Source of the DNA: a virus
Lineage: Duplodnaviria; Caudoviricetes
Strand: one strand, 5' to 3'
Length of the DNA: 60,673 nucleotides
Virus record (IMG/VR): IMGVR_UViG_3300036985_000346
Coordinates: 1 to 60,673 of that record
Made by a program: the position numbers and the translations under genes. Numbering within the stretch: the first letter of the stretch is position 1; each line of letters opens with the position of its first letter. This document shows, in pieces, positions 1-60,673 of the stretch. The notes below the pieces were generated by a model, which worked only from the letters and a program-made list of their open reading frames with translations, made no database searches and was not told where the DNA came from.

Positions 1-127
1 ACTTAAACTCAATCTTGGCATAGCACGCATGGTGTTTTTCGCCCATCTTGCAGCGCTGCTTGGCCTTGTAGTAACTAGTTCGTGTCCTTGCAAGCGCTGG
101 ATCGTTTTTCACTCCAGTACCTTTGCG
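1..127. repeat. Exact 127-nt direct repeat of 33179-33305
   Basis: Base-by-base comparison; first mismatch at 128 (C) vs 33306 (T). Confidence 0.9.
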
Positions 128-286
128 CGGGTGATCGCGACCATCAAACCGCATTCGGTTATGGCATGGTTTGCAAATCGGGGGTTTACCCTGACTTAGA
201 ACTCTTGCGATGACATCTGACCGAACCATCCGTTTTTCTCCGCAGTTTGGACACTGCACTTCATGTTTCACATTTCCATTTGGCAT
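1..286 (-). CDS. HNH endonuclease, 5' part (cut by window edge)
   Basis: Near-identical to the 5' part of 32997-33464. Confidence 0.8.
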   Translation of the reverse strand, partial: MPNGNVKHEVQCPNCGEKRMVRSDVIARVLSQGKPPICKPCHNRMRFDGRDHPRKGTGVKNDPALARTRTSYYKAKQRCKMGEKHHACYAKIEFK

Positions 287-327
287 ACATTGCTCCTTTG
301 TTGCATTGTATTACCATTTGGGATTAT

Positions 328-612
328 TTACCACTTCACGCGATTACTCCAGTACGCTGCGCTCATTTTGCCTTTGGCAATATTCTCAGCGTGTCTGGCC
401 TTGAATGATTCTCGACGAGTCTTTTCTGCTTTGGACTCGCCTTCCTTCTTTGGAGACCCAGACACGCCCTGCTGACCAAAGCGAATTGTCTTCACTTGGT
501 CACCAGCCTTGGCCACGACAACGTGGCTTTTGGTCGGATGCGATGGCGTGCGCTTTGGCTTGTTATAGCCTTCCACACCAACGCGAGCGAGTCTTGAGTC
601 TTTGGTGGCCAT
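328..612 (-). CDS. Small basic conserved phage protein (94 aa)
   Basis: K/R-rich, KTIRFGQQG...SFKARH...SAAYWS; homolog at 33506-33790. Confidence 0.8.
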   Translation of the reverse strand: MATKDSRLARVGVEGYNKPKRTPSHPTKSHVVVAKAGDQVKTIRFGQQGVSGSPKKEGESKAEKTRRESFKARHAENIAKGKMSAAYWSNRVKW

Positions 613-614
613 AA

Positions 615-1808
615 TCAGAAGATAGCTTGCAAGCTGTAGTATTCCAATTGAACCAGCTCATTTGCAGTTGTTGGTTGAGCAGTGATTGCAAATGTTTGGT
701 CAACATTGGTGTTAACACTTAGTGTCAAGACAGTACCTGTTGATGCTCCGTGGCCAGTTGCGCCAACTGCACTTGAGACAATTTGCGAGCCGCCACGATT
801 AACAATCTCTTTTTGAACAGATACGCTTGCAACGTTGGCTGCGGCCAATGTAAAGACTGCACTACCACCAAAAGTCATATTCAGATTCTTGGCGTTGGCA
901 CTGTTGGTCAAGCTGAAAAGTGCATTGATTTCTATCTGTCCACCAGTTCCGACTGACCAGCCTGGCACAGTGACAGATGCCAAAGTGACTGCTGTGTTGG
1001 CCACTGCGACCACTGCGGTGCCGTACCAGACCAAGGCAGTTTGTGTGCCTGACTGTGTGCCGCTTGTGGTGATGGCTGCACCGCCTGCGGACGCAGACAC
1101 GGTGAAGGTGTTTGGTGACAACACGGTTTTGACGTAGTAGGTCGTGTTGATGGCCAAGCCAGTTGGCAATGCTCCACTGGTTGTAAAGCGAATTGTGTCG
1201 TTGACAGACAGACCATGATCTGTCCATGTCACCACGCCAGGCGCTGCGATGGTGATCGTGACTGTGGAGCTTTTGTAAGCCAGATCGATTGTGACTGCTG
1301 TTCCTGTGGTGTCAGTGTCCAATGCTGTGACTGGATACAGACCGGTCACTCCTGTGCCGCCACTCCATGTCACATAAACATTTTCATTGACTGCCACGGC
1401 TGCTGTGAGGCCATGAGCGCCAGCACTGTTCAGACGAACTTTGCCTGCGTTGTTGTTGTAGGTCAATGTCACGAATGTGCCAGCAGGCTCGACAAGTCCG
1501 ATTGGGCCTTTGTTCTCAATCAGCAATTGAGGGAAGCTGCGCAGTTGAGGCTGTGCGCCAATGCTGTACTCGACAGTGGCATTGCGGTTGTCAATGCGGA
1601 TTGTGCGGTCTTCAGTATAGGGGCCGAATGTCTGGGCAGTGTTGAACAGCGTTCCAATGGTGGAATAGTTCCACGGCTGTGCGCTTGTGGCCACAGATTG
1701 CAACAGAACGGTAGTCGACTCGTTGCCGGTGTTACCGATGCTGATGTACTCGCCAACAGGCAGGATCACATCGACTTGGTTTTGGGTCAGGCTTGGCTGG
1801 ATAAACAT
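615..1808 (-). CDS. Putative virion decoration/fibre protein, beta-rich (397 aa), A only
   Basis: T/G/V/A-rich; two HGL-containing modules resembling FCCH-like repeats of virion proteins; structural operon. Confidence 0.6.
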   Translation of the reverse strand: MFIQPSLTQNQVDVILPVGEYISIGNTGNESTTVLLQSVATSAQPWNYSTIGTLFNTAQTFGPYTEDRTIRIDNRNATVEYSIGAQPQLRSFPQLLIENKGPIGLVEPAGTFVTLTYNNNAGKVRLNSAGAHGLTAAVAVNENVYVTWSGGTGVTGLYPVTALDTDTTGTAVTIDLAYKSSTVTITIAAPGVVTWTDHGLSVNDTIRFTTSGALPTGLAINTTYYVKTVLSPNTFTVSASAGGAAITTSGTQSGTQTALVWYGTAVVAVANTAVTLASVTVPGWSVGTGGQIEINALFSLTNSANAKNLNMTFGGSAVFTLAAANVASVSVQKEIVNRGGSQIVSSAVGATGHGASTGTVLTLSVNTNVDQTFAITAQPTTANELVQLEYYSLQAIF

Positions 1809-1826
1809 GGTGGTGGCTCCTAAAAG

Positions 1827-2282
1827 TTAAGCGATGCGATACCACGAATTTGTGGCTTGATAGAAACGCATGGTGAAGAATGCATTGGCTGCCAATGTCG
1901 TTGGTGCACCGTATGCATTGGATGCACCATTGAGCGCCAGCGTGAAGCTGGTGATGATCTGGGTGGTTGTCACCAGAACCTGAGTGCCATCAGGCACGCC
2001 AGTGTTCAATGGCAGGGTGATCGTGCCAGCGGCCAATGTGCCAGCAGGCTGGATGATCATCCATTGTTGTTCACTGACTGGCGTAGGAACCGTGACATTG
2101 AAGCCAGTGCCTGGTGTGTACAAGTTGGTGGCCACGGTTGGTGCCGCGAATGTAGCTTGGAAGTATTGCAGCAATGCGCTGACCGACATTTTCCGAGCAT
2201 CGCCATTGTTCTGGTCGTAGACTGGAATCTGGTTTGCACCAGAGACTTGGCTGATGCTTGAGAGTTGGTTGATTTGTGGCAT
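1827..2282 (-). CDS. Putative virion structural protein (151 aa)
   Basis: Follows gp4-like gene; N-terminal INQL...PV...RKxSV motif; homolog 34100-34555. Confidence 0.65.
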   Translation of the reverse strand: MPQINQLSSISQVSGANQIPVYDQNNGDARKMSVSALLQYFQATFAAPTVATNLYTPGTGFNVTVPTPVSEQQWMIIQPAGTLAAGTITLPLNTGVPDGTQVLVTTTQIITSFTLALNGASNAYGAPTTLAANAFFTMRFYQATNSWYRIA

Positions 2283-2294
2283 GTTGTTGATTCC

Positions 2295-2777
2295 TCAGTT
2301 GTATTCGAGTGGACCGTCTTGACCGGCCAAGACTGGATCGTAGGGGCGCTGCAAGAATGGGTCGTCGTAGACGCGCCAAGGCTTGTTGCCTGCACCGCTT
2401 GGCATAGTGCCAGGCATCTGTTGCTCCATTGGCATGGCCGCACGCGACAGCAGGGTGTTGTAAGACTCTTTGGCCGTGGCCTTGGTGTCTGGCATAACCT
2501 GCTTGCCATAACTGGGTGCCAGTTTGATGGCCAAGTTTGTGTAGATGGCCTCGTTGGAGCTGTCTGGCACGTTGGTCTGCTCGTCAAGAACGCTGTCTTG
2601 AGGGCTTGATGGCAGTGGATAGCCCAAGCGAATGCCAAGCGCGTTCCATGCTGCGATCATGGTATCGAGCCTGCGCAGTGCGGATTGCAACTGCTCAGGT
2701 GTCAGATCAAAAACATAGGATGCAAGGCCAATTTCCTCGAAGGCCTGTCCGATAAATTGGCGCTTTGTCCATCCCAT
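2295..2777 (-). CDS. Head-tail adaptor, P22 gp4-like
   Basis: 160 aa; ALRRLDTMIAAW, NLAIKLAPSYG, PSGAGNK motifs; synteny. Confidence 0.8.
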   Translation of the reverse strand: MGWTKRQFIGQAFEEIGLASYVFDLTPEQLQSALRRLDTMIAAWNALGIRLGYPLPSSPQDSVLDEQTNVPDSSNEAIYTNLAIKLAPSYGKQVMPDTKATAKESYNTLLSRAAMPMEQQMPGTMPSGAGNKPWRVYDDPFLQRPYDPVLAGQDGPLEYN

Positions 2778-2778
2778 G

Positions 2779-3213
2779 TCATTCTCCTGTGTTCTCAGAC
2801 AATCTGTCTTGGATCAATTGTCCCAGTTTTTTGTCTTTTGTGCGACCATCAAATCGAATTCCTAATTCGGTGGCCTTGGCCTCAAGTTCTTCGCGGGTTG
2901 GACCTGCGTCCTCATCGATAGGCTCAGGAGCTGGCGCTGGCTCGGCCTTGACCTGCTCACGCCAGTCGAGTGGCTTGGCTGGCTTTTTCTTTTTGACAAG
3001 CTTGATTGCCCACTTTGGTTTTGGCTTTTTGAAGCCATCAGCATTGGCTCCTGCGGCTTCTATGGCCTCAGCTGACGATGTAAACCAGCCTGCTTCCAGT
3101 TTTGCGTCGAGTTCTTCTTGCGTCTGCACGCTGTCAAAATTGTATGTGCCACCGCCTGGCTTGCGTTGCTGGCCTGGGCTTTTGTAGATCATTGCTGGGA
3201 ATGATGTGCTCAT
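2779..3213 (-). CDS. Hypothetical protein with C-terminal HeH/Rho_N-like helical domain
   Basis: C-terminal PTREELEAKATELGIRFDGR shared with 35052-35345. Confidence 0.65.
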   Translation of the reverse strand: MSTSFPAMIYKSPGQQRKPGGGTYNFDSVQTQEELDAKLEAGWFTSSAEAIEAAGANADGFKKPKPKWAIKLVKKKKPAKPLDWREQVKAEPAPAPEPIDEDAGPTREELEAKATELGIRFDGRTKDKKLGQLIQDRLSENTGE

Positions 3214-3383
3214 TTTTTGGCTTTCATGGGCTTGGCTGTCTTGGCTGCTGCTTTGAAGTCTGCGGCTGTGGGTGCACCTTTTGCACCGACTTTGCGCATA
3301 CGCTCTGGGGTTTTGCCTGCTGCCTTCTGTGCCGCAATGCGTTCACGTTTAGCGTGAATGTTGGCGTATAGACCGGCCTTCAC
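3210..3383 (-). CDS. Small Lys/Ala-rich basic protein (57 aa, GTG start)
   Basis: Hand-translated MKAGLYANIHAKRERI...KPMKAKK; 4-nt overlaps with both neighbours; homolog 35345-35521. Confidence 0.75.
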   Translation of the reverse strand: MKAGLYANIHAKRERIAAQKAAGKTPERMRKVGAKGAPTAADFKAAAKTAKPMKAKK

Positions 3384-3559
3384 TTCTTGGCCTTCATGGA
3401 CTTTGCTGGCGCTTTGCTGGGTTTGCCAGCGGCCTTGGCTGCCTTGCGTGCGGTGGTCAGTGCCACGGCCACGGCTTGCTTTTGAGGCATGCCAGATTTC
3501 ATCTCTTTGGAGATGTTCTTGCTGATAGATTTCTGAGAATAACCTTTTGTCAACGGCAT
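3380..3559 (-). CDS. Small Lys/Ala-rich basic protein (59 aa)
   Basis: Hand-translated MPLTKGYSQKSISKNI...KQAVAVAL; AGGAG RBS; homolog 35518-35688. Confidence 0.75.
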   Translation of the reverse strand: MPLTKGYSQKSISKNISKEMKSGMPQKQAVAVALTTARKAAKAAGKPSKAPAKSMKAKK

Positions 3560-3576
3560 GATGCGCTCCTTGGAAT

Positions 3577-3606
3577 GAAGAAAGAAGAAGGGGCCGAAGC
3601 CCCTTC
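3577..3606 (-). terminator. Intrinsic terminator after coat gene
   Basis: GAAGGGGC-UUCG-GCCCCUUC followed by a U/C-rich tail on the minus strand. Confidence 0.75.
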
Positions 3607-3620
3607 CCCCCTAGATCAGC

Positions 3621-4895
3621 TTAGGGCTGATTGAACAACAAGATGCCAGACATTTCAGGCTGCTTGTTGACCACACCAAACAGTGTGTCCAAGCGATACT
3701 TGATTGTCATGCTATCGATGTCGTAGAACTTCTGCATCACCAACTCAACACCTTGGTCGGTGGTAGCACGCATCACTGCGGTGCCAGCATCGGATGGGAC
3801 TGCGTAGCGGCCAGGCAAGATTTCCAAGGCATCACGTTGCCAGAACACGTTGATGTTCGAGGCAGCGGTGTTGAGCCAGTTGATGTTGGCAGATGCAGAA
3901 GGAGTCACGATACAGTTCTTGTATTGTGCAGATGCATCGCTTGCAACTTGGTTGGAGATGATGCCAGGGCTGATCACCATTTGTGTGCCGTTGGTGATGC
4001 TGATGACACGGAATGTCTTCAACTGACCAGTGGACTGCTTGGTGATGTGGTGCACTGCAACCACGCCATCGATCGTGAAGCAATCACCAACAGCCACGCC
4101 AACAGTATTGGACACTGTGACGGTCTGATAGCGGTTGTCAACGTTGATCTGGCCACCGACAGAAGTCGAAGTAGCTTGAGGAACGAGGTAGTTGTTGGCA
4201 GAGTTCTGTGTGTCGATGGTAGTTGTACCACCAGCAGCAGCAGCGATGCGGTTTGCGTAGTCGAACTTGTAAGTGTCGAAGCCTGCAACCATGCCGACGA
4301 AGCTGCGCTCGTATGCACGATCAGACTTAGCATTGCCGAATGAACGGCTTGCTTGTGACAAGTTACCGGCCAGACCGTTGTAGTCGCGGCTGGACAAGCC
4401 CAAGAAGCGCTCATAGTCAGGCACGCCTTGCTCGTTCATGATGCTGTCGCACAAGGCCACATCATCATAGTCACCGGCAGCAGTAGAGACTGGAACAACC
4501 AAAGTGCCTTGAGCAGCTGCGGTGTTCATGATCGCCACGTTGATGTCGGATGCGAGCTTTTGCTTGGCTGACTCGCCCAAACGACCTTCTTGCAATGCGT
4601 CACGCAAGTCAAGAGTGGTCATGGTCCAAGGCACAGTCTTGCTGAAGCCAATGGTGGAGGGCACAGACAACTGAGTCATGTTCTGGTAAGAACCAGCGAT
4701 GGTCGTGCCAGGAGTGCTATTGATGGATTGTGCCATGTAAGGCATTGGACGCCAGATGACGTTGTTGGTACGTGCCATTTCGGTCTGGTCTGTGTTGTAG
4801 ACCGAGACGTGACGTGACAAGACCAGCAAGTCTTGGAAACCTTCGAGGATGTCTTCAAACGCTACGCGTTCTTCTTTGGAAAAGCTATTGGCCAT
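3621..4895 (-). CDS. Major capsid protein, P22 gp5-like
   Basis: 424 aa after scaffold; YRLDTLFGV near the C-terminus; P22 order portal-scaffold-coat. Confidence 0.9.
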   Translation of the reverse strand: MANSFSKEERVAFEDILEGFQDLLVLSRHVSVYNTDQTEMARTNNVIWRPMPYMAQSINSTPGTTIAGSYQNMTQLSVPSTIGFSKTVPWTMTTLDLRDALQEGRLGESAKQKLASDINVAIMNTAAAQGTLVVPVSTAAGDYDDVALCDSIMNEQGVPDYERFLGLSSRDYNGLAGNLSQASRSFGNAKSDRAYERSFVGMVAGFDTYKFDYANRIAAAAGGTTTIDTQNSANNYLVPQATSTSVGGQINVDNRYQTVTVSNTVGVAVGDCFTIDGVVAVHHITKQSTGQLKTFRVISITNGTQMVISPGIISNQVASDASAQYKNCIVTPSASANINWLNTAASNINVFWQRDALEILPGRYAVPSDAGTAVMRATTDQGVELVMQKFYDIDSMTIKYRLDTLFGVVNKQPEMSGILLFNQP

Positions 4896-4920
4896 GATGG
4901 GCTCCTAAATTAAAAAACTG

Positions 4921-5814
4921 TCATTTGGAAGCTGATCGCTTCTGCTGCTTGTACTGGATGACTTTCGTCATGTTTCCAGTGCGAGCCGCTTCTTCTCTCA
5001 GCCGTTCAAGGGTTGAGTCCACCGCCCCAGATACTCGGCCAGTTCCTGACACGATTCTCTCGGGTGGCGGGGCTGCCTTGCGATTGGTAACTTTCAATTC
5101 TTTCTCCAGTTTCGCTACCGCAAAGGCAAACTTTACGGGGTCTTTAATGTCGGACAGCTCTTTTGCCTTCTTCGGATTCTTACCGAGTGCGTAGATGACG
5201 AGCGCAGGATTATCTGCACCTTGGAGCACCACGCCTTGCTGGGTGATGTTGAACAACTCTTGGGCCACGGCCTCAGCGTCTTCAAAATCTTTGACTCTCA
5301 GCTCGGCTTTCGCCTTGCCATAGCCATCCAGTTTGGCTTGCCATGCTTTTTGCTGATTCATAACTTCAGCTTCTTGCGCGGCTGCGGCTTCATCGGCTTT
5401 TCGCTTGCGCTCAAACCAATCGGCCAGTGCTGCCTCGAATTTGTCAGCGTCATAGTCGTGTTCTTCAAGACTTGGCTTCTTGCCCAGCACGACCGGCTTG
5501 GTCTCAGTCTGTGCGGTGCTTTGCAGCTTGCCTTGCAGTTCACGGTTTTGCCGTTGCAATTCTCTGTTCGTCTTACGCAGCTCGCGTACCCATTCAGGCG
5601 CGTGAGTCTGTTCTTCGGGAGGTGGCGCTTCCTCACCAATGGATACGATCACCTCGTCGCTGTCGCCTTCGCCATCTTCGGTGTTCTGGTCTTCGCCCTG
5701 GTCATCGATGGATTGTTGCTCATCGGTGGTTTGCTCAGTGCTTTGGCCTTCGTCCTCAATGACGATGGTGTCATCGTCTTGGTTTTCTTCTCCTGATACT
5801 GCCTTTGTGTTCAT
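4921..5814 (-). CDS. Scaffolding protein
   Basis: Acidic N-terminus, coiled coil, basic C-terminal helix; between portal and coat. Confidence 0.8.
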   Translation of the reverse strand: MNTKAVSGEENQDDDTIVIEDEGQSTEQTTDEQQSIDDQGEDQNTEDGEGDSDEVIVSIGEEAPPPEEQTHAPEWVRELRKTNRELQRQNRELQGKLQSTAQTETKPVVLGKKPSLEEHDYDADKFEAALADWFERKRKADEAAAAQEAEVMNQQKAWQAKLDGYGKAKAELRVKDFEDAEAVAQELFNITQQGVVLQGADNPALVIYALGKNPKKAKELSDIKDPVKFAFAVAKLEKELKVTNRKAAPPPERIVSGTGRVSGAVDSTLERLREEAARTGNMTKVIQYKQQKRSASK

Positions 5815-5833
5815 CTTCTGACCCCATCAAACT

Positions 5834-5864
5834 CACCCATTAGAACGGCTGGGTGGATGCCGTT
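5834..5864 (-). promoter_or_regulatory. Candidate H-type pseudoknot in scaffold leader
   Basis: AACGGC/GCCGUU stem; loop CACCCA pairs with downstream UGGGUG; identical at 37960-37990. Confidence 0.5.
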
Positions 5865-5870
5865 TATCAC

Positions 5871-5899
5871 ATTCTCGCGCTTTTTCATTCATCTGACAA
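5871..5899 (-). promoter_or_regulatory. Candidate promoter TTGTCA-N17-GAGAAT
   Basis: Spacing conserved in B (TTGTAA-N17-GAGAAT). Confidence 0.45.
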
Positions 5900-7949
5900 C
5901 AGGCTGAATAATCTGGCCTTGCAAAATTTCTTGCACTGCCTCGGCATTTGTGAGCGCCATGTTCTGTGCGGTCTCATCGACCTTGCCCAGCGTCTCCAGC
6001 GTTTGAGCGCGTTTGAGTTCTGCGCTGGCCACGGTTTCGACGGTGTCGGCTCTGGCTTTGGCTGCTTTGGCAGTTGCTTCCTCGGCTGCGGCTTGCAGGT
6101 ACATGGCATTCGGGTCTTGTGGCTTGCCCTGCATCTCGGCCATGAGTTCTTCGGCTTCCATGTCGGTCGGCTTGACCACGCCCATGCGCAGGAGCTTCTT
6201 GCGGAAGTAGGCATTGGCATCGCTGATGCCCTCGCCTTCCATGTTCATCATGGCCATTGCCGTGATCACTTGAGCTGTTTCTGGGTCTTGCGTGATCTGG
6301 AGCATGCCGGTCAGAGCGCGAACAGTTGCCTGGCGCTTGGTGCTGCTTGATGGTCCAACATCTGCAATCACATCGAAGGCCGCACTTCCCAGATCATTTT
6401 CCATAACCACCGCACCAGTTTCCTGATCAATGGATGGCTTCATCAACTCAACCATGCCAGCCTCACCAGTTGGCGCGATGGTCTTCATCTTGCGCTTGTC
6501 TTCGGTGTAGATGTCGCGTGCCATCGAGAGCCAGATTTCACCGCATCGCTTCATGCCCTTGGCAAAGTTGCTCATGTAGATGAAGGCTTGGCCATCGACT
6601 CGGGCCTGAATCATCTCCACGGCCTTGCCTGAGATGTTGCTCACCATCTTGTCTGCGCCAGCTGGATTGCCCAAAATGTCCTGCATGTCGGTTTCGGTGA
6701 TCTGCAAGAGCGCAGCCATTGCCGGTGGAATGGCTGCCGATCTGGTGTAGGCCACAGGACCGCTGACTGCCTGGTTGCCGTTCTGGTCTGTGATCGGGTT
6801 GATCAGCAGATACGGATAGTCTTTGAGGTTGTCCTCGGCCCACATGACTTGATGGCCAGCGACCTGCTCAGGCGTGAGGATTGGCTTCTCAACCGACGAC
6901 AAGGCGCTGATCTCGCCCAGCTTGGACAGCTGCATGTTTTTGAGGCGCTGGGCATCCTTGGCCAGACGCACATGGCCCATGCATCGCTCGACGTTGTCGA
7001 CAAACCAGCGTTTTCCGTAGACGACCACGATCGGGATGCACTTGCCTGCGATGTAGCCTGCGTCTTCGAGAACCTTGCCGCCCGACATAATGTACTTGTG
7101 CACGCGCTTGGTCTTGACCTTGCGCTGGCGCACTTCGATTGTGCCGATGGCTGCCAAAGTTTCCTCAAGCATTTCATCTTTATCGAAGTCTTCTTTTGTG
7201 TAGCGTTCTTCCTCGCCTGTAATAGTCTGGAAGATGCGAATGGTCTCGGTCTTTTCCTCGACCTTGTAGTACTCGGCCACATAAACCACATCGGGTGTGC
7301 ACCAGTCAAACTCGTACTGGTGGATGATCTTTGGCCAGCTTGCTGGGTCATCGCCCCAAGTGTCTTTGTAGGCCTGTTGCGTCATCGATGTGACGACAAA
7401 GCAGAATCTGGCATCGGACTTGTCTTGGCGCTTGGCCTGCAAGTCAAAGAACACCGAGCTGTCAGCGTCAAAGATCGGCTCGATGCGAATGCGCTGACGA
7501 TCGTCTTCTGGGTCTTCCTCGTTTTCGTAGACTGTGCGCAAGCGCCAGGCACCGATGCCGCCACCGACCGCTTCCTCGAAGGCGTTGTCGTAGGCTTCAT
7601 CGGCCACGGATGCCTGCTCGTCTGCTCGGTAGAGGCCATCGCAGACCTCGGCCAGCTTGTCGTTCTCAGCGCCATCTTTGGAGACAAAGTCCACCGTGAT
7701 GCGGTTGTTTCGATATTCGTTGACCACTCGGATCACGGCCAGCATGATCTTGTTGACCTCGAACTTGGGTTTGTTCTCGTACTGGTCCCAGAGTGGGCCT
7801 TCCCACTGGCTGCCTGCTAGGGAGTAGAAGCGTCTGTCTTGCAGGCATTGCAAGCGCTCGTCACGCAGTGCGCTTTGCACATCATCGAATTGCGCGAGGG
7901 CTTCGTCGTGCAGATTCGCAAGGCGTTGATCGTTTGAGAGTCGGGCCAT
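5889..7949 (-). CDS. Portal protein, P22 gp1-like
   Basis: 686 aa, GSQW motif, follows terminase, long C-terminal helical region. Confidence 0.9.
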   Translation of the reverse strand: MARLSNDQRLANLHDEALAQFDDVQSALRDERLQCLQDRRFYSLAGSQWEGPLWDQYENKPKFEVNKIMLAVIRVVNEYRNNRITVDFVSKDGAENDKLAEVCDGLYRADEQASVADEAYDNAFEEAVGGGIGAWRLRTVYENEEDPEDDRQRIRIEPIFDADSSVFFDLQAKRQDKSDARFCFVVTSMTQQAYKDTWGDDPASWPKIIHQYEFDWCTPDVVYVAEYYKVEEKTETIRIFQTITGEEERYTKEDFDKDEMLEETLAAIGTIEVRQRKVKTKRVHKYIMSGGKVLEDAGYIAGKCIPIVVVYGKRWFVDNVERCMGHVRLAKDAQRLKNMQLSKLGEISALSSVEKPILTPEQVAGHQVMWAEDNLKDYPYLLINPITDQNGNQAVSGPVAYTRSAAIPPAMAALLQITETDMQDILGNPAGADKMVSNISGKAVEMIQARVDGQAFIYMSNFAKGMKRCGEIWLSMARDIYTEDKRKMKTIAPTGEAGMVELMKPSIDQETGAVVMENDLGSAAFDVIADVGPSSSTKRQATVRALTGMLQITQDPETAQVITAMAMMNMEGEGISDANAYFRKKLLRMGVVKPTDMEAEELMAEMQGKPQDPNAMYLQAAAEEATAKAAKARADTVETVASAELKRAQTLETLGKVDETAQNMALTNAEAVQEILQGQIIQPVVR

Positions 7950-7976
7950 GTTATATCCTCATTTTGTGTGATTTTC

Positions 7977-9200
7977 TCACCATTTCTTTACATTTGGCAA
8001 TGGAGTGAATGTTGCAGGTTTCGTGATGGCCGATCGTCTCACGCCTTCGCAAGCGTAACGCAGGGCATCGATCACGTGGTTTTTCTTGTCTTCGAGCACC
8101 GGCAATATTTTGCCAGTCAGTGGGTCTTGCTTGTAACTGTACAGCGTCAGCTCGTCAATGGTGTGGATGCATCGAGGGTGCACCACGATGTCGTAGTTCT
8201 TCAGGAACTCGATGCCTTCCTCGACCGACTTCGGACCCTTGACCGCTGTCATGATCTTTGGAAAGCCATTCTTTTTCATGTGGCTGATCGTCTCTGGCCT
8301 TGCTGAGTCGGCCACGATTGGCCACTTCTCGGCCTCGGGCACCTGCATGAACAGCTCGGGTGTGTTGACGATCTCGCAGCCGACCATGTAGGCCTCGTAG
8401 TCGATGTAGAGCGTGCGGCCAATGATATGGCAGCGCACCAGCGTGGTCGGATCGACCGCAAAGCCCCAGTCTGCACCGAGCCTGTGGATTGCGTCTGGTG
8501 GTGCCTCAAAGTCCTCGACGCGCCAGTTCTTGAACACTCGGGTGTTGCTGTTTGTGAGGTAGCTTCCCATCCAGACATGTTGGTATTTGTCTGGGTCGCG
8601 CCTCTTGTCGTACTCCATCTCATCGCGCAGGACTTGTGGAAACCAAGGGTTGTCGGTGAAATTGACCTTCAGGACTTGCGCGTCCTTTGGTGGTGTTGGA
8701 CCGCGCAGCAGGAAATCGACTGGGTCATTTTGCTGGCGCGGGTTCCATGTAAACCACAGCTCGGACTCGGGCTTGCGAATAGTTGGCCGCAGCAGGTCGA
8801 GACTGGTCTGGCTCAGGCTTTGAGCCTCCTCCACCCAAGCGCAGTCATAACCTTCGAGCGACTTGATTGAGTCGGCTGTGTGGTTTTGCATACCTTGGAA
8901 GATGATCATGCCATCGCCCTTCTTGGACTTGATCACGGCCTCCTGCACCTCGAAGTAAGCGCCAGCGTTCATTTGCTCGATTTTCATTTCGAGCAGGCGC
9001 TTGACGGACTGGTTGAGCGACTTCTGGATTTCACGCACGCAAACGCTTCTGCGCTTCTGGTCCATGATGTGGGCCTCGATCATCAGCTCGGCAAACATGT
9101 GGGACTTGCCAGAGCCTCGGCCACCCCAAGCGCCTTTGTATCGGCTCGGCTCCAGCAGTGGCAATGCCCACTCAGGTGTTGGAAGTTGCAGAACTGTCAT
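7977..9200 (-). CDS. terL: Terminase large subunit (PBSX/Terminase_3 type)
   Basis: Walker A GGRGSGKS, WVEEA Walker B, nuclease GADWGF and NHVIDALRY. Confidence 0.95.
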   Translation of the reverse strand: MTVLQLPTPEWALPLLEPSRYKGAWGGRGSGKSHMFAELMIEAHIMDQKRRSVCVREIQKSLNQSVKRLLEMKIEQMNAGAYFEVQEAVIKSKKGDGMIIFQGMQNHTADSIKSLEGYDCAWVEEAQSLSQTSLDLLRPTIRKPESELWFTWNPRQQNDPVDFLLRGPTPPKDAQVLKVNFTDNPWFPQVLRDEMEYDKRRDPDKYQHVWMGSYLTNSNTRVFKNWRVEDFEAPPDAIHRLGADWGFAVDPTTLVRCHIIGRTLYIDYEAYMVGCEIVNTPELFMQVPEAEKWPIVADSARPETISHMKKNGFPKIMTAVKGPKSVEEGIEFLKNYDIVVHPRCIHTIDELTLYSYKQDPLTGKILPVLEDKKNHVIDALRYACEGVRRSAITKPATFTPLPNVKKW

Positions 9201-9649
9201 GCTTTGACGACCACGCGCTCAATTCTTTGCACCAGGGGATTGGCAGGATCGCCAGAGACTTCGATCTTGTCGCCAAACTTCTTTGGGGCCAGTTTGGACA
9301 AAAGCCATTTGCGGGTGTCGACTTGCAGTCTGTGCTTTTGCACTGCCGCCCAGTCTTTCTTGCCATCAACTGCCACGCCAACGTCTTGATCACTGATCTC
9401 CATGATCTCTGTGGCCATGCGTTCGATCAGGTCTTCCCTCGCGCGCGCGTAATTCTCCGCAAGCGTAGCATCATCATCCACCCACCGTGAGAAGGTGCTT
9501 TGAGGAACACCAGCTGCTTGACATGCTTTGAATGCGCTCAGACCGTTTCGCATGCCATCGAGCACCATCTGGCTGATCACGGCTCGGTCTTCACTGCCAG
9601 GCTTAGTTCGCTTGGTTGGAGCTTTTGCTTTGTGTGATTTTGTGGTCAT
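9197..9649 (-). CDS. terS: Terminase small subunit
   Basis: N-terminal HTH, YARAR, RLQVDTRKWLLSKLAPKKFGD; overlaps terL start. Confidence 0.9.
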   Translation of the reverse strand: MTTKSHKAKAPTKRTKPGSEDRAVISQMVLDGMRNGLSAFKACQAAGVPQSTFSRWVDDDATLAENYARAREDLIERMATEIMEISDQDVGVAVDGKKDWAAVQKHRLQVDTRKWLLSKLAPKKFGDKIEVSGDPANPLVQRIERVVVKA

Positions 9650-9828
9650 GCTGCATTGTCCTTCATGTTTTCAATTCGCGCCAGCTTCATGGCATCTTTT
9701 AAATCCATCCTGAGTTGCTCGTTTGCGGCCTGCTCATCTTGAAGTCGGATGTAGACCTCGGTTGCAAACTTGGCCAGCGTGTCATGTTGCCATGTTGTGA
9801 AGTTTGGGGTTTCTCGTTTGTTGTTCAT
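9646..9828 (-). CDS. Hypothetical protein (60 aa)
   Basis: Coupled to terS; conserved at 41772-41954. Confidence 0.7.
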   Translation of the reverse strand: MNNKRETPNFTTWQHDTLAKFATEVYIRLQDEQAANEQLRMDLKDAMKLARIENMKDNAA

Positions 9829-9849
9829 GTTAGTACTTGCTCACCTTTC

Positions 9850-10000
9850 TGTGGATAACTTTTCTCTGGAAACTTTCCGCATCGATGCCCCCCTGTCCCC
9901 CTCACCCTAAAGGGTGTGAGGGGAGGGGAGGGGGCTTTTCGAGCGTTTTGCCCCCTAACCCTGATTTGCCCCCTAGGGGGATTCAGGGGGCTGAGGGGAT
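9850..10000. promoter_or_regulatory. Putative replication origin A: DnaA box plus CCCCCT/AGGGG(G) iterons around a CACCCT-AA-AGGGTG palindrome
   Basis: TGTGGATAA at 9850-9858; clustered direct and inverted repeats directly after the primase-helicase stop. Confidence 0.65.
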
Positions 10001-12016
10001 TCATTCTTGGCCACCTTTTCGCATCATCATGGCACTCGATTGCACATCGTCGATCACCAACCAGCCGTGTTCAAGTGGGCTGATGATCTCGGACAGGATG
10101 AGTGCTCCGATCAATTTTTCTGGGTAGGCTGCGCTCAGATCGTTCTCGATCGTGCGTGGTTTTCTGCCATCAGCTGCCAGCTTGTCTTTGAGTGCCGATC
10201 TACTGATATAGGGTAAACCCTCGCGTATTTCAGCGCCTGTGCCCCACCATGCGTTCTCGAATGTTTTGCGGTGTGCGTCCAGTTTCGACTCTTTTTTCGG
10301 GGTTGTTGGTGCTTCAGCTTGGACGATCACAGCACTTGTGACCTGCTGGTTGTCTTCATCGCGCCAGCCTGGAATGGCCACTTGTTGCAACTCAACGTGG
10401 ATGGTCTCGGCCAGTTCTGCGTCTTTGGACTTGCGCTGCACGATCTGCATGGGAACGCCTTCTTTGCCTGGCACGATGCTGATCTCGATGTCCAGAGCAC
10501 CTCGCCATGCGCTTGAGCCTCGCGCCCTGTGCTGGGCTTCCTCGGCCACGCCTGTGTGGTGCACCAAGATCACCGAGCAGTTGAATTCCTGCATGAGTGC
10601 GTTGCATGCGTCTAGCATGGTCTTTGCATCTTGAGCGCTGTTTTCGTCTCCGGCCAAGAATCTGTGCAGGGTGTCGACCACGATCACGCTGGGTCTGTCT
10701 TTCAGCATCCTGACTTGCTCGACCACTTTGAGGTAGCCGGTCGGGGTGTTAAGGTCGCAACCATCTTTGGACAGCCACATGGCCAGCTTGCCTGCTTTGT
10801 GGTGGTGCTTCCATGCTGCCACCCTGCCGCGCAGACCGTGATGGCCTTCACCTGCCAGATAGACCACATTGCCTTGGCGCACTTTGTGGCCTGCCCAGTC
10901 CTCGGTTCCGCTGGCCATGCGCAGGCACCAGTCGAGCACCACGAATGTTTTGCCGCCACCGCTTGGGCCGTGGACCATTACCAGTGCTTGCGATTGAATC
11001 CATCGCTTGACGAGCCAGCTGATGGGGCTGGGCTGTGCGCAGAAGTCATCGGCTGGGATGAGCCAGTCGTCTGCCGGTGGCATCAGCAGGCCTGCCAGAT
11101 CGTGGCCAGCCTGTGCATAATCGTTGGCATCACCGAGGATCGGAGGCATCACCATGCGTGCGCCATATTTGGCACTAGCCTGCTCTGCGTAGCGTTGGCC
11201 AACACCGCTTTGGTCATGGTCTGCGACGATCACGATGTCTTGAGTTGCTCCATACATTTCCCTGAGTGTGCCAGTTACCGGCACCAGATTGCTGGCGCTG
11301 TAGGCCACCACGACTGGCCTGTCGGTGGTTTCATGGATTGTGGCTGCCGTTGCGAAGCCTTCGGCCACGAACAGCGTGCCAGGCTCATCTAGTGAGCCTA
11401 CCATCCAGAACTTGCCGCCTGTTTGACCGCCTGGGTGATAGAGCTTGCCGCCTTCGTGGTCGATGTATTGCAAGGTGGCCAGAGTTCCGTCTTCATCGTA
11501 GAGTGGCAGCACCAGTCGACCGTCTCCTGTGATTCGTGCGCCATGCGTTTGAATGCCCTTCTTGGCCAAGTATGGATGCTCGGCATTTGCTGGGTTGGCC
11601 GTTGTCCATATTTTCTCGACGGTCTCGCTGGCCACTTGATGCTGGCGCTCGATGGCTGCATCTCGCAGGGCTTTGGCCTCGGCCAGTCGCTTGGCGTGTG
11701 ACATTTCCTCGGTCTGCGTGAGTTTTCTTCCTACGTCTGCACGCCATGTCACTTCCATGCCTGCTCGCCAGCATCCGAATCGACCTGCTGGGATGCCATC
11801 ACCAAACACCAGATACCAGCCTGGCTTGTCACCGTGGCCAGGTGCGCCTTTGGTGCCTGACTTGAATCTGTGAATCTTGCCATCCATCAGGATTTCCTCT
11901 GGTGGCTGGAGGCCTGCCGCACGCATTGCGTCGATGAGCTGTGCCTCTGGTGGTGCGACGAGTTTTTCTGGTGGTGGAGCCCAAGGACCACCGAGCACTT
12001 TGGAGAGGTCAGCCAT
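10001..12016 (-). CDS. Primase-helicase (TOPRIM + RecA-like AAA_25 domain + C-terminal putative origin-binding domain)
   Basis: VAEGFATA and IVADHD TOPRIM motifs; GPSGGGKT Walker A; VVDTL; ILVHHTG; RGSSA. Confidence 0.85.
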   Translation of the reverse strand: MADLSKVLGGPWAPPPEKLVAPPEAQLIDAMRAAGLQPPEEILMDGKIHRFKSGTKGAPGHGDKPGWYLVFGDGIPAGRFGCWRAGMEVTWRADVGRKLTQTEEMSHAKRLAEAKALRDAAIERQHQVASETVEKIWTTANPANAEHPYLAKKGIQTHGARITGDGRLVLPLYDEDGTLATLQYIDHEGGKLYHPGGQTGGKFWMVGSLDEPGTLFVAEGFATAATIHETTDRPVVVAYSASNLVPVTGTLREMYGATQDIVIVADHDQSGVGQRYAEQASAKYGARMVMPPILGDANDYAQAGHDLAGLLMPPADDWLIPADDFCAQPSPISWLVKRWIQSQALVMVHGPSGGGKTFVVLDWCLRMASGTEDWAGHKVRQGNVVYLAGEGHHGLRGRVAAWKHHHKAGKLAMWLSKDGCDLNTPTGYLKVVEQVRMLKDRPSVIVVDTLHRFLAGDENSAQDAKTMLDACNALMQEFNCSVILVHHTGVAEEAQHRARGSSAWRGALDIEISIVPGKEGVPMQIVQRKSKDAELAETIHVELQQVAIPGWRDEDNQQVTSAVIVQAEAPTTPKKESKLDAHRKTFENAWWGTGAEIREGLPYISRSALKDKLAADGRKPRTIENDLSAAYPEKLIGALILSEIISPLEHGWLVIDDVQSSAMMMRKGGQE

Positions 12017-12194
12017 GCGTCACCTTGCGGCTTTCCAAGTAGTTGGACAGCGCCAGCAGGACTTTGTGGGTTGGATTTGCGTTGGGGTTGTCGCGCACTT
12101 GGCGAATGGTGTTGTAGTGCACGCCAGTGGCTTCTGCCACCTTGACAGGCATTCGGTCGGAGAGCGCGTCTCGTATCTGCTCTAGGGTCATCAT
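12009..12194 (-). CDS. Cro-like HTH regulator (61 aa)
   Basis: VKVAEATGVHYNTIRQV HTH pattern; first gene of leftward unit. Confidence 0.75.
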   Translation of the reverse strand: MMTLEQIRDALSDRMPVKVAEATGVHYNTIRQVRDNPNANPTHKVLLALSNYLESRKVTHG

Positions 12195-12268
12195 GTTTTT
12201 TTCCTTTGTTGAAAATATTTATTGCGATGTGTGGATATTACACTAAAAAATGGTTTATAGTTGCGTCA

Positions 12269-12297
12269 CACCTCGAACTGATTCCCAGACGGAGGTG
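12269..12297 (+). promoter_or_regulatory. Conserved leader hairpin upstream of AAA ATPase
   Basis: CACCUC...GAGGUG with inner CUG/CAG; identical at 44439-44467 although the upstream flank differs. Confidence 0.45.
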
Positions 12298-12316
12298 CAA
12301 AAAATAGGAGAGCCAA

Positions 12317-12994
12317 ATGGCTATCAATTTGAAATCGACCGGCAGTTTGTCTGCCAATGGAGTGAAGTTGTTGGTGTACGGCCAAGCCGGTGCTGGTAAA
12401 ACCACGCTAGTCAAGACCCTGCCCAATGTGATCGTTCTTAGTGCCGAGGGTGGCCTGTTGTCCATTCAGGACGCTGACCTGCCTTACATCGAGATCGCCT
12501 CGATGGACGACTTGCGCGAGGCCTTCACATGGGCCAGAGACAGCAAGGAGGCCGCAGGCTTTCAGTCGGTGGCGCTTGACTCGATCAGCGAAGTTGCTGA
12601 AGTGGTCTTGTCCCATGAGATGAAGAAGTCCAAGGATGGCCGCGCAGCTTATGGCGAGATGAACAGCACTATGCAGGAGTTGATTCGCGCCTTCCGCGAT
12701 CTGCCAGGCAAGCATGTCTACATGTCGGCCAAGCTGGAGAAGTCCACCGACGAGATGGGCAAGATGCTCTACAACCCAGGCATGCCTGGCAAGAGCCTGA
12801 CACAAGGCCTGCCTTACTTCTTTGATGAAGTGCTGGCGCTGCGTGTTGAGCGTGATGCCGATGGTGTGACCCAGCGTGCGCTGATGTGCGACTCTGATGG
12901 CCTTTGGTTGGCCAAGGATCGTTCTGGCAAGTTGGAGGCTTGGGAAGCGCCTGATCTGGGTGCAATCATTGCCAAGATCGGAGGCAAAGCATGA
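12317..12994 (+). CDS. AAA_24 / Sak4-like ATPase recombinase
   Basis: LVYGQAGAGKT, VALDSISE, AKDRSG; upstream of SSB and exonuclease. Confidence 0.8.
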   Translation: MAINLKSTGSLSANGVKLLVYGQAGAGKTTLVKTLPNVIVLSAEGGLLSIQDADLPYIEIASMDDLREAFTWARDSKEAAGFQSVALDSISEVAEVVLSHEMKKSKDGRAAYGEMNSTMQELIRAFRDLPGKHVYMSAKLEKSTDEMGKMLYNPGMPGKSLTQGLPYFFDEVLALRVERDADGVTQRALMCDSDGLWLAKDRSGKLEAWEAPDLGAIIAKIGGKA

Positions 12995-13395
12995 CCGCCA
13001 AGGTATTGCCTAATGACATGAATGAGCTGGCCACTATGTGGCTGGCTGCTAAGAAGCAGGAAGAAGATGCGACAGCGGATCGACGCGATATTGAGGACCA
13101 CATCAAGAAGCTGGCAACTATTGCCGAAAACCTTGAAGGCACAGAGACCGTCGAGCCTGGTCGATTCGAGATCAAGATCGTTGGCCGCATCGACCGCAAA
13201 GTCGACGGAGACAAGGTGCAAGAGCTTGCCGCTGAGTTCGGTCTGACCGATCACTTGGCCAAGCTGTTTCGCTGGAAGCCTGAGATCAACATGGCCATCT
13301 GGAAGGCAGCAGATGAGTCCATTACCAAACCGCTTTCCGGTGCAATCACGGCCAAGCCTGGCCGCCCATCTTTCAAAATTATCCCCAAGGAGTAA
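12991..13395 (+). CDS. Conserved hypothetical protein (134 aa)
   Basis: ATGA-coupled; near-identical at 45161-45565. Confidence 0.75.
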   Translation: MTAKVLPNDMNELATMWLAAKKQEEDATADRRDIEDHIKKLATIAENLEGTETVEPGRFEIKIVGRIDRKVDGDKVQELAAEFGLTDHLAKLFRWKPEINMAIWKAADESITKPLSGAITAKPGRPSFKIIPKE

Positions 13396-13398
13396 ATC

Positions 13399-13893
13399 AT
13401 GGCTTTTTTAAACGAAGAATTCAACGTCAACGAACTGCCCCAAGGCAATGGCAACTTTGAGCCTCTGCCTGCTGGCTGGTACACCGCCACCATCTCTCAG
13501 TCTGAGTTGAAGGCAACCAAGGCTGGCAATGGTCAGTACATCAAGTTGCGTTATGACATCACTGGCCCGAGCCACCAAGGTCGTGTGGTGTTTGGCAATC
13601 TGAACATCAAGAACGCAAACCCCAAGGCCGAGGAGATTGGTCGCCAGCAGCTGGGAGACATCATGCGTGCGATTGGCTTGGCCAAGGTCACCGACACCGA
13701 TCAGTTGATTGGTGGCCAGATCGCCATCAAGCTGGAGGTCAAAGAGGACGCGCAGTACGGTGCAAGCAACGAGGTCAAGGGCTTCAAGTCTGTGTCGGGT
13801 AGCGTAGCGCCAGCTGCGTCCATTCCTCAAGGCCAAAGCAATCCAGCTCCTGTCGCATCTGCCAAGGCCGCACCACCTTGGGCTAAGAAGTAA
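13399..13893 (+). CDS. Putative ssDNA-binding protein (DUF669-like)
   Basis: FEPLPAGWY, NEVKGF, flexible tail ending PPWAKK. Confidence 0.75.
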   Translation: MAFLNEEFNVNELPQGNGNFEPLPAGWYTATISQSELKATKAGNGQYIKLRYDITGPSHQGRVVFGNLNIKNANPKAEEIGRQQLGDIMRAIGLAKVTDTDQLIGGQIAIKLEVKEDAQYGASNEVKGFKSVSGSVAPAASIPQGQSNPAPVASAKAAPPWAKK

Positions 13894-13942
13894 GAAAAGA
13901 AAAGCCCAGGCCGGTTAGGAACCCCCGACCCGAAGCCTGGGC
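13894..13942. terminator. Hairpin after SSB gene (possible minus-strand terminator)
   Basis: GCCCAGGC...GCCTGGGC preceded by an A-run; analogous hairpin at 46080-46107. Confidence 0.45.
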
Positions 13943-13971
13943 ATAAAGTAGCAACTACAAAGGAGAACCCC

Positions 13972-14997
13972 ATGAAGATTCCCGAGTCAGAGCATAACAT
14001 TCAGTCGTTGATTGACAAGCACCATGAGGCCATTGCCGAGGTGCCTCGCCCACACCTTGGAGCCAGTACCCTTGGCCATGTGTGTGATCGGTGGCTGTGG
14101 CTGTCTTTCCGCTGGGCTGTGCAGCCGAGTTTCCCTGGTCGAATCCTGCGCCTGTTTAGGCGTGGCCACCAAGAGGAGGCCAACATCATTAGCGACCTGC
14201 GTGCCATTGGCATCGATGTTCGAAAGGTGTCTGCCCAGCACCGTGTGGACTTTGGCAGCCATGTGTCTGGCAGCATTGATGCGATCATCGACAAGGGTGT
14301 GCCAGATGCGCCCAAGTCCAAGCACATTGCCGAGTTCAAGACGGCATCCAAAAAAGCATTTGATGATCTGGAGAAGAATGGCGTGGAGAAGTCCAAGCCT
14401 GAGCACTTTGTGCAGATGCAGGTCTACATGGCTGGCACTGGCATCGATCGTGCGCTGTACTTGACTGTCTGCAAAGATGACGACCGCATCCACACCGAGC
14501 GCGTGAAGTTCGACAAGGATGTGGCAGGCAAGGCTATTGCTCGCGGCCAGCGCATTGCTTTGAGTGACCGCATGCCTGAGCCGATCAGCTCAGATGCGAG
14601 CTGGTATCAGTGCAAGTTCTGCGATGCGCATGAGTTCTGCCACCAGTCCAAGACCACCAAGCATGTGAACTGCCGCACCTGCGCTTTGGCCACAGCGATG
14701 CCTGACTCGACTTGGCACTGCGCCAAGTGGGATGCTGAGATTCCTTTGGATTCGCAGCGCACTGGTTGCGAGTCGCATGTCTTGCATCCCGATCTGGTGC
14801 CTTGGCAGCGCAAGGATGGGCCTGACGAGTTCACCGCTGTGTATGAGATCAATGGCGTGAATCTGGCCAATGGCGATCCTGAACAGGAAGGCGTTTGGGG
14901 TAGCAAGGAGTTGCTGGCCAATTCCAATGCCTGCGCCAGCGGTGATCCTTTGATTGCCGAGATGCGCAAGGACTTTGGTGGAAGGATTGTGGGATGA
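13972..14997 (+). CDS. PD-(D/E)xK exonuclease, Cas4/AddB-like with putative Fe-S cysteines
   Basis: GHVCDR, GSIDAI, AEFKT, QMQVYM, CKFCDAHEFC. Confidence 0.8.
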   Translation: MKIPESEHNIQSLIDKHHEAIAEVPRPHLGASTLGHVCDRWLWLSFRWAVQPSFPGRILRLFRRGHQEEANIISDLRAIGIDVRKVSAQHRVDFGSHVSGSIDAIIDKGVPDAPKSKHIAEFKTASKKAFDDLEKNGVEKSKPEHFVQMQVYMAGTGIDRALYLTVCKDDDRIHTERVKFDKDVAGKAIARGQRIALSDRMPEPISSDASWYQCKFCDAHEFCHQSKTTKHVNCRTCALATAMPDSTWHCAKWDAEIPLDSQRTGCESHVLHPDLVPWQRKDGPDEFTAVYEINGVNLANGDPEQEGVWGSKELLANSNACASGDPLIAEMRKDFGGRIVG

Positions 14998-15835
14998 ACA
15001 AACAAGGAGAATTGAATGAGCTGGCTTTATTCGCAGGCGCTGGTGGAGGAATACTTGGGGGACATTTGCTCGGATGGCGAACCGTCTGTGCAGTCGAATG
15101 GGAACCCTACGCAGCTTGCGTACTTGTCGCCAGACAAAATGACGGAGTTCTCCCGCCTTTCCCGATTTGGGATGATGTTCAAACCTTTGACGGACAACCG
15201 TGGCGAGGAATTGTTGACGTTGTTTCGGGAGGCTTTCCCTGTACGGACATTTCCATCGCAGGCCGAGGCGCAGGACTCGATGGAGAGCAGTCCTCAATGT
15301 GGTACCACATGGCGAGGGTGGTTAGCGAAGTTCGACCCAGATTCGTATTCGTGGAAAACAGCCCAATGCTCATTCATCGAGGACTCGGACGAGTCCTTGG
15401 CGACCTTTCCAGTCTCGGGTATGACACGCGATGGACTGTTATGGGAGCAGTCGATGTTGGCGCACCGCATCAAAGGGACAGAGCGTGGATTGTGGCGCAC
15501 GCCAGACACGGGGGGGGGGGGACCTCTGGCCTACTCAAACAAGGCCAGAATCATCGAAAGAATGGCCAGCCCATCCAGATCAGATTGGTGGACCAAGTGA
15601 ACAATCCAAGGCTGTGGCCAACACCAGTGGCCAGAATGCACAAAGACGGTGGAAATCCATCGGAGTACAAGAGGAACGAAATCCCCCTAGCGGCACAGGC
15701 TGGTGGGCCTCTGAACCCAACGTGGGTCGAGTGGCTGATGGGGTGGCCGCAAGAGTGGACCGACTTAAAGCCATTGGCAACGGACAAGTTCCAAAAGTGG
15801 CAGCAACAGTCTGGAGACTTTTAAATGCTCCGTGA
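14994..15835 (+). CDS. DNA cytosine-C5 methyltransferase, large polypeptide; frameshifted at G12 as assembled
   Basis: Motifs I (LFAGAGG), IV (GGFPC), VI (ENS), VIII (HQRDR) upstream of the tract; motif X-like RLKAIGNGQVP in another frame ending 15835. Confidence 0.8.
15016..15824 (+). CDS. Overprinted +1-frame methyltransferase polypeptide (motif IX carrier); frameshifted at G12
   Basis: MSWLYSQALVEEYL ORF with AGGAG upstream; one extra G joins it to LWPTP...LNPTWVEWLMGWP; same frame pairing kept in the B relic. Confidence 0.65.
15510..15521 (+). repeat. G12 homopolymer
   Basis: Twelve consecutive G; the longest homopolymer I noticed in the window. Confidence 0.95.
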
Positions 15836-17414
15836 CTATCAACAGCGCACCATCGACGAGCTGTACCGATGGTTTGAGGCTGGCAATGCTGGCAACCCAT
15901 GCCTAGTGCTGCCAACTGGCTCAGGCAAGTCGCACATCGTGGCCGCGCTGTGCAAGGATGCCCTGCAAAACTGGCCAGAGACTCGGGTGCTCATGCTGAC
16001 CCATGTCAAGGAGCTGATTGAGCAGAATGCCGAGAAGATGCGCCAGCATTGGCCTGGTGCACCGATGGGCATCTACAGTGCCAGCATTGGCCAGAAAGAC
16101 TTGAGCGAGCCGATCACCTTTGCTGGCATCCAGTCGGTGCGTACCAAGGCCGGTGCGCTTGGCCACATCGATCTGGTGATCATCGACGAGTGCCACTTGG
16201 TCAACCACAAGGACGAGGGTGGATACCGCAAGCTGCTTGGTGAGTTGAAGACCATCAATCCGCACCTGCGCGTGATCGGCCTGACCGCCACGCCTTACCG
16301 CTTGGGGCATGGCCTGATCACAGACAAGCCTGCGCTGTTTGACGACTTGCTCACGCCTGTCAGCATCGAGGAGCTGGTGTTCAAGGGTTATTTGGCCACG
16401 CTGCGCTCCAAGGTCACCAAGGCCAAGCTGGATGTGACTGGTGTGAAGAAGCGTGGTGGCGAGTTCATCGAGTCAGAGTTGCAGGCTGCTGTGGATACCG
16501 ACGATAAGAATCAGGCTGTGGTGCATGAGGTCATGGGCTTGGCCGGTGAGCGCAAAGCATGGCTGTTTTTCTGTGCTGGCGTGAAGCATGCCGAGCACGT
16601 TGCCGAAGTCTTGCGCCAGCAGGGTGTGACCGCTGAGTGCGTGACTGGCGAGACACCAAAAAAAGAGCGCGAGCGCATGCTGGCCGACTTCAAGGCAGGC
16701 CGTGTGCGTGCGCTCACCAATGCCAATGTGCTGACCACTGGTTTTGACTATCCCGACATCGATCTGGTGGTGATGCTGCGCCCCACCATGAGCGCCAGTC
16801 TTTATGTGCAGATGGCAGGCCGTGGCATGAGGGTCAAGAGCCACACCGATCATTGCCTGGTGCTCGACTTTGCAGGTGTGGTTGAGTCGCATGGTCCGAT
16901 CACCAATGTGCAGCCACCAAAAAAGGGTGGCGATGGCAATGGCGAGGCACCAGTCAAGGTGTGCGATCACTGTGGTGAGTTGGTGCACATCTCGGTGATG
17001 CTTTGCCCTTCATGCGGTGAGCAGTTTCCTGAGCCAGTAAAAAAATCAATGGTGTTGCGAAATGACGACATCATGGGTCTGGATGGCCAAGAGTTAGAAG
17101 TGACTAGCTGGACATGGCGCAAGCACATCAGCAAGGCCTCTGGCATTGAGATGCTGGCCGTGACTTACTACGGTGGCCTGAGCGATACACCGATCACCGA
17201 GTATTTGCCAATCATGCATGAAGGCTATGCAGGGCAGCGTGCAATGAGCCAGCTGCTGAGTATCGCCAACAGCGCCAGCATTGTGCCTGGTGGTCTGAAT
17301 GTGAAGACGCTGGAGGACATGGTGCAGAACATGAACATGGCCACGCCACCAGAGTGGATCGAGTATCGCAAGGATGGGAAATTTTTTAGGGTAATAAAAA
17401 GGAGTTGGACATGA
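15825..17414 (+). CDS. SF2 DExH helicase with Zn finger (RadD/YejH-like)
   Basis: LRDYQ, PTGSGKS, DECH, TAT, QMAGRGMR, CDHC...CPSC. Confidence 0.9.
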   Translation: MLRDYQQRTIDELYRWFEAGNAGNPCLVLPTGSGKSHIVAALCKDALQNWPETRVLMLTHVKELIEQNAEKMRQHWPGAPMGIYSASIGQKDLSEPITFAGIQSVRTKAGALGHIDLVIIDECHLVNHKDEGGYRKLLGELKTINPHLRVIGLTATPYRLGHGLITDKPALFDDLLTPVSIEELVFKGYLATLRSKVTKAKLDVTGVKKRGGEFIESELQAAVDTDDKNQAVVHEVMGLAGERKAWLFFCAGVKHAEHVAEVLRQQGVTAECVTGETPKKERERMLADFKAGRVRALTNANVLTTGFDYPDIDLVVMLRPTMSASLYVQMAGRGMRVKSHTDHCLVLDFAGVVESHGPITNVQPPKKGGDGNGEAPVKVCDHCGELVHISVMLCPSCGEQFPEPVKKSMVLRNDDIMGLDGQELEVTSWTWRKHISKASGIEMLAVTYYGGLSDTPITEYLPIMHEGYAGQRAMSQLLSIANSASIVPGGLNVKTLEDMVQNMNMATPPEWIEYRKDGKFFRVIKRSWT

Positions 17415-17608
17415 AAACAAGACCACCAGAACCGCAATTCTTGGTTGACTATCGTGAGTGGGTCAAAGCTGGCCCACCAAAGTGCTGCCACACTTGTGAG
17501 ATGTATGGCAACGATGGTCTGTGCACCGAGTTCTTCATGACACCGCCAGCCGAGTTTGCGGCTGAGGTGGATGCCTGCCCTAAGTGGGAGCCAGAATGTC
17601 CGTTCTAG
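17411..17608 (+). CDS. Small Cys-rich protein
   Basis: CCHTC...C...C; homolog 49016-49210. Confidence 0.7.
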   Translation: MKTRPPEPQFLVDYREWVKAGPPKCCHTCEMYGNDGLCTEFFMTPPAEFAAEVDACPKWEPECPF

Positions 17609-17958
17609 GCCGTATCCCCACAGAGCATGAGGAGCAGCGCGAGCTGGTGCGCTGGTTTCGCCAGACTTGGCCAGGCGTGCGCATCTTTGCCATTCCCAAT
17701 GGTGGCGCTCGCAGTCCGGCCACCGCTGGCCGCTTGAAGGCTGAGGGTGTGTCTTCTGGTGTGCCTGATCTGTTCATCCCTGCCTGGGGGCTTTGGGTGG
17801 AGATGAAGCGAACCAAGGGTGGCAGCCTGAGTGCCGAGCAGAAAGACTGGATTGCCTATCTTGAAAGTGTGAGATTCTGTTGTATAGTGGGAAAAGGTGC
17901 TGATGATGCCAAGGGCAAACTTCAGGCCTTTTTCAACCAACACAAGGAAAATTTATGA
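17596..17958 (+). CDS. VRR-NUC nuclease
   Basis: EHEEQ, AIPNGG, GVPDL, VEMKR, SAEQKDW. Confidence 0.85.
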   Translation: MSVLGRIPTEHEEQRELVRWFRQTWPGVRIFAIPNGGARSPATAGRLKAEGVSSGVPDLFIPAWGLWVEMKRTKGGSLSAEQKDWIAYLESVRFCCIVGKGADDAKGKLQAFFNQHKENL

Positions 17959-18197
17959 GCACTCGCATTTATGTCGTCACCGATATTGAGACCAATCGCC
18001 ACCGCCTGATTCGTGCTGGCAACCAAGCGCAGGCCATTCGCCATGCTGCTCAGACTCGCTTTGACATCGAGGTCGCTGGCCAAGAGGACTTGGTCAACTT
18101 GCTGACCAATGGCGTGCCCATCGAGCTGGCCGGTGGTCCTGCCACTGCTGACATGTTTGAGGAAGCCGCCATTGCCAATGCTGGAGGGACTGACTGA
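17955..18197 (+). CDS. Hypothetical protein (80 aa)
   Basis: RLIRAGNQAQAIRH; homolog 49557-49796. Confidence 0.75.
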   Translation: MSTRIYVVTDIETNRHRLIRAGNQAQAIRHAAQTRFDIEVAGQEDLVNLLTNGVPIELAGGPATADMFEEAAIANAGGTD

Positions 18198-18367
18198 TGG
18201 CCACCACCAAAATCAAAGACCGATACATGACGATCAGGTTGCCTGCCGACATCGAGATCGAGCTGCGCAAGATGGCCGAGCGCAACACACGCACTCTGGC
18301 CGCGCAGATTCTGCATTGCGTCAAGATGGAATTGGAGCGCCAGCAAGCACAGGAGACTAAGGCATGA
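18197..18367 (+). CDS. Arc-like ribbon-helix-helix protein (56 aa)
   Basis: Hand-translated MTIRLPADIEIELRKMAERNTRTLAAQI; homolog 49796-49966. Confidence 0.75.
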   Translation: MATTKIKDRYMTIRLPADIEIELRKMAERNTRTLAAQILHCVKMELERQQAQETKA

Positions 18368-18495
18368 AAAAGCAGATTCACATCAGCATTGAGACGCTGA
18401 TGCACAAGTGGCCGGTGTTTGGCATTGGCTTTGCCAATGGCGAGTTCTTTTTATCGCTGTGGCTGGTGGATGTTCGCATGTGGAGAGGTTATTGA
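18364..18495 (+). CDS. Small hydrophobic protein (43 aa)
   Basis: ATGA/TGATG coupling; conserved at 49963-50094. Confidence 0.6.
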   Translation: MKKQIHISIETLMHKWPVFGIGFANGEFFLSLWLVDVRMWRGY

Positions 18496-18983
18496 TGCGA
18501 AAGCGCAAGCCACAGCCAAGGCCGAGACACTACACCATCCTCGACGAGATGATGGCCAGTCCGACCGAGCCTTTGCCTGAGAAGTTTCGCACGCACCAGC
18601 TCACCATGATGTACCAAGGACTACATGCAATGGAGACCGCGCCAGTGCCCACCACGGACGACTGGCGGGTCGTCAGCGATGCAGTCAACCTCATGGAGAC
18701 GCTGGTGGTCGAGATGAAGGTCTGCGAGGACTCCAGTGGCTTGCTGATGGATGCCATCACCGCTTTGGCGCTCGCTGGCAAGCGAAACAGGGCCGGTGGT
18801 GCCATTCGTATGGATGGGGTCGGAATTCAGGCTGTACGCTCGATTCTGAGCGACTATGCCGAGCTTCTGAACATGTTGCCTGCTCGCACCATGTATCGAT
18901 GCCACCGATTGACCGAGAAGCGCCTGCACGATCTACTTGATGGCAAGCGCAGGCCGCATGATGTGGAGATAACCTCAATGTAA
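18495..18983 (+). CDS. Hypothetical protein (162 aa)
   Basis: Coupled start; homolog 50094-50582. Confidence 0.75.
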   Translation: MRKRKPQPRPRHYTILDEMMASPTEPLPEKFRTHQLTMMYQGLHAMETAPVPTTDDWRVVSDAVNLMETLVVEMKVCEDSSGLLMDAITALALAGKRNRAGGAIRMDGVGIQAVRSILSDYAELLNMLPARTMYRCHRLTEKRLHDLLDGKRRPHDVEITSM

Positions 18984-19028
18984 GGGTTTATCCCTAGTTA
19001 CATTGATTGTGGGACTTCGTGCTATACT
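18983..19028 (+). promoter_or_regulatory. AGGG-N5-CCCT palindrome and extended -10 (TGcTATACT)
   Basis: Palindrome 18983-18995; counterpart CTAGGG-N5-CCCTAG at 50579-50595. Confidence 0.5.
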
Positions 19029-19062
19029 GTGGGCACATTAACCAACCAGCAAGGAGCTGATC

Positions 19063-19227
19063 GTGAAAAACTCAAACTTTCAAACCCCACGTAATTTTGC
19101 AGACTGCACATGGGTGCAGGGTTATGGCCGCGAGGAACCACTTTGGGAGCGTGTGGCTGGCTATGTGCTCGCCTTTGGTATTGGCGTTGGCTTGGCTGTC
19201 ATCTTGGTGGCATGGTGGTCATCATGA
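19063..19227 (+). CDS. Small single-pass membrane protein (54 aa, GTG start)
   Basis: AAGGAG RBS; C-terminal TM; homolog 50661-50825. Confidence 0.7.
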   Translation: MKNSNFQTPRNFADCTWVQGYGREEPLWERVAGYVLAFGIGVGLAVILVAWWSS

Positions 19228-19409
19228 ACTGCTGCGACGAGTACGGCAATTGCAGACAAGGGCATGACTGCCCTGTGCGCATTGCTCGTTCTTTTGAGCC
19301 TTCAACATCTAAGCGCCTTCTTAGGCGCTTTTCTTATTGGTTGTTGATCGCAGTCTTTGGCCTGCTGTGGATGGCTTTTGTGGCCATTGTGGTGGCCAAT
19401 TATGCGTAA
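19224..19409 (+). CDS. Small membrane protein with CC...CRQGHDCPVR motif (61 aa), A only
   Basis: ATGA-coupled; C-terminal TM. Confidence 0.6.
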   Translation: MNCCDEYGNCRQGHDCPVRIARSFEPSTSKRLLRRFSYWLLIAVFGLLWMAFVAIVVANYA

Positions 19410-19837
19410 GGTCTGGTGCCAGCCTTGTCGATGATCAGCGCCTGCTTGCGTGGGCTGGTGTCCTCGCTGTTTGAGATGCTAATGTGGGTCCAGCGATCAA
19501 ACTCACGAATCACTTGATCATAGCCAATGCCACTGGCCACGATTGCCTTGACCACCTGATCTGGTGTCATGCCTGGCACTCGAAAGTCACAAGCGCAGCC
19601 AGTGCGATGCTGGCTGGAGTCTTTTGAGCCAACCGCATCATTCACTTTCTTTGTGCGCAGGCCAGAGCTGATCATGATCGGCTTGCCACCAAGCACCACC
19701 TTCACCTGCTCCAGAAAGTCTGCCAGGCGCGTTAGATTGGCCAGCTCGGTATCATTGGGGCTGTTGTCCCAGCCGTTGCGTTCTGCGGTCTCTGAGGCTG
19801 TAAGTTCTTCGAGTGTGAAGTGAGGTGTCAATTGCAT
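19400..19837 (-). CDS. Endolysin, peptidase M15A family
   Basis: HFTLEEL, ISSGLR, SQHRTGCACD, WTHIS zinc-peptidase motifs. Confidence 0.85.
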   Translation of the reverse strand: MQLTPHFTLEELTASETAERNGWDNSPNDTELANLTRLADFLEQVKVVLGGKPIMISSGLRTKKVNDAVGSKDSSQHRTGCACDFRVPGMTPDQVVKAIVASGIGYDQVIREFDRWTHISISNSEDTSPRKQALIIDKAGTRPYA

Positions 19838-20235
19838 GATTCAGTCCTTTCAAAATAAGCGCCACGACGATGCCATTTTTTTCTTTGGTTGCAGTTGGCG
19901 CAAAGCACTTGATAGCGGTTTTTTGGAAACCCATGCTTGATGATCCAGCCATAAAGACTGTTGCCATTTAGTCTGTTTCCAGATGGCGTCAAGTCTTTGC
20001 TTCCATCATCGTTGATGTGGTCAATGTTCAAAACAATTGGGTCTTTTTCACCACAATGCGCACATCCACCACCATAAGCATCGATCACTTGCAGTTTGTT
20101 TTTCCAGCGAGTAACTTGATGTTTTTTGTTGATGGCAGCAAAGGTGTCTGGATGTATCCAATGCTCTTTTCCAGACTTGGTGTATCCGTTTAAACGGTAT
20201 CCATCATCTCTGGTGCTGCCTCTTGGCAAGTTCAC
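19828..20235 (-). CDS. Free-standing HNH endonuclease, A only
   Basis: CAHC...IDHIND...LCANCN; absent between holin and lysin in B. Confidence 0.8.
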   Translation of the reverse strand: MNLPRGSTRDDGYRLNGYTKSGKEHWIHPDTFAAINKKHQVTRWKNKLQVIDAYGGGCAHCGEKDPIVLNIDHINDDGSKDLTPSGNRLNGNSLYGWIIKHGFPKNRYQVLCANCNQRKKWHRRGAYFERTESCN

Positions 20236-20642
20236 TTCTTGTTCCTCATGTCTGCAAGTTTCTCAACGGTGCGGCCACCAAAGTAAGCCAAGAAAATAAT
20301 CTGTCCCCACTGGCCCAAGAGATTTACATAGCTCTCTTGCGCGTTGTAGCCGAATGCCGACATTGCAGTGAAGATGAAATAGGCCAAGAATATGGCTATC
20401 AGGGCCATTGGTCGAATATTTTTAGACAGCCAAGAGTCTGACCCCATGTCTGCTGTCCATCGGTCTGTGGTGTTCTGTTGCTCCACTTCGAACAGTTTGG
20501 TGTCATTGGCCATCTTTGCCAGCTCACCATCCTGCGCCAGCTTGGTCAGCTCCAGTTGCGCTTTGGCTTTGGCCTCTGGGTCAGGAATGAGCTTGTCGAT
20601 GAGCTTGCCACCCACATTCAGAAGTGCGTCGATTCCAATCAT
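20232..20642 (-). CDS. Holin-like protein (3TM GTA-holin type)
   Basis: LIDKLIPDP, DSWLSKNIRP, AYFGGRTVEK. Confidence 0.7.
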   Translation of the reverse strand: MIGIDALLNVGGKLIDKLIPDPEAKAKAQLELTKLAQDGELAKMANDTKLFEVEQQNTTDRWTADMGSDSWLSKNIRPMALIAIFLAYFIFTAMSAFGYNAQESYVNLLGQWGQIIFLAYFGGRTVEKLADMRNKK

Positions 20643-20917
20643 TTTGTGTCCTTTTTGCTGTCTTCGTTTTGCATGAGTTTGATGCCAGACAAGAATCCAA
20701 TCATGCCGCCAATCAGGGTGCTGAATGCTGGGCTGATCATTTTAAAGATTTCAGCGTTGTCAACTTCCTTGGCCCACAATCCGAGCATAAAAGCGAACAC
20801 CATTGACAGCACAGAAATGCACAGCGTGGTGCTGACCATGAGCGTCACCCACAGCGTCAGTTTGTCTTTTGTGTCTGGTACTGGCTGGCGCGGTCTGCGT
20901 ACTGGCTTGTCCATCAT
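20639..20917 (-). CDS. Two-TM membrane protein
   Basis: Two hydrophobic helices; in lysis cassette. Confidence 0.65.
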   Translation of the reverse strand: MMDKPVRRPRQPVPDTKDKLTLWVTLMVSTTLCISVLSMVFAFMLGLWAKEVDNAEIFKMISPAFSTLIGGMIGFLSGIKLMQNEDSKKDTK

Positions 20918-20923
20918 GCGTCC

Positions 20924-21160
20924 TTATACAAAAATCTGAAAGCGCCTGCGATTCTCAAACGCGCCCAGCTCAATGGTGTTTTGACGCGCTCTCTTGTCGT
21001 ACAGTTCTAAATCCATCTCGACTGTCTTTTGCTCCAACTTGTTGGCTGCAATCGCATACCGATATTCTTCTTGAACTTTTTCTACTGCCTTGTCAAATGC
21101 CAATTGCGTGGCAGTGTGGGTAGGCTGCACCATCGGATACCATTTGTCGAAGGTAATCAT
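20924..21160 (-). CDS. Hypothetical protein (78 aa)
   Basis: Coupled ORF in operon. Confidence 0.55.
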   Translation of the reverse strand: MITFDKWYPMVQPTHTATQLAFDKAVEKVQEEYRYAIAANKLEQKTVEMDLELYDKRARQNTIELGAFENRRRFQIFV

Positions 21161-21441
21161 TTTTTTTCCCTCTCCACCGCCTTTGCGTAGTAGTACAGTA
21201 TTTTTTGCCGTAGTTCTGCGCTATCTGCCACGCCTGCCCACATTGCCAAGTTATTCCATATTGCAACCAATTGATCAGACGAGCAATGGTTTCCATTGGT
21301 GGTCAGCCACTCAGACAGGCGCTGGTGGCGCTCAGTCGGATTTCCGAGCCAGCTTTGACCATAGAAGTCGGAGACGATGCAGGACTCTTTGGCCGTAGCC
21401 TTTGAGAGTAGCAACAGCAGTAGAAATAAAAACAGGCGCAT
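21157..21441 (-). CDS. Putative exported protein (94 aa)
   Basis: Signal-peptide-like MRLFLFLLLLLLSKATA; two Cys. Confidence 0.6.
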   Translation of the reverse strand: MRLFLFLLLLLLSKATAKESCIVSDFYGQSWLGNPTERHQRLSEWLTTNGNHCSSDQLVAIWNNLAMWAGVADSAELRQKILYYYAKAVEREKK

Positions 21442-21446
21442 TCATT

Positions 21447-21680
21447 TCAATGCTTCCAATAACTTAGGAAGTAACCGACCACGGCAGAAGCGCCAGAGAC
21501 TACGGTCATGCCAAACCAAAGGCCTCCACGACCTTTGTTGGCCAGCGCCACCAGTTCTTCGAGCTGGCGCTCGACCTTGTCCATCTTTTTGTCCATGTCC
21601 TGAACTTTTTGCCAGAGCACGCCATATTTGACAAGGTCGATCTCGTTTCCTTCTACTGCCATTGCGTCAGCTCCCAACAT
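21447..21680 (-). CDS. Coiled-coil + C-terminal TM protein (XhlA-like holin candidate)
   Basis: LANKGRGGLW then TM; homolog 53329-53562; second ATG at 21662. Confidence 0.65.
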   Translation of the reverse strand: MLGADAMAVEGNEIDLVKYGVLWQKVQDMDKKMDKVERQLEELVALANKGRGGLWFGMTVVSGASAVVGYFLSYWKH

Positions 21681-22033
21681 TAGAGGCCTTGGCCTGGAGT
21701 GATGTAGACAGTTGTCGCTGCGCTTGCCAGACCGCTGAAGAAGGTGTCAATGTTGAAGCGCAAGACCTCAACAGCACCAGGCACCAGTACGATGGCATCT
21801 GATGGTGTGCCAGCCACTGGCGCAACAGCTGCGGCTTGGGCAAGTGCTGCTGTGGGACCAGTGCCCAAAAACACGGTATCTGTTCCTGCATTCACAAACC
21901 GGTATTGGCCTGTTGCTTGAAAATTGAATTTCGCATAAACAGGAGCCTGCACGCCAGTGGGTGCTGTGCCTGCGGCAGCGACAACAACGGTCTTGCCTTG
22001 GGGGTTGAATGCAATTTGCGAATTGGTTGACAT
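21680..22033 (-). CDS. Small beta-sandwich virion protein (head spike-base-like)
   Basis: YRFVNAG...VFLG...YITPGQG pattern resembles 33790-34083. Confidence 0.55.
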   Translation of the reverse strand: MSTNSQIAFNPQGKTVVVAAAGTAPTGVQAPVYAKFNFQATGQYRFVNAGTDTVFLGTGPTAALAQAAAVAPVAGTPSDAIVLVPGAVEVLRFNIDTFFSGLASAATTVYITPGQGL

Positions 22034-22048
22034 GATGATTTCCTTTGA

Positions 22049-22213
22049 TTACAAAATAATTTCAGAACTATCTTCTTGCAAAAGAGCACCACCATTTTCA
22101 AGAAGCAAAATACCATACAAAGAAACTTGACTTTGTAAAGGAACGACCTTTGGTCTGGATGAAATAAAACTAATTATTCCACTTGTAATAGATGCTCTGA
22201 CTGCTTTTAACAT
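22049..22213 (-). CDS. Small protein with LLLENGGALLQED motif (54 aa)
   Basis: ATG at 22213; motif type seen next to fibre genes. Confidence 0.5.
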   Translation of the reverse strand: MLKAVRASITSGIISFISSRPKVVPLQSQVSLYGILLLENGGALLQEDSSEIIL

Positions 22214-22217
22214 TTTA

Positions 22218-22517
22218 TTAAACCCAAGGCACACCGCTTGCTTGCACAGGTGCTTTTTGCGCTTCAATCTGTTTTGCCAAAGTTTCTTCTGTGGCAGCTT
22301 TATCTACGCCATTTGCCCAAATCCAACCAAGAACAATTTCTTCTGTCAAATCATTGTAGGCAATCTCTGGCGTGCCTTCAGTCCATGAGCAACTTGAATG
22401 AGTGCTTGCTTCATATGCACCATCAAGTGCATTAGCACGCCAATGTGCTGTAGTCACAAAGCCATTTGACACTTTTCGGTCTAATTGGCTAATTCTCCAC
22501 TTGTATGCGACTGTCAT
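22218..22517 (-). CDS. Fibre-associated small protein (99 aa)
   Basis: VTTAHW, AYNDLTEEIVLGW, GVPW; follows the S74-bearing fibre. Confidence 0.65.
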   Translation of the reverse strand: MTVAYKWRISQLDRKVSNGFVTTAHWRANALDGAYEASTHSSCSWTEGTPEIAYNDLTEEIVLGWIWANGVDKAATEETLAKQIEAQKAPVQASGVPWV

Positions 22518-22530
22518 ATCTTTCCTTTCG

Positions 22531-23196
22531 TTATTGAGCTTCGAGAGCAGCTACTCTGGCGGTTAGTTCTTGAATGGCTTTGACCATTGCAGCGTAGATG
22601 CCTTCTTTTTCAAGACCCAATCTTGTGCCGTCTGCTGATTCAAACTCACGAATTAACTCAGGCATGACAGACTGGACTTCTTGGGCAATAAATCCATATT
22701 GTGTGCCTTGTTCAATTTTGTCTGTTTTCCATTTGTAGGAAACAGGGCGCAATGCAAGAATTTCAGACAAACCAAACGGCAAATTTTCAATGTTTTCTTT
22801 TAAACGCTCGTCTGATGGGTTTGTACTTGTAAGAACTCCGCCATTTGAATATACAAGGCCAGTACCTAATGCAGCTAAAACAACATTGTTATTTGCAAAT
22901 ACTTGGAAAGATGGCGTGTTTGATCCATTTCTAAAATCAGCAATGGTGTACGAACCCGTAGTTCCACCGCTTTGCACCCACAAAGCTGCTGTAGTAGCTG
23001 ATTGTTGAATCTCAACCAAACCAAGAGTAGTAGCACCAGAACCAATGGCAGAAGAAGCCATGCTAACTGCGCGGCCAGCAGTTAAGTTGGCCACAGACAC
23101 TTGTTTGGTTGTACTGCTTTGAACGATAGGCAATACCTCAGTACCCGCTAGTGGGGTAGTTGAGCTAGGTAGTGCGGAAATTTTTGCATCAGCCAT
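22531..23196 (-). CDS. Short fibre with C-terminal intramolecular chaperone (peptidase S74)
   Basis: MADAKISALP N-terminus; SDERLKENI, GFIAQEV, LTARVAALE. Confidence 0.8.
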   Translation of the reverse strand: MADAKISALPSSTTPLAGTEVLPIVQSSTTKQVSVANLTAGRAVSMASSAIGSGATTLGLVEIQQSATTAALWVQSGGTTGSYTIADFRNGSNTPSFQVFANNNVVLAALGTGLVYSNGGVLTSTNPSDERLKENIENLPFGLSEILALRPVSYKWKTDKIEQGTQYGFIAQEVQSVMPELIREFESADGTRLGLEKEGIYAAMVKAIQELTARVAALEAQ

Positions 23197-23223
23197 TTTT
23201 AAAGTCCTCGTTTAATATTTTGC

Positions 23224-24888
23224 TTAAACTGCAACAATGTTGCCTGCTGAATCAACTTGCAACGTCTTGTTTGCACCGCCAGTTGCATAGCCTGGTATCT
23301 TTATCAAATTGTCTGCTGTTAATTTAAATCCAGTCGCATTAGCGCCGTTTCTAAAATCAACTATGGTTGACCCGCTTGTTGTTCCACCGCTTTGAGCAAG
23401 AAGTGCTGGATAAACTGATCCAGCTTGAATTTCTAATGCTGCATTACTAGAAGGGGCAGCAGTACCAATACCAACGTTGCTGCTCGGAATTATGAAGTTT
23501 GCCAAAAATGCCGCAGTTATTACAGTGTTAACTCCGTTGTTTAAAACCATTTGAGAAAATGGGCCTGAGTTATCAAACATATTTGTGCCAATGTAAGTGT
23601 TATTGGCATTAGAAGTAATGTTAATTAATTGTTGAACCCCTGAACTGCGGAAGAATCGATTGTCAGTAATGCTTGTTCTATTGGCGTAGTTGACACGAAT
23701 TGCGTATGCAACAACACCATTAATGATAGAAAATGAATTGCGGGAAATAACAAAATCATTGACTTCGTTGCTGGAACTGCCATCAATATCAATAAGCGCA
23801 CCATTTGAACCAATAAAACTCCCAAACGTTTCAAACTCGTTATCCGAGATGACGCTAAAGTTTGCTGGTGAGCCTATGTGAATGCCGTTTTTATTGGTGA
23901 TGTTATTGCCCACCAACATCAACATCAAAGCGCCTGGCGTAAAAGTAATATCAAGGCCGTAATTATCACCAGAAATTTGGTTGCCTGTAATCCAAATCGT
24001 ATCACCAGCGTCTGGAATTGAGATGCCGTTTTGTACTTGGCAATTTGTGATGTGAAACAACGATGGAGTATTAACACCATTGCAAAAAATAGATATGTTG
24101 CCTAGCTTGGCAATCCATACCCTATCAATCATCATTTGAGCAATGTTTGCCGCAGAAGCATCTACACGAATTGCGTGTCTTCCAGGTGTACCAGACACGG
24201 GCTTGATGTAGAAGTCTTTAAGAGAATACCAATCTTTAAGTTCAACAGTGGAACTTGTGGGGTACACCCGAATAATATCTGTGTTGCCATCAACTGATGC
24301 ACCAACCAAAATAATTGAGCCACTACCTCCACCAAAAATTGAAATAGGTAAAGAGCACAAAAGAGTGTCAGTTACTAGGTATGTTCCAACAGGAATAAAC
24401 AATGATCCACCGACTGGTGTTGCATCAATAGCCGCTTGGATTGCCGCTGTGTCATCAGTTGTGCCATTTCCAGTTGCGCCAAAATCTTTAATGCTCATGT
24501 ATTGAGCAAGTTTTGCTTCAACATTAGTTGCTACAGCATTGGTAAATGGTGGGTCATAAACTACACCATCTGCATTGACGATATTTCCATATCGTTCAGT
24601 TGCAGCTGGTGCGCTATACACCAAACTGCCATTGCGGTTTTGCACTTGGATGCTGTAGTTGGTGTTGACATACAGGCGTGCAGGTGTTCCGCTATTGGAT
24701 GGGTATCCAGCCAATGTCCGAATTGGTTGCGTGGCCGGAATGGTCAGTGCTGCATCCCAATACACATTGATCGGATTTGTCTGTGGATTGAGGTTGGTTG
24801 TTCCAATCCAGATGTAACCATTTTCGAGTGGTTGTCCATCGATATCGGTAAAGATCGGGAAGGTTGGCTGAATGCTAAGTGCGGTCAT
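23224..24888 (-). CDS. Tailspike A (P22-type head-binding domain + beta-helix)
   Basis: GQPLENGYIWIG N-terminus; KDFGATGNGTTDDTAAIQAA; Asn-rich repeats; AT-rich DNA. Confidence 0.85.
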   Translation of the reverse strand: MTALSIQPTFPIFTDIDGQPLENGYIWIGTTNLNPQTNPINVYWDAALTIPATQPIRTLAGYPSNSGTPARLYVNTNYSIQVQNRNGSLVYSAPAATERYGNIVNADGVVYDPPFTNAVATNVEAKLAQYMSIKDFGATGNGTTDDTAAIQAAIDATPVGGSLFIPVGTYLVTDTLLCSLPISIFGGGSGSIILVGASVDGNTDIIRVYPTSSTVELKDWYSLKDFYIKPVSGTPGRHAIRVDASAANIAQMMIDRVWIAKLGNISIFCNGVNTPSLFHITNCQVQNGISIPDAGDTIWITGNQISGDNYGLDITFTPGALMLMLVGNNITNKNGIHIGSPANFSVISDNEFETFGSFIGSNGALIDIDGSSSNEVNDFVISRNSFSIINGVVAYAIRVNYANRTSITDNRFFRSSGVQQLINITSNANNTYIGTNMFDNSGPFSQMVLNNGVNTVITAAFLANFIIPSSNVGIGTAAPSSNAALEIQAGSVYPALLAQSGGTTSGSTIVDFRNGANATGFKLTADNLIKIPGYATGGANKTLQVDSAGNIVAV

Positions 24889-27291
24889 TTATTGATTCTC
24901 CTGGTCAAATTGGCGTTCGGCTTGGGTTGCTGTCTGCAACCATTGAATCCTCGCATCCAATGCTTTTGGCAGTTTAGCTGCGTCTGCGAATTTCTGGAAG
25001 GATTGTGACATGGCTGTGCGACGAATACTAGCCTCACTTGGCGTTCCTCTTGTCGCGGCTTCAATGGCAAGTTTCTGGAATCCCTCGTCAGCAAACAGTT
25101 TTCCTGCTGCTTTGAGTGAATCCTTGTTGCCTTGGGTCATGGCTCCAGTGAGCACTGATGTGGCTGCGGCTGCTATTGGACCACCAACAGCGGCTGCACC
25201 AGTCAATGCGCCCTTGGCCAGCGTGCTTTCCATGACCTTACCGATCAGGCTTTCGGCCTGCATGCCTTGCAGCAATGCTTGGTTTGCTTTGCCGGTGGTC
25301 AGGACATTGGCTCTGGCCTCGGTGACGCGCTTGGAGACCTCATACAAGTCGCGCAGTACATCTGCCGAGTCTTTGCCCAATGTGTCAACGATGGTTTTGT
25401 AGACTGGTGGGTTGGCTCGCAGCTTTGGGTAGATGTCGGCAAACTCAGAGAATCCAAAGTTGCCCTTTTCAGCGCCTCTGGTCGAGCGTGTGACGGATGC
25501 CAGTGCGGTGGCAATCGTCTCTTTGCGAAGGTCTTCTGGGACGGTTTTGAGCAGTCGATTGAACTCGCCTGCATCGCCCTTGGCAGCGCCTGTGATGGCG
25601 GTGCGCATCTTGTTGGCCACGCTGCCTTCGATGTCTTGGCCAAACGCATTCACAATGCGATTGCCCAATGCACGCTCTTTTGCGTACAACAGATTGGCCG
25701 CACGCAGTTGCTGGCGCAGTTCCTCACCACCAATGTTTCCAACGTTTGTCAACTGGTCGTCAGCAAGTGCCGCATATAGGCGCTTGAGGTCTGCTTCGGC
25801 CATGCTGCCGTATGGAGACTCCATCTTGTTGATGGCGTTTCCAATCAGAGTTTTCTCGCGCTTGAGTCGGCCATACGTGATGTTGCCTTCCTCGATCATC
25901 TTGGCCAGATTTCGCTCGGCTGCTGACATGCCTTTCTCGCCCACCTCAGCCTTGATAGTGTCAAGGGTTGCTTTGAGCTTTGGCAGTTCCACCACCGTTG
26001 TCTTTGGCACTTTTTCATCGACTGCGCTGTAGACCTTGCTCGCCTGTGAGTTGAGGTCTGAACGAGTCGCGGTCAGCGAGTCCTTGATCTTTTGCGATAC
26101 CACGCCAGGTGCGACTGCGCCTTCGACGAATGTGGCATCGAATTGCTTGATCACATCGTCGGCCTTGTCCACAGCCTGCGTGACGGTGTTGCGCCATGTG
26201 GCCTCAGCTTCGCTGCCTGCGGCTGATCTAGTCAGGCCTGCGGCTGCGCGAACTTGTGGGTTGTCGCTGAACACATCAGCAGGCAGTTGGATTCCAAGCC
26301 GATCGGCTGCTTCTTTGGCTGCCACATTGACTTGTGCAAGATCGGCCAGACGGTCGCGTGCGCCAGCCGAGCCGAAGCCTGTGCCAGATGCCCTCTTGAC
26401 CAGATTGCCAACTTCTTCCTCAGTCACTTCTGTCACTAATGGAGCCACTGCTGGTGCAGCTGGCGCGACTGGGACTTCTGGGATGGTTGGTGCTACCTCT
26501 GGCATTGCTGCGGCAACTGGTGCTGCTGGAGGTGCTTCTGGGGCCATTGCTGTACCCATTGGAGCTCCTGCTGGTACAGCTGCTGGCGCAGGTGCTGGCG
26601 CTTTGCCTGTGACGCGCTGTACGCCTTTTTTGACCGCTTGGACGACCGGAGGTGCCACACGTTGCAAAATCTGACCTGCTGGGCCTGTAACTGCGGCTGT
26701 GACCACCTCGCCTTTGTTGAATTCACCACCAGTGCCAGCTTGGGTCGCTTCGATGGCCGCTTGGGTTGCGCCACCAGCCACGATTGCACCAGGGATGGTT
26801 GCGGCTCGGCCTGCTGGCGTAAATGCTGCAATTCCACCGACTGCGCGTGGAATGTCACCCATCGTGAAGCCTGGAGGAATAGCATATTCCTTTTGGTCGA
26901 CCGAAGAGCGCAGTAAGTAGTTACCCTTAGCATCTTGACGAATCTGAACACCAGGGAAGTTGGCTTGCAGAATCTGCACCGTTTCCTTGGGGTTGCTCAG
27001 GAGTGTGCCAAGAGCTGTTTTAAAAGATGCCACGCTCATTTGATTGAGTTCAGGCATGCTTGTCCACTCGGGAAGCGCTTGTGTCTCAGGCGTTGCGCGA
27101 GCGCGGCCAGTGACTGACTCGACTAAACTCTCAATGAAACCCATTGGTTTTGGCTGTGATGCCGCCCATTGCTCAGGTGACATTGGAGTCGCAGCAGGTG
27201 CCGCAGCAGGTGCTGTGGCCGTAGGTGCTGGAGCAGGAGCTGCTGGTGCAGCCTGCTTAGTTTGTGATGCCAACCATTCTTCTGGACTCAT
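24889..27291 (-). CDS. Large ejection protein A (gp16 position, 800 aa)
   Basis: Ala-rich helical protein, third of three before tailspike; MSPExW repeats. Confidence 0.7.
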   Translation of the reverse strand: MSPEEWLASQTKQAAPAAPAPAPTATAPAAAPAATPMSPEQWAASQPKPMGFIESLVESVTGRARATPETQALPEWTSMPELNQMSVASFKTALGTLLSNPKETVQILQANFPGVQIRQDAKGNYLLRSSVDQKEYAIPPGFTMGDIPRAVGGIAAFTPAGRAATIPGAIVAGGATQAAIEATQAGTGGEFNKGEVVTAAVTGPAGQILQRVAPPVVQAVKKGVQRVTGKAPAPAPAAVPAGAPMGTAMAPEAPPAAPVAAAMPEVAPTIPEVPVAPAAPAVAPLVTEVTEEEVGNLVKRASGTGFGSAGARDRLADLAQVNVAAKEAADRLGIQLPADVFSDNPQVRAAAGLTRSAAGSEAEATWRNTVTQAVDKADDVIKQFDATFVEGAVAPGVVSQKIKDSLTATRSDLNSQASKVYSAVDEKVPKTTVVELPKLKATLDTIKAEVGEKGMSAAERNLAKMIEEGNITYGRLKREKTLIGNAINKMESPYGSMAEADLKRLYAALADDQLTNVGNIGGEELRQQLRAANLLYAKERALGNRIVNAFGQDIEGSVANKMRTAITGAAKGDAGEFNRLLKTVPEDLRKETIATALASVTRSTRGAEKGNFGFSEFADIYPKLRANPPVYKTIVDTLGKDSADVLRDLYEVSKRVTEARANVLTTGKANQALLQGMQAESLIGKVMESTLAKGALTGAAAVGGPIAAAATSVLTGAMTQGNKDSLKAAGKLFADEGFQKLAIEAATRGTPSEASIRRTAMSQSFQKFADAAKLPKALDARIQWLQTATQAERQFDQENQ

Positions 27292-28715
27292 TGTGCCCCC
27301 ACAGATTGCTTATATGCGCTCCACTGAGCATCAGTGAAGTTTGCAGGACGAGTGTAAGTCTGGCCACCGACCGTTACGCTGTTTGCTGTTGGTGCTGCTG
27401 GCGCTGCCGCTGTTTCAGGTCCGAACACATTTTCAGCATTGAGGCGATAGTTCTTGACCACCACACCAAGAGCTTTCTTGTCTTCTTCTGCTTTTTTCTG
27501 TGCTGACTTGTAATATTCTCTGGCCAGATTGACAAATTCTTCACGCTGTTTAGGCTGCAAGAATTGACCGCTTTCTGCTTTCTTCAGGCTGTTTTCAAGC
27601 CTTGTGTACAAACCAGCTGTGTCGCGTGCTGTGGCAAATTCTGTCTCGCGCACCACTGAGCCTGGATCGAGCATTTTCATGAATCCAGTGATCAGTGCAA
27701 TGTCGCCTGGGCCAGTTTTTGCACCTGCTGAAGATTGGATGTTGTTGAATGTGGTTCCAAGTTCGCCATACACCTTGGTGCGGCCTTGGTATTCCTTGCG
27801 CAGTTTGTCTTCCTGCTCAAATGTTTTGGCTGGGTCCATGCCACCAGTTGCCTTGAGCGCTTCCAGTTCAAGTGCGGCTTTTTGACTTTCCACACCAAGT
27901 TTCTTGGTCTGAGCCAATGCCGAGCCAGTTTGTGCTTGTGTAAGCCCAAGGTCAGCAGCCTTTTTCTTGATGTCTGCCAGTGTGATCTGTTCTGCATACT
28001 TGGCATCGACTTGCGCTTTTTGTGCGTCTGCCGTTGCTTTGGCTGCATCAGCCGCTGCTTTTTCTGCTGCATTGGTAGCAGTGGCCTGAGCTGTAATGGC
28101 ATCTGCCACGGCTTTGTCAGCTTTTGCTCTGGCTTCAAGCAATGCGGCTGGTGCTTTGGCTTCTTCTCTGGTCGTAGAAAGTGTCTTGTCGACATTCTCA
28201 AGCAGTTCTTTTCCACCAGGCAATGCGGCCATCATCAATCCAATGGTCGCTTGCGAGCCAGTTGGATTCATGTCGATCAGTTGCAAATAGGTTTCTGTGG
28301 CTTTTGCTTCTTGCTCACGGCCTGAATTGCGAAATGCGTCTGCCTGCTCTTTGAGCAAGTTCTTTGCAATATCAGGTTGGCCAGATTTCAATGCCGCATA
28401 AACTTGGCCAGACTGTTGCAGGCGGTTTTGCTGTTGAGAAGTTGACATCAACTCAAATGACTTGCGCACGCCTTCTGCCTGATCTTTTGGAAGCATGGCA
28501 GAGACGCGAGCAAAGTCTGTGGCTGTTGCTTTTGGATTTTCAAACAAAGTTTTTAGTTCTGCTTGTGCTGTTCTTGCTTGCTCAAGTGCTTGTGATTTTG
28601 CTTGTGCTTCTGCACCCGCAGCACCAATTTTGAAGCCACTAAGTACAGCCTCGAATGGGCTTTGCACATCGACTGCGTAGTTGATTGGTGCTTGGAATGG
28701 GTTAATGGTTGCCAT
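27288..28715 (-). CDS. Middle ejection protein A (gp20 position)
   Basis: Ala/Gln-rich coiled coil; N-half homologous to 57621-59087. Confidence 0.7.
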   Translation of the reverse strand: MATINPFQAPINYAVDVQSPFEAVLSGFKIGAAGAEAQAKSQALEQARTAQAELKTLFENPKATATDFARVSAMLPKDQAEGVRKSFELMSTSQQQNRLQQSGQVYAALKSGQPDIAKNLLKEQADAFRNSGREQEAKATETYLQLIDMNPTGSQATIGLMMAALPGGKELLENVDKTLSTTREEAKAPAALLEARAKADKAVADAITAQATATNAAEKAAADAAKATADAQKAQVDAKYAEQITLADIKKKAADLGLTQAQTGSALAQTKKLGVESQKAALELEALKATGGMDPAKTFEQEDKLRKEYQGRTKVYGELGTTFNNIQSSAGAKTGPGDIALITGFMKMLDPGSVVRETEFATARDTAGLYTRLENSLKKAESGQFLQPKQREEFVNLAREYYKSAQKKAEEDKKALGVVVKNYRLNAENVFGPETAAAPAAPTANSVTVGGQTYTRPANFTDAQWSAYKQSVGAQ

Positions 28716-28725
28716 GTTCTAATCC

Positions 28726-29445
28726 TTAAAACCCAAGTCCTGTTGTTTTTCCTGCGCCCATTTGCATACCAAGGAACTGAGCTGGCAGATTAAAGAGCTG
28801 GCCATAGGCCTTGGCTTGGCCAAGTTCTCCACCAGCTAGGGCTGCACCTTGCTGAGACAGCAAGTTGGCCACGTTGGTGCCTGTTTGCAATCCTGCCGAT
28901 CCAGTGCCAGCTGCTGAGGACTGACCGATCTGGGCTAAGTTTTGCTGTGTGACACGACCAATGTCGGCTATGCCACCTAATCGACCATACTGTCTTTCAA
29001 TTTCTTGTTGAAGCATTTGTGGTCTGAATTGACCAAGTGCGGCTTGGATGTTGCCACCACGCAGGCCACCAGTAGCCGATGCACGCTGGAGCAATGCTTC
29101 TTCACCAGCTTGGACTTGAGCTTGGTAGCCAGCACCACCTTCAATGCCAGCAATGGCCGCACGTTGAGCCTCTGGGCCTTTTAATCCAAGTAAAGCCTGT
29201 TGTTGTTCAAATGCTGGTTCTCCTGCCTGTGCATAGGGTTGCAGTCCTGCAAGTGCAGGAACACCAACTTCGGTGTAAGGTTTAAGCAATTCACGCATGG
29301 CATCGAATTGCCTGCGCTGTTCTTCAATGCCTTTTTGAGCTGCCTCGCCTTGAATGCCTGCGGCTTCGCCAGCTGCGCTGGCCTGCATTGAACTTCCGAT
29401 GAGTTGGCTTCCACCAACGACTAGGGCTGTTATTGGATCAGGCAT
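28726..29445 (-). CDS. Small ejection protein A (P22 gp7-like)
   Basis: Gly/Ala/Gln-rich, LKPY...G, ASATGGLRGGN, hydrophobic termini. Confidence 0.8.
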   Translation of the reverse strand: MPDPITALVVGGSQLIGSSMQASAAGEAAGIQGEAAQKGIEEQRRQFDAMRELLKPYTEVGVPALAGLQPYAQAGEPAFEQQQALLGLKGPEAQRAAIAGIEGGAGYQAQVQAGEEALLQRASATGGLRGGNIQAALGQFRPQMLQQEIERQYGRLGGIADIGRVTQQNLAQIGQSSAAGTGSAGLQTGTNVANLLSQQGAALAGGELGQAKAYGQLFNLPAQFLGMQMGAGKTTGLGF

Positions 29446-29887
29446 TGCCGAACTCCTTCATGTAGTCTTCAAATTTCTCGCCATACAACTCCATGACCAA
29501 GTGAGCATTCTTTGTGGCAAATCCTGGGCCATGCGTAAGCGATACGGCCATCAGGATTAGGTCATAGTAGCCTGCACGCCAGACAAATGATCTGGCATCA
29601 GCCTCGCCTGCACGCTCTGCTTGGTCAGAGGCTTGCCACTTTAAGATCATGGCCGCGAGTAGTGGCACGAGATGGTGGCTGTTGGAAATAAAAAATTGGT
29701 TTTGGTGCATGCCCACCAGTGTGTTCCAGATGGCTGCATTCAGGTCTTTGCGCTCTACCGTGTCGCCATCGGCAACATCGTCAAACACCTGAATGGCATC
29801 GTAGACCATGACGAGCCATTCCACGACTGGCGTAGGCAACATAAGAACTCTTTGCAGGTTCTCCTTGAGCCATTCGATACCAATCAT
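29438..29887 (-). CDS. Alpha-helical protein with DDxxDxD motif (isoprenoid synthase/prenyltransferase-like, 149 aa)
   Basis: QVFDDVADGD; ATG 29887 with CAGGAG RBS; overlaps the gp7-like start. Confidence 0.55.
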   Translation of the reverse strand: MIGIEWLKENLQRVLMLPTPVVEWLVMVYDAIQVFDDVADGDTVERKDLNAAIWNTLVGMHQNQFFISNSHHLVPLLAAMILKWQASDQAERAGEADARSFVWRAGYYDLILMAVSLTHGPGFATKNAHLVMELYGEKFEDYMKEFGNA

Positions 29888-29969
29888 GTGCAACTCCTGT
29901 TCAGGGTGAGCTGCTGGTGGCCCGATAGACTCAGCGCCTTTATTTTCCCACATTTTGGCATTTGGTCAA
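29888..29969 (-). promoter_or_regulatory. Candidate promoter (TTGACC-N16-GAAAAT) and structured leader
   Basis: Aligns with 60190-60277, with a compensatory pair change. Confidence 0.5.
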
Positions 29970-30367
29970 TCTTCCATTTCAAATTCACGTTCTTCCCATG
30001 CCTGGCAGACGCGAAGATCATGGCAGATGAACTCGAATTTGGTGCAGTAGCCACGGAAACCGGCATCGGTGTCCCACTCATTGCGGGGAATGCGCTCCAT
30101 CTTGGCCTGCGTCATGGTGCTGTTGTCGTAGTACTCGCAGTTCGAGCAGCGACGACGACGAGCTTCTTTTTCGTCCACTTGCATGGCCTTGCCCACAGCG
30201 ATCCAGTAGGTTTTGTTGGCCGTTGGCTCGTTGCTTGGATTCTCAGGGCCAAGCATCCAGTCGTCGATGGCCACCTGAGTGTTCTTCTTGTTTTCTGCTG
30301 TGGTGATGAATTCTTCCTCCATCGGCAGGCCCATAAAGCCCTTGGGCATCATCATGAATTTGTCCAT
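29966..30367 (-). CDS. Conserved Cys-containing protein (133 aa)
   Basis: CSNCEYY...GYC...CHDLRVCQAW; homolog 60274-60673. Confidence 0.75.
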   Translation of the reverse strand: MDKFMMMPKGFMGLPMEEEFITTAENKKNTQVAIDDWMLGPENPSNEPTANKTYWIAVGKAMQVDEKEARRRRCSNCEYYDNSTMTQAKMERIPRNEWDTDAGFRGYCTKFEFICHDLRVCQAWEEREFEMED

Positions 30368-30381
30368 GCTGTTCTCCTTGA

Positions 30382-30717
30382 TTAAGTGATTTCGCGGCCA
30401 GATGCGCGGATGGTCAGCGATGTGGCTGCGCTGGCAATGGTTGAAATGAAGCTACCAGACTCAAGCGCTTGTCCAACCAGCTCTGGGCAGGTATAGGTCT
30501 CATCGGGTGCAATGGCGCGAGTGTCCATGATCAAGTTGGACGCGCCAGCGCTTCCACCACTTGTCACCAAGTTGACGCTTATCGTCACATTGCCTGCGCT
30601 GGTGTTGGTGATCGTGAACTTGTCAATGATTGCCTTGCAGTTCACTGCTGTGTACTGCGTGGTCTGGGCGTTTTCAGCCTGCTTTGGTGGGATTAGCACC
30701 TTGATTGATACGGTCAT
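30382..30717 (-). CDS. Small beta-rich virion protein (111 aa)
   Basis: In tail operon; AAGGAG RBS; ends SGREIT. Confidence 0.7.
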   Translation of the reverse strand: MTVSIKVLIPPKQAENAQTTQYTAVNCKAIIDKFTITNTSAGNVTISVNLVTSGGSAGASNLIMDTRAIAPDETYTCPELVGQALESGSFISTIASAATSLTIRASGREIT

Positions 30718-30726
30718 AATTTCTCC

Positions 30727-31584
30727 TTATTCCAATTGCAATGCATTATTTGAATCGTATTGCGTCATTATCCAATTTGTTCCATCAGAAACCAAGGTGC
30801 AATTTGCTCCTGCTACGGCCTCAAGGATTGAAGTGCTTGCAGAACCACCAATCAAAGGAATCACATTACTAGATGCTGATACCAATGTCTGTGCTTGGTA
30901 GTTCTGAAAATGCAATACCCTACCAGAATAAGAAGCCGCAGCAGGCAGCGTTGCCGTACAGGATGATCCTGACTTGTTGTTGATAATCCACAAGTCTGTC
31001 GCTGCCACACTAAAGTTGGCCGTGTATGTGACTGGCGCAGACGCTGTTTGATATGGCAATGCAGGAATATCAGCCACCACTAAAGACCTGAATGCAGGAG
31101 GTGCTGCCGCACCAGTCGTAGGGCCAGCAAATATCCAATTGGCCGCTGCTGTGGTAACTCCAATGCCTCCAGAAGCAACAGGCAGAGGTGCATCAAGGCC
31201 AGAGATCAATCCACCTATGATGTTCACATTGTCTGCATTTTGCGATGCAATCGTGCCAAGTTCTTGTCTTGGTGTTAATGCCAGCAATTCAAGAGCCTGT
31301 GCCAGTCCTGGTATAGCATCCAATGCCTGCTGCACTTTGGCATTGAGCACAGCATCCTCGACTGCGGTATCTTGGGTTAGCGCACTGATCTGGGCCAGCG
31401 CATTATTGGCATTGGCCGCTGCCGTGTCTGCTTGGTACTCAAAGTCTGTGCCGACAATCACTTGCAATTCATCGACCGTAGAAAACAGCAGCTCAAACTG
31501 TCTGATCTGTTGTTGATCAGTCAAGAATGCCGCAAGTTGATCTCGCGTTAAATTGAGCCTGCGGGAAATTGGTGCGGTTGCCAT
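30727..31584 (-). CDS. Tail needle/knob-like protein (gp26 position)
   Basis: Coiled-coil N-half, beta-rich C-half (TLPAAASYSGR); directly after the gp10-like gene. Confidence 0.6.
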   Translation of the reverse strand: MATAPISRRLNLTRDQLAAFLTDQQQIRQFELLFSTVDELQVIVGTDFEYQADTAAANANNALAQISALTQDTAVEDAVLNAKVQQALDAIPGLAQALELLALTPRQELGTIASQNADNVNIIGGLISGLDAPLPVASGGIGVTTAAANWIFAGPTTGAAAPPAFRSLVVADIPALPYQTASAPVTYTANFSVAATDLWIINNKSGSSCTATLPAAASYSGRVLHFQNYQAQTLVSASSNVIPLIGGSASTSILEAVAGANCTLVSDGTNWIMTQYDSNNALQLE

Positions 31585-32996
31585 CAGAATGCCAATGCCT
31601 CAATCTGGGCTTCAAGACGGATGAATGACACGTGGGCATTGCTGTCTCCACGGAAACGCTGAATACGCCAGTTGCGCATGTGGCCCTGCTGAAACCATGC
31701 CAAGCGTTTGGCCGTGTTTCCTGTGGTGCCCACGCTAATGCTGCGGTCTTGGCTCCATGATTTGCCATCCACGCTGTAGCTGGTGCTGATCTGTGGGTTT
31801 GTGCCAATGGCCACGCTACCAGTCAGACTGACCAGCTCCATCTCGTTGAAGATTGCGCCATTGCTCTCGTTATAAACGATCAGTGTTCCAAATTCCCATC
31901 GCACTTGCTGGCCCCAATGATGGCCAGTGTTTTGCACAAAATACCCAATGGAATTGGACTGTGGATCACCCACAAGCCATTTGTCGTAGCACCAGACCAT
32001 ATTGCGTGCGCGATATTGCGCAAAGCCAACAATGGTGCTGGTCAGCGTAAACCAGACTTGTTCGCCAAGCGCTTCGGATGCTGATGCATCATAGACAACT
32101 GTGCGATCTGGCAGGTGCACGTATAGGTGCTGGTGGTTCTTGTCGTTTCGTGCTTCGAGCTTGACCGTGGCCAGTTGCTCCTCGCTGTATTCCAAAAGAA
32201 GATTGTCGATCTCTTGCGTGCTGATCTTTTGGGTGGTTGCTGCTGCGCCCACATAGATGCCTGGCGCTTCATTGCGTCCACCGCCCAAAAATGCAATGCG
32301 CTCAATGTAGACGCAGCATGCAAATGTGCCAACTACACCCTTTTGGATTTGAGCGCCATCAATGCGTGCAAATGGGAAAAGTTCACCACCCACATTGTCG
32401 AATACCTCAATGGTGTTGCGATTCAATGCATAGATTTCATTTCGCAGTTTCAGTAGCGCCACAATTGGGTCTGGGTCTGCTTCTGCGCTGCCGTACTTTA
32501 GCGGATTTACTACCAGCGGATTGGACAGTTCGGTGACGACCAAAAATTCACCATCGGTGGTCATGAAGTATCCATCAACCCAAACTACGTCAAGCACCAG
32601 ACCAAGGTCTGGGTCGGTGTTTTGTGTCAATGTGTTAGTGGCTGGATTCCAAAAATACAGTCTGCCACCAGATGCAATGGCAAGCAGATCAAAGCTGTAA
32701 TCAAACGTGACTAGCGTGTTAATTGGTCCACCAACACTGCCTAAGATTGTCACGACTCCATTGCTACCCACTGTCACCAGTTGCGTTCCCATGACTCGGT
32801 AGCAGACACCATTCCAGTTGATGCCGCCTCGATCTGTGCCTGGTCCTGTGCCATTGGCCACAATGCCATCGCCTGGTCGCAGAAATCCATTGCTGATGCC
32901 AGACTTCTTTGGCACAGGCATCATGTTGACCGGATAGCTGGTGCGCAACTCTGGCGTGTTGTCAGCGTAGATGCCGTTGAGAATTGGTATTTGCAT
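31584..32996 (-). CDS. DNA stabilization/tail hub protein, P22 gp10-like
   Basis: 470 aa, YPVNM, SAEADPD, beta-propeller-like character. Confidence 0.85.
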   Translation of the reverse strand: MQIPILNGIYADNTPELRTSYPVNMMPVPKKSGISNGFLRPGDGIVANGTGPGTDRGGINWNGVCYRVMGTQLVTVGSNGVVTILGSVGGPINTLVTFDYSFDLLAIASGGRLYFWNPATNTLTQNTDPDLGLVLDVVWVDGYFMTTDGEFLVVTELSNPLVVNPLKYGSAEADPDPIVALLKLRNEIYALNRNTIEVFDNVGGELFPFARIDGAQIQKGVVGTFACCVYIERIAFLGGGRNEAPGIYVGAAATTQKISTQEIDNLLLEYSEEQLATVKLEARNDKNHQHLYVHLPDRTVVYDASASEALGEQVWFTLTSTIVGFAQYRARNMVWCYDKWLVGDPQSNSIGYFVQNTGHHWGQQVRWEFGTLIVYNESNGAIFNEMELVSLTGSVAIGTNPQISTSYSVDGKSWSQDRSISVGTTGNTAKRLAWFQQGHMRNWRIQRFRGDSNAHVSFIRLEAQIEALAF

Positions 32997-33464
32997 TCAG
33001 GTCACCGCTTCATTCTGTTTTTGCCAGTAGCCACGGGGCAGTCTGTTTGATGTTTGTTCAGCAATTGTCGCCCATCGCACGTTACCTGGCTCATAATGTC
33101 CGAGTGGATCAATTCGGTCAAGCGTTGTATCCTCTGGCCGAATTCCAATGCAATCGATCATGTGTTGGAATGAGTCAAACTTAAACTCAATCTTGGCATA
33201 GCACGCATGGTGTTTTTCGCCCATCTTGCAGCGCTGCTTGGCCTTGTAGTAACTAGTTCGTGTCCTTGCAAGCGCTGGATCGTTTTTCACTCCAGTACCT
33301 TTGCGTGGGTGATCGCGGCCATCAAACCGCATCCGGTTATGGCATGGTTTGCAAATCGGGGGTTTACCCTGACTTAGCACTCTTGCGATGACATCTGACC
33401 GAACCATCCGTTTTTCTCCGCAGTTTGGACACTGCACTTCATGTTTCACATTTCCATTTGGCAT
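32997..33464 (-). CDS. Free-standing HNH endonuclease with N-terminal Zn ribbon
   Basis: CPNC...CKPC; TLDRIDPLGHYEPGNVRWAT...QTSN. Confidence 0.8.
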   Translation of the reverse strand: MPNGNVKHEVQCPNCGEKRMVRSDVIARVLSQGKPPICKPCHNRMRFDGRDHPRKGTGVKNDPALARTRTSYYKAKQRCKMGEKHHACYAKIEFKFDSFQHMIDCIGIRPEDTTLDRIDPLGHYEPGNVRWATIAEQTSNRLPRGYWQKQNEAVT

Positions 33465-33505
33465 ACATTGCTCCTTTGGTGCATTGTATTACCATTTGGG
33501 ATTAT

Positions 33506-33790
33506 TTACCACTTCACGCGATTACTCCAATACGCTGCGCTCATTTTGCCCTTGGCAATGTTTTCAGCGTGTCTGGCCTTGAATGATTCTCGACGAGCCT
33601 CGGATGCCTTTGATTCGCCTTCCTTCTTTGGAGACCCAGACACGCCTTGCTGACCAAAGCGAATTGTCTTCACTTGGTCACCAGCCTTGGCCACGACAAC
33701 GTGGCTTTTGGTTGGGTGCGATGGCGTGCGTTTTGGCTTGTTGTAGCCTTCCACGCCAGCGCGAGCAAGTCTTGAGTCCTTGGTGGCCAT
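33506..33790 (-). CDS. Small basic conserved phage protein (copy B)
   Basis: Homolog of 328-612. Confidence 0.8.
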   Translation of the reverse strand: MATKDSRLARAGVEGYNKPKRTPSHPTKSHVVVAKAGDQVKTIRFGQQGVSGSPKKEGESKASEARRESFKARHAENIAKGKMSAAYWSNRVKW

Positions 33791-34083
33791 TAGATGCCGC
33801 CTTCTCCTGTGGCCACGTTCAATGTGGTGCCAGATGCGGAGATGTGCGACAGAGCAGTGTCTTCTGTTGACTTGCGAATGATGATTTCGCTGTTGGCACG
33901 AACAGGAATGTCTGCTGTGGTTGCAGCGCCATCACCAATTCGCACGTAGCAGATGTTCGCGCCACTGTTGACCAACCGGACAGCTTTGTCCTGCTGGTTG
34001 ATGGTGATTGCAGCAGATGATGCTGCTGGTGTGACAACTTGGTTTGAGCCAAGGCGTGGGCTAAATTGATTTACGACTGACAT
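33790..34083 (-). CDS. Small beta-sandwich virion protein (97 aa), occupying the slot of 615-1808
   Basis: VRLVNSG...YVRIG...VATGEG. Confidence 0.6.
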   Translation of the reverse strand: MSVVNQFSPRLGSNQVVTPAASSAAITINQQDKAVRLVNSGANICYVRIGDGAATTADIPVRANSEIIIRKSTEDTALSHISASGTTLNVATGEGGI

Positions 34084-34099
34084 TGTTTTCTCCTAAAAA

Positions 34100-34555
34100 T
34101 TAAGCAATGCGATACCACGAGTTTGTGGCTTGATAGAAGCGCATGCGGAAGAAGTCCTGCGCTGCCAGTGTGCTTGGTGCTCCATAGCCATTGGCTGCGC
34201 CATTGAGCGCCAGCGTGAAGGCTGTGATCTGCTGGGTGGTGGTGATCAACACCTCAGTGCCATCAGGTGTTCCGGTGTTCAATGGCAAAGTGACCGTTCC
34301 GCTGGCCAGTGTGCCAGCAGGCTGGATGACCATCCATTGCTGTTCGCTGACTGGTGTTGGCACTGAAATGTTGAAGCCAGTGCCTGGTGTGTACAAGTTG
34401 GTGGCCACAGTAGGTGAAGCAAAAACCTGTTGGAAGTATTGCAACAATTGCGTGATCGAAACCTTCCGAGCGTCACCATTGTTGGAGACATAAACCGGCA
34501 GCAGATCACCGCCAGAGACTTGGCTGATGCCTGATAGTTGATTGATGGTTGGCAT
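34100..34555 (-). CDS. Putative virion structural protein (copy B)
   Basis: Homolog of 1827-2282. Confidence 0.65.
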   Translation of the reverse strand: MPTINQLSGISQVSGGDLLPVYVSNNGDARKVSITQLLQYFQQVFASPTVATNLYTPGTGFNISVPTPVSEQQWMVIQPAGTLASGTVTLPLNTGTPDGTEVLITTTQQITAFTLALNGAANGYGAPSTLAAQDFFRMRFYQATNSWYRIA

Positions 34556-34567
34556 GATTGTGATTCC

Positions 34568-35050
34568 TCAGTTGAATTCGAGTGGGCCATCTTGACCGGC
34601 CAAGACAGGATCGACTGGCGGACGGATGAAAGGATTGTCGTATACGCGCCAAGGCTTGTTGCCTGCGCCTGCTGGCATGGTGCTGGGGAGTTGTTGCTCC
34701 ATTGGCATAGCTGCGCGTGACAGGAGCGTGTTGTACGACTCTTTGGCTGTCATCTTGGTGTCAGGCATGACCTGCTTGCCGTAGCTTGGTGCCAGCTTGA
34801 TCGCCAAGTTGGTGTAGATAGCCTCGTTTGAGCTGTCAGGCACGTTGGTCTGCTCGTCCAGATCGCTGTCTTGGGGGCTTGATGGCAATGGATAGCCCAA
34901 GCGAATGCCGAGCGCGTTCCATGCTGCAATCATGGTGTCGAGCCTGCGCAGGGCAGACTGCAACTGTTCTGGTGTCAGATCAAAGACGTAGGAGGCTAGG
35001 CCAATTTCCTCGAAGGCCTGTGCGACGAATTGGCGTTTTGTCCATCCCAT
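34568..35050 (-). CDS. Head-tail adaptor, gp4-like (copy B)
   Basis: Homolog of 2295-2777. Confidence 0.8.
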   Translation of the reverse strand: MGWTKRQFVAQAFEEIGLASYVFDLTPEQLQSALRRLDTMIAAWNALGIRLGYPLPSSPQDSDLDEQTNVPDSSNEAIYTNLAIKLAPSYGKQVMPDTKMTAKESYNTLLSRAAMPMEQQLPSTMPAGAGNKPWRVYDNPFIRPPVDPVLAGQDGPLEFN

Positions 35051-35051
35051 G

Positions 35052-35345
35052 TCATTCTCCTGTGTTCTCAGACAATCTGTCTTGGATCAATTGTCCCAGT
35101 TTTTTGTCTTTTGTGCGACCATCAAAGCGAATTCCTAATTCGGTGGCCTTTGCTTCAAGTTCTTCGCGGGTTGGCAAGGCATCGTCTTCTGGCACGATGG
35201 CCTGAGCTTCTGCTGCCTTGGCTGCTGCCTCGGCCTGCTCGCGTATCAATCGATGATTGATACCGTCGATTGGCTTGGAAGGCTTGCGTACCTTGACAGG
35301 CTTTTTGTTCTTTGCATACCTTGGCATGAGAATGATGTCCTGCAT
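35052..35345 (-). CDS. Protein with C-terminal HeH-like domain and a different N-terminus
   Basis: Last ~40 aa match 2779-3213. Confidence 0.65.
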   Translation of the reverse strand: MQDIILMPRYAKNKKPVKVRKPSKPIDGINHRLIREQAEAAAKAAEAQAIVPEDDALPTREELEAKATELGIRFDGRTKDKKLGQLIQDRLSENTGE

Positions 35346-35521
35346 CACTTGGCCTTTCTTTTCATGGGCTTGGCTGTTTTTGCTGCGGCTTTAAATGCTG
35401 CGGCAGTAGGTGCGCCCTTTGTGCCAGGCTTGCGCATGCGCTCAGGTGTTTTGCCTGCGGCCTTCTGGTCTGCAATACGCTCACGCTTGGCGTGAATGTT
35501 GGCATACAAGCCGGTCTTCAT
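35345..35521 (-). CDS. Small basic protein (58 aa)
   Basis: MKTGLYANIHAKRERI; homolog of 3210-3383. Confidence 0.75.
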   Translation of the reverse strand: MKTGLYANIHAKRERIADQKAAGKTPERMRKPGTKGAPTAAAFKAAAKTAKPMKRKAK

Positions 35522-35688
35522 TTCATGGCCTTTTTAGGCGCTTTGCTGGGCTTGCCTGCGGCCTTGGCTGCTTTAGTAGCCACGTTCAATGCGATGGCCA
35601 CGGCCTGCTTCATTGGCTTGCCGGACTTCTTTTCCATCTTGATGTTCTTGCCGATGGACTTGCTCGAATAACCTTTTGTCAATGGCAT
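35518..35688 (-). CDS. Small basic protein (56 aa)
   Basis: MPLTKGYSSKSIGKNI; homolog of 3380-3559. Confidence 0.75.
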   Translation of the reverse strand: MPLTKGYSSKSIGKNIKMEKKSGKPMKQAVAIALNVATKAAKAAGKPSKAPKKAMK

Positions 35689-35701
35689 GGTGTGCTCCTA
35701 T

Positions 35702-35726
35702 TGAGAAAGGGGGGCCGAAGCCCCCC
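35702..35726 (-). terminator. Intrinsic terminator after coat gene B
   Basis: GGGGGGC-UUCG-GCCCCCC-UUUCU. Confidence 0.7.
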
Positions 35727-35742
35727 AGTCTGTTTTGCTGGA

Positions 35743-37026
35743 TTACTGGTTGAACAACAAGATGCCGGACATCTCGGGGTTCTTGTTAACCACACCGAAC
35801 AGCGTGTCCATACGATACTTGATCGTCATGCTGTTGATGTCGTACCACTTTTGCAAGACCAACTCGATGCCTTGGTCTGTGCTTGCACGCATCACTGCGA
35901 CACCAGCGTCAGAGGGCACTGCGTAACGGCCAGGCAAGATTTCCAAGGAATCACGCTGCCAGAACACGTTCACAGAAGCTGCGTTGGCGTTCAAGAAGGT
36001 GATGGCAGAAGTGTTGGAAGCTGGATCGACTTCCACGTTCTTGTATTGCTTTTGAGCATCAGTAGCACCAGATTGAGCGCCAATGATTGGAGGTGTGATG
36101 GTCATGGTAGTACCAGAATCAACAGACACAACACGGAAAGTCTTCAACTGACCAGTGCTTTGCTTGGTGATGTGGTGCACAGCGTACACGCCTGCGATCT
36201 TGAATGCATCGCCAGCAACCACACCAGTGGTCGATGAAACGGTGACGGTCTGGAAGCGGTTGTCCACGTTGATCTGGCCGCCCACAGCTGTGGAAGTGGC
36301 TTGAGGAGCGTAGTTCGCTTGTGTGCCTGCACCGCTTGTGTCGATGGTGATCGAACCACCACCACCAGCTGCTGCCAAACGGTTTGCGTAGTCCATCTTG
36401 TAGGTGTCGAAACCTGCGACCATGCCAACGTAGTTGCGCTCGTATGCCTTGTCAGACTTGGCATTGCCGAACGAACGGCTGGCTTGTGACAAGTTACCGG
36501 CCAGACCGTTGTAGTCACGGCTAGACAAAGCCATGAAACGATCGTAGTCAGGCACGCCTTGCTCGTTCATGATGGTGTCGCACAAGGAGACATCATCATA
36601 ATCACCAGCAGCGCCACCGATAGGCACAACCAAAGAGCCGAGGTTAGCGGCAGAACTCATGATGGCCACGTTGATGTCAGAGGCCAGCTTTTGCTTGGCG
36701 CTCTCACCCAGACGGCCTTCTTGCAATGCATCGCGCAACTCAAGAGCAGTCATTTCCCAAGGCACAGTCTGGCTGTAACCCAAAGTAGCGGGAACGGCCA
36801 ACTGAGTCATGCCTTGGTATTGGCCAGCGATGCTGGTGCCAGGCGTGCTGTTGATGGACTGAGCAATGTAAGGTTGGGGACGCCAGATGGTGTTGTTGGC
36901 GCGTTCCATCATTGTCTGATCTGTGTTGTAGATGTTGACATGACGTGACAAAACCAATGCGTCTTGGAAGCCTTCGAGGAGGTCTTCAAACGCGACGCGT
37001 TCTTCTTTTGAGAAACTGTTAGACAT
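35743..37026 (-). CDS. Major capsid protein B
   Basis: Homolog of 3621-4895. Confidence 0.9.
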   Translation of the reverse strand: MSNSFSKEERVAFEDLLEGFQDALVLSRHVNIYNTDQTMMERANNTIWRPQPYIAQSINSTPGTSIAGQYQGMTQLAVPATLGYSQTVPWEMTALELRDALQEGRLGESAKQKLASDINVAIMSSAANLGSLVVPIGGAAGDYDDVSLCDTIMNEQGVPDYDRFMALSSRDYNGLAGNLSQASRSFGNAKSDKAYERNYVGMVAGFDTYKMDYANRLAAAGGGGSITIDTSGAGTQANYAPQATSTAVGGQINVDNRFQTVTVSSTTGVVAGDAFKIAGVYAVHHITKQSTGQLKTFRVVSVDSGTTMTITPPIIGAQSGATDAQKQYKNVEVDPASNTSAITFLNANAASVNVFWQRDSLEILPGRYAVPSDAGVAVMRASTDQGIELVLQKWYDINSMTIKYRMDTLFGVVNKNPEMSGILLFNQ

Positions 37027-37043
37027 AATATTTCCTTAAAAAA

Positions 37044-37940
37044 TCATTTTGATGAAGCTGCTCGCTTCTGCGCCTTGTACTGCACGACTTTCGTCATGTT
37101 GCCAGTACGAGCCGCTTCTTCTCGCAGCCGTTCGAGGGTTGAGTCCACCGCCCCAGATACTCGGCCAGTTCCTGACACGATTCTCTCGGGTGGCGGGGCT
37201 GCCTTACGGTTTGTAACTTTCAATTCTTTCTCCAGTTTTGCTACCGCAAAGGCAAACTTTACAGGGTCTTTAATGTCGGACAGCTCTTTTGCCTTCTTTG
37301 GGTTCTTTCCGAGCGCGTAGATGACGAGCGCAGGATTATCTGCACCTTGGAGCACCACGCCTTGCTGGGTGATGTTGAACAACTCTTGGGCCACGGCCTC
37401 AGCGTCTTCAAAATCTTTGACTCTCAGCTCGGCTTTCGCCTTGCCATAGCCATCCAGTTTGGCTTGCCATGCTTTTTGCTGATTCATAACTTCAGCTTCT
37501 TGCGCGGCTGCGGCTTCATCGGCTTTTCGCTTGCGCTCAAACCAATCGGCCAGTGCTGCCTCGAATTTGTCAGCGTCATAGTCGTGTTCTTCAAGACTTG
37601 GCTTCTTGCCCAGCACGACCGGCTTGGTCTCAGTCTGTGCGGTGCTTTGCAGCTTGCCTTGCAGTTCACGGTTTTGCCGTTGCAATTCTCTGTTCGTCTT
37701 ACGCAGCTCGCGTACCCATTCAGGCGCGTGAGTCTGTTCTTCGGGAGGTGGCGCTTCCTCACCAATGGATACGATCACCTCGTCGCTGTCGCCTTCGTTG
37801 CTTTCGGTGTCTTGGTCTTCGCCCTGGTCACCAATGGATTTGTGCTCATCGGTGGTTTGCTCAGTGTCTTGACCTTCGTCCTCAACAACGATGGTGTCAT
37901 CGTCTTGGTTTTCTTCTCCTGATACTGCCTTTGTGTTCAT
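37044..37940 (-). CDS. Scaffolding protein B
   Basis: Homolog of 4921-5814. Confidence 0.8.
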   Translation of the reverse strand: MNTKAVSGEENQDDDTIVVEDEGQDTEQTTDEHKSIGDQGEDQDTESNEGDSDEVIVSIGEEAPPPEEQTHAPEWVRELRKTNRELQRQNRELQGKLQSTAQTETKPVVLGKKPSLEEHDYDADKFEAALADWFERKRKADEAAAAQEAEVMNQQKAWQAKLDGYGKAKAELRVKDFEDAEAVAQELFNITQQGVVLQGADNPALVIYALGKNPKKAKELSDIKDPVKFAFAVAKLEKELKVTNRKAAPPPERIVSGTGRVSGAVDSTLERLREEAARTGNMTKVVQYKAQKRAASSK

Positions 37941-38014
37941 CTTCTGACCCCATCAAACTCACCCATTAGAACGGCTGGGTGGATGCCGTTTATCACATTC
38001 TCGCTCTTTTTCAT

Positions 38015-40075
38015 TCACCTTACAACTGGTTGAACGATCTGGCCTTGCAAAATTTGTTGCACTGCCTCTGCATTTGTGAGCGCCATGTTCTGTGCGGTCT
38101 CGTCGACCTTGCCCAAAGTCTCCAGCGTTTGAGCGCGTTTGAGTTCTGCGCTGGCCACGGTTTCGACGGTGTCGGCTCTGGCTTTGGCTGCTTTGGCAGT
38201 TTCATTCTCAGCTGCGGCTTGCAGGTACATGGCATTCGGGTCTTGCGGCTGACCTTGCATTTCGGCCATGAGTTCTTCGGCTTCCATGTCGGTTGGCTTG
38301 ACCACGCCCATGCGCAGGAGCTTTTTGCGGAAGTATGCATTGGCATCGCCCACGCCTTCGCCTTCCATGTTCATCATGGCCATTGCGGTCAGCACCTGAG
38401 CTGTCTCTGGGTCTTGGGTGATCTGGAGCATGCCGGTCAGGGCGCGAACGGTTGCCTGTCGCTTGCTGCTGCTTGATGGGCCAACATCAGCGATCACATC
38501 AAAGGTGGCACTGGTCAGATCGTTTTCCATGACCACTGCACCAGTTTCCTGATCGATGGATGGCTTCATCAGCTCGACCATGCCAGCCTCGCCAGTTGCC
38601 GCGATGGTCTTCATCTTGCGCTTGTCTTCGGTGTAGATGTCGCGTGCCATTGAGAGCCAGATTTCACCGCAGCGCTTCATGCCCTTGGCAAAGTTGCTCA
38701 TGTAGATGAAGGCTTGGCCATCGACTCGGGCCTGAATCATCTCCACGGCCTTGCCTGAGATGTTGCTGACCATCTTGTCTGCGCCAGCTGGATTGCCCAG
38801 AATGTCTTGCATGTCGGTTTCGGTGATCTGCAAGAGCGCGGCCATTGCCGGTGGGATCGCTGCACTGCGGGTGTAGGCCACTGGGCCGCTGACCGCTTGG
38901 TTGCCATTCTGGTCTGTGATCGGGTTGATCAGCAGGTACGGATAGTCCTTGAGGTTGTCCTCGGCCCACATGACTTGGTGGCCAGCGACCTGCTCAGGCG
39001 TGAGGATTGGCTTCTCGACTGAGGACAAGGCGCTGATCTCGCCCAGCTTGGACAGCTGCATGTTCTTCAGGCGCTGGGCATCCTTAGCCAGACGCACATG
39101 GCCCATGCATCGCTCGACATTGTCGACAAACCAGCGCTTGCCGTAGACGACCACGATTGGGATGCACTTGCCTGCAATGTAGCCTGCGTCTTCGAGCACC
39201 TTGCCGCCTGACATGATGTACTTGTGCACGCGCTTGGTCTTGATCTTGCGCTGGCGCACTTCGACTGTGCCGATGGCTGCCAGTGTTTCCTCAAGCATTT
39301 CATCATTGTCGAAGTCGGCTTTGGTGTAGCGTTCTTCCTCGCCTGTGATGGTCTGGAAAATGCGGATGGTCTCGGTCTTTTCCTCGACCTTGTAGTACTC
39401 GGCCACGTAGACCACATCGGGTGTGCACCAGTCGAATTCGTACTGGTGGATGATCTTTGGCCAGTCGGTCGGGTCATCGCCCCAAGTTTCTTTGTATGCC
39501 TGGCGCGTCATCGATGTGACGACAAAGCAGAACTTGGCATCGCTCTTGTCTTGGCGCTTGGCACCAAGGTCAAAGAACACCGAGCTGTCAGCATCAAAGA
39601 TTGGCTCGATGCGGATGCGCTGGCGGTCGTCCTCTGAGTCTTCCTCGTCTTCGTAAACTGTGCGCAAGCGCCACGCACCAATGCCGCCACCGACCGCTTC
39701 CTCGAAGGCGTTATCGTAGGCTTCATCGGCCACGGATGCCTGCTCGTCGGCTCGGTACAGGCCATCGCAGACCTCGGCCAGCTTGTCGTTCTCCATGCCA
39801 TCTTTGGACACGAAGTCGACGGTGATGCGATTGTTGCGGTATTCGTTGACCACTCGGATCACGGCCAGCATGATCTTGTTGACCTCGAACTTGGGTTTGT
39901 TCTCGTACTGATCCCAGAGTGGGCCTTCCCACTGGCTGCCTGCCAGAGAGTAGAAGCGCCTGTCTTGGAGGCATTGCAGGCGTTCATCGCGCAGTGCGCT
40001 TTGCACATCATCGAATTGCGCAAGGGCTTCGTCGTGCAGATTTGCAAGGCGTTGGTCGTTTGAGAGTCGGGCCAT
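38015..40075 (-). CDS. Portal protein B
   Basis: Homolog of 5889-7949. Confidence 0.9.
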   Translation of the reverse strand: MARLSNDQRLANLHDEALAQFDDVQSALRDERLQCLQDRRFYSLAGSQWEGPLWDQYENKPKFEVNKIMLAVIRVVNEYRNNRITVDFVSKDGMENDKLAEVCDGLYRADEQASVADEAYDNAFEEAVGGGIGAWRLRTVYEDEEDSEDDRQRIRIEPIFDADSSVFFDLGAKRQDKSDAKFCFVVTSMTRQAYKETWGDDPTDWPKIIHQYEFDWCTPDVVYVAEYYKVEEKTETIRIFQTITGEEERYTKADFDNDEMLEETLAAIGTVEVRQRKIKTKRVHKYIMSGGKVLEDAGYIAGKCIPIVVVYGKRWFVDNVERCMGHVRLAKDAQRLKNMQLSKLGEISALSSVEKPILTPEQVAGHQVMWAEDNLKDYPYLLINPITDQNGNQAVSGPVAYTRSAAIPPAMAALLQITETDMQDILGNPAGADKMVSNISGKAVEMIQARVDGQAFIYMSNFAKGMKRCGEIWLSMARDIYTEDKRKMKTIAATGEAGMVELMKPSIDQETGAVVMENDLTSATFDVIADVGPSSSSKRQATVRALTGMLQITQDPETAQVLTAMAMMNMEGEGVGDANAYFRKKLLRMGVVKPTDMEAEELMAEMQGQPQDPNAMYLQAAAENETAKAAKARADTVETVASAELKRAQTLETLGKVDETAQNMALTNAEAVQQILQGQIVQPVVR

Positions 40076-40102
40076 GTTATATCCTCATTTTGTGTGATTT
40101 TC

Positions 40103-41326
40103 TCACCATTTCTTTACATTTGGCAATGGAGTGAATGTTGCAGGCTTTGTGATTGCTGCACGCCTTACGCCTTCGCAGGCATAACGCAGGGCATCGATCA
40201 CGTGGTTTTTCTTGTCTTCGAGCACCGGCAAGATTTTGCCGGTCAGTGGGTCTTGCTTGTAACTGTACAGCGTCAGCTCGTCGATTGTGTGGATGCATCG
40301 AGGATGCACGACGATGTCGTAGTTCTTCAAAAACTCGATGCCTTCCTCGACCGACTTAGGGCCTTTGACCGCTGTCATGATCTTTGGGAAGCCATTCTTT
40401 TTCATGTGGCTGATCGTCTCTGGCCTGGCTGAGTCGGCCACGATTGGCCACTTCTCGGCCTCTGGCACCTGCATGAACAGCTCGGGTGTGTTCACGATCT
40501 CGCAGCCGACCATGTAGGCTTCGTAATCGATGTACAGCGTGCGGCCAACGATGTGGCAGCGCACCAGCGTGGTCGGGTCGACCGCGAAGCCCCAGTCTGC
40601 ACCGAGCCTGTGGATTGCGTCTGGTGGTGCCTCGAAGTCCTCGACGCGCCAGTTCTTGAACACTCGGGTGTTGCTGTTTGTGAGGTAGCTGCCCATCCAG
40701 ACATGCTGGTATTTGTCTGGGTCGCGCCTCTTGTCGTACTCCATCTCGTCGCGCAGGACAGATGGAAACCAAGGGTTGTCGGTGAAGTTGACCTTGAGGA
40801 CGGTCGCGTCTTTTGGCGGTGTCGGGCCGCGAAGCAGGAAGTCGACAGGGTCGTTCTGTTGGCGCGGGTTCCACGTAAACCACAGCTCGGACTCTGGCTT
40901 GCGGATGGTTGGCCGCAGTAGGTCGAGGCTGGTCTGGCTTAGGCTTTGGGCTTCCTCCACCCATGCGCAGTCGTAACCTTCGAGCGATTTTATGGAGTCA
41001 GCTGTGTGGTTTTGCATGCCTTGAAAGATGATCATGCCATCGCCCTTCTTGGACTTGATCACGGCTTCCTGCACCTCGAAGTACGCGCCAGCGTTCATTT
41101 GCTCGATCTTCGTCTCCAGCAGGCGCTTGACCGACTGGTTGAGCGACTTCTGGATTTCACGCACGCAGACGCTTCTGCGTTTCTGGTCAATGATGTGGGC
41201 CTCGATCATCAGCTCGGCAAACATGTGGGATTTGCCGGAGCCTCGGCCACCCCATGCGCCTTTGTATCGGCTAGCATCCAGAAGTGGAAGCGCCCACTCA
41301 GGGGTTGGAAGTTGCAGAACGGTCAT
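40103..41326 (-). CDS. terL: Terminase large subunit B
   Basis: Same motifs as 7977-9200. Confidence 0.95.
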   Translation of the reverse strand: MTVLQLPTPEWALPLLDASRYKGAWGGRGSGKSHMFAELMIEAHIIDQKRRSVCVREIQKSLNQSVKRLLETKIEQMNAGAYFEVQEAVIKSKKGDGMIIFQGMQNHTADSIKSLEGYDCAWVEEAQSLSQTSLDLLRPTIRKPESELWFTWNPRQQNDPVDFLLRGPTPPKDATVLKVNFTDNPWFPSVLRDEMEYDKRRDPDKYQHVWMGSYLTNSNTRVFKNWRVEDFEAPPDAIHRLGADWGFAVDPTTLVRCHIVGRTLYIDYEAYMVGCEIVNTPELFMQVPEAEKWPIVADSARPETISHMKKNGFPKIMTAVKGPKSVEEGIEFLKNYDIVVHPRCIHTIDELTLYSYKQDPLTGKILPVLEDKKNHVIDALRYACEGVRRAAITKPATFTPLPNVKKW

Positions 41327-41775
41327 GCCTTAACGACCACGCGCTCAATGCGTTGCACCAGGGGATTGGCTGGATCGCCAGACACTTCGATCTTGTCGCC
41401 AAACTTCTTTGGGGCCATCTTTGACAACAGCCATTTGCGGGTGTCAACTTGTAGTCTGTGTTTTTGCACTGCCGCCCAGTCTTTCTTGCCATCCACAGCC
41501 ACGCCAACGTCTTGATCGCTGATCTCCATGATCTCTGTGGCCATGCGTTCGATCAGGTCTTCCCTCGCGCGCGCGTAATTTTCCGCAAGGGTAGCATCAT
41601 CGTCAACCCAGCGTAAGAAAGTGCTATTTGGAACACCAGCTGCTTGACAGGCTTTGAATGCGCTCAGACCGCTGCGCATCCCTTTCAGCACCATGTCAGC
41701 AATCACGGCTCGGTCTTCACTGCCTGGCTTGGTTCGCTTGGCTGGAGCTTTTGCTTTGTGGGTTTTTGTGGTCAT
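41323..41775 (-). CDS. terS: Terminase small subunit B
   Basis: Homolog of 9197-9649. Confidence 0.9.
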   Translation of the reverse strand: MTTKTHKAKAPAKRTKPGSEDRAVIADMVLKGMRSGLSAFKACQAAGVPNSTFLRWVDDDATLAENYARAREDLIERMATEIMEISDQDVGVAVDGKKDWAAVQKHRLQVDTRKWLLSKMAPKKFGDKIEVSGDPANPLVQRIERVVVKA

Positions 41776-41954
41776 GATGCATTGTCCTTCATGTTTTCAA
41801 TTCGCGCTAGTTTCATGGCATCTTTTAAATCAAGCCTGAGCTGCTCGTTTGCGGCCTGCTCATCTTGAAGTCGGATGTAGACCTCATGTGCAAACTTGGC
41901 CAGCGTGTCATGTTGCCATGTTGCAAAGTTTGGGGTTTCTCGTTTGTTGTTCAT
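41772..41954 (-). CDS. Hypothetical protein (60 aa)
   Basis: Homolog of 9646-9828. Confidence 0.7.
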   Translation of the reverse strand: MNNKRETPNFATWQHDTLAKFAHEVYIRLQDEQAANEQLRLDLKDAMKLARIENMKDNAS

Positions 41955-41968
41955 TTTCGTGATCTGCC

Positions 41969-42168
41969 TGTGGATAACTTTTTTTGTGAATCAAATGATT
42001 GGTGGTATCAAATTTCGCTGCATCGGTCGGTAACAGGTAACCCCATCTAAAGATGGGGGTTACCGAAAGTTACCGAAAACCGCTGTTTTTGCCCAATGTA
42101 ACAGTTACGTTTTTTTACGTTACAGTTACCAGTTACCGACTTAGTGCTTGTGGATAACTTGTGGATAA
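41969..42168. promoter_or_regulatory. Putative replication origin B: three DnaA boxes plus GGTAAC/GTTAC(C) iterons around CCCCATCT-AA-AGATGGGG
   Basis: TGTGGATAA at 41969, 42149, 42160; nine GTAAC/GTTAC copies in 42029-42137. Confidence 0.7.
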
Positions 42169-42174
42169 CTTTGA

Positions 42175-44190
42175 TCATCGTTCTGACTTTCTGATCAACA
42201 TTGCGCTTGCTTGAGTTTCATCAATCACTGTCCATCCATGTTCGAAGGCCTCAATTATTTCGGCCACCAACATGTCTGCGATTGGTTTTCCTGGCACGCT
42301 TGGCTTGATGTATTGCTTGGCTGAAGTCTCGCTGACGTTCATTTTCTGGATCAAATAGTCCATCATGGCCGACCTACTTAGATAGGGTAAACCATTACGT
42401 TCTTCAGCTCCTGACGACCACCATGCGTTCTCGAAAGTCTTGCGATGGCTGTCGATCTTGCTGTCTTTCTTGGCCACGATTGGGGCTTGAGCTTGGACGA
42501 TCACAGCGCTGGTCACTTGTTGGTCGTCTTCATCGCGCCAGCCAGGGATGGCCACTTGTTGCAGCTCAACGTGAATTGTCTCGGCCAGTTCTGCGTCTTT
42601 GGACTTGCGCTGCACGATCTGCATGGGAACGCCTTCCTTGCCTGGCACGATGCTGATCTCGATGTCCAGAGCACCTCGCCATGCGCTTGAGCCTCGTGCT
42701 CGGTGCTGTGCTTCGTCTGACACGCCTGTGTGGTGCACCAAGATCACCGAGCAGTTGAATTCCATCATGAGCGCGTTGCATGCGTCCAGCATGGTCTTGG
42801 CATCTTGGGCACTGTTTTCATCGCCTGATAAGAATCGGTGCAGGGTGTCGACCACAATCACGCTTGGCCGGTCTTTGAGCATTCTGACCTGCTCGACGAC
42901 TTTGAGGTAGCCGGTCGGTGTGTTCAGGTCGCAGCCATCTTTTGAGAGCCACATGGCCAGCTTGCCTGCTTGGTGGTGGTGCTTCCATGCAGCGACCCTG
43001 CCGCGCAGACCGTGGTGGCCTTCACCGGCCAGATAGACCACATTGCCTTGGCGCACTTTGTGGCCTGCCCAGTCCTCGATGCCGCTGGCCATGCGCAGGC
43101 ACCAGTCGAGCACCACGAATGTCTTGCCTCCACCGCTTGGGCCGTGAACCATCACCAAGGCTTGGGACTGAATCCAGCGCTTGACGAGCCAGCTGATGGG
43201 GCTGGGCTGTGCGCAGAAGTCGTCGGCTGGAATTAGCCAGTCGTCTTTGACTGGCATCAGGAGGCCTGCGAGGTCGTGGCCAGCCTGTGCATAATCGTTG
43301 GCATCACCGAGTATCGGAGGCATAACCATGCGTGCACCGTACTTGGCGCTGGCCTGTTCTGCGTATCGTTGGCCGACACCAGAGTTGTCGTGGTCTGCGA
43401 CGATCACGATGTCTTGAGTTGCTCCATACATTTGCCTGAGTGTGCCAGTGACCGGCACCAGATTGCTGGCGCTGTAAGCCACCACGACTGGCCTGTCGGT
43501 GGTTTCGTGAATGGTGGCTGCCGTTGCGAAGCCCTCGGCCACGAACAGTGTGCCAGGCTCATCAAGTGAGCCTACCATCCAGAACTTGCCGCCTGTCTGA
43601 CCGCCTGGGTGGTAGAGCTTGCCGCCTTCGTGGTCGATGTACTGCAAGGTGGCCAGAGTGCCATCGCTGTCGTAGAGTGGCAGCACCAGTCGACCGTCTC
43701 CTGTTGCCCTTGCACCATGCACACCAATTGCCTTCTTGGACAGGTATGGGTGATCGGGAAGTGCTGCCTGTGCGCCTGTCCAGATTTTCTCGACCGTGTC
43801 GCTGGCCACTTGGTGCTGGCGCTCGAGTGCTGCGTCTCGCAAGGCTTTGGCCTCGGCCAGTCGCTTGGCGTGTGACATTTCCTCGGTCTGTGTGAGTTTG
43901 CGTCCTATGTCTGCACGCCATGTCACTTCCATGCCTGCTCGCCAGCAGCCGAACCGACCGGCTGGGATGCCATCACCAAACACCAGATACCAGCCTGGCT
44001 TGTCACCGTGGCCAGGCGAGCCTTTGGTGCCTGACCGGAATCTGTGAATCTTGCCATCGAAGTGGATTTCCTCTGGTGGCTCAAGCCCTGCCGCACGCAT
44101 TGCGTCAATGAGCTGTGTCTCTGGTGGTGCGACGAGCTTTTCTGGTGGTGGTGCCCAAGGGCCACCAAGTACTTTGGAAAGATCAGCCAT
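42175..44190 (-). CDS. Primase-helicase B
   Basis: Homolog of 10001-12016 with divergent last ~65 aa. Confidence 0.85.
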   Translation of the reverse strand: MADLSKVLGGPWAPPPEKLVAPPETQLIDAMRAAGLEPPEEIHFDGKIHRFRSGTKGSPGHGDKPGWYLVFGDGIPAGRFGCWRAGMEVTWRADIGRKLTQTEEMSHAKRLAEAKALRDAALERQHQVASDTVEKIWTGAQAALPDHPYLSKKAIGVHGARATGDGRLVLPLYDSDGTLATLQYIDHEGGKLYHPGGQTGGKFWMVGSLDEPGTLFVAEGFATAATIHETTDRPVVVAYSASNLVPVTGTLRQMYGATQDIVIVADHDNSGVGQRYAEQASAKYGARMVMPPILGDANDYAQAGHDLAGLLMPVKDDWLIPADDFCAQPSPISWLVKRWIQSQALVMVHGPSGGGKTFVVLDWCLRMASGIEDWAGHKVRQGNVVYLAGEGHHGLRGRVAAWKHHHQAGKLAMWLSKDGCDLNTPTGYLKVVEQVRMLKDRPSVIVVDTLHRFLSGDENSAQDAKTMLDACNALMMEFNCSVILVHHTGVSDEAQHRARGSSAWRGALDIEISIVPGKEGVPMQIVQRKSKDAELAETIHVELQQVAIPGWRDEDDQQVTSAVIVQAQAPIVAKKDSKIDSHRKTFENAWWSSGAEERNGLPYLSRSAMMDYLIQKMNVSETSAKQYIKPSVPGKPIADMLVAEIIEAFEHGWTVIDETQASAMLIRKSER

Positions 44191-44365
44191 GCGTCACCGC
44201 CTGCCTGTCAAAGTAAGCAAGTAGCCTGCGCACAGTTTCGTACTTCGGCTCTGTCTTGCCTTCTTTTAGGCGGTACAGCGCATTAGGATGGACACCAGCT
44301 TCACGAGCAACAACTTGCAGATTTCGGTCTGCGAGCATGGCTCTGAGTTTTTCAAGTTCAGGCAT
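44183..44365 (-). CDS. Cro-like HTH regulator B (60 aa)
   Basis: VVAREAGVHPNALYRL; AGGGG RBS before ATG 44365. Confidence 0.75.
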   Translation of the reverse strand: MPELEKLRAMLADRNLQVVAREAGVHPNALYRLKEGKTEPKYETVRRLLAYFDRQAVTHG

Positions 44366-44401
44366 TTTTTTACCCCTTTCAAAATTTATTTGCGTTTGGT
44401 G

Positions 44402-44434
44402 TTGACACTTTACCATATTTTGAGTTAAAGTCTA
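44402..44434. promoter_or_regulatory. Overlapping divergent promoters
   Basis: Rightward TTGACA-N18-TAAAGT; leftward TAGACT-N16-TAAAGT with TG extension. Confidence 0.55.
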
Positions 44435-44486
44435 GCCACACCTCGAACTGATTCCCAGACGGAGGTGCAAAAAAAAGGAGAGCCAC

Positions 44487-45164
44487 ATGGCTATCAATTT
44501 GAAGTCAACAGGCAGCTTGTCTGCCAATGGAGTGAAGTTGCTGGTGTACGGCCAAGCCGGTGCAGGTAAGACCACTTTGGTCAAGACCTTGCCCAATGTG
44601 ATCGTGCTGTCAGCTGAGGGTGGTTTGTTGTCCATTCAGGACGCTGATCTGCCCTACATTGAGATCGCCAGCATGGACGATTTGCGCGAGGCATTCACAT
44701 GGTGCCGAGACAGCAAGGAGGCCGCTGGGTTTCAATCGGTCGCGCTGGACTCGATCAGCGAGGTGGCCGAGGTGGTGCTGTCGCATGAGATGAAGAAGTC
44801 CAAGGATGGCCGCGCTGCTTATGGCGAGATGAACAGCACCATGCAGGAGCTGATTCGCGCCTTCCGCGATCTGCCAGGAAAGCATGTCTTCATGTCGGCC
44901 AAACTGGAGAAGTCCACCGACGAGATGGGCAAGATGCTCTACAACCCAGGCATGCCAGGCAAGAGCTTGACACAAGGCCTGCCTTACTTCTTTGATGAAG
45001 TGCTGGCGCTGCGTGTCGAGCGTGATGCCGAAGGCGTGACTCAGCGTGCTTTGATGTGCGACTCTGATGGCCTTTGGTTGGCCAAGGATCGCTCTGGCAA
45101 GCTGGAGGCATGGGAAGCGCCTGATCTGGGTGCAATCATTGCCAAGATCGGGGGCAAAGCATGA
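44487..45164 (+). CDS. AAA_24/Sak4-like ATPase B
   Basis: Homolog of 12317-12994. Confidence 0.8.
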   Translation: MAINLKSTGSLSANGVKLLVYGQAGAGKTTLVKTLPNVIVLSAEGGLLSIQDADLPYIEIASMDDLREAFTWCRDSKEAAGFQSVALDSISEVAEVVLSHEMKKSKDGRAAYGEMNSTMQELIRAFRDLPGKHVFMSAKLEKSTDEMGKMLYNPGMPGKSLTQGLPYFFDEVLALRVERDAEGVTQRALMCDSDGLWLAKDRSGKLEAWEAPDLGAIIAKIGGKA

Positions 45165-45565
45165 CCGCCAAGGTATTGCCCAATGACATGAACGAGCTGG
45201 CCAGCATGTGGCTGGCTGCCAAGAAGCAGGAAGAAGATGCAACAGCGGATCGACGCGATATTGAAGACCACATCAAGAAGCTGGCAACCATTGCCGAAAA
45301 CCTTGATGGCACAGAGACCGTCGAGCCTGGTCGTTTCGAGATCAAGATCGTTGGCCGCATCGACCGAAAAGTCGACGGAGACAAAGTGCAAGAGCTTGCC
45401 GCTGAGTTCGGTCTGACCGATCACTTGGCCAAGTTGTTTCGCTGGAAGCCTGAGATCAACATGGCGATCTGGAAGGCAGCAGATGAGTCCATCACCAAGC
45501 CGCTTGCGGCTGCAATCACGGCCAAGCCTGGCCGCCCATCTTTCAAAATCATCCCCAAGGAGTAA
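45161..45565 (+). CDS. Conserved hypothetical protein B
   Basis: Homolog of 12991-13395. Confidence 0.75.
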   Translation: MTAKVLPNDMNELASMWLAAKKQEEDATADRRDIEDHIKKLATIAENLDGTETVEPGRFEIKIVGRIDRKVDGDKVQELAAEFGLTDHLAKLFRWKPEINMAIWKAADESITKPLAAAITAKPGRPSFKIIPKE

Positions 45566-45568
45566 ATC

Positions 45569-46069
45569 ATGGCTTTTTTAAACGAAGAATTCAACGTCAA
45601 CGAACTGCCCCAAGGCAATGGCAACTTTGAGCCTTTGCCTGCTGGCTGGTACACCGCCACCATTTCTCAGTCTGAGCTGAAGGCAACTAAGGCTGGCAAT
45701 GGCCAGTACATCAAACTGCGATATGACATCACTGGCCCGAGCCATCAAGGTCGTGTGGTGTTTGGAAACTTGAACATTAAGAATCCAAACCCCAAGGCCG
45801 AGGAGATTGGTCGCCAGCAGCTGGGTGACATCATGCGTGCCATTGGCTTGGCCAAAGTGACCGACACCGACCAGTTGATCGGTGGTCAGATTGCCATCAA
45901 GCTGGAGGTCAAGGAGGACGCTCAGTACGGTGCAAGCAATGAGGTCAAGGGCTTTAAGTCTGTGTCCGGTAGCGTAGCGCCAGCGGCCAATGTGCCGCCA
46001 TTTGTGAAGCAGGCTGAGGCTGCTCAGGCAACACCTGCCAAGGCCGCACCGCCTTGGGCTAAGAAGTAA
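45569..46069 (+). CDS. Putative SSB (DUF669-like) B
   Basis: Homolog of 13399-13893. Confidence 0.75.
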   Translation: MAFLNEEFNVNELPQGNGNFEPLPAGWYTATISQSELKATKAGNGQYIKLRYDITGPSHQGRVVFGNLNIKNPNPKAEEIGRQQLGDIMRAIGLAKVTDTDQLIGGQIAIKLEVKEDAQYGASNEVKGFKSVSGSVAPAANVPPFVKQAEAAQATPAKAAPPWAKK

Positions 46070-46134
46070 AAAAGAAAAAGCCCAGCCCTGATGGTCAGGA
46101 GCTGGGCAAAGTTGCAACTACAAAGGAGAAACCC

Positions 46135-47160
46135 ATGAAGATTCCCGAGTCAGAGCATAACATTCAGGCGCTAATTGACAAGCACCATGAGGCTATTGCT
46201 GAGGTGCCGCGCCCACATCTTGGAGCCAGTACGCTTGGCCATGTGTGTGATCGGTGGCTGTGGCTGTCGTTTCGCTGGGCTGTGCAGCCGAGCTTCCCTG
46301 GTCGAATCCTGCGTCTGTTCAGGCGTGGCCACCAAGAGGAGGCCAACATCATCAGCGACTTGCGTGCCATTGGTATCGATGTGCGCAAGGTGTCGAGCCA
46401 GCACCGTGTGGACTTTGGCAGCCATGTGTCTGGCTCGATTGATGCCATCATCGACAAGGGTGTTCCAGAAGCGCCCAAGACCAAGCACATTGCCGAGTTC
46501 AAAACCGCATCAAAAAAGGCGTTTGACGATCTGGAGAAGAATGGCGTGGAGAAGTCCAAGCCTGAGCACTTTGTGCAGATGCAGGTCTACATGGCTGGCA
46601 CTGGCATCGATCGTGCGCTGTACTTGACTGTCTGCAAGGATGATGACCGCATCCACACCGAGCGCGTGAAGTTCGACAAGGATGTAGCAGGTAAGGCAAT
46701 CGAGCGTGGCCAGCGCATTGCTTTGACTGATCGCATGCCTGAGCCGATCAGCTCGGATGCGAGCTGGTATCAGTGCAAGTTCTGCGATGCGCATGAGTTC
46801 TGCCACCAGAGCAAGACCACCAAGCATGTGAACTGCCGAACTTGTGCTTTGGCCACAGCGATGCCTGACTCGACTTGGCACTGCGCCAAGTGGGATGCTG
46901 TGATTCCTTTAGATTCTCAGCGCACCGGCTGTGAAGGCCATGTCCTGCACCCTGATCTGGTGCCTTGGCAGCGCAAGGATGGGCCTGACGAGTTCACCGC
47001 TGTGTACGAGATCAATGGCGTGAATCTGGCCAATGGCGATCCTGAGCAGGAGGGTGTCTACGGCTCCAAGGAGTTGCTGGCCAATTCAAATGCCTGCGCC
47101 AGCGGTGATTCGTTCATTGCTGAAATGCGCAAGGACTTTGGTGGAAGGATTGTGGGATGA
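46135..47160 (+). CDS. Cas4-like exonuclease B
   Basis: Homolog of 13972-14997. Confidence 0.8.
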   Translation: MKIPESEHNIQALIDKHHEAIAEVPRPHLGASTLGHVCDRWLWLSFRWAVQPSFPGRILRLFRRGHQEEANIISDLRAIGIDVRKVSSQHRVDFGSHVSGSIDAIIDKGVPEAPKTKHIAEFKTASKKAFDDLEKNGVEKSKPEHFVQMQVYMAGTGIDRALYLTVCKDDDRIHTERVKFDKDVAGKAIERGQRIALTDRMPEPISSDASWYQCKFCDAHEFCHQSKTTKHVNCRTCALATAMPDSTWHCAKWDAVIPLDSQRTGCEGHVLHPDLVPWQRKDGPDEFTAVYEINGVNLANGDPEQEGVYGSKELLANSNACASGDSFIAEMRKDFGGRIVG

Positions 47161-47288
47161 ACAAACAAGGAGAATTAAATGAGTTGGCTTTATTCGCAGG
47201 CGCTGGTGGAGGAATACTTGGCGGGAAACTTCTCGGATGGCGAACAGTCTGTGCCGCCACAGCATGGAGAATTCTGAATGCTCCGTGA
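47157..47288 (+). pseudogene. Internally deleted C5 methyltransferase relic (43 aa, plus nested 32-aa frame 47179-47277)
   Basis: MNKQGELNELALFAGAGGG...RTVCA fused to ATAWRILNAP*; +1 frame MSWLYSQALVEEYL...QHGEF*. Confidence 0.85.
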
Positions 47289-48867
47289 CTACCAACAGCG
47301 CACCATCGACCAGCTATATGCGTGGTTTGAGGCTGGCAGCCACGGCAATCCATGCCTGGTGCTGCCGACCGGCTCAGGCAAGTCGCACATCGTGGCTGCG
47401 CTGTGCAAAGATGCTTTGCAGAACTGGCCAGAGACTCGGGTGCTGATGCTCACCCATGTGAAGGAGCTGATCGAGCAGAATGCTGAGAAGATGCGCCAGC
47501 ATTGGCCTGGTGCACCACTTGGCATCTATAGCGCCAGCATTGGCCGCAAGGACTTGGGTGAGCCGATCACCTTTGCCGGCATCCAGTCTGTGCGCACCAA
47601 GGCCGGTGCGCTTGGCCACATTGATCTGGTGATTATCGACGAGTGCCACTTGGTCAACCACAAGGACGAGGGTGGCTATCGCAAGCTGCTTGGCGAGTTG
47701 AAGGCCATCAATCCGCACCTGCGTGTGATTGGCCTGACCGCTAGTCCATACAGACTTGGACATGGCCTGATCACTGACAAGCCTGCACTTTTTGACGACA
47801 TCATTGAGCCGGTCAGCATCGAGGAGCTGGTGTTCAAAGGATATTTGGCCACGCTTCGCTCCAAGATCACCAAGGCCAAGCTGGATGTGACTGGCGTGAA
47901 GAAGCGTGGTGGCGAGTTCATCGAGTCCGAGTTGCAGGCCGCTGTGGACACCGACGACAAGAATCAGGCCGTGGTGCATGAGGTCATGGCCTTGGCCGGT
48001 GAGCGTAAGGCGTGGCTGTTTTTCTGTGCTGGCGTGAAGCATGCCGAGCACGTGGCCGAAGTCCTGCGCCAGCATGGTGTGACCGCTGAGTGCGTGACTG
48101 GCGAGACACCAAAGAAAGAGCGCGAGCGCATGCTGGCAGACTTCAAGGCAGGCCGTGTGCGTGCGCTCACCAATGCCAATGTGCTGACGACCGGATTTGA
48201 CTATCCAGACATCGATCTGGTGGTGATGCTTCGCCCGACCATGAGCGCCAGTTTGTATGTGCAAATGGCAGGCCGTGGCATGAGGGTCAAGAGCCACATC
48301 GATCACTGCCTAGTGCTCGACTTTGCTGGTGTGGTCGAGTCGCATGGCCCGATCACCAATGTGCAGCCACCAAAGAAGGGTGGCGATGGCAATGGAGAGG
48401 CACCAGTCAAGGTGTGCGATCACTGCGGTGAGTTGGTGCACATCTCGGTGATGGTTTGCCCTTCATGCGGTGAGCAGTTTCCTGAGCCTGTCAAGAAGTC
48501 GATGGTGCTGCGCAACGACGACATCATGGGTCTGGATGGCCAAGAGCTTGAGGTGACGAGCTGGACATGGCGCAAGCACATCAGCAAGGCCTCTGGCATC
48601 GAGATGCTGGCCGTGACGTACTACGGAGGCCTGAGCGACACACCGATCACCGAGTACTTGCCAATCATGCACGAGGGGTATGCCGGTCAGCGTGCGATGA
48701 GCCAGCTGCTCAGTATTGCCAACAGCGCCAGCATTGTGCCTGGTGGTCTGAATGTGAAGACGCTCGAAGACATGGTGCAGAACATGAACAATGCCACGCC
48801 ACCAGAGTGGATCGAGTATCGCAAGGATGGAAAGTTTTTTAGGGTAATGAAAAGGAGTTGGGAATGA
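47278..48867 (+). CDS. SF2 helicase B
   Basis: Homolog of 15825-17414. Confidence 0.9.
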   Translation: MLRDYQQRTIDQLYAWFEAGSHGNPCLVLPTGSGKSHIVAALCKDALQNWPETRVLMLTHVKELIEQNAEKMRQHWPGAPLGIYSASIGRKDLGEPITFAGIQSVRTKAGALGHIDLVIIDECHLVNHKDEGGYRKLLGELKAINPHLRVIGLTASPYRLGHGLITDKPALFDDIIEPVSIEELVFKGYLATLRSKITKAKLDVTGVKKRGGEFIESELQAAVDTDDKNQAVVHEVMALAGERKAWLFFCAGVKHAEHVAEVLRQHGVTAECVTGETPKKERERMLADFKAGRVRALTNANVLTTGFDYPDIDLVVMLRPTMSASLYVQMAGRGMRVKSHIDHCLVLDFAGVVESHGPITNVQPPKKGGDGNGEAPVKVCDHCGELVHISVMVCPSCGEQFPEPVKKSMVLRNDDIMGLDGQELEVTSWTWRKHISKASGIEMLAVTYYGGLSDTPITEYLPIMHEGYAGQRAMSQLLSIANSASIVPGGLNVKTLEDMVQNMNNATPPEWIEYRKDGKFFRVMKRSWE

Positions 48868-49019
48868 CAGTTGAAGAACAAATGAGCAGGATGCACAAAT
48901 TGAAAGTTTGTGATGTTTGCAATCGAGAGGCTGATCCGCTTGGCGGTGTTAGCGTGCGCACCAAGTGGCATTGCGCTCGGTGCTGGGTTAAGTTGATGCA
49001 GCGGGGTAGTAAGTCATGA
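48864..49019 (+). CDS. Small Zn-finger protein (51 aa), B only
   Basis: Hand-translated CDVC...CARC; ATGA overlaps at both ends. Confidence 0.65.
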   Translation: MTVEEQMSRMHKLKVCDVCNREADPLGGVSVRTKWHCARCWVKLMQRGSKS

Positions 49020-49210
49020 GCCGACCACCAGAGCCACAATTCTTGGTTGACTACCGCGAGTGGATCAAGGCTGGCCCACCCAAGTGCTGCCACACCTGCG
49101 AGATGTACGGCAATGATGGCCTGTGCACCGAGTTCTTCATGACACCGCCAGCCGAGTTTGCTGCTGAGGTGGATGCCTGCCCTAAGTGGGAGCCAGAATG
49201 TCCGTTCTAG
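49016..49210 (+). CDS. Small Cys-rich protein B
   Basis: Homolog of 17411-17608. Confidence 0.7.
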   Translation: MSRPPEPQFLVDYREWIKAGPPKCCHTCEMYGNDGLCTEFFMTPPAEFAAEVDACPKWEPECPF

Positions 49211-49560
49211 ACCGCATACCAACCGAGCATGAGGAGCAGCGCGAGCTGGTGCGTTGGTTTCGCCAGACTTGGCCAGGCGTGCGCATCTTTGCCATTCCCA
49301 ATGGTGGCGCTCGAAGTCCGGCCACCGCTGGCCGCTTGAAGGCCGAGGGTGTGTCTTCTGGCGTGCCTGATCTGTTCATTCCTGCTTGGGGTCTTTGGGT
49401 GGAAATGAAGCGCAGCAAGGGTGGCAGCCTGAGTGCCGAGCAGAAAGACTGGATTGCATATCTTGAAAGTGTGAGATTCTGTTGTATAGTGGGAAAAGGT
49501 GCTGATGATGCCAAGGGCAAACTTCAGGCCTTTTTCAACCAACACAAGGACAATTTATGA
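49198..49560 (+). CDS. VRR-NUC nuclease B
   Basis: Homolog of 17596-17958. Confidence 0.85.
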   Translation: MSVLDRIPTEHEEQRELVRWFRQTWPGVRIFAIPNGGARSPATAGRLKAEGVSSGVPDLFIPAWGLWVEMKRSKGGSLSAEQKDWIAYLESVRFCCIVGKGADDAKGKLQAFFNQHKDNL

Positions 49561-49796
49561 GCACACGCATTTATGTGGTCACCGATGTGGAGACCAACAA
49601 GCACCGTCTGATTCGCGCTGGCAACCAGGCACAAGCCATTCGGCATGCTGCCCAGACCCGATTCGACATCGAGGTCGCTGGCCAAGAGGATTTGGTCAGT
49701 TTGCTGACCAATGGCGTGCCGATCGAGCTGGCCGGTGTTCCTGCCATTGCTGACATGTTCGAGGATGCGATCACCAATGCTGGAGGGACTGACTGA
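49557..49796 (+). CDS. Hypothetical protein B
   Basis: Homolog of 17955-18197. Confidence 0.75.
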   Translation: MSTRIYVVTDVETNKHRLIRAGNQAQAIRHAAQTRFDIEVAGQEDLVSLLTNGVPIELAGVPAIADMFEDAITNAGGTD

Positions 49797-49966
49797 TGGC
49801 CACCTCAAAAATCAAAGACCGATACATGACGATCAGGCTTCCTGCCGACATCGAGCGTGAGCTGCGCAAGATGGCCGAGCGCAACACGCGCACGCTGGCC
49901 GCGCAGATTTTGCACTGCGTCAAGATGGAGATGGAGCGCCAGCAAGCACAGGAGGTCAAAGCATGA
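49796..49966 (+). CDS. Arc-like RHH protein B
   Basis: Homolog of 18197-18367. Confidence 0.75.
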   Translation: MATSKIKDRYMTIRLPADIERELRKMAERNTRTLAAQILHCVKMEMERQQAQEVKA

Positions 49967-50094
49967 AAAAGCAGATTCACATCAGCATCGAGACGCTGAT
50001 GCACAAGTGGCCGGTGTTTGGCATTGGCTTTTCTGGTGGCGAGTTCTTTGTCTCGCTGTGGCTGGTGGATGTGCGCATCTGGAGGGGCTATTGA
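49963..50094 (+). CDS. Small hydrophobic protein B
   Basis: Homolog of 18364-18495. Confidence 0.6.
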   Translation: MKKQIHISIETLMHKWPVFGIGFSGGEFFVSLWLVDVRIWRGY

Positions 50095-50582
50095 TGCAAA
50101 AAAAGAAGCGCCAGCAGCGGAGGAAGTACTACACCATCATGGACGAGATGATGGCCAGTCCAACTGAGCCATTGCCTGCTGCGCACCGCACGCACCAGCT
50201 CACCATGATGTATGAGGGCTTGAATGCAATGGAGACAGCGCCAACGCCCACCACGGACGACTGGCGTGTGGTTTCCGATGCGGTCAACCTCATGGAGACG
50301 CTGGTGCTCGACATGAAGGTCTGCGAGGATTCTGGTGGCTTGCTCATGGATGCCATTACCGCTTTGGCGGTCGCTGGCAAGCGAAACAGGGCCGGTGGCA
50401 CCATTCGTATGGATGGGGCTGGAATTCAGGCTGTACGCGCCCTTTTGCGCGACTATGCCGACCTTCTGGAAGTGTTGCCTGCTCGGGTGATGATTCGATG
50501 CCACCGATTGACCGAAAAACGACTGCATGACCTGCTCGATGGCAAGCGCAGACCGCATGATGTGGAGATCACATCGATCTAG
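50094..50582 (+). CDS. Hypothetical protein B
   Basis: Homolog of 18495-18983. Confidence 0.75.
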   Translation: MQKKKRQQRRKYYTIMDEMMASPTEPLPAAHRTHQLTMMYEGLNAMETAPTPTTDDWRVVSDAVNLMETLVLDMKVCEDSGGLLMDAITALAVAGKRNRAGGTIRMDGAGIQAVRALLRDYADLLEVLPARVMIRCHRLTEKRLHDLLDGKRRPHDVEITSI

Positions 50583-50660
50583 GGTTTGTCCCTAGTTGCA
50601 TTGATTGTGGGAAATCGTGGTAATATCTTGGCACATCAACCAACCAGCAAGGAGCTGATC

Positions 50661-50825
50661 GTGAAACATTCAAACTTCCAAACCCCGCGTAATTTTGCAG
50701 ACTGCACATGGGTGCAAGGTTATGGCAGGCCAGAGCCGCTTTGGGAGCGTGTAGCAGGCTATGTACTGGCCTTTGCCATTGGTGCTGGAATGGCCTGTCT
50801 TTTGGTGGCTTGGTGGTCTTCATGA
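50661..50825 (+). CDS. Small membrane protein B
   Basis: Homolog of 19063-19227. Confidence 0.7.
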   Translation: MKHSNFQTPRNFADCTWVQGYGRPEPLWERVAGYVLAFAIGAGMACLLVAWWSS

Positions 50826-51337
50826 CTAAAGACGAAGCATTGAAACTGGCGCTTGAGGCGTTAAAGCAGATTGATGAAGCGATGCCATTCCCTGTTGCTA
50901 AGTTGGCTCAAGCCGCCATCAAAGAAGCCTTGGCACAGCAAAAGCATTGCCAATGCCCAGAGTGCCAAGTATTACCTCACGCAAGCGACTGCGCTGTCCA
51001 CAGTGGGCCAGCTTATCCTGCTGGAGGGTGTGATTGTGGGGCACAGCCAGAGCAAGAGCCTGTGGCGTGGGCAAACCTAGATGCGTTGTCTGAGCAAATT
51101 AACTCAGTGAACTGCGGCACGGTTTACAGACTGCCATCCGAAGCGGAAGGTCGAGAGCCTCTCTACACCACCCCACCACAGCGCACATGGGTTGGGCTGA
51201 CGGATGAGGAGCAAACACAAGTTGCCTGGTCTTGCGGGGCTATGTCTGCTGACTGGCTGGAATTTGCCCGAGCCATCGAAGCCAAGCTGAAGGAGAAGAA
51301 CTGCATTACCGCAGCCACGTTAGGAGAGAAGAAATGA
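50822..51337 (+). CDS. Mosaic accessory protein (171 aa), B only
   Basis: ALKLALEAL, HASDCAVH...CDC, QEPVAW, PLYTTPPQRTWVGLTDEE, FARAIEAKLKEKN segments typical of phage accessory genes. Confidence 0.7.
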   Translation: MTKDEALKLALEALKQIDEAMPFPVAKLAQAAIKEALAQQKHCQCPECQVLPHASDCAVHSGPAYPAGGCDCGAQPEQEPVAWANLDALSEQINSVNCGTVYRLPSEAEGREPLYTTPPQRTWVGLTDEEQTQVAWSCGAMSADWLEFARAIEAKLKEKNCITAATLGEKK

Positions 51338-51597
51338 ACACCGACTTCAACGAATGGTTCAACCAGACAGATGGCTATCACATCAGGAGCAAACGCTTCT
51401 ACGAAAGTTTGGTGTCGTTTTCTAATGAAAGGCTGGCTATCAACATGGTGAAGTGGCTAGAGGCTGCGTTTGAGGCTGGTCAGGCTGCTGAAAACGAGGC
51501 TTGTGAACGTGTCACAGGTATTGCATTGCTAGGTTCCGAAAAGGCTCTGGCTGATCGAGTGCGTAAAGCCATCCGAGCAAGAAAGGAAACAACATGA
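51334..51597 (+). CDS. Hypothetical protein (87 aa), B only
   Basis: ATGA-coupled; ENEAC...AIRAR tail. Confidence 0.65.
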   Translation: MNTDFNEWFNQTDGYHIRSKRFYESLVSFSNERLAINMVKWLEAAFEAGQAAENEACERVTGIALLGSEKALADRVRKAIRARKETT

Positions 51598-51770
51598 AGA
51601 CCCAGCACTGCGACCAGTGCAAGCACGCCACCATGCGAGCGCTGCCCAAGCCTGTCCTGATCTGCGCCATGCTGCACAAGCCACGCTTTTACGCGCCGGT
51701 GTACTGGCTCAAGGATTCGTGGGGCTGGAAGCGCAAGTGTGAGGACTTTGCAAAGAAAAAGCAGCCATGA
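51594..51770 (+). CDS. Small Cys-containing protein (58 aa), B only
   Basis: Hand-translated HCDQCKH...C...KCEDF; coupled at both ends. Confidence 0.6.
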   Translation: MKTQHCDQCKHATMRALPKPVLICAMLHKPRFYAPVYWLKDSWGWKRKCEDFAKKKQP

Positions 51771-52045
51771 GCAACGTGATCGAGCTTCGGCCAAAGTCAG
51801 ACCCGCACGGCTCTGGCCAGGCTTTCTGCCTTCAGTGTAGCCATGAATGGATGGCCGTCGCTCCTGTTGGCGAGACGCGGTTTGAGTGCCCAGAGTGCCA
51901 CACACACAAAGGATTGTGGAAGTTTGAGTTTGCGCCCAAGGTGGGCGACATGGTGCGCAAGTGCAGATGCGGAAATCAGCTGTTCTACATCAAGCCTGAA
52001 GGCCACATGTGCGCCAACTGCGGCACGGTTCAGGATTACAACTGA
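51767..52045 (+). CDS. Double Zn-ribbon protein (92 aa), B only
   Basis: CLQC...CPEC...CRC...CANC. Confidence 0.7.
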   Translation: MSNVIELRPKSDPHGSGQAFCLQCSHEWMAVAPVGETRFECPECHTHKGLWKFEFAPKVGDMVRKCRCGNQLFYIKPEGHMCANCGTVQDYN

Positions 52046-52084
52046 CCAGCACGCCGCTTGGAGTTTGAATGGGCCTGCCACCGG

Positions 52085-52522
52085 TCAGGCGTAAGGCCTG
52101 GTTCCAGCCTTGTCGATGATCAGCGCTTGCTTGCGTGGGCTGGTGTCTTCGCTGTTGGGAATGCTGATGTGTGTCCATAGGTCAAACTCGCGGATGACCT
52201 GGTCGTAACCGATGCCGCTGGCCACGATCTTGCGCACTACCTCGTCTGGGGTCATGCCTGGCACCTTAAAGTCGGCAGCGCAGCCGAGCCGATGCTGACT
52301 GGTGTCTTTGCTGCCCACTGCGTCATTGACCAGCTTTGTACGCAGGCCTGAGCTGATCATGATCGGCTTGCCGCCCATCACCACCTTGACCTGCTCCAAA
52401 AAGTCGGCCAGGCGCGTGAGGTTGGCCAGCTCCTGATCGTTGGGACTGTTGTCCCAGCCGTTGCGCTCTGCGGTCTCTGAGGCCGTCAGCTCTTCCAGGG
52501 TGAAGTTGGGGGTCAGGTTCAT
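52085..52522 (-). CDS. Endolysin, peptidase M15A B
   Basis: Homolog of 19400-19837. Confidence 0.85.
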   Translation of the reverse strand: MNLTPNFTLEELTASETAERNGWDNSPNDQELANLTRLADFLEQVKVVMGGKPIMISSGLRTKLVNDAVGSKDTSQHRLGCAADFKVPGMTPDEVVRKIVASGIGYDQVIREFDLWTHISIPNSEDTSPRKQALIIDKAGTRPYA

Positions 52523-53010
52523 TTTGCAGCCTTGGAGAGCAGATCGGTCTTGGCCTGAGAGCCAGCCGAGCTGCCAAAATAGTAGGCAATGATTCCAGTC
52601 CAGGCTGTGCCCAAGCTGCCCAGCATCATCAAGATGGCCGGGTTGCTGCTGTCGATCTGGTTGAAGAACATCATCACCATGATGCCGAAAAATCCGATGG
52701 TGACTGCGCCAGCCAAGATGGGAGGCATCATCGAGCGAGTGGTGGCCTGCATATCTCTGGCGCTCTTGCGGTCCTCAACTTCCAGCTTCTCAAAGTTCAA
52801 GCCCAGCTCCTGCGCCTGTTTTTGTAGCTCAATCTCGGCCAGTTTGACTTGCGCGATCTGCTCGGCTGACAGCTTGTTGTTGGCAATCAGGTCGCCCACC
52901 TTGGCCTCGTCCACGCCGATGGCCTTGGAGATGGCTGACACGGCCATCCCTGCCAGTGGCCCACCGAGTGCGGTGGCGATGGTAGGTGCGATCTGTTTGA
53001 GCCAGTCCAT
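52519..53010 (-). CDS. Holin-like membrane protein B
   Basis: APTIATALGGPLAG, DRKSAR, two TMs, YYFGSSAGS. Confidence 0.7.
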   Translation of the reverse strand: MDWLKQIAPTIATALGGPLAGMAVSAISKAIGVDEAKVGDLIANNKLSAEQIAQVKLAEIELQKQAQELGLNFEKLEVEDRKSARDMQATTRSMMPPILAGAVTIGFFGIMVMMFFNQIDSSNPAILMMLGSLGTAWTGIIAYYFGSSAGSQAKTDLLSKAAK

Positions 53011-53327
53011 TATCTTTTCTCCAGCTTGGTTTCGATGATGGCAATCTTTTGGCGGTTGTACTGAATGTCGTCGCGGTTCTTTTGAATCTCAAGCGACAGG
53101 TCTTGGCGCAGGCGTTCACGCGCCAGCTCTGCGCCAGTGTTGGTAGCTTGTTTGTTGTCCGATGTAACCACCAAGCTGATTTTGCTGTTGAGGATTGTGA
53201 CCTCGTGCGACAAGTTGGAAAGCGCAGACATGAGGTAGACCACACAAGTAAAAAGCAGCGGAAGCACTGCAAACGTGAGCTTTTCGATCAACGCGCCTTT
53301 GCCACTTTCTTTTGATTCATCTGCCAT
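53010..53327 (-). CDS. TM + coiled-coil protein (105 aa)
   Basis: N-terminal TM then heptads; in lysis cassette. Confidence 0.6.
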   Translation of the reverse strand: MADESKESGKGALIEKLTFAVLPLLFTCVVYLMSALSNLSHEVTILNSKISLVVTSDNKQATNTGAELARERLRQDLSLEIQKNRDDIQYNRQKIAIIETKLEKR

Positions 53328-53328
53328 T

Positions 53329-53562
53329 TCATGATCCTTTCCAGTGGCTGGCCAAAAAGCCAACCAAGGCCGAAGCGCCCGAGACCACTGTCATGCCAAA
53401 CCAAAGACCTCCACGACCTTTGTTGGCCAGTGCCATCAGTTCATCAAGTTGACGCTCGACCTTGTCCATTTTCTTGTCCATGTCCTGCACTTTTTGCCAG
53501 AGCACGCCATATTTCACAAGGTCGATCTCGTTGCTTTCCGCCATGATTCCAACCCCTATCAT
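53329..53562 (-). CDS. Coiled-coil + TM protein B
   Basis: Homolog of 21447-21680. Confidence 0.65.
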   Translation of the reverse strand: MIGVGIMAESNEIDLVKYGVLWQKVQDMDKKMDKVERQLDELMALANKGRGGLWFGMTVVSGASALVGFLASHWKGS

Positions 53563-53831
53563 GAAACTTGATTGACACGTGGATCATTGGCCAAATACAG
53601 GCCACCGTCTGAGCCTGTAATGACATCAGCCTCTGACTCATAAGCACCCTCTGGCATTGGGTTTTTTATGACCAACACCGTTTTGGGTTTGTAGTCGTCC
53701 ATATTTGTGTCAGGCGTTATCTCTGACATGTTTAATTTTTTCTGAACGATCTGTTCTTGGTGCATGTAATCCCATTCACCAATGTTGATTACTTGACCTT
53801 CAGCGTTTTTGATGACTTTCATGGTTTTCAT
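53559..53831 (-). CDS. Tailspike-associated small protein
   Basis: ATGA-coupled to tailspike; INIGEWDY...NPMPEGA. Confidence 0.65.
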   Translation of the reverse strand: MKTMKVIKNAEGQVINIGEWDYMHQEQIVQKKLNMSEITPDTNMDDYKPKTVLVIKNPMPEGAYESEADVITGSDGGLYLANDPRVNQVS

Positions 53832-55669
53832 TTGGCTGCCCATCCTGTGTTTCCTGTTCCAGATTGTTTGACGTACAAGGTTGTTCCAACTCCACCGTCT
53901 GTTCTAGTCCACATTGACCCGACAGGTGCTGCAATTGAACCTTCTGGAGAACCAGCGCCAGTTCCAAAGAACACTGTTGCTGTTGTCAAGTATCGAGAGC
54001 TGGATGCATCACACAAAATGCTTCCAACATTGACGTTGTTCACGGTGAAAAAGTGTGCGTATCCACCAGACGCATTGCGAATGACTGTTGACAATCCGCG
54101 ATCGTTGCCGCTGATTTCAGTTGGGAAAACAGCAGTTTCAACACCCCAAAAAAGCGATGTGCTTTCTGGTTTGAGGTTTGTCAAACGGACATATTCGCTA
54201 GGTTGCCATCCGCTTGGGTATGGGAATCCAGCCGTATATGTCTGTGTTCCGCTGTTCATCACAGAGACAATTGAACCACTGCCACCAACCTCGACAGTTG
54301 CGGTTGCCGCGATTGCCACATTACCTGGTGTCCAGCAATAACCAAAGTTGCTGCCAATGTCGACGATGCGAATTGGTGATTGAACAACAATTGGGTTGTT
54401 GCACTGGTTGTTCATCAGCGTCATCGTGAAGTCGCGCAACGCAAATGATGGCTGTTCAACTGATGGGATAACCAGCAAGAATGGTGCTGTTGATGAAATC
54501 TTGCCATCAGTGCGATCACCCCAGTTTTCAGAAGATGAACCTTCGACCATAACGTCAATTGGCAACTGAGCGCGAATGAAGGAGTTGCGAACTTGACCAC
54601 CACTAAATACTCGACGGATTTGAAGCAGGTTTGCGCAGATCAAATCAATACCAATACTGTCAACTTGAATTCCACCACTTTCGATGGTAGACATCTGGCC
54701 AGCATTGCCGGAGTTGATTCGATAGCCAATTGAGCCAGACATTTGCGACCAGATCGTGAATGTGCTGAACCGAGTGCCATCGTTGGCGTATGGAGTTGCA
54801 AGGCCGCCAGTGCCCCATTCGACACCAATCAAGCAGCGACGAATGTTGAATCTGTGGAATTCATTCTGTGAGCCAGATGGCGTGTTGTCGCTGTCAAGCT
54901 GGATGCCTTTGACGTTCTTGTTGTCGCCATCAAGATGAAAACCATCAAGACGGAACATGCGGGTGTTGAATACTCTAAAAATTGGGTCTGTCGTGTTTGC
55001 ACCAGTCCACTTGATCCAAGTTCCATTCAATGGGTCTTGAACACCAAACGTGCCGTCCTCACCATAAATGCCTCTTGCGTCAATGTAAGAGTTCCAGTTG
55101 ATAGTGTTGGCAACGTTAAATTTGCCAGCTGGGAACCAAATTACACCGCCTTGTAAACCATACGCATAGTCAATGGCCGCTTGGATGTATGTGTCCACAT
55201 CAGCTGTCGATGTGAAGTTGAAGATGGCAGCGTGAAGGTTGACTGGAATGAAGTCCATTACGTTGATCGTCAAACGCAACTTGTTTTGAACTGTTGTCTC
55301 GACAGCTCCTGTTCCACCAGGCGTATATGTGACGATCGAAGAATCGACGCTGCTGATCACAGCATTGCTATAACGCTCTGTTGCGGTCAGTGCGCTGTAT
55401 ACGTTGCTGCCATTTCGGTTTTGCACTCGAATGCTGTAGTCGCTGTTGACGTACAAGCGTGCAGGCGTTCCACTGTTTGATGGGTATCCACCAAGTGTTC
55501 GGATGGGTTGGGCCGCTGGAATAGTTAGCGCAGCATCCCAAAACACAGAGATTGGATTTGTCTGTGGATTAAGGTTTGCCGTTCCAATCCAGACATAGCC
55601 ATTCTCAAGAGGTTGGCCATCGATGTCAGTGAAGATCGGATAGGTGGGTTGAATCGAGAGTGCGGACAT
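53828..55669 (-). CDS. Tailspike B (shared head-binding domain, different beta-helix)
   Basis: First ~100 aa match tailspike A; C-terminal GSPEG...TLYVKQSGTGNTGW. Confidence 0.85.
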   Translation of the reverse strand: MSALSIQPTYPIFTDIDGQPLENGYVWIGTANLNPQTNPISVFWDAALTIPAAQPIRTLGGYPSNSGTPARLYVNSDYSIRVQNRNGSNVYSALTATERYSNAVISSVDSSIVTYTPGGTGAVETTVQNKLRLTINVMDFIPVNLHAAIFNFTSTADVDTYIQAAIDYAYGLQGGVIWFPAGKFNVANTINWNSYIDARGIYGEDGTFGVQDPLNGTWIKWTGANTTDPIFRVFNTRMFRLDGFHLDGDNKNVKGIQLDSDNTPSGSQNEFHRFNIRRCLIGVEWGTGGLATPYANDGTRFSTFTIWSQMSGSIGYRINSGNAGQMSTIESGGIQVDSIGIDLICANLLQIRRVFSGGQVRNSFIRAQLPIDVMVEGSSSENWGDRTDGKISSTAPFLLVIPSVEQPSFALRDFTMTLMNNQCNNPIVVQSPIRIVDIGSNFGYCWTPGNVAIAATATVEVGGSGSIVSVMNSGTQTYTAGFPYPSGWQPSEYVRLTNLKPESTSLFWGVETAVFPTEISGNDRGLSTVIRNASGGYAHFFTVNNVNVGSILCDASSSRYLTTATVFFGTGAGSPEGSIAAPVGSMWTRTDGGVGTTLYVKQSGTGNTGWAAK

Positions 55670-55697
55670 TTATTGGTTCTCCTGGTTGAATTGTCGC

Positions 55698-57620
55698 TCA
55701 AGGCTGAACTGATGGCAATGCATTGAGTGCCTCATTAATTTTTGCTTTGGTGCGTCCTTCTTGACGCATTTTAATAATCTGACGTATGCCAGATGCCACT
55801 GGCAATGGAAGGCCTGTTAGTGCGCCTGTCGCGCCTGCTTCTGCCATTGCTGCCAGAAGTGTTCCCGCAGTGCCTGAGCTGTTCACCAGTGTGCCTGGTG
55901 GCACTGTGGTGACGTAGCGCACGACATCATCAAGGTCGCGCACAATCTGTGCGTTTTTCTTGCCAAGGATGACATCAAGTCGGCCATTGGCATCGAGTGC
56001 TTGCACTGACTGGTGCAGCTTTGCTGGGGAGATCAGAGGGCGATCTTGTGAGTCCATGCCCATGCCTTTTGTGGCCTCATCTCTGAGATGGCGAACTGTG
56101 GCACCTTGCAACTCTTTGAATGCTTGCTGTCCATCATTTCCGCTGGTCAAAAGGACACGTTTCAAAAACGTGATTTCCTCGGGTGACGAGTTTAGGATGG
56201 ATTTTCGGAAAACCTGATCGGCTGCGACTTGGGGGTCTTCCATGCCTTTGCGGTTTTTAATGAGGCGAGCAACAATGGCGCGATTTTCAAACTTGCGTGC
56301 TTGTTCAAGGCGAATTTGACGGGCCTTTTTGTAAAGATCACCACCAAGGCCTTCTGTCTCAACATCAAAGGCTCGTTTCAGGCTTCCACCGTGAAACTGA
56401 TCTGCACCTTCAAAGCCAGCACGCTGGAATGTCTGGCGCAGACTTTCTGCCTGACGCAATGTGATGGGCTGGGCCACGAGCCTGCCGTCTGCGTCTGGAA
56501 CTGCCGCACCGATGGCAATGGCCTTTTGCTGTGCTGCTTTGAGTATCGGGGCCAAGTCTCCTTCTGGGATGTTCTCGTTGATGTAGTCCACCACAGTTTT
56601 TAGGGTAACGCTATTCTCCAGCTCGCCTGCTTTCTCGGCTGCTTTGTAGGCTGCGCGAGTCCTGTTCTTGGCGGCTGTCAGGCCTTCGGTCAATGATTTG
56701 ACGACCGCGCCTCCTGTGCTGGACAAGTCCATGAGCTGGGCATCTGTCATTTCAGCCAAAGCATCAAAGTTCTGCAATGCTTGCAGATTGTTTTCCTTGG
56801 CACGTTGGCGCAGTGGGCCACCAAGATCGCTCTTGATCTGTTCCTTCTCGAATGCCAGTTGTTGGGCATCTCTGGTGGCCGCGCCTTTGGTGAGAGTGAC
56901 AGGCACAGGCAGGCCTTCGGCTGTGGTAGTTCGACGCAAAGCCTCTGGTGTGGCTGCTGCACCAGCTGAGACACGCGCACCGGCTTGCGCTGGTGCTGGT
57001 GCAACCTCCATGCCAAGAGTCTCACGAACGGCTGTTGTGGCCGCTTGTACAGGCTTTGCAATGGCTTGGCCTGTTGCTTTGGCTGCCTGTTGGGTTGCTG
57101 CCAGACCACGTTGAGCTGTGGCTTGCGTGATAGGGGCTGCGCTGCGTACTGCCTGAGTGAGAGCGCCAGGAGCTGCGATCATTGGCATGACTGGTGGCAA
57201 TACGTTGGCCAAGACTTGACCAACGGCTTGCACCTGCTCTTGGCCAGCTTGAGTGCGTGGCTGATATGTGAGCGCCTGCGCACCTTCGGCTGCGGCCTTT
57301 TCGACCGCACGCATGGCTTCTGGTGTGCCAAAGTTTCCTGACAGGATTTGTTGAGACAAGCCTTGCAAAGTTCCAGCCAGTGTGCCAAGCGTGCCACCAA
57401 CTGCACCAGTGCCCAATGTCAACGCTGTTTCTCCAGCACCAACAATTTGTTGGCCAATGCTAGGCTGTGCCGGTGGTTGTGCAATCTGTTGCTGCGTGAC
57501 TGCTGTAGTTTCTTCTGACTTGGCGAGCTGGTAAGCCTGTGCCACGGTGTCAAACTCAGGCGTTCCGCGTTTTGCGGAATTCTTGACGATCCAAGCTGCG
57601 TATTCGTCTGCTGTTGCCAT
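55698..57620 (-). CDS. Large ejection protein B (640 aa)
   Basis: Same slot as 24889-27291; no clear alignment by eye. Confidence 0.7.
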   Translation of the reverse strand: MATADEYAAWIVKNSAKRGTPEFDTVAQAYQLAKSEETTAVTQQQIAQPPAQPSIGQQIVGAGETALTLGTGAVGGTLGTLAGTLQGLSQQILSGNFGTPEAMRAVEKAAAEGAQALTYQPRTQAGQEQVQAVGQVLANVLPPVMPMIAAPGALTQAVRSAAPITQATAQRGLAATQQAAKATGQAIAKPVQAATTAVRETLGMEVAPAPAQAGARVSAGAAATPEALRRTTTAEGLPVPVTLTKGAATRDAQQLAFEKEQIKSDLGGPLRQRAKENNLQALQNFDALAEMTDAQLMDLSSTGGAVVKSLTEGLTAAKNRTRAAYKAAEKAGELENSVTLKTVVDYINENIPEGDLAPILKAAQQKAIAIGAAVPDADGRLVAQPITLRQAESLRQTFQRAGFEGADQFHGGSLKRAFDVETEGLGGDLYKKARQIRLEQARKFENRAIVARLIKNRKGMEDPQVAADQVFRKSILNSSPEEITFLKRVLLTSGNDGQQAFKELQGATVRHLRDEATKGMGMDSQDRPLISPAKLHQSVQALDANGRLDVILGKKNAQIVRDLDDVVRYVTTVPPGTLVNSSGTAGTLLAAMAEAGATGALTGLPLPVASGIRQIIKMRQEGRTKAKINEALNALPSVQP

Positions 57621-59087
57621 TTATTGACCTCCGCGCAGGATTGCGTCAGCCTGTGAGCGAATATTTGCTGGTGCAGCCGCTGCTGCTGCCGCTGGCACTT
57701 GTGCTTGGTTAGTTGGAATTTGAGAAACAAGTTGCTGTCGCTTGTCTTCTGCAATCTGTTCTGGTGAGCGATACTTTTTCGACACATCTCCAATGATGCG
57801 CTGTGAAAAGTCATTGAATGTCTCGCCAGGCTTTGTTGCATAGTCGCCAGCAACAAATGTGTTCTTGGCACGTGTGAGTGTGCCGTTGTTCTGAGCAAGC
57901 CAATCGGTCTTGGCATTGTTAATGGATGCGTCAACATCTTGCAACTTGGCCATCCCTCGCAAGAAGCTAGACAAGTCACCAGCGGATGCATTGTCGCTTG
58001 GGAAGCCTTTCAGGGCCATTGCAATGTCTTTGTCGGTGGCTGGGCCTGGTGGCAATGACTTGATGGCCGCTGTATTGCGAAGGCGTGTGTATTCTTGACG
58101 CAGTTGCGTCATACCACCTTGGAAACCTGCGCCCTTTTTCAAGAAGTCTGAGGCGCTTGAGAACACACCATAACCACCACCAGCCTCATCTAGGCGTTTG
58201 GCCAAGTCATTGAACTGTTCAGCTGATTGCTTGGATGTCGCAGATAAAGTTGCAGACTCATTAATCAGTTTGCGAGTGTCTGCTGGAATTTCATTCAGAT
58301 TCTTTTGGATGCTGGACATCTTCTCGGCCACGGTTGCTGCTGTGGTCTGTTTGTCCAGATTGAGCTTTGCAGCGCGGTCATTGATCTGACTTTGCAGATT
58401 CTTGACGTTCCAGTTTTTCTCAGTAAGGCCAGCCTGCTGCAAACGCTCTGCAAATTGTGATTCGATGGCTTTGATCTCTGCCTCTGATTTGGCTTTTGCT
58501 GCCTTGGCCTGTGCTTCAGTCAAAACAGATGGCTGCAACTCCTCTGTCCTGCGTTCGCCACCTATCTTTATTGCGCTTTCGATAATCTTGTCACCGCCTG
58601 GCATTTGAGAGATTGTGAATCCGAAGTAGTCCTCGGTGGCTTTTGGGTTTTCCTTGGCCACATCGCGCCATGTTTCCAAAAACTTTGCGCCAGCTTCATC
58701 GCCTGAGTTGCGTTTGCCTTCAATCTGTTGATTAAGCAGGCTAATGGCGATCTCTGGCTTTCCAGACTTAAATGCTGAAAATACTTGTCCAGATTGTTGC
58801 AAAGCGTTTTGCTGACGCTCTCCTGACAACATGCCAAAACTTTCACGCACAGATTTAGCCTGAGTCTCAGGTAAAAGCATAGAGAGGTTGGCATAGTCGG
58901 CTGCTGTCGCACCAGGCTGACGCAGTTTTGTGAATCCTTCTTGGATCAACTTTTGGTTAGCCAATTGTTGTTGCTGCTGCTCTTGCTTGAGACGTGCCTC
59001 TTGAACACTTGCGCCAGTTTGGAATGCGCCCAAAAAGGCTTGTGTTGGGTCAGCGATTTGAACTCCATAATCAATTGGTGCTGGCAT
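57621..59087 (-). CDS. Middle ejection protein B
   Basis: QQSGQVFSAFKSGKPEIA matches A; C-half differs. Confidence 0.7.
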   Translation of the reverse strand: MPAPIDYGVQIADPTQAFLGAFQTGASVQEARLKQEQQQQQLANQKLIQEGFTKLRQPGATAADYANLSMLLPETQAKSVRESFGMLSGERQQNALQQSGQVFSAFKSGKPEIAISLLNQQIEGKRNSGDEAGAKFLETWRDVAKENPKATEDYFGFTISQMPGGDKIIESAIKIGGERRTEELQPSVLTEAQAKAAKAKSEAEIKAIESQFAERLQQAGLTEKNWNVKNLQSQINDRAAKLNLDKQTTAATVAEKMSSIQKNLNEIPADTRKLINESATLSATSKQSAEQFNDLAKRLDEAGGGYGVFSSASDFLKKGAGFQGGMTQLRQEYTRLRNTAAIKSLPPGPATDKDIAMALKGFPSDNASAGDLSSFLRGMAKLQDVDASINNAKTDWLAQNNGTLTRAKNTFVAGDYATKPGETFNDFSQRIIGDVSKKYRSPEQIAEDKRQQLVSQIPTNQAQVPAAAAAAAPANIRSQADAILRGGQ

Positions 59088-59734
59088 CAGAATTTCCCTC
59101 CTAAGCCACTAAATAAACCAAGACCACCAGAGATTGCTGATGGAATTGCAGCGAATGCTTTGCCTTGGGCGATCTCAGCGCCAGCTTGTGCTGCACCTTG
59201 TTGTCCGAGTAGGTTGGCCACATTCACGCCTGTTTGTTGACCAGCAGCTCCAACACCAGCAGCAGACTGCTGTCCTAGTGCTGTCATGCCACCAAGTCGA
59301 CCATATTGCTGGTCAATCAGGCTTGAGAGCAATGCAGGACGAAACTGAGCCAGTGCGCCTTGGATGTTTCCACCACGCAGGCCACCAGTAGCCGATGCAC
59401 GCTGGAGCAATGCTTCCTCACCTTGGCCAGCAAGTGCTTGGAATGTCTCACCACCTTTAATGCGATCGATAGCCGCACGTTCTGCCTCTGGCCCTTTTAG
59501 GCCAAGGAATGCTTGCTGTGCTTCGAGTGCTGGTGCTCCAGCAGAAACGTAAGGTTGAAGCAATTTTTGAACTGCATCAAACTGCCTGCGCTGTTCTTCA
59601 ATGCCTGCTTGCGCAGAACCTGCTTGAATCGCAGCCGCATCTCCAGCAGCATCTGCTTGGGCCATGCCAGAGATAAGTGTGGCACCACCAACGGCAATGC
59701 CTGCTAGTGCTGCTCCTGATAATCCAAATGTCAT
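59087..59734 (-). CDS. Small ejection protein B (gp7-like)
   Basis: GIEEQRRQFDA and GEEALLQRASATGGLRGGNIQ shared with A. Confidence 0.8.
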   Translation of the reverse strand: MTFGLSGAALAGIAVGGATLISGMAQADAAGDAAAIQAGSAQAGIEEQRRQFDAVQKLLQPYVSAGAPALEAQQAFLGLKGPEAERAAIDRIKGGETFQALAGQGEEALLQRASATGGLRGGNIQGALAQFRPALLSSLIDQQYGRLGGMTALGQQSAAGVGAAGQQTGVNVANLLGQQGAAQAGAEIAQGKAFAAIPSAISGGLGLFSGLGGKF

Positions 59735-60189
59735 TTTGATTCCTCCAATTGCGCTGTCTTTGCAGTTTCAAGAGCTATTGCTGGCGCTGGAATAGTGAAC
59801 ATATCCCACAGCGCTTGTGGGTCTTGCTCGTTGCTTGGGTTTGCGTGAAATGTGGTGACTTCGACTTCTGTCAAAGCAATGCCAGCACGCTTGGTGCCGA
59901 TCTTTGAGACGCTCATGTCGCCTGCTTTAAGGGTGCGCGGGCCGTTGTCTGTGCTGACAATCAGCTCGCCTTTGCGCACCAAGAAGAATGATTCCTCTTT
60001 GTGAACTGCGCCAGTCAGGACTGTGCCTGCTGGGATGTGCATGGTGCGAGCGTACAAGCCATTGCAGAAGTCGTGATCGACAGGCATGTCCACCTGAGGC
60101 AGCTTGAGCAGCTCGGCCTCTAGGCGATAGATTGGCAGGTGCTCGGCTGGCACGCCAGCTTTGACTTCCTGAACCGCAACATGACTCAT
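59731..60189 (-). CDS. Cupin-fold protein (152 aa)
   Basis: HDFCNGLYARTMHIPAGTVLTGAVHKEE...KG...LKAGD; ATGA overlap with the gp7-like gene. Confidence 0.65.
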   Translation of the reverse strand: MSHVAVQEVKAGVPAEHLPIYRLEAELLKLPQVDMPVDHDFCNGLYARTMHIPAGTVLTGAVHKEESFFLVRKGELIVSTDNGPRTLKAGDMSVSKIGTKRAGIALTEVEVTTFHANPSNEQDPQALWDMFTIPAPAIALETAKTAQLEESK

Positions 60190-60277
60190 CGATAACTCCT
60201 GTGCAGGGGCTTGTGAGCTACTGGCGGCTCGAACGGCTCAGTGCTGACTATTTTCCCACATTTTGACATTTGGTCAA
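60190..60277 (-). promoter_or_regulatory. Candidate promoter and structured leader B
   Basis: Aligns to 29888-29969. Confidence 0.5.
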
Positions 60278-60673
60278 TCTTCCATTTCAAATTCACGTTC
60301 TTCCCATGCCTGGCAGACGCGCAGATCGTGGCAGATGAACTCGAATTTGGTGCAGTAGCCACGAAAACCGGCATCGGTGTCCCAGTCATTGCGGGGGATG
60401 CGCTCCATCTTTGCCTGTGTCATGGTGCTGTTGTCGTAGTACTCGCAGTTCGAGCAGCGACGACGACGAGACTCTTTTTCATCCACTTGCATGGCCTTGC
60501 CCACAGCTATCCAGTAGGTCTTGTTGGCCGTTGGTTCGTTGCTTGGGTTCTCAGGGCCAAGCATCCAGTCGTCGATGGCGATCTGGGTGTTCTTCTTGTT
60601 TTCGGCTGTGCTGATGAATTCTTCCTCCATCGGCAAGCCCATAAAGCCCTTGGGCATCATCATGAATTTGTCC
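60274..60673 (-). CDS. Cys-containing protein B (start just beyond window edge)
   Basis: Homolog of 29966-30367. Confidence 0.75.
   Translation of the reverse strand, partial: DKFMMMPKGFMGLPMEEEFISTAENKKNTQIAIDDWMLGPENPSNEPTANKTYWIAVGKAMQVDEKESRRRRCSNCEYYDNSTMTQAKMERIPRNDWDTDAGFRGYCTKFEFICHDLRVCQAWEEREFEMED

Follow-up and report, generated by a model that had tools for sequence, protein, structure and literature searches.

Does a run of twelve Gs in the middle of a viral DNA methyltransferase gene break that gene, or does it serve it? The gene occupies positions 14994-15835 of the window (the whole 60,673-base stretch of DNA analyzed here), where, by the open reading frame list and the sequence itself, a single gene is read in two frames. 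The initial annotation described a dual-coded C5 methyltransferase in which one tract re-registers both overlapping chains, a description that our analysis bears out; it went on to propose a phase-variable, three-state switch of phage methylation, with a homopolymer sequencing error as the alternative, and these two proposals fared differently.

Two chains in one gene

The frame that opens at ATG 14994 (alpha) matches the C5-methyltransferase family PF00145 over residues 11-171 (E 5e-30), and its profile aligns with M.HhaI over residues 16-179 (E 2.9e-17), the span of motifs I-VIII. We take FAGAGGG to be motif I, GFPCTDIS motif IV with the catalytic Cys, ENSP motif VI and QRDRAW motif VIII; their order is that of C5 methylases. 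The alpha start codon overlaps the stop of an upstream exonuclease-like gene (ATGA, 14994-14997), and at the other end of the locus the stop of the alpha C module overlaps the start region of a helicase gene (ATG 15825). A second chain (beta) begins 22 bases after the alpha ATG in the +1 frame, as an open reading frame of 194 aa (15016-15600), and the AAGGAG hexamer ahead of it is a candidate ribosome site for beta. Beyond the tract, the frame of 14994 reads LNPTWVEWLMGWP and the third frame reads RLKAIGNGQVP (motif X); both the IX-like segment and motif X are thus placed as first annotated, as are motifs I-VIII and the +1 ORF upstream. Positions of all features are collected in Table 1.

Table 1. 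Features of the methyltransferase locus and of its remnant (positions in the window)
Feature	Position	Strand	Description
Alpha N module	14994..15509	+	C5-methyltransferase motifs I-VIII: FAGAGGG, GFPCTDIS, ENSP, QRDRAW
Shine-Dalgarno-like hexamer AAGGAG	15004..15009	+	6 bases ahead of beta ATG; read directly
Beta N module, +1 frame	15016..15509	+	MSWLYSQALVEEY ... GLWRTPDT; overprinted on alpha catalytic domain
G12 tract	15510..15521	+	junction of N and C modules; Gly run in both frames
Alpha C module, third frame	15521..15835	+	DLWPTQ ... RVDRLKAIGNGQVPKVAATVWRLLNAP (motif X); inside ORF 15431-15835
Beta C module	15522..15824	+	second W-P-T-P motif, LNPTWVEWLMGWPQEWTDL (motif IX-like), tail
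Third-frame tail	15522..15600	+	25 codons then stop; entered by beta N module at G12
Gene remnant	47157..47288	+	in second genome unit of the window, about 88% identical

The allele in the window is out of register. An in-register tract would be 13 bases long (or 10 or 16), and at G12 the alpha N module runs into the beta C module, which is here read in alpha's frame and yields a 276-aa hybrid of motifs I-VIII and the IX-like segment; the beta N module ends after 25 codons, and the motif-X tail is orphaned. Other registers were found as natural alleles in relatives: L017 (G13) and L053 (G10) encode both a full alpha (motifs I-VIII plus X) and a full beta (the +1 ORF plus the IX-like segment), and in G11 and G14 alleles the alpha N part enters the 25-codon tail. 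The initial annotation had anticipated each of these outcomes, from the rejoining of both chains at G13 or G10 and the hybrid lacking motif X at G12 to the truncation of the large chain at G11. With respect to PF00145, motif X (GNGQVP) is separate in frame from motifs I-VIII in the G12 allele of the window and joined to them in L017 and L053. The beta C module resembles the C-terminal end of beta in L017, L020 and phPA-G, residues 235-274 of the hybrid match phrog_26627 (E 6.8e-14) and phrog_35493 (E 8.4e-07), and the tail of the alpha C module is also found in alpha of L017 and S9-5.

The beta N module matches phrog_1008 (E 2.1e-12), and a tblastn search with the +1 ORF returned matches in the +1 frame of C5-methylase genes from 37 phage records. 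Both frames are open, with a homologous +1 ORF, in all 8 GenBank phage loci examined, which range from Acinetobacter to Streptomyces phages, and alpha and beta are both complete in 29 of 80 viral loci. The beta chain combines W-P-T-P motifs with a segment, LNPxWVEWLMGWPxxWT, that may correspond to motif IX; in phiBT1, the beta frame contains both motif IX and motif X. None of 7 beta chains matched in a Pfam search, and the beta profile gave a single chance match (E 2) among PDB sequences. The alpha linker between motifs VIII and X is poorly conserved, and because it is short (about 65-90 residues), target recognition is probably supplied by beta. On these sequence grounds, the gene is predicted to encode a two-chain DNA cytosine-5 methyltransferase in fully overlapping frames, with C5-methyl transfer as its predicted activity.

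Modeling of the L017 alpha-beta complex gave an ipSAE of 0.89 in 3 runs, compared with 0.07 for the best of 3 controls; the mark applied to this score is attained by 58 of 80 solved complexes and by 2 of 110 mismatched pairs, and the model may pass because it resembles single-chain C5 methylases of solved structure. Partner pLDDT was at least 67, agreement of contacts between runs was at least 66%, and residues 229-267 of beta, the IX-like segment, contact residues 251-268 of alpha, motif X, in the model. Folding beta alone with a 28-row alignment produced no usable model (mean pLDDT 35.5). The hybrid of the window, folded with a 15-row alignment, reached a mean pLDDT of 30.1 with its known catalytic domain also unmodelled, and that fold is therefore uninformative.

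The tract across a clade of phages

Tract lengths and registers were counted in assembled contigs. Of 80 viral loci, 48 have a homologous tract at this position, and pooling with 68 metagenome and 2 MAG loci gave 119 tract loci, 110 of them distinct; about 100 related uncultured freshwater phages keep a G run at this one site, in all three registers. Pooled lengths were 9 bases in 3 loci, 10 in 8, 11 in 22, 12 in 34, 13 in 22, 14 in 15 and 15 in 3, with one locus each at 16, 17 and 18, a bell-shaped distribution with a mean of 12.3 and an SD of 1.5. The 92 loci whose register could be classified were divided almost equally, with 29 in register, 32 offset by 1 and 31 offset by 2 (chi-square p 0.93), whereas all 17 tract-free relatives were in register (Fisher p 5e-8 versus tract loci). 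The suggestion to look for non-G Gly codons in homologs was answered by one locus (L074), which has an interrupted 13-base stretch at the tract site and is in register.

On the tree, tract rows form one clade (SH-aLRT 99) made up of 47 tract rows, the window included, and 3 contigs that end before the tract, which is uninterrupted in every one of the 47. Over 40 rows, register changes 20 times where shuffling gives a mean of 19.1, and thus carries no phylogenetic signal; the closest relatives have G12, G14, G11 and G14. Among loci with identical flanks of 100 bases on each side, 10 classes show more than one tract length, some of them inside one sample series. Irrespective of register, 41 of 42 tract loci can be read through in both downstream frames for about 100 codons, and the third frame closes after 25, over a clade tree length of 1.985 changes per site; the third-frame tail has this length of 25 codons in 40 of 42 tract alleles, counting that of the window. 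We considered tract purity as a stand-alone sign of selection and rejected it: the flanks too contain invariant runs of 19, 14, 11, 10 and 10 columns, and in so heavily constrained a dual-coded gene the purity is not statistically exceptional.

As for hosts, one tract contig of 33,367 bases was binned in a Burkholderiaceae MAG and one of 2.7 kb in a Luteolibacter MAG, and Ralstonia phage Gerry has 81% DNA identity over 230 bases; together these are too weak for naming a host.

In the window itself, the tract is the sole G/C run of at least 9 bases (as many matches in 0 of 100 shuffles), and it is also the sole G or C homopolymer of at least 7 across the 60,673 bases. A G12 locus with zero differences was found in contigs of runs X2 and X4, both from other studies, and the sharing of this allele by three data sets means that the majority allele is fairly stable. 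The sequencing error that the initial annotation had entertained as the alternative, if private to this sequence, would not predict that all three registers occur in relatives, and G12 recurs in these independent contigs: the tract is clade-wide and variable in length, and is not a private defect of the window.

A proposed switch and its rivals

We lean toward reading the tract as a contingency locus, a switch both heritable and reversible that would turn phage DNA methylation on and off through the two-frame, two-chain methylase. Alpha would start at ATG 14994, its initiation coupled to termination of the gene upstream, and would carry motifs I-VIII followed by a short linker and then motif X; beta would start at ATG 15016 from its own Shine-Dalgarno-like site, with an N domain, the W-P-T-P motifs and an IX-like segment packed on motif X of alpha. 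The linker that joins the N and C modules in each chain would, within a single clade of uncultured freshwater phages, have turned into uninterrupted poly-G, and replication slippage would alter its length. With 3n+1 Gs (G10, G13, G16), both chains would be complete and the system on; with 3n (G12, as in the window), alpha N would be fused to the beta tail, beta cut short and motif X unmade; with 3n+2, alpha would be cut short and beta N fused to the motif-X tail. The latter two states are predicted to be off because the motif set is incomplete in each, and a single indel would flip both subunits. That all three registers occur among relatives is what the initial annotation's phase-variable switch predicted; since only one register has all motifs, its "three-state" wording is better taken to mean a single on state beside two that are off or unknown. 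We infer switching within populations and an active enzyme, and a plausible benefit would be bet-hedging, with some hosts restricting unmethylated DNA and others methylated DNA.

Several properties of contingency loci are present: the repeat is a simple sequence within a coding region and, as the sole G/C run of at least 7, is unusual for its genome; its length varies between near-identical genomes, moving the gene between frames; and the coding sequence past it is intact in off alleles (41 of 42). The uniform register distribution counts against a switch, as it gives no sign of selection for the on state, and so does the fair stability of the majority allele.

That same uniformity (29/32/31) is what a neutral register would give, as at a recoding site where slippage of RNA polymerase or the ribosome would make a mixture of alpha, beta and hybrid from any tract length and genomic register would be irrelevant. 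Recoding would also fit with downstream frames that are nonetheless intact in 41 of 42 loci, and by frame arithmetic a -1 shift within the run would restore both chains at once in alleles of the window's type. Even so, we regard it as unlikely. Programmed sites normally hold one genomic register, whereas all three occur here, and RNAalifold applied to 31 sequences over the 90 bases downstream found no conserved structure (consensus -1.97 kcal/mol, with a compensatory change in 1 of 13 pairs), so that the combination of conserved downstream RNA structure and a single register that characterizes programmed ribosomal frameshifting was not found; efficient transcriptional slippage, moreover, is documented mainly for A/T runs. 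A wider form of the idea, which we hold to be decidedly unlikely, makes the tract a combinatorial recoding node, where DNA, RNA and ribosome slippage on 12-14 Gs would yield alpha, beta and two cross-fused chains in set proportions, similar to the way paramyxoviruses make P, V and W by adding Gs at an edit site; such a node would explain equal registers together with intact downstream frames.

Some lengths may be miscounted, because long G runs are hard for short-read assembly and contigs break there. Five contigs (L045, L054, L062, L031 and L043) stop 1-32 bases past the tract and three (L046, L048 and L055) at its start, the tails of L031, L052, L054 and L062 beyond it look garbled, and the X1 contigs that match exactly end within it, at most a hint of mixed lengths in one population. 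Carried to its limit, miscounting would leave a real in-frame G13, misjudged by assemblies, and no biological switch, and the bell shape of the lengths around 12-13 would suit it. We judge this improbable: two thirds of the 92 loci would have to be wrong, lengths span 9 to 18, and the same pipelines delivered all 17 tract-free relatives in register. Across data sets the same strain also keeps its length (the window, X2 and X4 all have G12), and 9 sets of loci agree in flanks and length, several of these being one contig present in both collections.

Loss of the gene is documented as well. The remnant carried by the second genome unit has lost 708 bases, the equivalent of 15092-15799, and retains a 43-codon ORF in which the N-terminal end of alpha is fused in frame to its C-terminal end; one X1 contig has the deletion joint too, contigs of X1, X3 and X4 contain joints that bypass the gene, and the whole gene is thus dispensable in relatives. 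With the additional deletion that breaks the beta tail in L016, and with on alleles not enriched, the tract might be a mutational hot spot through which copies of a dispensable methylase are lost. We give this little credence, for lasting off copies would gather stops and interruptions, whereas both downstream frames remain open in all but one of the 42 tract loci, well past the point where the third frame closes, and the tract is unbroken in all 47 rows of the clade.

That the G12 hybrid and the G11 and G14 products are alternative enzymes of differing activity or specificity, making three working states, is very improbable, even if the hybrid is a complete ORF of 276 aa, the fusion is also read in 14 other loci and phiBT1 shows that the frame in which a motif lies can differ within this family. 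Motif X is absent from the hybrid; in C5 methylases of known structure it forms part of the cofactor pocket, and in the complex model the IX-like segment packs against it (beta 235-249 on alpha 251-268). The fold of the hybrid itself was unusable, its catalytic domain being unmodelled too.

Comparison with known systems and implications

In bacterial phasevarions (for example, Type III mod genes), the methylase ORF contains a simple-sequence repeat through which the enzyme is turned on and off; such genes belong to the host and affect its gene regulation and restriction, whereas here a phage gene would presumably serve self-protection, with two chains switched together. A two-polypeptide C5 methyltransferase, M.EcoHK31I of E. 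coli HK31 (Lee, Kam and Shaw 1995), is described in PMC2836561, according to which its second chain lies in another frame inside the gene of the first, as in our locus. The two chains must associate and the second carries motif IX, the layout that we propose here, and beta is small and nested, with alpha keeping the TRD and motifs I-VIII and X (PMC2836561). The likeness to M.EcoHK31I drawn in the initial annotation holds for the alternative-frame second chain but not for the size of beta or the placement of the TRD: in L017 beta is as long as alpha (269 versus 280 aa) and the TRD is probably in beta, so that the division into a large chain holding the TRD and a short accessory small chain was not found. 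M.EcoHK31I is not known to have a poly-G switch. A literature search for full-length two-frame phage C5 methylases found none besides M.EcoHK31I, and one for a poly-G switch in a two-frame C5 methylase, outside whose reach lay the supplementary tables of Gomez et al., found none.

Phage genes with homopolymer switches have been described. In the Bordetella phage methylase bpm (Liu et al. 2004), a G stretch in the ORF was proposed to control expression by frameshift, as cited in PMC4791379 and bioRxiv 10.1101/2025.10.21.683753, and we confirmed a G8 at 29922-29929 inside bbp30/bpm of NC_005357. The bpm enzyme is of the N6-adenine class and is read in a single frame, and its run is shorter and occurs in three closely related phages; in our locus, by contrast, a single tract sets the register of two overlapping chains and has been retained throughout a clade, at more than 100 distinct loci. 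Hypermutable coding homopolymers with reversible frameshifts, read as bet-hedging, form the contingency loci of phages T2 and T4 (Gomez, Barrick and Waters, bioRxiv 10.1101/2025.10.21.683753), and the same preprint cites polyG tracts in receptor-binding genes of Campylobacter Fletchervirus (Sorensen et al. 2021). The runs of these phages are shorter (at least 6, or 7-11), lie in single-frame genes and are experimentally shown to act; the run studied here is 9-18 long and lies in a dual-coded gene, and the evidence for it is comparative only.

For annotation, genes such as this one are routinely called one "broken" or ordinary methylase, and the second chain is missed. The clade offers many natural alleles, from G9 to G18. 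If the tract is the switch that we favor, it would be a clear natural case of a single slippery repeat governing two overlapping genes, and uncultured phages would vary their own DNA modification through contingency loci, which would bear on how phage populations hedge between restriction systems directed at unmethylated DNA and those that cleave the methylated form.

Frames and modules around the tract

On the 5′ side of the tract two frames are open in the window, that of ATG 14994 (the alpha chain) and the +1 frame (the beta chain), while on the 3′ side the frame of 14994 reads ...WPTPVARMHKDGG...LNPTWVEWLMGWPQEWTDLKPLATDKFQKWQQQSGDF, the third frame reads ...RVDRLKAIGNGQVPKVAATVWRLLNAP, and the +1 frame continues for 25 codons to a stop at 15600. 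Residues 11–171 in the alpha frame match PF00145 (E 5e-30), and a profile of alpha relatives matched residues 16–179 of M.HhaI (E 2.9e-17), spanning motifs I to VIII; a Pfam search of the window's +1 frame from its start codon gave no matches. Alpha begins in an ATGA that also holds the stop codon of the exonuclease-like gene before it, and AAGGAG lies 6 bases 5′ of the beta ATG. The tract is the window's sole run of at least 9 G or C, and none of 100 shuffles had as many matches; there is no other G or C homopolymer of 7 or more in the 60,673 bases (53% G+C). Run purity, which is unexceptional in so constrained a gene, was dropped as evidence of selection.

Features of the methylase locus in the window and of its counterpart in the second genome unit
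Feature	Positions	Strand	Remark
5′ neighbour	13972–14997		YqaJ/Cas4-like nuclease gene; weak match (E 0.0015 and 0.02, under Pfam cut-offs)
Beta start, +1 frame	ATG 15016	+	open frame in the window
G12 tract	15510–15521	+	twelve G's read in the window sequence
3′ neighbour	15825–17414		ResIII/DEAD-type helicase with zinc ribbon
Methylase remnant, second unit	47157–47288		708 bases of the gene lost; 43-codon ORF

Compared with the window sequence, the description of frames and motifs in the initial annotation proved exact. At G12 the alpha N module runs on into the beta C module as a 276-aa ORF, the beta N module closes in the 25-codon tail, and the motif-X tail of alpha is not reached, which is the hybrid of motifs I–VIII and IX without X that had been described. 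Adding one G or removing two re-registers both chains at once, and the claim that G13 or G10 would join both is borne out by natural in-register alleles, namely G13 in L017 (the closest in-register relative of the window) and eleven others, and G10 in a further relative, L053. With the gene read in two frames and the run placed at the N–C linker of each chain, a single indel would switch both.

The methylase forms a cassette between the nuclease-like and helicase genes, overlapping the stop of one and the start of the other. The window itself, entered as a single linear virus with a completeness rating of 100%, comprises two related phage genome units of ~33 kb in tandem (1–33178 and 33179–60673), ~76–96% identical block by block; this layout may reflect a genuine tandem or concatemer of two strains, or the assembly may have gone round a strain bubble twice. 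A contig of 33,367 bases in a Burkholderiaceae MAG, which bears the same tract, agrees with the unit length. The remnant ORF of the second unit joins the first 32 residues of alpha in frame to its last 11 and still ends at the helicase start; its deletion joint is also present in one contig of X1, a public sequencing run.

Dual coding and the two-chain model

By tblastn, the 194-aa +1 product matched 37 phage records, every one under a cytosine-methylase gene. We opened eight of these loci, from phages of Acinetobacter, Salmonella, Pseudomonas, Mycobacterium, Streptomyces, Vibrio and Microcystis and from one uncultured phage, and in all eight the match lay in frame +1 relative to the annotated methylase, open for 202–298 codons. 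In the four proteobacterial loci the alpha and beta starts are 4 bases apart (ATGAATGAGCTGG) and adjoin the stop of the upstream gene. Annotations choose either frame, record by record: the +1 product of Pseudomonas phage phPA-G is entered as a hypothetical protein, and some Paenibacillus phage records place two methyltransferase features under the match. Alpha corresponds to phrog_363 and beta to phrog_1008, with the beta tail matching phrog_26627 and phrog_35493; at their C-terminal ends, intact alpha carries motif X and intact beta an LNPxWVEWLMGWPxxWT segment. Judged from these sequences, dual coding is a family trait. In Streptomyces phage phiBT1 (1200–2334), where the record remarks that the methylase 'may be inactive', the alpha frame ends directly after motif VIII and the +1 frame holds the recognition part, the IX-like segment and motif X (GNGVVP), so the family puts motif X in either frame.

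The known two-chain C5 methylase M.EcoHK31I has, according to the excerpted text of PMC2836561, an alpha chain with motifs I–VIII, X and the TRD, and a beta chain with motif IX encoded in another frame inside the alpha gene. By comparison, beta equals alpha in length in the window family, and the recognition part most likely lies in beta. The alpha (280 aa) and beta (269 aa) chains of L017, with a 28-row alignment each, gave a complex model whose three runs had an ipSAE of 0.89, the best of three controls reaching 0.07, with a partner pLDDT of at least 67 and at least 66% of contacts common to the runs; 58 of 80 solved complexes pass the ipSAE mark, as do 2 of 110 mismatched pairs, counts that are only a rough reference because our own alignments were used for the L017 pair. 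Modelled contacts join beta 229–267 (the IX-like segment and tail) with alpha 251–268 (motif X) and 41–52, and beta 133–140 with alpha 144–149. The model supports a two-chain enzyme, and its pass may also reflect memory of solved single-chain C5 methylases.

Tract lengths and registers among relatives

Among the best 80 of 335 viral-contig relatives, 48 carry a run of 10–17 G at the homologous site, 495 bases past the beta ATG, 10 end short of the site, and 22 are without a run. On a 71-row tree of the 485 bases upstream of the tract, the tract rows form one clade (SH-aLRT 99) of 47 tract rows, the window included, and three contigs ending just short of the tract; by this distribution the tract characterizes a clade and is no defect peculiar to the window. 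Nor, by flank divergence, is the clade shallow, with a tree length of 1.985 changes per site, 340 of 793 columns variable and pairwise identities of 77–100% (median 85.5%). Scanning for the tract pattern brought in another 68 metagenome loci and 2 MAG contigs, giving 119 pooled tract loci (110 distinct) with lengths of 9 (3 loci), 10 (8), 11 (22), 12 (34), 13 (22), 14 (15), 15 (3), 16 (1), 17 (1) and 18 (1), the pattern requiring at least 9 G, so that shorter runs are invisible to the survey.

Register was scored as the frame offset from the alpha N module to motif X, and the beta offset to the IX-like segment was always equal to it. The 92 classifiable distinct loci divide into 29 in register, 32 offset by one and 31 offset by two, the window type (chi-square p 0.93), whereas the 17 tract-free relatives in which both motifs were located are all in register (Fisher p 5e-8 versus the pooled tract set). 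Phylogenetic signal is absent, with 20 register changes among 40 rows and a mean of 19.1 in 200 shuffles (range 14–24); the rows nearest the window have G12, G11, G14, G14 and G13. Ten classes with identical 100-base flanks on both sides show more than one length (13/14/18, 12/16 and 11/13, for example), some of them representing one sample series, going by contig names.

Regardless of register, 41 of 42 tract loci have both downstream frames open for their usual length (about 100 and 103 codons), and a stop closes the remaining frame after 25 codons in 40 of the 42 alleles, including the window. The sole broken frame is in L016 (1995–2390, G13), where a deletion just 3′ of the tract closes the beta frame after one codon and leaves the motif-X frame open. 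In another locus, L074, the 13-base stretch at the tract site is interrupted and the beta chain reads ...GLWRTPDTGAGGTSGLLKQG in register, so that 13 is the in-register length and the glycine codons need not be all-G, which answers the check on non-G glycine codons proposed in the initial annotation. L074 (around base 1995) has the downstream sequence of the tract clade yet groups with tract-free loci on the upstream tree, which hints at recombination at the module junction.

The tract as a probable heritable switch

From its single origin and long retention, rapid tree-independent length change, equal registers and intact downstream coding, the tract is best read as a contingency locus, a heritable switch. 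Only lengths of 3n+1 yield the complete motif set, and the G12 allele of the window would be an OFF state. The interpretation first proposed is thereby supported in part: a heritable switch is the best reading, and three working states are unlikely. No net selection for ON is evident from the equal register frequencies. The gene is also dispensable in relatives: the second genome unit keeps only the remnant, and contigs in X1, X3 and X4, all public runs, skip the whole of it.

Slippage in transcription or translation could instead render the genomic register irrelevant, a recoding that we consider unlikely and to which downstream RNA structure lends no support. Miscounting of the tract as the sole source of length variation is quite improbable. 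Several viral contigs do stop at the tract or within 32 bases past it, four contigs have garbled tails, and assemblies struggle at the run, so some surveyed lengths may be off by one; but miscounting would need two thirds of loci to be wrong and leaves lengths from 9 to 18 unexplained. When assembled contigs of public runs were compared with the window, one contig in X2 (192 letters, depth 12) and one in X4 (201 letters, depth 66), the two runs being from different further studies, crossed the tract with zero differences, and G12 is therefore reproducible for the window strain. In X1, the best holder of the window sequence and perhaps its source sample, exact contigs stop at 15515, within the tract. 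Divergent relatives have one extra letter there in X1 and X2, and two in one X4 contig.

A literature search brought up no report of a two-frame C5 methylase with a poly-G switch. The adenine methylase gene of Bordetella phage BPP-1, bpm (bbp30, 29758–30513), contains a G8 at 29922–29929 (minus strand), in agreement with Liu et al. 2004 as cited in two papers, and experimental demonstration of phage contingency loci in T2 and T4 is described by a 2025 preprint (bioRxiv 10.1101/2025.10.21.683753). The locus described here is best read as a two-chain, two-frame methylase that carries a contingency locus, each known in kind.
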